UHGV virus genome: UHGV-0079174
DNA: 12,456 bases
Reading direction: 5' to 3' (one strand)
Source of the DNA: a virus
Every line of letters begins with the position of its first letter. The first letter of the stretch is position 1. Of this stretch, positions 1 to 12,456 are shown piece after piece. The notes beneath the pieces are model-generated. The model did not search any database. It saw nothing but the letters and a program-made list of their open reading frames with translations, and had not been told where the DNA came from. A program made the position numbers and the translations under genes.

Positions 1-187
1 CATGTACCGGAACTTTAGGTTTTTTTCGTTGAGCGTCGCGAATAGCTTCACTGTGTGGACGTGCTGCATGAACCGGGCGGCTGTCTAAGATTAGCAAGGT
101 CTAAATACACCTCCAGTTTCAGATGGTTCCTAAAGGTGATGCTTGTGGTTATGATAGACAGAAAGATAAGACTTCCGAGGGTTAGCT

Positions 188-1021
188 ATGAGTGATGGGT
201 GGTTAGATTCTACTATGCAAGCAATAAACGATAGGATTAAAAGCCCATTATGGGGATATATCATTCTTGCATGGGTATGGTTCAACTGGCCTAACTTAGC
301 AATGCTCTTTATGAGTGATGCGCCTGTTAAGTTTCGAATAGATTATATACTATCTCAGGAATATTTTTACGCTCATTATCTGCTTGCTCCTGTCTTTTTT
401 GGAGGTGTGCTAGCTGTTATTACTCCTTATGCTCAATGGTTACTTTCTCTTGCTCAAAAATGGGCTACAGATAAACACAATGAAAATGTTTATCTTACAA
501 AGGAAAAAGAATACTTGGATTCAATCAGGTTAACGGGGTTAAAGGTTCGGGCTGCCAGAGAAGAAGAGAAAGAAAATGCTAAAATTGATGCTGATATTAA
601 AGCGGAAGTAGAGCGTGGTAAGCGTGAAGAGCTGGTCACAGAAGAGCTACAGACAGAGAAGAAACTGATTCAGAAAGAAATTAATAATTTAAAGCAGTTA
701 GTATCTAAAGAAAAACAAACCATTGAAAATATCGAGATAGAAAAAGAGAGACTACAGGATTTGATTGTTGCCTCACTTGAGGTAATGGATGATTTCTTTA
801 AAGTTGATAATAGCCATTCATTACAGCAATTGAAGAGTAGGGTAGAAGAACTTTTAACAGTTTCTGATATTGAAGCTTCTACCATACGTAACGCGCTACG
901 ACAAAAGAAAGAGCTAACTTCATCACAGACAATGAAAATGTTCGATATGGTAGAGGCTAAAATTAAAAAGGAAAAAGAAAAAGGTAATAATATAGAGTCG
1001 AATGAATTAATTAACCAATAA
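188..1021 (+). CDS. Hypothetical membrane protein: two N-terminal hydrophobic helices followed by a long charged coiled-coil-like C-terminal region
   Basis: 277-aa ORF from the track. ATG at 188 preceded by GAGGG (177-181). Hydrophobic segments WGYIILAWVWFNWPNLAMLF and HYLLAPVFFGGVLAVITPYAQWLLSLA, then an E/K-rich heptad-like sequence. No catalytic motif recognised. Confidence 0.6.
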   Translation: MSDGWLDSTMQAINDRIKSPLWGYIILAWVWFNWPNLAMLFMSDAPVKFRIDYILSQEYFYAHYLLAPVFFGGVLAVITPYAQWLLSLAQKWATDKHNENVYLTKEKEYLDSIRLTGLKVRAAREEEKENAKIDADIKAEVERGKREELVTEELQTEKKLIQKEINNLKQLVSKEKQTIENIEIEKERLQDLIVASLEVMDDFFKVDNSHSLQQLKSRVEELLTVSDIEASTIRNALRQKKELTSSQTMKMFDMVEAKIKKEKEKGNNIESNELINQ

Positions 1022-1061
1022 TGCTATGCCTGTAAATAACAGGACATAAACAGGTTAGTAC

Positions 1062-1309
1062 CTATGCAATTTAACGGTATTTTTCCAAGTATCTATGCAA
1101 TCCTACACAGATTCTATACAGTATCGACATAGCCCCTTTTTATCATAACTTATTGAAATATATAGAGAATCTGTAAATCCTCTTTTCAGGGTAAACTGTA
1201 TCGTGTTAGTCGTTCCTCTCTCGACACTACATACAGTGCTATATACAGGACTATATAACGGTGTCTATGCAGTTGGTCACTATCAATATTCCCTTAAAGT
1301 GACTATCAA
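1062..1309. repeat. Cluster of short direct repeats (iteron-like) in non-coding DNA
   Basis: CTATGCAAT at 1062-1070 and 1093-1101 (31 bp period); CTATGCAG at 1265-1272; GT(C/G)ACTATCAA at 1276-1286 and 1299-1309 (23 bp period). No ORF in the supplied track in this stretch. Confidence 0.4.
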
Positions 1310-1457
1310 GCTACTTAATAGTTTCCTATATGAAAGTTAGGAGGCGATAGTTATAGTTCCTTCGTAGTTCCCCTTAAAAAATCACTTAGAGACATCTTAA
1401 TCTATATGCAGATTTCACGTAGAACACGATTAGTGCGTAAAACAGCTATTATGTTAA

Positions 1458-1486
1458 AAACACACTGTGTTTATATCAGTACTGAT
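1458..1486. promoter_or_regulatory. Two adjacent palindromes, operator-like
   Basis: AAACACA-C-TGTGTTT (1458-1472, 7-bp arms) and a perfect 12-bp palindrome ATCAGTACTGAT (1475-1486), 2 bp apart. Confidence 0.3.
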
Positions 1487-1637
1487 TTATAAGGGTTTTG
1501 TGTATTGGCTGATAAGAGGCTATACAGCACCTTGAGAGCATGTCTTATAAGTCATTGACACATAAGGTCACAGAAGTTTGTAGCTGTTACAGAGAAAACT
1601 GGATAGGACTTCACAGAATTATAAAATGTTACAGCTA

Positions 1638-1665
1638 TTGATAGATGAAATCTTCTTGATAGATG
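1638..1665. repeat. Exact 10-bp direct repeat TTGATAGATG x2
   Basis: Copies at 1638-1647 and 1656-1665, 18 bp period, in non-coding DNA. Confidence 0.4.
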
Positions 1666-1916
1666 CTTTGAAGTGTGGTTAAGGTTTCTTGAGGTGGAGT
1701 TAACAGATGCCATGAAGAAAGTCAATAATTGGTTATAGATATTTTAACTGCTTTTGCAAAGGGGGGAGCTATATCGTGAATCTGGGGCACTTAACAGCCA
1801 TCAATTGAGTGTAGATATTTTTGAAGATTATCGGTGAAGGGGAATGTAGAGGGGTTACTACGATATTTATAAAAATTTTCAGACTCTGAAAAGTTACTGT
1901 ACAGATTTTATACAAA

Positions 1917-1940
1917 CTAAAAAGGACTCCCGAAAGAGTC
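1917..1940 (-). terminator. Candidate intrinsic terminator on the minus strand
   Basis: Stem GGACTC (1923-1928) / GAGTCC (1935-1940), 6-nt loop. On the minus strand the hairpin is followed by TTTTAGTTTGT. No T-tract follows it on the plus strand. Confidence 0.3.
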
Positions 1941-1975
1941 CCTATAAGTCGATTTTTAACGTGGCTACGACAATC

Positions 1976-2029
1976 CACCCATACCGCACCAAACCTTACC
2001 CCACCGAACCGCACCCTACACGACCTTAC
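1976..2029. repeat. C-rich (plus strand) / G-rich (minus strand) imperfect tandem repeat
   Basis: CCGCACC occurs twice and CCTTACC twice within about 55 bp (roughly CACC..ACCGCACC..CCTTACC repeated). Compositionally unlike the flanking AT-rich DNA. Confidence 0.3.
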
Positions 2030-2550
2030 CTCGCCGGACACTGCCATAGAGAGTGTGCTTGGTTGCTTTGGAAGTAAACCTAGTACAGTAAGCCATTATA
2101 CATATCGAGATAGTAACGTCAAGAAACTTTTAACAGGAGGGGTTCCTATGGTCACATATTCCCTCTCTTCCCACTAAGTAAGTCTTAGCAGCACCTAAGC
2201 AACAATTGACTAACAGGTTCGGTAGAGTCTATCTCATAGGTCAACTTCATAAACTCAGAGTTAAGTTACCTTGAAAGATTCTACCAAGAAACTACACAGG
2301 TGTTATTTAGTCTGACTGTGAAGGGATATTTAACGGGAGGAGAGATACGATATAACCCGAAGGGAGAGTATCATCTTAACAATTATCTTAAGAATAAAAC
2401 TGAAAAGTTCTTAACAGATGACTACCTAGAAAGAAGGGAACGATAAGACCAGAGGTAGTGACCTTGTTAAACAGGCTGTTTCAAAGCTCTTAAGAGTCTG
2501 TTAAGTAAGGGCTATGTGAACAATCTTACCATTTTGTCAATGCTTTTGTC

Positions 2551-2596
2551 TTTAGCAAAAAGTGCTAAACTTAACAAAAAGCACTAAATGCTAAAG
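2551..2596. promoter_or_regulatory. Repeat and inverted-repeat cluster just upstream of the methyltransferase gene
   Basis: TTTAGCA (2551-2557) / TGCTAAA (2563-2569) inverted repeat; 15-mers CAAAAAGTGCTAAAC (2556-2570) and CAAAAAGCACTAAAT (2575-2589); AAATGCTAAAG at 2586-2596 recurs at 3716-3726, and a related AAATGCTA lies in the promoter spacer at 4181-4188. Confidence 0.3.
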
Positions 2597-2634
2597 AGAC
2601 GATTAAGAAATATACTAAGAGGGGCGCTTCGCTT

Positions 2635-3303
2635 GTGTCACATCCAATAATCAATGTTGGTCGTTATCATGGTGGTTCTGATGACTGGCGTACACCGTAT
2701 CGTTTATTTCATAATCTGCATCGTGAGTTTAACTTCAGTCTAGATGGCGCTGCAACTGAGCATGACGCATTGTTGCCACGGTTCACCGATGATATTCACA
2801 ATCAATCATGGGTTGGTGAACGGGTCTTCGTTAACCCGCCGTTTAGCATGGCTGAAAAGTTCCTCTTAAAAGCCCCTGAAGCTGATGTGTGTGTATGTCT
2901 GGTTCCGCTCAGGTCAAAGACAACTTACTGGCTTCGGTGTGTATATACAAACCCCTTCCTGCATGAGATTCGAACGTTGCACCGAGCAGTCAAATACCTT
3001 CCACCAGCAGGAAAGAGAGGTGTTGTAGTGCGCTCACCGTTTCCAAGTTGCGTTTTGATATACAGGAACACACCCCGCAAACCGAAAGTTGAAGTTACCC
3101 AGACAATCTATTGTGGTGACACAATGCTTTTACTTGCCGTGGTTAACAGGGGTGGTTTACGTGGAAGACCTCATATGCACAATGCACAGACGCTTGACAG
3201 GTTGATTAAAATGTATGACCAAGGGCAACCCATCAAGAGCATCGCAGAATCGCTAAGAATGCCTCTAAGCACCACTTACAGGATTGTTCAAAGGTTGGGC
3301 TGA
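2635..3303 (+). CDS. Phage Dam-family DNA N6-adenine methyltransferase with C-terminal helix-turn-helix extension
   Basis: 222-aa ORF, GTG start 9 nt after AAGAGGGG. N-terminal DDWRTP, then VFVNPPFS (N/DPPY/F-type catalytic motif) and LVPLRSKTTYW...SPFPS, the pattern of phage Dam-type orphan methyltransferases. The last ~40 aa (GQPIKSIAESLRMPLSTTYRIVQRLG) read as a resolvase/Hin-type HTH. Family assignment is from motif memory, not a search. Confidence 0.7.
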   Translation: MSHPIINVGRYHGGSDDWRTPYRLFHNLHREFNFSLDGAATEHDALLPRFTDDIHNQSWVGERVFVNPPFSMAEKFLLKAPEADVCVCLVPLRSKTTYWLRCVYTNPFLHEIRTLHRAVKYLPPAGKRGVVVRSPFPSCVLIYRNTPRKPKVEVTQTIYCGDTMLLLAVVNRGGLRGRPHMHNAQTLDRLIKMYDQGQPIKSIAESLRMPLSTTYRIVQRLG

Positions 3304-3350
3304 AGTTCTCATATAGAGCACTGATTACGAGAATGTTAAAGATGCGATTT

Positions 3351-3541
3351 CCCCTTTCTGGGGTTATTCGCTTTTTACTGGAAGGGTTATTTTACAGAGG
3401 TTTTTCAAACCCCCTCAATAATAGAAACGAGCAACAAACGAAGAGCGAGAAATAAAAATATTGAGACTGGTGAACGGGGGTCTGTAAAGATTGTTTAAGA
3501 AGTCGGTTAAGAAGGTGGCTCTCCCTGTCTGGGGTTATCGC
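3351..3541. repeat. Direct repeat CCCT..TCTGGGGTTAT(T)CGC x2, about 171 bp apart
   Basis: CCCCTTTCTGGGGTTATTCGC (3351-3371) and CTCCCTGTCTGGGGTTATCGCC (3522-3541), in DNA with no ORF in the supplied track. Confidence 0.35.
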
Positions 3542-3768
3542 CTTGTGTCTTAGTGAGTCTTGAAAGTTCTCTGTGAAGAGTCTTGTCAGTCCTTTATATT
3601 GGCTAATTACAACTCATTGAAAAAATAAGCATTTTTAGAAATTACTGTCAGAGGGGTGAATACTTGATAGATACAGCTTTCCGGTTCTGTCAAGCTATTT
3701 ATTAATGGATAGCACAAAATGCTAAAGATACCCCTATACCATCACGTACAGGGGGTTTTGAAGGGAGT

Positions 3769-4026
3769 TTAACGGGGTTCTGTGTGGTCGTTATCCTTAA
3801 GGTCAAGCGTCCATGTACGACCGAACAGTTTAAAGACAACAAGCACTCTGACGAGGACGTAGCGAAGTAGCAGACCTGCAATCAGCCCAACACCTCCACC
3901 AGCCCATACATCAGGTGACCCCAGCTCAGGAGGGAGATTTACCATTAGTTTTCCTTGTAAGACGCTCTCAATCGCATTCTGACACAAAAAAGTACCTGAC
4001 CTTATATGTTGACCTGAAGAGGCCAT
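3769..4026 (-). CDS. Hypothetical small protein with one hydrophobic segment; coding status uncertain
   Basis: 85-aa minus-strand ORF with hydrophobic stretch GGGVGLIAGLLLRYVLVRVLVVF. A candidate minus-strand promoter lies upstream (4126-4155). Weak ribosome-binding site. Confidence 0.3.
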   Translation of the reverse strand: MASSGQHIRSGTFLCQNAIESVLQGKLMVNLPPELGSPDVWAGGGVGLIAGLLLRYVLVRVLVVFKLFGRTWTLDLKDNDHTEPR

Positions 4027-4125
4027 TTAACTCGTTACAGAGCGATTGAAGAGGTCTGTGTGCAATGCAATAACCATGCGGCCATTCTCATAGCCACGCC
4101 TCATATTTTACTCTCCCATAAACCC

Positions 4126-4155
4126 ATTATACCACAGATGTTAATAAAATGTTAA
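4126..4155 (-). promoter_or_regulatory. Candidate sigma70-type promoter on the minus strand, divergent from the plus-strand promoter
   Basis: On the minus strand: -35 TTAACA (plus 4150-4155), 18-bp spacer, -10 TATAAT (plus 4126-4131). Confidence 0.3.
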
Positions 4156-4161
4156 AAATGC

Positions 4162-4190
4162 TTGACATTAGTCTTTGAAAATGCTAGTAT
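4162..4190 (+). promoter_or_regulatory. Sigma70-type promoter (first of two matching promoters)
   Basis: -35 TTGACA (4162-4167), 17-bp spacer, -10 TAGTAT (4185-4190), followed by TGTATATATAGG (4191-4202), which is identical to the 12-mer after the second promoter. First gene starts 51 nt downstream. Confidence 0.55.
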
Positions 4191-4240
4191 TGTATATATA
4201 GGTTAACACAGAATTAACAATTATAAGGACTAGCTTATGA

Positions 4241-4795
4241 ATGAGAGACGCAGAATTTAGAGCGATGCTTCAGGCATCGAGACAACGTAACAGATACAAC
4301 TCCTACAGCTACACAGACACCCCCACCAGCTACGAATTACCCAAGCTCACCCAAAAAGAACGCAAAGGCATTGACGAAGTAATTCGGGCAATTACACCGA
4401 GGGAACGTTATATGCCAACCAGAAAGAGCACGAAGAACAGCATCAAAAATTATTTGAATAACTTCGACAGCTATGAGCAACTACCAAGTAAGCTTGATGA
4501 TATTTTCATTGGATTCTGTAGAAGTGAAGGCCACCCGAAATACAACAAAAAACTATTTTATCTTCTAAAGAATCTTGACGAAATTAACGCATCCAGCGTG
4601 ACAAATCGTCTTCAGCGTCAAGCAACCAGACTTAGCTACGAATTACCAACCGATGCCTATTGTGCATTGCTTGCTGTAATGTGTGCAAAGCTAATTGGTA
4701 TTGTTGAACATCATATTGCCGTTGGTAATATTGAGCCAATGGAAAACGAGCAACCAGACTTTGAGTTTGACCCGTATATTTTGGAGGAATTTTAA
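4241..4795 (+). CDS. Hypothetical protein with acidic C-terminal tail
   Basis: 184-aa ORF, ATG at 4241 preceded by TAAGGA. C-terminal EPMENEQPDFEFDPYILEEF. No recognisable domain. Confidence 0.55.
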   Translation: MRDAEFRAMLQASRQRNRYNSYSYTDTPTSYELPKLTQKERKGIDEVIRAITPRERYMPTRKSTKNSIKNYLNNFDSYEQLPSKLDDIFIGFCRSEGHPKYNKKLFYLLKNLDEINASSVTNRLQRQATRLSYELPTDAYCALLAVMCAKLIGIVEHHIAVGNIEPMENEQPDFEFDPYILEEF

Positions 4796-4796
4796 A

Positions 4797-5078
4797 ATGG
4801 GAAATAAACACACATTAACCAGAGTTACAAAGACAGCCTTTGAAGAGCTTAACCGAATCAAAAACATTACAGGTCTGCCACACTCAGCAGTGATGAAGCT
4901 TGCAATTAACCGTGATATTAACGAACAAGATTTGCTTAATAGTCGCTTAGAGGCAGCAAGACACCATATCAGGATTAAGCAAGATGACCTTGATAGTCTG
5001 AAATATTTAAATGCTTTTGGACTGGATTTAGCAAGGTTACTAAGCATCAAAATTCACAAATTAGCGATGGAGGTTTAA
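4797..5078 (+). CDS. Small protein, possibly a ribbon-helix-helix DNA-binding protein
   Basis: ATG at 4797 sits 9 nt after GGAGG (4783-4787) and 1 nt after the upstream stop; the track's 4695 start would overlap the upstream gene by 100 nt. N-terminus KHTLTRVTKTAFEELNRIKNITGLPHSAVMKLAI resembles a strand-helix-helix pattern. Fold call is tentative. Confidence 0.5.
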   Translation: MGNKHTLTRVTKTAFEELNRIKNITGLPHSAVMKLAINRDINEQDLLNSRLEAARHHIRIKQDDLDSLKYLNAFGLDLARLLSIKIHKLAMEV

Positions 5079-5464
5079 TGTATGACTTTTATAAACATCG
5101 TGACCATTTGGTAAGATTTGACGGTAAAGTCTGGAAAGACGTAACACAAACCAATAAACCCAAGTTTACCCACCAGCAATTAGCCTCAAGATTTGATATC
5201 TGGACTGAAGCACAAAAAGATAATGGTGATTTCGAGTTTATCAGAGGTTTTGATTATTCTTACGAAGACGACCTTAAAGACGCCATTAAATTAATTGAGA
5301 ACTTCAACTCTATTAAAAATGGTGACAAGCACAAAGCCAACGGTAACAGATACGATAAAGATTTAATCATTGATGCAATCACCAAAGGACAATCACAAAG
5401 TTATATTTCTGAGAAATACGGCTTATCACGTAGTCAATACTACAAGATTAAAGCGTCTGTGTAA
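5078..5464 (+). CDS. Hypothetical protein with C-terminal helix-turn-helix
   Basis: 128-aa ORF. Its ATG overlaps the upstream stop (TAATG at 5076-5080), indicating translational coupling. C-terminal DAITKGQSQSYISEKYGLSRSQYYKIK is the same resolvase-type HTH flavour as the methyltransferase C-terminus. Confidence 0.6.
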   Translation: MYDFYKHRDHLVRFDGKVWKDVTQTNKPKFTHQQLASRFDIWTEAQKDNGDFEFIRGFDYSYEDDLKDAIKLIENFNSIKNGDKHKANGNRYDKDLIIDAITKGQSQSYISEKYGLSRSQYYKIKASV

Positions 5465-5476
5465 GTCTGTGAGAAT

Positions 5477-5523
5477 GAGTGAGACTCAAAGATGAGCTAC
5501 CCTATTACTAAGGTGTCTCACTC
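5477..5523. promoter_or_regulatory. 9-bp perfect inverted repeat GAGTGAGAC / GTCTCACTC separated by 29 bp
   Basis: Arms at 5477-5485 and 5515-5523, between two genes. No T-tract follows, so it is more likely a binding site or RNA structure than a simple terminator. Confidence 0.3.
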
Positions 5524-5602
5524 CCTCTGTAACCCGCATGGTTACTGGCCTCAGGATGGCTATTTTGGCAGATTTAAGATGTGTTTTTAGAGGATTTTAA
5601 AA

Positions 5603-5926
5603 ATGAATAATTTCCCGCTACAGATTTTCGTTGATAGCGACACCGCTCTGATGATTCAGGCTTTCAGTGATTCCGGTGTATCAATTGACTTTGATAAATT
5701 ACTAAAGCTAATGGCTGATAACTCAGAAACAATTGAAGATTTTATTCAGGAAATTGAAACTGGTGACCCACGTTTTATGTTTCCCGTTACCGACTCAAAC
5801 ATGAAGCGCCTTATTATTGAGGAAACTAACCGATACAGCGTTAGCCCTGAAAAATATCTCAAGGCGGCTATAGTAATTTTGTACGCTGACAATGTTTTGG
5901 TTACGGATTCGAAGGTGGTGCATTAA
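5603..5926 (+). CDS. Hypothetical acidic protein
   Basis: 107-aa ORF, ATG at 5603 preceded by AGAGGA (5589-5594). Confidence 0.55.
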   Translation: MNNFPLQIFVDSDTALMIQAFSDSGVSIDFDKLLKLMADNSETIEDFIQEIETGDPRFMFPVTDSNMKRLIIEETNRYSVSPEKYLKAAIVILYADNVLVTDSKVVH

Positions 5927-5991
5927 TGGAATTGGTGATTATCTGTTTTGTATTGATTGGTATGATTGCAGGTGCATCTATTAAAGTATAA
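5926..5991 (+). CDS. Candidate 21-aa hydrophobic micro-protein MELVIICFVLIGMIAGASIKV
   Basis: ATG overlaps the upstream stop (TAATG at 5924-5928). Almost entirely hydrophobic, one predicted transmembrane helix. Below the ORF-track size threshold. Confidence 0.3.
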   Translation: MELVIICFVLIGMIAGASIKV

Positions 5992-6015
5992 ATGTTACCA
6001 ATCTGTTAAAAGCTG

Positions 6016-6044
6016 TTGACAAATAACCTTGAGCATGACATAAT
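6016..6044 (+). promoter_or_regulatory. Sigma70-type promoter (second of two matching promoters)
   Basis: -35 TTGACA (6016-6021), 17-bp spacer, -10 CATAAT (6039-6044), followed by TGTATATATAGG (6045-6056). Confidence 0.55.
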
Positions 6045-6146
6045 TGTATATATAGGGAGAGCAATTCTCCTTGAATTAAAATATTAATCATTCTACATCG
6101 ATGATAACTATATTCTGAGTTGGAAAGGTGCAATGCTTTTCGCTAC

Positions 6147-6175
6147 ATGACCTCTTATATAACTTGAGAGGTCAT
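6147..6175 (+). promoter_or_regulatory. Hairpin in the long leader (9-bp stem ATGACCTCT / AGAGGTCAT, 11-nt loop)
   Basis: Perfect 9-bp inverted repeat about 100 nt downstream of the predicted start site. No T-tract follows. Confidence 0.35.
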
Positions 6176-6234
6176 CTCGAAAAGTCTTTGTTCATTCATT
6201 GAATCCTTTAGATGTTCTTTAATTTCTTCACCTT

Positions 6235-6270
6235 AGCCCTTTATAGCGTTTTAGTTATCTAGGGCTTTTT
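6235..6270 (+). terminator. Terminator-like hairpin inside the leader (possible attenuator)
   Basis: Stem AGCCCT (6235-6240) / AGGGCT (6261-6266), 20-nt loop, then TTTT (6267-6270). Lies about 190-220 nt downstream of the promoter and about 110 nt before the first gene. The long loop weakens the call. Confidence 0.3.
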
Positions 6271-6378
6271 CAGCTTTTAAAAAGCATACATGGCAAACGC
6301 TTTTAAGTCTCTTCTAAGTTCGTAGGCTGTCAGGTGTGCTTTTTAAAAACTGAATATTACTTAGAAGAGGAAAATGAA

Positions 6379-7086
6379 ATGGAAAATCTATATATTAGCG
6401 GTAGAAAGGTTGATAGCTTCGGTGACTGGTCGCCACAGACTGAACATCCAGCTATCACTATTCAGCGTAAAGAACACGATGAAAGAATTAAGCTTGAGCA
6501 ATCGTTAAAGATGTCACCAAAGGTAATTTCCTTTGTGTCTCCTGAGCCTCAAGAAATGCCAGATATCTGCAAAAGTGAAGCACTATTTAATCTTGAGCGT
6601 GAATATTACCCACAGTTAAAAGCACAGCGTATTAAACTTGATGACGCTTACAGCAAAGTTACCCTGATGCAATCAGCTATTGAGCCGTCAGAATTTGAGA
6701 TTCAGGATGAATTGTCACAGAAACCATTTGTCTATTACAAATATGAAGACAATGATGGTTTTGGTACTTTTCCTGAGAATATCCCAGACGTGATTAATAA
6801 TCTTTCTGACGGATATCGAATTGTGAAGATGGTTAAGGCATCAAGAGGTGCTGGTCAGTTTATTTACATGACTAATAAGAGCGATGAAGAACTCGCTGAA
6901 CTTGCTAGACAGAACATCTTGGCATCACGTAACAAGCAGCTTGATAGTGCTAAGTTGTATCTCTCAAGAGAGCTTCAGGCTATGAAAGAGCTTGTTAGTG
7001 AATATGAGTCGCAGAAGAAGGTTGCTATGCAGGCTGATATTGAGCAGCTTACGAAGATTTCTAGCAAATATGCAAAAGCTATTTGA
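6379..7086 (+). CDS. Hypothetical protein with C-terminal coiled-coil-like region
   Basis: In-frame ATG at 6379 preceded by GAGGAAAA (6367-6374); the track's GTG at 6334 has no ribosome-binding site. 235 aa from 6379. No recognisable domain. Confidence 0.55.
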   Translation: MENLYISGRKVDSFGDWSPQTEHPAITIQRKEHDERIKLEQSLKMSPKVISFVSPEPQEMPDICKSEALFNLEREYYPQLKAQRIKLDDAYSKVTLMQSAIEPSEFEIQDELSQKPFVYYKYEDNDGFGTFPENIPDVINNLSDGYRIVKMVKASRGAGQFIYMTNKSDEELAELARQNILASRNKQLDSAKLYLSRELQAMKELVSEYESQKKVAMQADIEQLTKISSKYAKAI

Positions 7087-7094
7087 GGTGATTA

Positions 7095-7403
7095 ATGAGT
7101 GATTTAACAGAACGCGATAAAAGAATTAAAGGGGTGATGGAACCTTTTGAAGATAGGTTCAATGAAATTAAAACGACTCTTGGTGATATTCAGGAGGTCA
7201 CTGAATATCTTATTGGTCGTATGGACGAAAAGCCTCTTGCCGAACTAAAGTTTGAGGGTCGAGATGATTTAACCTTCCTTATTAGAGACCTCAAGCGAGA
7301 TGTAGGACGGCTTGAATCTATCTTTGATAAAGCTGGTCTCTCAATACGTTACGAAATTGTAAAGAATGAACGCGGTGTAAAGTGCATTCACTTCTTGGAG
7401 TGA
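7095..7403 (+). CDS. Hypothetical small acidic protein
   Basis: 102-aa ORF. Extended Shine-Dalgarno GAGGTGAT (7085-7092) before ATG 7095. N-terminus MSDLTER. Confidence 0.55.
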   Translation: MSDLTERDKRIKGVMEPFEDRFNEIKTTLGDIQEVTEYLIGRMDEKPLAELKFEGRDDLTFLIRDLKRDVGRLESIFDKAGLSIRYEIVKNERGVKCIHFLE

Positions 7404-7425
7404 AAATTGAATTATGAGGTGATGA

Positions 7426-7632
7426 ATGATTGATTTAACAGAACGCTATGAACTCATCAGGGCAATTAGCGAACGATTGAAAGAACAACCCAACAAACCA
7501 AAACGAATCAAATCATCCACCTCTAAGCAAAATAACAGAATCAGAAGAATCGCTAAATGGTGTCTTGATAAATTACCAAGTGATTGTCAGATTGTCGGTG
7601 AAGATGGCAATTATTATCTTGTCAGACATTAA
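7426..7632 (+). CDS. Hypothetical small basic protein
   Basis: 68-aa ORF. GAGGTGAT (7416-7423) before ATG 7426. N-terminus MIDLTER. Its first ~37 bp are near-identical to the start region of the gene at 7095. Confidence 0.5.
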   Translation: MIDLTERYELIRAISERLKEQPNKPKRIKSSTSKQNNRIRRIAKWCLDKLPSDCQIVGEDGNYYLVRH

Positions 7633-7658
7633 AAAGAATTGGTTGGGTAAAAATCAAC

Positions 7659-7699
7659 GGGAGAGATTATCGAGTGACATCGGTAGCTCTCCCTTTTTT
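7659..7699 (+). terminator. Candidate intrinsic terminator
   Basis: Stem GGGAGAG (7659-7665) / CTCTCCC (7687-7693) followed by TTTTTT (7694-7699). The 21-nt loop is long for a canonical terminator. Confidence 0.4.
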
Positions 7700-7814
7700 G
7701 TATATGTGCTACGTGATGATTCGGATAAGAATTATCCTCATGAAATCTGTAAAGCTAATACCCACACTGAAAAATAGAATTTACGTACAACACGCTTAAA
7801 GAGGTGAAACATGA

Positions 7815-9863
7815 ATGAGCAAATTCACAGTTGATAGTTTTATCGTTGAACTAGGCTTCAATGAGAACGTTATTAAAGGTCTGCAAAAAGTTGAAAAGGC
7901 AGCTTTGCAGTCAGCACAAAGAATTGAACGTAATTTGAATAGAGCGTTTAAGGTCGATACCAAGCAACTTGACAGTAATTTAACGGCTTCTTTAAAGTCA
8001 ATGGAAGGGAAGATTAATAAGACCTTTGACCGTCTGGAAGCTAGAGCAAAAAATACTAAAGCTTTCCGTTTCACAAGTCAGGTTAATGACGCTATTAATC
8101 CTCCAAAACAACCAAGACAGCCACGAATTAGCGGAAACAGAGCAATCACAGCAGCTTATTCAGCTAATATGAGCAAGCTGAAAGGTCTTAACCCAATTGT
8201 CGAGAAATACATTAAGAGTCAGTTTTACGCATTAAGTAGTAAAGCTGGTCAGATGGATAACACCAAGTTTAATGAAGCCCTCGCTAAACTAAATTCAAGT
8301 GTACGAGAAGCAATTGCTAAAGCCAGAGGTCATACATCCACCAGCATTAACGGTGACAGAGCAGCTAGCAGTCTTGATAGTCTGTCTTCAGCAGCAGTTA
8401 AAACAGCAGGTGCATTTATCAGCTTTCAGGCTGTACTATCCGCTTATCAGCGAGTAATGGAAGTTGGCCTTCAACGTGCATCATCGGAAAGAAGTATTGA
8501 TTTCGTATTCGGTGACCAAAGTACACAGGTTAAAAAGTTCATTCAAGATTTAACTCAAATTACTGGTATGGACACAACCGAAACACAAGCACAATTTGCT
8601 TCATTTGGTGCATCTGCAACGACTACGATGGGTCTTGAAGGGTCAGAAGAGTTATTTAAAAACCTTACAGGTTATGCTCGTTTAATGGGTCGTTCAGATG
8701 AGCAGATTCAAAGAGCATTAACCGCAGTGTCACAGATGGCCTCTAAGGGTCAGGTGATGGCTGAGGAGTTGAAGGGGCAATTATCTGAAGCTTTGCCGGG
8801 TGCTACTCAGGCATTTGCAAAGGCTTTAGGTCTGACTGAAAAACAACTTTTCGATAAGATGAAAAATGGTGATGTTAAAGCCTCTGATGCACTTCCTAAG
8901 TTTGCTAAAGAACTTGGTGCACAGATTAATTCAAGAGGTGGCTGGAAAGCTATTCAGGACTCTACGCAGACAATGTTAGGGAACTTAAAGAATACCTGGA
9001 ATAACTCACTAACGGATATTTTCAGAGGTTCTGAAAATGGTCTGCAAGATTTTACACGAAGCCTAACAACGCTTTTAAACAGTTTAGGTGGAAGTGGTAA
9101 AAGTCTTGGTGAATCTCTTGGTAGCTTGATGACTGATATGTCGCATGGTGTGGATAGCCTGACCGATATCAGTTACAGAGTGAGAGCTTTCTTTGATGAG
9201 GTGACATTGGCTTACCGTGGTTTAACCGATGAGCAAAAGAAAGTAGTTGATGCTTTAGGTTCTGGCTTGATTAATAGTTTAAAAGTCTTGGCTGGTGTTA
9301 TTGCTGTAAATAAAGTTGTTGGTGTAACCAGAAGTATTTACGGGCTTATGACTGCTATCACAAGATTAGGTCAGGTCGCTGATACAACAGCGGATAACGT
9401 GAATAGAAAGAACGGGAAACCATCAAGGTTTAATCTTGGGAATATGCTATTAGCTGGTAGTGCTATCTATGCAGGTTATGAGAGATTAGCTTCTACGCCT
9501 GAACGAATGGAAGCACAAGCTAAATTACCAGAGCTGGCTAAAGAGTCTGGACTTAAGCCAGTATTTACTATGGACGATGTGAAAGGTTGGTTTAATAGTG
9601 CTGCTATGAATCTTGCTAACTTCCAGCATCCAGAATTAATCACCATGAGACAAGATGCGGCATTAACGAATACGGATATCCAAAGCCTGAGAGATGAAAT
9701 TAGTGCTTTGAGCAAACGTATTCAGGAGCCTGTGAAAGTTTCACTTGGTGGTGAAGTTGCCATTAAACCAGATGAAACCAGCTTTATGACCTTTAGCAGT
9801 AATATCTACGACCAATACGCAGAAGCTACGCTATTAAGTTCATCATTCCCAGAAGATGATTGA
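7815..9863 (+). CDS. Tape-measure-like protein (phage tail length tape-measure domain)
   Basis: 682-aa ORF, AAGAGGTGA before ATG 7815. Central segment KGQVMAEELKGQLSEALPGATQAFAKALGLTEKQLFDKMKNGDVKASDALPKFAKELGAQ matches the conserved tape-measure domain pattern from memory. A/S/G/L-rich helical composition with internal hydrophobic segments. Confidence 0.6.
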   Translation: MSKFTVDSFIVELGFNENVIKGLQKVEKAALQSAQRIERNLNRAFKVDTKQLDSNLTASLKSMEGKINKTFDRLEARAKNTKAFRFTSQVNDAINPPKQPRQPRISGNRAITAAYSANMSKLKGLNPIVEKYIKSQFYALSSKAGQMDNTKFNEALAKLNSSVREAIAKARGHTSTSINGDRAASSLDSLSSAAVKTAGAFISFQAVLSAYQRVMEVGLQRASSERSIDFVFGDQSTQVKKFIQDLTQITGMDTTETQAQFASFGASATTTMGLEGSEELFKNLTGYARLMGRSDEQIQRALTAVSQMASKGQVMAEELKGQLSEALPGATQAFAKALGLTEKQLFDKMKNGDVKASDALPKFAKELGAQINSRGGWKAIQDSTQTMLGNLKNTWNNSLTDIFRGSENGLQDFTRSLTTLLNSLGGSGKSLGESLGSLMTDMSHGVDSLTDISYRVRAFFDEVTLAYRGLTDEQKKVVDALGSGLINSLKVLAGVIAVNKVVGVTRSIYGLMTAITRLGQVADTTADNVNRKNGKPSRFNLGNMLLAGSAIYAGYERLASTPERMEAQAKLPELAKESGLKPVFTMDDVKGWFNSAAMNLANFQHPELITMRQDAALTNTDIQSLRDEISALSKRIQEPVKVSLGGEVAIKPDETSFMTFSSNIYDQYAEATLLSSSFPEDD

Positions 9864-9875
9864 TAATAGTCGAAT

Positions 9876-9930
9876 GCTACGTGAAATCTCCTGAACAGAT
9901 ATACCCACCAAAAATTATTTTTCACGTAGC
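9876..9930. promoter_or_regulatory. 11-bp perfect inverted repeat GCTACGTGAAA / TTTCACGTAGC separated by 33 bp
   Basis: Arms at 9876-9886 and 9920-9930, between the tape-measure-like gene and the next gene. TTTCACGTAG also occurs at 1413-1422. Confidence 0.35.
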
Positions 9931-10020
9931 TCACGCTTAACAGATAAAACACTTAAATATCAAAGGCTTGGTTAAAAATGATTAAAATACACTAAGTCTT
10001 TGAAATCAAAGGAGAATATA

Positions 10021-10794
10021 ATGATTTACACTAATCAACTTCGTTACAGTGGCAAAGATGGTATCTATTTCCACTTAAGAGATAATGTAGATGCCTTCTT
10101 AACCTTATCAGCAACTGAAAACATGGAATTTGACAGCCCTATGCAGGTGACTACACAGAACATGCAATCAGGGCAAACCGTAACAGATAACGTGCAAAGA
10201 GCACCCAGAACAATCACTATTAGTGGTGTCGTTGTAGTTGGCTATGAAGGAAGCTTATTATTAACTCGTCAGGGTCAATTAGTAGAAAATTTCATCGACA
10301 CTCTTGAAAGCTGGCGTGACCAGAAGCAGATTATTTCTGTCATCTGTCGAGACGGTATCAAAATTGATGATTCCATTATTACGAGTTTTAAAGCCTCTAA
10401 AGATGTTGGAATTTCAAATGGTCTAAGAATCCAGCTAACTTTTCAGGAAATTAACTTCAAAGCCATTGTGGGTCAGACTGATATCTCTGCTGCAACTGGA
10501 AAGACCGCTACCACAAATGATGGTGGTGCTACTTCTAAGAAAAATACGGGTAACACTACGACAAGTCTAGGTAATGGTATGTTGATGTGTCAGGAGCTAT
10601 ATAATCGCTCTACGAGTGAACTCACTAATGAGCAACTTCAAGCCCGTATCAATTGTGGTAGAAGTGTCAAAGTTGAGAACGGAAAAAGCACCTTCTCAGA
10701 TGCCGCTAATGAGCAAGCTTCGAAAGTGCTTAGTAATGCTGGTACAGGTAGTACTTTGAAGAAATTTTCTGTAAATCCTAACAAGCGATACTGA
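10021..10794 (+). CDS. Hypothetical protein, possibly tail-associated by position
   Basis: ATG at 10021 sits 6 nt after AAGGAG (10009-10014); the track's TTG at 10000 is less likely. 257 aa from 10021. C-terminal third is T/G/N/S-rich low complexity. Function is inferred only from lying immediately after the tape-measure-like gene. Confidence 0.5.
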
Positions 10795-10808
10795 CGATAG
10801 AATCTCAA

Positions 10809-12332
10809 CTATATGATAACCTCATCAACATCTATTAAACCCCTCTCAGTGACTTCAGAAAGCGACTGTATAGCCTCTGTAACGTCCTCTGAGGGGTTTT
10901 CTGTTATTGATAGGTCAATTACCTTACCGTTGTGAAAACTTACTTTACAGCGACGTTTAGCAGTATTTAAAACGACCTCTTTAACAGCACTTTTGATTAT
11001 CAGTTGTGCTTCAATCCTTCCCGCCTTTGTAGTCAAGTCACAATCAGACAAACAACCAACATCAATAGATTTAAGGCGTTGTGTCTCCTTCTCGATATCC
11101 GCATCAACCTGTGATAGCTCACCTTTTAACTGCTTTAGTTTGATGGTAATAGCTGACAAATCTTCAATTTCAAGTGATAGCTGTACCAGCTTTTCAATAT
11201 TGCTTGAGATGTGTTCACGGTGTAGCTTCAGCGTATCTATGGTATTCGTCATATCGCTATCAAATCGGTCAAGACGAGATAGCAGGGTAAGTAATGTACC
11301 ATCAGTTTGCTTACGTGAAAGTCCTTTAGCACTACAACGGTTTTCATTACGAAGGGGACAACGATAAATCCCGCTTCTTGTATCGCTAAAGCCTGTGATA
11401 ATCAAAGCATGACCACATTCAGAACAACGGATAACACCTTTGAAAAGATTCACAGCCATTGGCTTATCTGAAGCAGGTTTTCTACCGTAACGAGAATATG
11501 ATAGTTGTTGAACTTTGTAGAATGTTGTTTCATCTATAATTGCAGGATAATAACCAGCTATCTCCTCACAGCCTTTAGGTGTGAAGTAACCAATTACAGA
11601 GCGATTTTTCAGAAGGTCTTGTACTGAGGTTTGACCAAATGAACCCGCTTTATATTGGTTAAGCGTCTGGTGACCTTCATCATTAAGAGTCCTGACAATC
11701 TCCCAGATAGACTTACCCTCTAACCGTAGCTGAAAGCACCTCTTCACAGTCTCCACTTTCTCAGGGATTACAGAGAAGCTTTTACGGTCATCATTAAGCT
11801 TAAGCCATGCAGGACAACGTTTAGAAATCTTGATACCTTCAGAGATGAGTTCTTTTTTACGGTTCCATGCAGCTTGTATACGCTCAGACTTCCTCAAACT
11901 CTCCTCATGCGACCGCTGCATTATCAGAATGCTTTTAATCAGAGCTAACGGGTCTTTAAGAGATTCTCGTGTGTAATGTTCACCATCGGACAAGGTGACC
12001 ACATCTACACCAGAGCGAAGAATGTTTCTGAGTAGCTCACTTGCTTGGTCTACATCTTGACGTGACAGACGGTCAAGAGATTCTATCAAGAGCGTATCAC
12101 CAGCTTTAACAAGCCCTTTCTCGATAGCGGTTAAAAAGTCACCTAAGCCACCTTTCAAGTGCTTACCAGTGAACCCACTCACCCCCAAATCACGGAAGGA
12201 TAAATCTTGGTCAAGGTAGTACTCAGGATGAGCCTTAAGCCAGTCATTAACCATCTTAGACTGTCTGCGTAGTGAGTCGCCTTTGGCTTGTCGCTCAGAA
12301 CTGAATCTGATGTAGCTGATTACACGTTTCAT
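10809..12332 (-). CDS. Large serine recombinase (probable integrase of the element)
   Basis: 507-aa ORF. N-terminal resolvase-type catalytic domain with YIRFSSERQ (nucleophile-serine motif, compare YIRVSTEEQ), a Cys-rich zinc-ribbon-like segment CSECGH...YRCPLRNENRC, and a C-terminal coiled-coil region. This is the domain order of phage-type large serine integrases. Confidence 0.85.
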   Translation of the reverse strand: MKRVISYIRFSSERQAKGDSLRRQSKMVNDWLKAHPEYYLDQDLSFRDLGVSGFTGKHLKGGLGDFLTAIEKGLVKAGDTLLIESLDRLSRQDVDQASELLRNILRSGVDVVTLSDGEHYTRESLKDPLALIKSILIMQRSHEESLRKSERIQAAWNRKKELISEGIKISKRCPAWLKLNDDRKSFSVIPEKVETVKRCFQLRLEGKSIWEIVRTLNDEGHQTLNQYKAGSFGQTSVQDLLKNRSVIGYFTPKGCEEIAGYYPAIIDETTFYKVQQLSYSRYGRKPASDKPMAVNLFKGVIRCSECGHALIITGFSDTRSGIYRCPLRNENRCSAKGLSRKQTDGTLLTLLSRLDRFDSDMTNTIDTLKLHREHISSNIEKLVQLSLEIEDLSAITIKLKQLKGELSQVDADIEKETQRLKSIDVGCLSDCDLTTKAGRIEAQLIIKSAVKEVVLNTAKRRCKVSFHNGKVIDLSITENPSEDVTEAIQSLSEVTERGLIDVDEVII

Positions 12333-12361
12333 TCTTTACCACCATAAAAACTAATAGCGCG

Positions 12362-12390
12362 ATTGTATCGCTTTAGGTGGTGTATTTAAA
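12362..12390 (-). promoter_or_regulatory. Candidate promoter for the recombinase gene
   Basis: On the minus strand: -35 TTTAAA (plus 12385-12390), 17-bp spacer, -10 TACAAT (plus 12362-12367). The -10 overlaps the palindrome GCGAT-TGT-ATCGC (12359-12371). Confidence 0.25.
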
Positions 12391-12456
12391 CGTGTCTGAT
12401 GAAAATCACCCGATTAACGCCGCGCTGATGTAAACCGCGATTAAGCGTTTGTTCCT

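Follow-up and report, generated by a model that had tools for sequence, protein, structure and literature searches.

A yecE-integrated island of Escherichia coli with a two-gene tail module akin to that of Felix O1-like phages: a candidate satellite

Phage P4, a satellite of P2, is ~11.6 kb in size and takes all of its virion proteins from its helper. It carries a cis site identical to that of the helper (cos) and helper-responsive late promoters. Its genes specify a tyrosine integrase, a primase-helicase replicon of its own and the capsid-size protein Sid, but no tail protein. The PLE satellites of Vibrio cholerae (phage-inducible chromosomal island-like elements) integrate by a large serine recombinase. 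PLEs parasitise the virulent myophage ICP1 and encode TAC, a tape measure protein (TMP) and a baseplate hub (BhuB), with protein similarities to the helper of 20% for TMP, 20% for TAC and 41% for BhuB; they make shorter chimeric tails, and their own TMP is needed for transduction (PMC12987554). In E. coli, putative satellites reported in 2023 carry a TMP, a Dit-like "phage baseplate protein" and a convergent integrase at one end (PMC10448857). For the tail proteins themselves, the solved structure of Felixounavirus Bas63 shows that the C-terminal 25 residues of the TMP touch the hub and spike, and that the tube initiator (TI) forms a hexamer between the hub and the tube (PMC12609058).

Here we analysed a stretch of 12,456 nucleotides (UHGV virus genome UHGV-0079174; hereafter the window), in which a tape measure gene is followed by a single further tail gene and then by an integrase.

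Boundaries and excision of the yecE island

The left edge of the window is host DNA (a yecE 3′ fragment, with yecN and cmoA), and on the right the remainder of yecE forms the edge; beyond it the same strain carries a lambdoid prophage, unrelated to the island, that has a tyrosine integrase of its own. Because host DNA is present at both edges, the whole element lies inside the window. The island body (89..12401) is inserted in E. coli yecE and corresponds to a circle of 12,315 bp with one copy of an AA core. Alignment of K-12 yecE runs to position 88 and resumes at 12402/12403 with an overlap of 2 nt, placing the crossover dinucleotide AA at 87..88 in attL, with the yecE 3′ fragment on its left, and at 12402..12403 in attR, with yecE resuming on its right. 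The deduced attB is GGCTGTCT-AA-AATCACCC. The attP site is symmetric, with 16-nt inverted arms each located 10 nt from the AA core: the right arm GTCTAAATACACCTCC (99..114) pairs with the left arm GGTGGTGTATTTAAAC (12376..12391) at 14 of 16 positions. The insertion point is identical in other E. coli genomes.

The integrase gene occupies 10809..12332 on the minus strand and encodes 507 aa. Its Resolvase, Recombinase and Zn_ribbon_recom domains all exceed the Pfam threshold, and it also matches phrog_95; the domain composition identifies it as a large serine recombinase. A metagenome contig of 11.5 kb runs from the integrase into the island left end through attP, exactly as predicted for an L006-type sister island, and contains no yecE sequence. 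This junction indicates that an excised form exists; a contig through attP represents an excised or tandem form and says nothing of packaging. The attP corresponding to the allele in the window was absent from the viral and metagenome collections searched, and the islands in IMG/VR are integrated copies or fragments with no sign of packaging in them.

The same gene order was found at yecE, at yciI/tonB (where a different serine recombinase is present) and in Citrobacter, and the end comprising TMP, TI and recombinase is conserved in every variant from these two chromosomal sites and Citrobacter. Of 5426 complete E. coli genomes, 483 contained DNA resembling TMP/TI.

The tape measure and tube initiator genes

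The tape measure gene (7815..9863, plus strand) begins with ATG and encodes 682 aa. The protein scored 64.3 bits against Pfam TMP_3 (cut-off 41) and 54.5 against TIGR02675 (cut-off 21.35), and it matched PHROG tape-measure families (phrog_4036, E 3e-84) as well as the solved Bas63 tape measure (9ndy_F, E 3e-69). Judged by these profile and structure-linked matches, the open reading frame encodes a real tape measure protein. The gene that follows (10021..10794, plus strand) encodes a Dit-like tail-tube initiator of 257 aa from an ATG that follows an AGGAG ribosome-binding site; the longest mechanical open reading frame would start at a TTG at 10000 and give 264 aa. The TI scored 73.4 bits against Pfam Dit_like (cut-off 24.2) and matched phrog_3721 (E 2e-137) and the Bas63 tube initiator gp018 (9ndy_A, E 2e-128). 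It converges with the recombinase gene across a gap of 14 bp (10795-10808). These matches bear out the arrangement proposed in the first-pass annotation, and its description of the tail module as truncated also holds: searches of the whole window with Pfam, PHROGs and NCBIfam found no tail, capsid or terminase gene besides TMP and TI, and thus no complete tail module elsewhere in the element.

Both proteins are direct homologues of Bas63 gp17 and gp18, with gene order shared (PDB 9NDY, PMC12609058). Among 50,697 phage records, Felixounavirus TMPs were the best and only full-length relatives of the island TMP, with ~29% identity overall. This similarity is distributed unevenly, the divergent body of the protein lying between phage-like ends. 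Residues 1-40 are 77% identical to the phage protein and identity elsewhere is 6-30%, while the LLSSSxPE C-terminus of the phage TMP is kept. At the DNA level the first 135 nt of the gene are 74-83% identical to phage, and in two island variants identity reaches 97-100% over the final 28-30 nt.

The TI is far closer to its phage counterpart. Its tube-like domain shares ~96% protein identity and 92-95% DNA identity with Felixounavirus gp18, the DNA identity extending over 535 bp to >200 Felix O1-like phages. Within the same 50,697 records the best TI matches, with >60% protein identity, were Felix O1-like phages, meaning here the Ounavirinae together with related phages of Erwinia and Pectobacterium. 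In its C-terminal segment TI is island-specific: alignment columns 201-240 are 30% identical to phage and 77% identical among islands, and the C-terminal third of TI is island-type in every variant compared. The tracts of high identity to phage (92-98% in DNA) differ between island variants, spanning nt 61-480 (n=2) or nt 301-480 (n=4) or being absent (n=1), and the ancestral-type TI of island L009 is ~73% identical to phage DNA. Tracts this similar, ending at different positions from one island to the next, require recent co-residence with Felixounavirus DNA.

Purifying selection acts on both genes, with dN/dS of 0.17-0.41 for TMP and 0.07-0.18 for TI over synonymous divergence reaching >2. 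In many genomes TMP is split by an IS element or bears a stop codon, indicating that the tail module is dispensable for the host.

While the phage TMP and TI genes abut and, in Bas63, form part of an operon for the full tail and baseplate, the island pair is separated by a 157-bp spacer and is followed by the integrase. The spacer contains an inverted pair of TTTCACGTAG together with the motif ACGTANNNCACGNTTA (9877..9940), which thereby lies upstream of TI. Another copy of this island-specific motif precedes TMP (7784..7799, plus strand), its end lying 15 nt from the start codon, and one more is at 1417; the motif is absent from the phage loci examined. In island L019 the upstream cassettes of TMP and TI are swapped.

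Possible roles of the two-gene tail module

The only virion genes of the island are a TMP and a TI of Felix O1-like phage origin, and this makes a satellite with helper-built hybrid tails the most likely explanation. We therefore propose, with moderate confidence, that the island belongs to an undescribed family of 11-12 kb Escherichia/Citrobacter satellites that parasitise Felix O1-like myophages and build chimeric tails in a PLE-like manner. The first-pass annotation had offered a satellite borrowing a helper's tail as one option; a discrete, excisable 12.3-kb island whose TMP and TI are a Felix O1-like pair fits that option best, although the island would more exactly replace two helper parts, probably, within an otherwise borrowed tail. 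The option is further favoured because the partial tail module matches that shown experimentally in PLE satellites (PMC12987554).

In this model, infection by a Felix O1-like phage would cause the island to excise, perhaps helped, as in PLE, by a directionality factor that the phage supplies, and the island TMP and TI would be expressed from two promoter regions with a common island-specific motif. The two proteins would join helper tail assembly on the helper's hub, yielding chimeric tails predicted to be ~9 nm shorter (682 versus 742 residues), which particles with island DNA would use; helper tail assembly would probably be impaired by the island proteins. A non-coding cassette (1908-2122, described below) is the sole candidate cis or RNA element for island replication or packaging. 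Sequence comparison shows that the parts predicted to contact other phage components stay phage-like (TMP residues 1-40, the hub-docking C-terminal tail of TMP and the ring domain of TI), and that the TMP body and the C-terminal extension of TI are the island-specific parts.

PLE and the island have in common a small size, a virulent-myophage helper (presumptive here), a shorter TMP of their own (by 60 residues relative to Bas63 in the island) with one baseplate-proximal protein, and the absence of the remaining tail genes. This likeness is one of gene content, and chimeric tails, demonstrated for PLE, are inferred for the island. The two differ in host genus and helper family, the second tail protein is a tube initiator (a Dit-like ring) in the island and a hub in PLE, and the island, unlike PLE, has no recognised RepA_N initiator, TAC or capsid-remodelling gene. 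The very recent helper gene-conversion tracts in TI, with DNA identity up to 98%, also set the island apart from PLE. The putative E. coli satellites of PMC10448857 share with the island the host species, an identical end architecture and the absence of most tail genes. However, they encode major capsid and decoration proteins along with a RepA_N-type initiator; they lie beside tRNA genes and mostly use a tyrosine integrase, whereas the yecE island uses a serine recombinase. Strain 503440 carries both kinds, the yecE island and a thrW island (L004) that is the example in PMC10448857; BLASTP detected no similarity for any protein pair between the two, and the yecE locus of this strain differs from the locus in the table of that study. 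The tyrosine integrase, primase-helicase and Sid typical of P4 were not found in the island.

Several observations speak against a satellite. Profile searches of the window turned up no gene for a replication initiator, a small terminase, a capsid or capsid size. The presumptive helper has a genome of 86-88 kb with direct terminal repeats (PMC8303462), and a route by which such a phage would package a 12.3-kb island is hard to see. The lack of a recognisable tail assembly chaperone, the failure to find the window's own attP in the collections, the integrated or fragmentary state of the IMG/VR islands and the broken TMP copies count on the same side. The main rival, which we regard as possible but rather unlikely, is an anti-phage defence island in which TMP and TI would act as dominant-negative subunits that enter Felix O1-type baseplate and tail assembly and produce dead-end or non-infectious tails, protecting the host population; the island would go unpackaged and spread otherwise. 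Phage-like interfaces joined to an island-specific TMP body and TI C-terminal extension are what a poison subunit needs, and interface conservation would fit such a subunit equally well. The profile searches gave no packaging, capsid or replication gene, the left end carries variable cargo as in defence-carrying elements, and the island family is frequent in E. coli. Moreover, PLE11 also blocks helper tail assembly, via Rta (PMC12987554). On the other hand, PADLOC identified no known defence system in the island apart from an orphan methylase, a satellite-encoded TMP serves satellite transduction in all characterised cases, and precise excision together with a helper-like non-coding cassette look built for mobilisation. 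Defence and a satellite life style are compatible, because PLE does both. A purely defensive role, or the non-tail role of TMP raised in the first-pass annotation, may also apply.

The satellite model could also hold with a helper other than a Felix O1-like phage, for example a temperate phage with a related tail, the TI identity then reflecting a shared gene pool. The low identity of the TMP body, the ~73% DNA identity of the ancestral-type TI and the finite size of the phage collection searched allow for this. We consider it improbable, given that the best TI matches and the only full-length TMP matches in that collection are Felix O1-like, that the conversion tracts with end points varying by island require recent Felixounavirus co-residence, and that the non-coding cassette also matches Ounavirinae only.

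Felix O1-like phages are virulent and are not known to encode integrases. This counts against the least probable reading, an ordinary integrative element or remnant that gained two tail genes by chance recombination and has no tail-related role, which takes in the earlier suggestions of a defective prophage and of a non-tail role. Most of the remaining island genes have no known function, some TMP copies are broken, and tape measure proteins can bear extra activities (none was detected in the island TMP), but the reading is very hard to reconcile with an 11-12 kb layout recurring intact at two sites and in Citrobacter with its TMP-TI-recombinase end kept, with purifying selection across large synonymous divergence, with several independent phage conversion tracts limited to the tube-like TI domain, with selectively conserved hub-contacting TMP termini, and with an island free of further structural-gene remnants.

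Remaining genes and the non-coding cassette

All remaining genes described here lie on the plus strand. At the att-proximal end, the gene at 188..1021 encodes a 277-aa protein with weak matches to phrog_13369 and phrog_4780, families without assigned function. This is a variable cargo position, where sister islands carry a 225-aa protein or a small resolvase. The gene at 2635..3303 encodes a DNA N6-adenine methyltransferase (partial Dam domain, 9.7e-14; phrog_111) fused to a C-terminal HTH (HTH_7, 1e-5). A conserved 184-aa protein (4241..4795), present in all island variants, had no significant family match. The adjacent 93-aa protein (4797..5078), whose position is conserved in variants, likewise had no family match and is possibly a ribbon-helix-helix DNA-binding protein, going by its residue pattern only. 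The next gene (5078..5464) encodes 128 aa ending in an HTH (HTH_28, E 0.003, below threshold) and is replaced in some variants by an HNH endonuclease and a 66-aa gene. A conserved 107-aa protein (5603..5926) is kept in island variants.

The conserved 235-aa protein (6379..7086) had no Pfam, PHROG or PADLOC match, and its PGAP label of "transposase" is unsupported. It has 3117 homologues; those listed are nearly all from Escherichia/Shigella, with one labelled Salmonella, and none has a domain. An AF2 model (pLDDT 70.6) predicts a long helical hairpin and a small beta domain, with no significant fold match. The 102-aa gene (7095..7403) is present only in the window's variant among those compared, and its start region (7084-7121) repeats that of the next gene (7415-7452) with 89% identity. 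This next gene (7426..7632), directly upstream of TMP and followed by a terminator-like hairpin, encodes a conserved basic 68-aa protein that does not resemble Felixounavirus tail chaperones. The searches revealed no homologue of a tail assembly chaperone in the island, whereas PLE has one.

The sRNA-like cassette (1908..2122, minus strand) is homologous to a non-coding repeat array of Ounavirinae phages and, among phages, matches only these. It comprises a near-consensus promoter (2122 to 2095), a conserved leader, a (GGTNN)x14 array (2048 to 1978) and an intrinsic terminator with a UUCG loop (1943 to 1922), and it is swappable between islands. In mimicking the phage repeat array, the cassette constitutes a second helper-derived segment of the island.

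Genes at the integrase end and island boundaries

The first-pass annotation had described a tape-measure-like gene followed by a single gene and a convergent serine recombinase, and this arrangement was confirmed by the ORF map and profile searches. The first gene (7815-9863, + strand) encodes 682 aa; the second (10000/10021-10794, + strand) encodes 257 aa, counted from the ATG 3′ of an AGGAG site; the third (10809-12332, − strand) encodes 507 aa and lies convergently, 14 bp from the second. The 682-aa ORF scored 64.3 bits against the Pfam family TMP_3 (cut-off 41) and 54.5 bits against TIGR02675 tape_meas_nterm (cut-off 21.35). It matched 12 PHROG tape-measure families (best E 3e-84) and the "Tape measure protein gp017" of Felixounavirus Bas63 (chain 9ndy_F, E 3e-69). 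The Pfam, TIGR02675 and PHROG matches rule out the possibility, raised earlier, that the protein lacks tape-measure homology; judged by these relationships it is a genuine phage tail tape measure protein (TMP). The 257-aa protein scored 73.4 bits against Dit_like (PF21821; cut-off 24.2) and matched phrog_3721 (E 2e-137) as well as the Bas63 "Tube initiator protein (gp018)" (9ndy_A, E 2e-128), and is referred to here as the tail-tube initiator (TI). The 507-aa protein contains Resolvase, Recombinase and zinc ribbon domains, each above its Pfam threshold, and is therefore a large serine recombinase integrase.

The order TMP-TI is the same as in Felixounavirus HMD-P10, with a 157-bp spacer between the two genes in the island. 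Profile searches with Pfam, PHROG and NCBIfam recovered no further tail, capsid or terminase gene within the window, and no tail assembly chaperone pair (G/GT with a frameshift) was recognised upstream of TMP. Comparison of the upstream 102-aa and 68-aa ORFs with Felixounavirus chaperones by BLASTP gave nothing useful, remote homology being possible; the conserved 68-aa protein was rejected as a tail chaperone, being small, basic and chaperone-unlike.

The window is Escherichia coli chromosome, with 100% identity to strains MS20645 and FDAARGOS_1252. The latter shows a 1-nt insertion in non-coding DNA between 3303 and 4241, beyond which the coordinate in its locus (L001) equals that of the window + 8001. 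Flank annotation showed the host gene yecE to be split, with one half on each side of the island, and alignment to the intact K-12 yecE located the junctions at 88/89 and 12401/12402 with a 2-nt overlap. The reconstructed attB is GGCTGTCT-AA-AATCACCC. The reconstructed attP has imperfect inverted 16-nt arms, 14/16 complementary, positioned exactly 10 nt to each side of the AA core, and such symmetric arms are a signature of a serine integrase. Crossover would occur at the 2-bp AA, without long direct repeats, and the circular island measures 12,315 bp. Because both junctions lie inside the window and are flanked by host DNA, a complete tail module elsewhere in the same element, which the first-pass annotation had allowed for, is excluded.

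To the right of the window in FDAARGOS_1252, the remainder of yecE is followed by an unrelated lambdoid prophage with its own tyrosine integrase. This prophage (L001 20797-28457) also lies in yecE but not at the insertion point of the island, so that the gene hosts two unrelated mobile elements; in some strains (loci L005 and L006) the island occurs without the neighbouring prophage. "Stx phage" matches at 99% or more were rejected as relatives, as they merely reflect yecE flank contained in prophage records.

Searching with a degenerate attP pattern recovered a single metagenome contig, L022 (ERZ1090866 NODE-760; 11,473 bp), in which the integrase gene is joined to the island left end by precisely the attP that was predicted for the L006-type island (8502-8560 of the contig reverse complement). 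The contig contains no yecE sequence and represents a nearly complete sister island, excised or in tandem; its TMP has 707 aa and its left-end cargo is a small resolvase. Since the attP junction occurs there without yecE, an excised circle or tandem form must occur in nature, and this sister L006-type island points to precise excision by the integrase. The attP junction of the window's own allele was absent from the viral and metagenome contigs searched. None of the IMG/VR copies gave evidence of packaging; two are yecE-type islands in integrated form, and two are divergent or partial.

Felix O1-like sequence in TMP and TI

Within the TI gene, a 535-bp stretch (10045-10579) showed 92-95% DNA identity to more than 200 virulent Felix O1-like myophages (Felixounavirus), in which the TI homologue lies directly 3′ of the TMP gene within a complete tail and baseplate operon. 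Overall protein identity to Felixounavirus was ~82%, unevenly distributed: compared with Bas63 gp018, the first ~190 residues were ~96% identical and the last 65 only ~40%. The tube-like domain is phage-like; one C-terminal segment (alignment columns 201-240) shares 30% identity with the phage and 77% among the islands. TMP is 60 residues shorter than its phage counterpart and 29% identical to it overall. The first 40-45 residues and the extreme C-terminus (LLSSSxPE..) are conserved; at the DNA level the first ~135 nt are 74-83% identical to phage, and two sister islands match phage at 97-100% over the last 28-30 nt. In the Bas63 structure, the tube starts from a TI hexamer seated on the trimeric hub, TI has a ~100-residue C-terminal extension through the baseplate, and the final 25 residues of TMP touch the hub and spike (PMC12609058). 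TMP and TI are the only virion genes recognised in this excisable serine-recombinase island; each is specifically homologous to its counterpart in the neighbouring Felixounavirus gene pair, their interface regions are kept phage-like, and they have recombined with those phages more than once.

The DNA identity of TI to Felixounavirus was mosaic, in a pattern that differed between islands. Nucleotides 61-480 were 93-98% identical in the window and L006, the high-identity tract was limited to nucleotides 301-480 in four other islands, and identity was low throughout (~73%) in L009, an island between yciI and tonB; the C-terminal third was of the island type in every case. Such differing tracts mean that infecting phages have converted the gene repeatedly and independently, and hence that island and phage DNA have been co-resident time and again.

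TMP/TI-like DNA was detected in 483 of 5426 complete E. coli genomes (~9%), and 190 of these 483 contained at least 80% of the TMP-TI-recombinase block. Sister islands with the same gene order were found in yecE (L005-L007) or between yciI and tonB (L008, L009), the latter using a different large serine recombinase. Relatives are present in E. albertii and, at tonB, in Citrobacter; in Citrobacter sp. ANG330 (L016) TMP is interrupted by an inserted opposite-strand element with two ORFs. Across islands TMP ranges from 682 to 710 aa, and a variable gene in mid-island encodes either an HTH protein or an HNH endonuclease.

A candidate tail-hijacking satellite and its alternatives

The island is integrated, carries its own integrase and is without a complete complement of virion and packaging genes, which are the general attributes of a satellite, and it is genetically linked to a helper phage by the TI DNA, the phage-like TMP ends and a non-coding cassette. 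We lean, with a little over even confidence, towards a satellite that builds chimeric tails from a Felix O1-like helper. Infection by such a phage would lead the island to excise and to express TMP and TI, which would displace gp17 and gp18, the Bas63 counterparts, on the helper hub. Tail length is ~1.5 Å per TMP residue, the textbook value, and the 60-residue difference would make the chimeric tails ~9 nm shorter. These tails would serve island-carrying particles, and helper yield would probably be lowered. The single, indirect indication for such a helper-driven cycle of excision, replication, packaging and transduction is the excised-form contig L022. No capsid-size, packaging or replication gene and no tail chaperone was recognised in the island.

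The main rival is an island that acts in defence only, with TMP and TI as poison subunits. Left-end cargo differs among the islands (the 277-aa protein found in the window, a 225-aa protein or a small resolvase), and this turnover at the att-proximal position fits accessory or defence cargo. PADLOC returned an orphan methyltransferase model (7e-10) and otherwise chance-level matches, with no known anti-phage defence system. The defence-only and satellite readings are not exclusive, and both may hold.

TMP and TI may instead have a non-tail or defensive role; a non-tail role had been suggested for TMP in the first-pass annotation. Whatever their role, both genes are maintained and not decaying, as shown by low dN/dS among the variants (0.17-0.41 for TMP and 0.07-0.18 for TI, with synonymous divergence up to >2). 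In several lineages TMP and/or the recombinase are split by IS2, IS100 or ISEc12, or contain an internal stop codon (for example CP025881, CP085188 and AP026783, and L007 8386-10434), and the module is therefore undergoing inactivation in some hosts. Among the three options originally offered for the element, the satellite is the best supported, and the defective prophage found no support.

Satellites with a partial tail module are a known kind, to which the island would belong. The direct precedent in strategy is PLE, the Vibrio cholerae satellites of ICP1, which encode TAC, TMP and BhuB, form shorter chimeric tails and require their own TMP for transduction (PMC12987554). PLE particles exclude the TMP and BhuB of ICP1, and the same residue-to-length reasoning was applied in that study (PMC12987554). 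In the island a TMP gene and a baseplate-proximal gene are present and conserved, and their products may serve chimeric tails in the manner of PLE. Unlike PLE, the island resides in another host, and profile searches found RepA_N or any other initiator absent from every island ORF; on these two features it is not a member of PLE.

The putative E. coli satellites described by Barth et al. 2023 (PMC10448857) resemble the island in the architecture of one end, where a TMP gene, a Dit-like gene and a convergent integrase gene follow one another. However, the thrW island of strain 503440 (L004), described in that work, has major capsid, decoration and RepA_N-type initiator genes, all absent from the window's island, and BLASTP between the proteins of the two gave no match at E <0.01. 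The Barth et al. satellites are also located at other sites, and strain 503440 harbours both kinds. The island is not a member of that group. Neither the yecE/tonB family nor any Felix O1 satellite was described in the literature searched, although coverage was limited and a prior description is possible.

If the satellite reading is true, the chimeric-tail strategy of PLE recurs in E. coli and Citrobacter against another virulent myophage family. Felix O1-like phages have applications in the typing and biocontrol of Salmonella and E. coli, and with ~9% of complete E. coli genomes containing TMP/TI-like DNA, the islands could affect Felix O1-type phage typing, biocontrol and therapy. The system should moreover be tractable, since the island spans 12 kb, helpers such as Bas63 infect K-12 and the helper tail structure is solved. 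It could serve to study how TMP and tube initiator are selected in tail assembly, and the mosaic conversion tracts provide a record of satellite-helper recombination.

Non-coding elements and accessory genes

Part of the ORF-poor DNA also has a phage counterpart. Positions 1948-2048 showed 75-80% identity to an unannotated intergenic region beside the DNA ligase gene in the Ounavirinae phages Felixounavirus, Suspvirus and Mooglevirus, the common sequence being a conserved leader followed by ~14 NNACC repeats of pentanucleotide periodicity (GGTNN when read on the minus strand). In the phages, one or two of these 5-nt-periodic arrays, each bearing a conserved leader and a 3′ hairpin, occupy the gap that separates the DNA ligase gene from the next gene (phage loci L010, 3424-3826; L011-L014, ~524-1100; L025, 380-510). 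No annotation or explanation of the phage arrays was found; they might act as origin, packaging signal, R-loop element or protein-binding RNA. In Felixounavirus Pr103Blw, packaging involves direct terminal repeats of 581 bp (PMC8303462).

On the minus strand of the island, the array is flanked by a near-consensus promoter (TTGACG; spacer of 17 nt; extended −10 TGTATAAT) and an intrinsic terminator with a UUCG loop. Promoter, (GGTNN)x14 array, conserved leader and terminator, in this order, define a predicted sRNA-like unit of ~175 nt (cassette 1908-2122, − strand). The sites at 2122-2095 and 1943-1922 (− strand), used to define this cassette, came from a promoter and terminator scan in which sites were no commoner than in shuffled sequence. 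The cassette was 100% identical in three islands although their flanks differ by 5-6%, and was replaced by unrelated cassettes in other islands. It could be an RNA mimic or antisense, an origin mimic or a packaging-site mimic. If the satellite reading is true, the phage-derived array may point to an origin, packaging signal or regulatory RNA. An alternative cassette in L006 and L009 gave marginal 43-bp matches to T5-like phages that were uninterpretable.

A broader reading, which we put forward as speculative and rather unlikely, joins these elements. The islands would form a minimal class of satellites, widespread in E. coli, against virulent Felix O1-like phages, based on a two-protein hijack, conversion re-matching and a swappable cassette, with no capsid, terminase or replication gene of their own. 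TMP and TI would be continually re-matched to circulating helpers through gene conversion, and the cassette would mimic the helper (GGTNN)n array, serving replication, packaging or interference with helper regulation.

Upstream of TMP (7784-7799) and of TI (9925-9940) lies the island-specific motif ACGTANNNCACGNTTA, with a third copy (1417-1432) in ORF-poor DNA. It is conserved across all variants of the island; the phage loci examined lack it. The 157-bp spacer between TMP and TI contains the inverted pair TTTCACGTAG (9877-9886 and 9920-9929), which includes the ACGTANNNCACGNTTA motif, and in island L019 TMP and TI have exchanged their upstream cassettes. The common motif and this swap suggest co-regulated TMP and TI promoters.

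ORF-poor DNA makes up ~2.5 kb of the 12.3-kb island (1022-2634 and 3304-4240) and is 74-95% conserved among variants. Words resembling CTTAACAG are frequent there, and CTTAACAG itself was found 43 times against 14 expected, but this counts for less as an island signal given that phage coding DNA shows a similar 2-fold enrichment. Scans for Rfam families, tRNAs and tandem repeats gave nothing decisive.

Searches of the island ORFs for an initiator, primase or helicase domain came back negative. A conserved 235-aa protein had no family match, and its homologues were near-identical, domain-free and, among the matches listed, nearly all from Escherichia/Shigella. Its AF2 model, of medium confidence, gave only generic coiled-coil matches in Foldseek searches of PDB and BFVD (E >0.009). 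The label "transposase" was rejected for this protein, as neither the family search nor the generic helical model supports it.

The att-proximal 277-aa protein (188-1021) has relatives in PHROG families of unknown function. At 2635-3303 a Dam-type methyltransferase is fused to a resolvase-type HTH, an unusual fusion conserved in many island variants, in which the methyltransferase covers just the first 109 of 169 Dam profile positions. A 38-bp direct repeat with 89% identity (7084-7121 and 7415-7452) spans the ribosome-binding site and first codons of two consecutive small genes, whose products start MSDLTER.. and MIDLTER..; the first of these genes (102 aa) is present, among the variants compared, only in the window's island.

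Follow-up and report, generated by a model that had tools for sequence, protein, structure and literature searches.

The window, by which we mean the whole stretch of 12,456 nt that was analysed, holds a complete integrative element of about 12.3 kb that splits the E. coli gene yecE (DUF72) near positions 94 and 12405. Its genes include one for a large serine recombinase (10809-12332, minus strand), one for a Dam methylase-HTH fusion with an HTH_7 match (2635-3303), one for a 128-aa protein that also matches an HTH domain (5078-5464), a tape-measure gene, a Dit-like baseplate gene and several orphan genes. The tape-measure protein is 27% identical to the Felixounavirus tape-measure protein over its full length, and the Dit-like gene matches its Felixounavirus counterpart at 94% of nucleotides over 535 bp and at 82% of amino acids. 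Because of these phage-like tape-measure and Dit-like genes, the element resembles a satellite of Felix O1-type phages, and, judging from this homology, it is likely to be one that carries its own tail-length and baseplate genes; a search of the literature on satellites and Felixounavirus returned no published description of such an element. The junction between the tape-measure and Dit-like genes was found in 467 of 5426 complete E. coli genomes (about 9%), always in the chromosome. In Felixounavirus, the homologue of the Dit-like gene directly follows the phage tape-measure gene, the two abutting or overlapping without an intergenic unit. In the window, the two genes are separated by an inverted repeat, and the features of interest are, from left to right:

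1325 to 1383, plus strand: degenerate arm remnants in the left non-coding region, placed by a 9-element alignment and a covariance-model alignment; the weakest part of the annotation.
1409 to 1423, plus strand: right arm of a decayed copy of the unit (copy C), CAGATTTCACGTAGA, agreeing with the general arm consensus at 14 of 15 positions in a half-site scan.
7708 to 7789, no strand assigned: disrupted copy of the unit (copy B) 5' of the tape-measure gene, from the sequence and its alignment with intact copies.
7815 to 9863, plus strand: tape-measure gene (Pfam TMP_3), bounded by copies B and A.
9862 to 9867, plus strand: GATAAT, a putative -10-like hexamer read from the sequence, 8 nt 5' of copy A.
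9876 to 9930, no strand assigned: intact 55-bp unit (copy A), with left arm GCTACGTGAAATCT at 9876-9889, spacer and right arm TTTTTCACGTAGC at 9918-9930.
9931 to 9944, plus strand: conserved right flank TCACGCTTAACAGA, near-invariant in the alignment of relatives and also present 3' of copies that lie before the tape-measure gene.
9960 to 10003, plus strand: second stem-loop with a 13-bp stem, between copy A and the ribosome-binding site of the Dit-like gene (AGGAG, 10010-10014).
10021 to 10794, plus strand: Dit-like baseplate gene (Pfam Dit_like), 3' of copy A.

Copy A starts 12 nt 3' of the tape-measure stop codon (9861-9863) and ends 90 nt 5' of the Dit-like start (10021). A preliminary description of this DNA had reported perfect 11-bp arms 33 nt apart (GCTACGTGAAA at 9876-9886, TTTCACGTAGC at 9920-9930), as well as a third occurrence of the motif, TTTCACGTAG, at 1413-1422, and all three positions are exact. 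A perfect 11-bp inverted repeat with a gap of 3-60 nt appeared at least once in 95 of 500 dinucleotide-preserving shuffles of the window (19%), and TTTCACGTAG with at most one mismatch occurs five times in the window against 0.98 expected, a count reached in 2 of 200 shuffles. Given that perfect repeats are this common in shuffled sequence, the meaning of the repeat had to be settled by comparison across sequences, one part of which was the conservation check in relatives that had been proposed along with the repeat. Eight E. coli relatives of 86-94% identity were chosen without reference to the repeat, and none of the eight departs from the arms (GCTACGTGA / TYACGTAGC) or from an outer span of 55 bp; the flank TCACGCTTAACAGA is almost unchanged, and the 37 nt between the 9-mers vary, in some relatives nearly entirely. 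The inverted repeat is thus confirmed as a real feature, by comparative support rather than by statistics within the window. Moreover, a covariance model (R1) that was built from 57 non-satellite representatives only, and is as such independent of the satellites, found copy A at an E-value of about 5e-6 on both strands. Satellite relatives have the unit about 27-30 nt 5' of one or both tail genes (tape-measure and Dit-like), and of 36 distinct satellite loci, 32 have it before the Dit-like gene, in a sample biased by the way in which loci were retrieved.

The surroundings of copy A were also searched for signals of known kinds. No sigma-70 promoter (-35 and -10 elements 16-18 bp apart) matches at 9700-10100 on either strand, and no intrinsic terminator-like site occurs in the same interval, where copy A has a 33-nt loop that is followed by TCACGC and no U-run. 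Folding of the RNA from 9876 to 10025 predicts two strong hairpins (z = -4.2). The second stem-loop (9960-10003) is part of a stretch of about 75 nt that is missing from L008 and relatives of its type, where 29 nt separate the unit from the Dit-like ATG. Rfam gave no match at E <=1 in the window, and in six other unit-bearing loci it gave just spurious sub-threshold matches to mir-137.

After copy A, the second and third matches of the covariance model in the window are copies B and C. Copy B (match at 7741-7783, E 0.49) reads GCTACG at 7708-7713, an insertion of 27 nt at 7714-7740 that carries the palindrome GGATAA-GAA-TTATCC, TGAAATCTG... at 7741-7779 and a degenerate right arm, TTTACGTACA, at 7780-7789. 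Intact copies occupy the B position in five satellite loci (L016, L021, L022, L024 and L025), ending 27-29 nt before the tape-measure start; three collinear relatives (L005, L007 and L010) have no unit there, and some collinear relatives have a different small palindrome, or nothing, in its place. The unit at the B position has been gained or lost with sharp borders, and is a presence/absence polymorphism. Copy C (match at 1375-1417) has its right arm at 1409-1423, a position at which relatives read TTTCAYGTAG or have diverged. A remnant of its partner, CTTAAAAAATCAC, lies near 1371-1383, at the 55-bp distance from that arm, and further remnants lie at 1325-1339 (CCTATATGAAAGTTA, which is (G/C)CTACGTGAAAGTTA in relatives) and at 1362-1368 (TTCGTAG); the partner remnants of copy C are better kept in relatives than in the window. 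The sharing of a motif with the left non-coding region is accordingly a true repetition of the 55-bp unit, the occurrence at 1413-1422 being the right arm of a decayed copy. Copy B and the partner arms of copy C (1325-1339 and 1369-1383) had escaped the first reading of the sequence.

The unit also extends well beyond the satellites. In IMG/VR, the pattern GCTACGTGA-N(30-40)-TYACGTAGC matched 23 contigs; the gap is 37 nt in every satellite and P1-like match save one satellite (38 nt), several of the matches with a 37-nt gap have unrelated spacers and flanks, and the only other gap, of 33 nt, comes from two contigs of one unrelated element. In phage P1, the unit lies at nt 117-174 of AF234173 as GCGCTACGTAAAATCTG-N25-CAGATTTCGCGTAGCGC, between loxP and cra-cre, with the annotated -10 of P3cre (TAAAAT, 124-129) inside one of its arms, and the P1 record gives the dyad neither an annotation nor a function. 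An 89-kb P1-like genome carries a single copy, and in the P1-like locus L017 the unit is followed by GCGCACGCTTA, which resembles the right flank of the satellite copies. A metagenome scan yielded at least 120 loci which, together with the other loci, form 62-65 spacer clusters of viral, plasmid and metagenomic origin, with the consensus GCTACGT(G/A)AAWTCTG - 25 nt - CAGAWTT(C/T)ACGTAGC, which GC or GGCGTC often lengthens at both ends. Among the matches listed, a tyrosine recombinase gene lies within 600 bp in 34 of 65 clusters and farther off in six more, satellites account for five of the 65, and 20 (about 30%) have other intergenic settings, some of them between convergent gene ends, so that the neighbours of the unit are tyrosine recombinases, tail genes or ordinary genes. 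The distance from the unit to the following start codon is 36-38 nt for Cre-like genes (about 343 aa) and 23 nt for ResD-like genes (about 251 aa), and over both classes, in either orientation, it ranges from 17 to 38 nt, again among the matches listed. On an IncHI2 plasmid, the unit lies 23 nt 5' of a recombinase gene; more than 5000 plasmid records match this recombinase region, mostly at 60-80% identity; only 88 of these matches cover the greater part of the region, and the presence of the unit was verified in this one plasmid alone. The resD gene of the F plasmid is without the unit. Further copies were found in some chromosomal intergenic regions and in a Kuravirus-like locus (L026), which has no DNA match among known phages and in which an SU10-adaptor gene neighbours the structural gene that the unit precedes. 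By these comparisons, it is the same unit that occurs in the P1 cre region, 5' of plasmid recombinase genes and 5' of satellite tail genes. Its 15-mers were not found in the open-access full text that was searched by sequence, the literature on the P1 cra/cre regulatory region yielded nothing relevant to it, and this widely distributed 55-bp palindromic cassette is apparently undescribed so far.

This distribution bears on the two explanations that would tie the unit to the satellite itself or to its helper. According to the first, raised with the original observation, the arms are operators for the element's own HTH proteins (encoded at 2635-3303 or 5078-5464), through which the left non-coding region would be linked with the tail-gene end. 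The element does encode at least two proteins with HTH matches, and the motif has copies ahead of each tail gene as well as in the left non-coding region. However, the same arms occur in P1, in IncHI2 plasmids and at chromosomal loci where homologues of these HTH proteins are absent as far as searched, the arms are invariant while the small proteins of the satellites fall to 24-60% identity, a candidate HTH protein is missing in some relatives (no Dam match was found in L009-L011), and the left-hand copies are decayed in most relatives. Homologues of satellite proteins in general were found neither in the P1-like genome nor, as far as searched, in non-satellite loci that bear the unit; as the unit occurs where such homologues were not found, a satellite protein does not seem to be what reads it. 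We thus regard binding by the element's HTH proteins as quite improbable, and the related suggestion that one factor may bind both ends of the gene block finds no support either, given that the copies precede two tail genes and that those on the left are decayed remnants. The Cra protein of P1 was considered as a binder and rejected, as the satellite has no Cra homologue.

The second explanation proposes that the unit mimics a promoter or pac signal of the Felix O1-type helper, for activation or packaging of the satellite. The gene beside the unit is of helper type, and its 94% DNA identity to Felixounavirus genes implies that satellite and Felixounavirus genomes recombine. Against mimicry, the complete genome of Felixounavirus ESCO45 contains neither the exact motif nor paired arms, its one-mismatch matches stay at background level, no phage record matches the region, and in the helper phage the tape-measure gene and the gene after it abut with no unit between them. 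Felix O1 has in addition been reported to use host-type promoters (PMC3185647), which also counts against this explanation. It is largely refuted, and we consider it very improbable.

The copies on either side of the tape-measure gene suggest a different role, namely that satellites would exchange gene cassettes, in this case the tape-measure gene, at joints formed by the units, either by a site-specific route with an attC-like folded hairpin and a recombinase supplied in trans or by homologous recombination over an anchor of 55-65 bp. In relatives, the tape-measure gene lies between two direct copies of the unit; a comparison of the window with locus L022 shows an identity of about 95% that drops to 55-70% at copy B and rises again at copy A, the divergent part occupying about 7700-9846; the spacer types at positions A and B have been reshuffled from satellite to satellite; and tyrosine recombinase genes lie near the unit in 34-40 of 65 clusters among the matches listed. 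However, other breakpoints fall about 110 nt off the unit (e.g., at 9763), and the satellites are mosaic throughout rather than at the tape-measure gene alone. The adjacent recombinases have lox-type sites of their own that co-vary with them, the satellite recombinase is a serine and not a tyrosine enzyme, with att halves at the window ends that are unrelated to the unit, and the arms resemble neither the R and L boxes of attC nor the arm-spacer-arm layout of lox. Module exchange at the units thus seems unlikely to us, and still more so in its specific form, in which the unit would be a folded, attC-like or protein-recognised joint for the exchange of tail-gene cassettes, with enzymes provided in trans by co-resident plasmids or P1-like phages; if true, that form would tie a cassette lying 5' of thousands of plasmid recombinase genes to the remodelling of satellite tails.

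Three defined recombination sites were tried and rejected. For a Cre-like or ResD-like site, separate lox-like 13-8-13 sites lie nearby and co-vary with the enzymes, and the unit has 15-bp arms 25 nt apart. For an attP of the large serine recombinase, the att halves are those at the window ends (near 94 and 12405), and the unit is internal and intact. For an integron attC, the unit has the ends GCTACGTG...CACGTAGC and no R''/R' core sites, and the adjacent recombinases are Cre-like or ResD-like. In Cre-like loci, the 13-8-13 lox sites lie 65-170 nt upstream, and their arms vary while the arms of the unit are constant. The unit is in this respect independent of the specificity of its neighbour, and since the lox arms co-vary with the recombinase and those of the unit do not, the neighbouring recombinase would not be expected to read it.

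The pattern of conservation inside the unit is informative as to what might read it instead. In the eight E. coli relatives and, among the matches listed, in 62 spacer clusters, the arms are conserved and the spacer is free. That the length stays fixed at 55 bp despite spacers that are saturated with substitutions points to selection on the length and argues that both arms are read simultaneously at a set distance. Among the matches listed, each arm fits the consensus by itself, the complementarity of positions 12-15 is what independent arms would give, and pair 11/45 alone swaps AU for UA, a behaviour that a symmetric dimer site and a stem both predict. Among the matches listed, about 53% of clusters have A instead of G at position 8 of one arm but not of the other, a change that hardly ever affects both arms together, and none of the readings explains this. 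The preliminary description had offered a pair of dimeric binding sites or a large stem-loop, which is reasonable as a general idea; the fixed spacing, the conserved arms and the free spacer fit the former, and the unit may alternatively be the latter.

Given these observations, our preferred explanation, which is weakly held and tentative, is that the unit is a portable cis-regulatory cassette, namely an operator in duplex DNA, read by a factor for which the element has no gene of its own. It consists of two inverted copies of one recognition sequence, the 15-bp half-site with the consensus GCTACGTGAAWTCTG, kept exactly 25 nt apart and hence at a fixed, phase-preserving distance. We infer from this arrangement that a protein binds and acts on transcription: a sequence-specific dimer or tetramer, which the host provides or many mobile elements have in common, would contact the two arms from the same side of the helix, at the transcription start or a little 3' of it, and its binding would set the expression level of the downstream gene. 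In the satellite, the site would act just 5' of the ribosome-binding site of each of the two tail genes (tape-measure and Dit-like), and in P1 and many plasmids in the interval that separates a lox-type site from the recombinase gene. At recombinase loci, a TAAAAT or TATAAA that resembles a -10 lies 7-9 nt 5' of the unit, and one such locus has a full ATGACA-17-TATAAA promoter 5' of it; with a -10-like hexamer at this distance, transcription would start at about the first base of the unit. As for the identity of the factor, no candidate binding protein was found, the satellite proteins being excluded by distribution, and we know of no convincing match of the half-site to the sites of CRP, ArgR, IHF, Fis, H-NS, LexA, DnaA, sigma-32 or sigma-54 or to the MotA box.

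A close rival, though we think it doubtful too, is that the unit is a REP/REPIN-like element, that is, a dispersed intergenic palindrome that passes between mobile elements and chromosomes by spread or exchange and forms an RNA stem-loop once transcribed. The hairpin might then protect the 3' end of the upstream message, attenuate read-through or serve as a processing site, and in the satellite it would decouple and tune the expression of the tape-measure and Dit-like genes, which overlap in the helper phage. Several of the observations that speak for a dispersed palindrome also count against an operator. The empty and filled sites with sharp borders at the B position are a polymorphism of the kind seen with mobile repeats, and the 20 of 65 clusters in other intergenic contexts include, among the matches listed, convergent gene ends, an implausible place for an operator. 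In about half of the non-satellite copies among the matches listed, the spacer holds a GC-rich inner hairpin followed by a T-run, with pairing kept although the stem sequences differ, which gives these copies the look of an RNA-level terminator. The lack of a full sigma-70 promoter at the window copy is likewise unfavourable to an operator. Paralogous copies occur within one element, as in L087, where two copies 2.3 kb apart have about 80 nt in common including their flanks; other small palindromes are likewise gained and lost in satellite intergenic regions; and the window copy follows the tape-measure stop closely in an intergenic RNA of two predicted hairpins. The terminal CTAC/GTAG of the unit recalls the GTAG of REP elements, and the arms indeed end in CGTAGC / GCTACG in all copies, with the GTAG inside the stem and not 5' of it. 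Orientation independence relative to the recombinase genes is compatible with a hairpin too, since the palindrome is the same on both strands.

Other evidence, however, speaks against a REP-like element. Among the matches listed, spacers are wholly different between clusters while arms and length are fixed, which requires that each locus be under selection or that the arms be recognised by a protein, rather than recent copying. No compensatory covariation was detected in the arms, and in Cre-like loci the stem of the sense-strand RNA would hold an A x C mismatch. The spacers of the satellite copies are no more structured as RNA than expected (z of about 0), and these copies, with a stem of 9-11 bp, an unstructured loop of 33-35 nt and no U-run, are not terminators. 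One or two copies were seen per locus, with one in the 89-kb P1-like genome, two to four including remnants in the 12-kb satellite, and one or two per metagenome locus among the matches listed. No Y1 transposase (RAYT) was found among the clustered flanking proteins within a few kb around each copy, among the matches listed. As it is the sequence rather than the pairing that is conserved, recognition by a protein is implied in any case.

Comparison with known systems places the unit close to several of them. The P1 cre region (pR1/P3cre) is like the window unit in sequence, and its order of lox site, unit and recombinase gene is common to many Cre-like loci; the unit precedes the recombinase in P1 and tail genes in the window, and the P1 arm holds the -10 of P3cre, whereas the window arm reads TGAAAT, a poor -10. 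With REP, BIME and REPIN elements, the unit shares a short extragenic palindrome, CTAC/GTAG ends, presence/absence polymorphism and possible mRNA hairpins. It differs from them in that no high copy number per genome or nearby RAYT-type transposase was seen, in that its arms are not themselves hairpins and its spacer is free in sequence but fixed in length, and in its enrichment on plasmids, phages and satellites, directly 5' of genes. REP and REPIN elements typically number tens to hundreds per genome, dispersed between genes, and go with a RAYT gene that its own REPs flank. Two-site operators of dimeric or tetrameric repressors and the operators of resolvase genes, such as Tn3 res or that of the F plasmid D protein at rfsF, likewise have inverted half-sites a set distance apart on the same side of the helix, overlap the start of the regulated transcript and lie directly 5' of a recombinase gene; unlike in these, the half-sites of the unit do not co-vary with the adjacent recombinase, and F plasmid resD does without the unit. 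Integron attC sites are likewise imperfect palindromes of about 55-60 bp at cassette boundaries, but the unit has no RYYYAAC/GTTRRRY core sites and no integron integrase, and its sequence, not its structure, is conserved. The PeSL cassettes of T4-type phages are similar as small promoter/stem-loop units that flank exchangeable phage genes; in contrast, no sigma-70 promoter was detected inside the window copy. Finally, the arms contain ATTTCAC / GTGAAAT about four helical turns apart, as though a bend drew them together, which presumably amounts to a likeness to box A of P1 parS, taken by us to consist of ATTTCAC heptamers on either side of an IHF bend. We treat this as a lead only: the unit has no box B (TCGCCA), the copy in P1 itself departs from box A in both arms, and the satellites and IncHI2 plasmids are without P1 ParB.

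The unit lacks annotation despite its wide distribution across phage, plasmid and satellite genomes. If it is a real signal, whether regulatory or structural, it is one that is common to the cre region of P1, a phage among the best studied, to many enterobacterial plasmids and to a satellite-like element whose junction between the tape-measure and Dit-like genes occurs in about 9% of complete E. coli genomes. A conserved factor that reads it would define a hidden regulon of mobile-element genes, and could affect the expression of Cre from native P1 sequences. In the satellite, the unit sits where the overlapping tape-measure and baseplate genes of the helper were pulled apart, and it may thus provide a handle on the timing or dosage of the satellite's tail proteins.

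The 12.3-kb element integrated in yecE is probably a satellite of Felix O1-type phages, and apparently one that has not been described so far. The element encodes a large serine recombinase as well as a tape-measure gene of its own with 27% amino-acid identity to Felixounavirus, while its Dit-like gene shares 94% DNA identity with Felixounavirus. Of 5426 complete E. coli genomes, 467 contain the tape-measure/Dit junction of the element; E. albertii, Citrobacter and Shigella also harbour relatives. The features of the window considered here are as follows.

95-12404: integrated element, inserted in yecE
1022-2634 and 3304-4240: long stretches, both lacking convincing genes
2635-3303: Dam-type N6-adenine methyltransferase with a resolvase-type helix-turn-helix (HTH_7) fused at its C-terminus
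6016-6044: sigma-70-like promoter, TTGACA-17-CATAAT with TG, the best in the window
6249-6374: second large inverted repeat, 47-nt arms with 72% complementarity
7084-7121 and 7415-7452: 38-nt direct repeat, 89% identity
7714-7740: small palindrome of about 27 nt, GGATAR-N3-4-YTATCC
9960-10003: hairpin with a 13-bp stem

The methyltransferase-HTH_7 fusion had no match in some relatives (L009-L011). An HNH endonuclease gene, located in L007-L010 between the genes homologous to 4797-5078 and 5078-5464 of the window, is missing from the window and represents an insertion polymorphism. Within the first of the gene-poor stretches, positions 1430-1600 are nearly invariant across relatives that diverge elsewhere; this segment may encode an RNA or serve as a dense control region, and Rfam returned no match in either stretch. 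In addition, the 38-nt direct repeat spans the ribosome-binding site and the first codons of each of the adjacent genes 7095-7403 and 7426-7632, whose products begin with MSDLTER and MIDLTER, respectively, and this repeat suggests that the two genes arose by tandem duplication.

The second large inverted repeat lies downstream of the sigma-70-like promoter and just 5' of the gene starting at 6379, and it contains perfect 11-bp palindromic pairs around 6275-6370. Further palindromes occur near the tail genes. The 13-bp hairpin is situated between the intact 55-bp unit (9876-9930) and the ribosome-binding site of the Dit-like gene, and because it is part of a stretch of about 75 nt that is missing from L008-type relatives, it is another small palindromic insertion/deletion, the second in the intergenic region of the 55-bp unit. 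The GGATAR-N3-4-YTATCC palindromes form a family distinct from the 55-bp unit; one copy sits within the disrupted unit of the window (7708-7789), and in L006 and L008 the palindrome fills an otherwise empty site upstream of the tape-measure gene.

Beyond these relatives, the spacer of the 55-bp unit of P1 contains TGGCGGTGTTA (L039 nt 140-155), which is close to the lambda operator half-site, GGCGGTGATA. As it falls in the variable spacer, this resemblance is probably due to chance. In L102, L055, L047, L111, L019 and others, natural lox-like 13-8-13 sites are found 65-170 nt upstream of the 55-bp unit, with arms that differ among the loci, for example ATGACTTCGTATA-attgttct-TATACGAAGTCAT and CTAACATTACATA-ataagcat-TATGTAATGTTAG. 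Since every site in this series adjoins a Cre-like gene, we regard them as candidate new recombinase/site pairs.

The 55-bp unit also occurs in another setting, at 4576-4630 of L026, a 21.6-kb contig of an isolate genome that had no DNA match to known phages. Here the unit precedes a structural-looking gene of 487 aa by 21 nt, and this gene adjoins one resembling the adaptor of SU10 (Kuravirus). L026 may represent a different satellite type carrying the same 55-bp cassette.

Follow-up and report, generated by a model that had tools for sequence, protein, structure and literature searches.

Does the short stretch upstream of a serine recombinase gene, at the right-hand end of this sequence, hold the attachment site of the element that encodes the enzyme, an operator of the recombinase gene, or only repeats of the kind that arise by chance? 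The whole stretch of DNA analysed here (hereafter the window) is 12,456 nucleotides long, and the question concerns its last 124 bp (positions 12333-12456), which a first-pass annotation had tentatively put forward as an attachment site or operator on account of a palindrome, direct repeats and a raised GC content. We aligned the window with the empty chromosomal sites of Escherichia coli K-12 DH10B and AR436, a comparison that this annotation had itself proposed, and thereby located an island/host junction at 12402-12403, within the interval in question, so that an attachment site of the serine recombinase does lie just upstream of its gene.

The window contains an entire island of 12,313 bp that splits E. 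coli yecE at codon 160, both junctions included (Table 1). Its first 88-91 bases are yecE by comparison with E. coli genomes, the minus-strand translation of positions 1-88 (LDSRPVHAARPHSEAIRDAQRKKPKVPVH) matching YecE, and positions 12402-12456 belong to the same gene, which encodes a DUF72 protein. In a megablast search with positions 11900-12456, this yecE flank was present in 5416 of the 5426 complete E. coli genomes, thousands of which carry it with 100% identity, while the full query was found in only 276; recombinase-proximal DNA occurred in 276-293 genomes (293 for the P arm) and an uninterrupted attB in 5139 of the 5426. The flank also matches the yecE flank of Stx-prophage records. 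In RefSeq the yecE remnant appears as a DUF72 pseudogene with its C-terminus missing, and the gene order in strain SCU-387 is recombinase, yecE pseudogene ('missing C-terminus') and the tyrosine integrase of a second prophage. The island is 100% identical in E. coli MS20645.

The empty site, attB, reads CTGTCT-AA-AATCACC (longer form GGCTGTCT-AA-AATCACCC), the left junction CTGTCT-AA-GATTAGC (GGCTGTCT-AA-GATTAGC, host sequence through base 88) and the right junction CTGATG-AA-AATCACC (GTCTGATG-AA-AATCACCC, host sequence from base 12402). In this allele the dinucleotide AA alone is common to both junctions and the empty site; the 2-bp limit of the core is set by the window allele only, since attP and attB of the sister alleles share AAAATCA and are uninformative in this respect. 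The crossover corresponds to yecE nucleotides 478-479, in codon 160 of 272, and the truncated frame reads YecE(1-159)-FIRHV up to a stop codon at 12386-12388. The gene lies on the minus strand, co-directional with the recombinase gene, and the attB predicted to be restored is GGCTGTCTAAAATCACCC. The outer limits of the B and B' half-sites were taken from the usual attB size of the family (~20 bp per half-site). Positions 12376-12423 are thus very probably a hybrid attachment site (P, AA and B'; 'attR' in the orientation of the window) that was left when the large serine recombinase of the island integrated into codon 160 of yecE.

Table 1. Features of the two island junctions, the recombinase gene and its upstream region (positions in the window; invariance refers to nine alleles).
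Feature	Position	Strand	Remarks
Host yecE, distal part (codon 160 onward)	1-88	-	window begins inside the gene; identical to K-12 DH10B yecE to base 88
B half-site of attB, left junction	67-86	.	host DNA next to the core; outer limit approximate
Crossover AA, left copy	87-88	.	final host-identical bases; base 89 is G, A in the host
P' half-site of attP, left terminal inverted repeat	89-114	.	reverse complement GGAGGTGTATTTAGACCTTGCTAATC pairs with 12376-12401
Integrated island	89-12401	.	12,313 bp, set by the two junctions
Large serine recombinase (integrase), 507 aa	10809-12332	-	Pfam, PHROG, catalytic motif
Leader	12330-12360		12/31 invariant, with indels
Shine-Dalgarno-like GGTGG	12339-12343	-	6 nt upstream of recombinase ATG; variable leader, weak support
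Palindrome GCGAT-TGT-ATCGC	12359-12371	.	allele-specific; loop and inner stem hold the -10 hexamer
Block upstream of leader	12361-12375		14/15 invariant
Candidate -10, TACAAT	12362-12367	-	consensus scan; invariant in 9/9 alleles
P half-site of attP, right terminal inverted repeat, GGTGGTGTATTTAAACGTGTCTGATG	12376-12401	.	predicted integrase-binding half of the hybrid site; 22/26 invariant
Candidate -35, TTTAAA	12385-12390	-	within P half-site; contains stop codon of truncated yecE (12386-12388)
Direct-repeat unit CTGATGAAAA	12396-12405		straddles island/host junction
Crossover AA, right copy	12402-12403	.	first host-identical bases; base 12401 is G, T in the host
Host yecE, proximal part (to codon 160)	12402-12456	-	runs past window end; holds 3/4 repeat units
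B' half-site of attB, right junction	12404-12423	.	yecE sequence next to the core; outer limit approximate
Direct repeat CGATTAA, two copies	12411-12417, 12438-12444		host yecE coding sequence
Direct-repeat unit CTGATGTAAA	12425-12434		host yecE coding sequence

The evidence originally offered for an attachment site was nevertheless the wrong evidence, the determinants being the P half-site and its inverted partner at the opposite end of the island, 12.3 kb away. This partner is absent from the first-pass annotation, and no reading confined to the 124-bp interval could have paired it. Placed end to end, the two termini of the island yield a candidate attP, ...GGTGGTGTATTTAAACGTGTCTGATG-AA-GATTAGCAAGGTCTAAATACACCTCC..., of ~54 bp in all, with GTGTCTGATGAAGATTAGCAAGG as the predicted junction of the window allele. 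The rebuilt site displays a dyad in which 19 of 30 positions match, including an exact run of 10 bases (P = 2.5e-5; 7.8 +/- 2.4 matches in random arm pairs drawn from the window). The dyad exists only with AA as its axis, shifts of +/-1 to 6 giving 3-13 matches, and the symmetry of attB is slight (10/30). A repeat finder independently reported the arms as inverted repeat I3 (90-114 and 12376-12400), and the counterpart of arm 89-114 is contiguous with the P arm in a metagenome contig described below. As predicted from its two ends, the rebuilt attP is of the form usual for large serine integrases, while the right junction itself is the hybrid P-AA-B' and not attP. Exact and degenerate searches of IMG/VR, blastn against INPHARED and a metagenome scan did not find an intact attP of the window allele (GATG-AA-GATTAG), and the attP of this allele is a reconstruction.

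A comparison set of eight diverged alleles was available, from seven E. coli genomes (76-92% DNA identity) and one metagenome contig. The junction with yecE falls at one and the same base in each of the seven integrated alleles. The integrases of strain TK3887, of O157:H7 Vac_07.1 and of the contig are 92-94% identical to that of the window; the islands of the two strains measure 11,533 bp and 13,379 bp, respectively, and their left junctions both read CTGTCT-AA-AATCATCAAGGTCTAAAT. The contig (ERZ1090866 NODE_760, 11,473 bp; L017) was the single metagenome sequence retrieved with a degenerate attP pattern. Its recombinase end runs into the left-end genes via GTGTCT-AATA-AA-AATCAT-CAAGGTCT and it contains no yecE sequence anywhere, representing a sister island in a permuted, host-free attP form, whose junction equals the attP predicted from the TK3887 junctions through both arms. 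With K-12 attB, TK3887 attL and attR and L017 attP, the lengths between fixed anchors balance, attB(4) + attP(12) equalling attL(8) + attR(8) nt; the exchange is therefore conservative and a 2-bp target duplication is excluded for this sister allele, whose recombinase is 94% identical to that of the window. L017 is a single contig of 6x coverage, and inspection for circularity revealed no terminal overlap between its ends, one of which is a Nextera adapter (TCGTCGGCAGCGTCAGATGTGTATAAGAGACAG). At the other end GTGACAAAATGTCA occurs twice, the two units resembling iterons.

Two further comparisons were set aside. Covariation of the outer ends of the attP arms across alleles was suggestive between the window and TK3887 and failed for O157. 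Recombinase relatives in GTDB genomes (Shigella flexneri and Escherichia sp.) have a different upstream sequence, pointing to another target, and were uninformative.

The recombinase encoded next to the site is intact. It matches the Pfam models Resolvase (PF00239), Recombinase (PF07508) and Zn_ribbon_recom (PF13408), all above cut-off, and PHROG 95 (integrase; E = 9.5e-78), and YIRFSSERQ at residues 7-15, read from the translation, corresponds to the catalytic-serine motif YxRxSxxxQ. The closest solved structure, and the sole solved relative detected, is the A118 integrase (E = 2e-5 over about 80 residues). The A118 or LI integrase (attB in comK; 4KIS, 5UDO, 6DNW) is likewise a three-domain large serine recombinase that uses an attP of ~50 bp, in which imperfect inverted half-sites flank a 2-bp core, and splits a protein-coding target gene, which excision would restore; the sequence relationship is remote, however, and target gene, core (AA) and half-sites all differ, the present enzyme being known from its sequence. 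The closest phage-encoded relatives in INPHARED are of the YbcK type (lambdoid coliphages, DLP12), which align over 97% of their length but are only 36% identical and reside in lambdoid genomes of ~45-50 kb; blastn of INPHARED did not find an att sequence common to these phages and the island.

Bxb1, phiC31 and SPbeta SprA carry out conservative attP x attB recombination at a non-palindromic dinucleotide that sets orientation, and leave attL and attR inert unless a directionality factor is present (PMC3783163, PMC5499854). As at the present site, their integrase gene lies next to attP, but these are complete temperate phages with known factors (gp47, gp3 and SprB), whereas here we are dealing with a 12-kb island. 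By analogy with the mechanism established for the family (PMC3783163), integrase dimers would bind the ~54-bp attP (12376-12403 joined to 89-114) and the ~40-bp attB in yecE and then synapse. Staggered double-strand cuts of 2 bp at AA, with phosphoseryl links, would be followed by a 180-degree rotation of the subunits and religation of the strands, the non-palindromic AA setting the orientation. The resulting attL and attR would be inert to the integrase alone, and precise excision, restoring yecE exactly, would need a directionality factor.

A junction made in this way could also be a fossil, the island now being a fixed remnant that no longer excises and the site having no present function. 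The attP of the window allele was missing from IMG/VR, INPHARED and the metagenome scan, every sampled context of the exact recombinase protein is integrated beside yecE, and in many relatives the recombinase is truncated or an IS has inserted; in addition, we recognised no candidate directionality factor in the island with Pfam, PHROG or NCBIfam. Recombination directionality factors are too diverse for homology detection. Against such a loss of function, the recombinase frame has kept all three domains and the catalytic motif, the two half-sites are likewise intact as well as conserved, and the sister allele in L017, which shares the half-site core and whose enzyme is 94% identical, is found in unintegrated attP form. 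The mosaic make-up of the island family and its patchy distribution, the yecE site being occupied in ~5% of genomes, also suggest ongoing movement, and we consider a fossil junction unlikely.

In 170 of the 499 index blocks that contain the exact recombinase the longest contig measures 10-20 kb, markedly more than in the neighbouring size classes. This excess could stem from assembly breaks at the adjacent prophage or from island-sized (excised) contigs.

The motifs that had first drawn attention to the interval do all occur in 12333-12456, at the positions listed in Table 1, but as a noteworthy structure they do not hold up, since none exceeds chance in 2000 dinucleotide-preserving shuffles of the interval. 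Palindromes whose arms measure 5 nt or more and whose loops do not exceed 8 nt numbered 1.3 per shuffle (P = 0.65). The direct repeats stand at ~0.14 each, with P = 0.145 for exact 7-mer pairs and P = 0.135 for 10-mer pairs with no more than one mismatch, and both kinds jointly at P = 0.064. The two copies of CGATTAA and CTGATGTAAA are seen in the empty site and hence are yecE and not island DNA, CGATTAA encoding the Asn-Arg pair of LNRG and VNRV in YecE. CTGATGAAAA is composed of CTGATG from the island, the AA of the crossover core and a final AA from the host. With three of the four units lying in a gene that continues past the window, a circumstance that the first-pass annotation had itself named as refuting its call, the direct repeats drop out as an attachment signal; the match between island DNA and yecE coding sequence is coincidental. 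In the related alleles the CTGATG of this island is CTAATA in seven of eight, and the left arm of the palindrome, GCGAT, is TAGAT in all eight, which leaves a 3-bp stem. The 5-bp palindrome is peculiar to the window allele, and, given these replacements, the features singled out earlier are allele-specific accidents. At 31-44 bp from the crossover, the palindrome falls outside the symmetric attP.

The higher GC content that had been taken as a possible mark of the element boundary was borne out in part: the interval (0.419) does exceed the window (0.394), but the recombinase gene has the same value (0.419), and the claim is weak. Split at the junction, the interval has a GC content of 0.377 in its island part and 0.473 in its host part, and 13% of 55-nt windows within the island are as GC-rich as the host part.

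It is very improbable that the palindrome and the direct repeats form an operator that controls recombinase expression independently of any attachment function. The palindrome does overlap the candidate -10, a usual position for an operator, and its right arm and loop belong to the invariant block, but it occurs at chance level, its left arm differs in all eight relatives and no conserved dyad is present; the repeats that would accompany it are coding sequence in island-free genomes, apart from the fourth unit, which spans the junction and is not constant among alleles. Transposition with a 2-bp target-site duplication can be dismissed as improbable in the extreme, for while a transposase might have made the AA found at both junctions, one island ORF is labelled 'transposase' in RefSeq and the ~25-bp terminal inverted repeats superficially resemble transposon ends, the anchor bookkeeping shows no bases gained, all alleles occupy one base of one gene in ~290 genomes, which is not transposon-like, the ORF so labelled matches no Pfam or NCBIfam transposase model, and the inverted repeats are symmetric about the core as in the attP of a large serine recombinase, the gene for which adjoins the site. 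An attachment site of the tyrosine-integrase (lambda) type was also rejected, the core being only 2 bp long and the adjacent enzyme a serine recombinase.

Overlapping the hybrid attachment site, the conserved bases upstream of the recombinase gene include a sigma-70-like match, TTTAAA and TACAAT with a 17-nt spacer, agreeing with the consensus at 9 of 12 positions. With 0.6 such matches expected by chance in the scanned region, the agreement with the consensus is weak when taken alone; both hexamers and their spacing are invariant in nine of nine alleles, compared with only 12 of 31 positions, with indels, in the leader. The -10 hexamer is situated in the loop of the palindrome discussed above. 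We would give roughly even chances to the reading that the invariant block 12361-12390 is the recombinase's own candidate sigma-70 promoter, in which case bound integrase would repress its own gene because the -35 lies inside the P half-site. Conservation of 12361-12375 could reflect another bound factor, and host yecD-yecE transcription, being co-directional, could read into the recombinase gene when the island is integrated. In two alleles (L007 and L012) the leader contains, in the segment from the ATG to the -10 block, a 21-nt insertion, GCAGTTGGGCTTGTACCAAC, with a hairpin GTTGG-GCTTGTA-CCAAC, which could be a regulatory or mobile mini-element.

What lies between the two junctions is an island that encodes an orphan Dam-type methylase-HTH fusion, small ORFs, a tape-measure protein, a Dit-like protein and the recombinase. 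The Dit-like gene (10000-10794) specifies a protein 79% identical to gp112 of Felixounavirus, and positions 10045-10593 are 92% identical to Felixounavirus at the DNA level over 549 bp. The tape-measure protein (7815-9863) aligns over its full length with its Felixounavirus counterpart at about 28% identity, and the order of the two genes is the same in the island and in Felixounavirus, where the gp112 gene directly follows the tape-measure gene. Felixounavirus phages are strictly virulent. At ~1948-2049 there is a non-coding element, GATTTTTAACGTGGCTAC...ATCCACCCATACC followed by an ACC-rich tract that repeats about every 7 nt. Counterparts of 75-95% identity are present in 102 Felixounavirus-type genomes, in intergenic DNA that carries no annotation, with two copies between gp091 and gp090 in VpaE1; the sequence is absent from the island variants of TK3887, O157 and L017 and is possibly a packaging, replication or promoter signal. 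Searches with Pfam, PHROG and NCBIfam recognised no capsid, portal or terminase genes in the island, and PADLOC reported only the orphan methyltransferase, so that the island does not count as a recognised defence system.

Parts of the island were detected in 548 of the 5426 complete E. coli genomes (comparison of window positions 941-10466), and its core is common to elements that have other recombinases and occupy other loci (e.g. CAVP888, L013, next to lpxL). Related islands carry insertions of IS2, IS21, IS3 and IS1203 and, optionally, an HNH endonuclease, an AP2/ERF-type regulator and a small serine recombinase, and together they appear to form an undescribed mosaic family of 10-15-kb islands. 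The Felixounavirus homologues suggest, at the level of sequence, a satellite or interference relationship with FelixO1-like phages. The PLE of Vibrio cholerae encodes a large serine recombinase as its integrase, the directionality factor for which, PexA, is encoded by phage ICP1. The likeness to PLE is one of organisation, a small chromosomal island with a large serine recombinase and a link to a strictly virulent myophage (here through Felixounavirus homologues); sequence homology to PLE is not implied, the island being known here from its sequence. A bolder and rather doubtful proposal would see in the att site a switch for the mobility of 11-13-kb E. coli islands that form an undescribed family and parasitise or interfere with virulent FelixO1-like myophages, excision at AA being brought about by a phage-supplied directionality factor as in PLE/ICP1. 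Parts of islands of this family occur in ~10% of complete genomes, with interchangeable serine recombinases and phage-like tape-measure and tail-tip (Dit-like) genes of their own, and the only hint of excision is the one attP-form metagenome contig.

Two candidate counterparts of the island were rejected. As a possible O157 equivalent we looked at SpLE2 of strain Sakai (13,459 bp), but this CP4-44-like island adjoins yeeX and its genes are unrelated. GenBank MT836130 (a 12.7-kb 'Bacteriophage sp.' with a terminal large serine recombinase), considered as a free form, matches in its recombinase alone, at 30% identity.

The gene yecE also harbours the tyrosine-integrase att site of Stx phages (EH297-type), which has a ~21-bp identical core at both junctions (AJ431361; PMC8112680; PMC5592225). 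The present site shares the host gene with it but belongs to another enzyme class, lies ~430 bp away and has a 2-bp core, so that yecE holds two independent integration sites used by two enzyme classes. Both types of element can occupy the gene together, as in SCU-387, and yecE is often doubly occupied (L001, which is SCU-387, locus 3505-5228; L020, L021 and L023-L026), the island and a lambdoid prophage then lying ~430 bp apart and leaving a 429-bp middle fragment of yecE. The published work on yecE that we found concerns the 21-bp Stx-phage site and not this serine-integrase site, and no description turned up when the literature was searched for yecE together with serine recombinase or integrase, or for Felixounavirus together with satellite. 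Neither this attB nor the recombinase accessions occur in the portion of the supplement to the large serine recombinase catalogue of Durrant et al. (2022) that we could consult, a portion that does not prove their absence from the whole. The site is an undescribed but typical attachment site of a large serine recombinase.

As such it is a routine site, which adds a precisely mapped attP/attB pair (AA core, yecE codon 160) to the large-serine-integrase repertoire. A practical consequence is that Stx-phage typing by PCR of yecE occupancy could be confounded, a non-Stx island of 12 kb causing the locus to score as occupied in ~5% of complete genomes. The Felixounavirus-like cargo is a more interesting lead than the att site, and the junctions offer a handle for telling whether the island is an active satellite or an interference element.

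Several other observations on the island were made. The ORF at 2635-3303 is an unusual fusion of an N-terminal Dam-type N6-adenine methyltransferase with a C-terminal resolvase-type HTH_7 domain. No RNA family in Rfam matched the window, and two regions, 1022-2634 (1.6 kb) and 3304-4240 (0.9 kb), have neither a convincing ORF nor an Rfam match and may contain an origin, regulatory RNAs or decayed genes. The motif TTTCACGTAG(N)CACG occurs in direct and inverted orientation at 1410-1444, 9867-9889 and 9920-9951, that is, in the left region, where ORFs are scarce, and in the interval separating the tape-measure and Dit-like genes, and is possibly a binding site for one of the HTH proteins of the island. 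Finally, a 38-nt direct repeat, 89% identical between its copies (7084-7121 and 7415-7452), extends over the ribosome-binding site and initial codons of each of two neighbouring small ORFs (7095-7403, beginning MSDLTERDK, and 7426-7632, beginning MIDLTERYE), which are probably paralogues.
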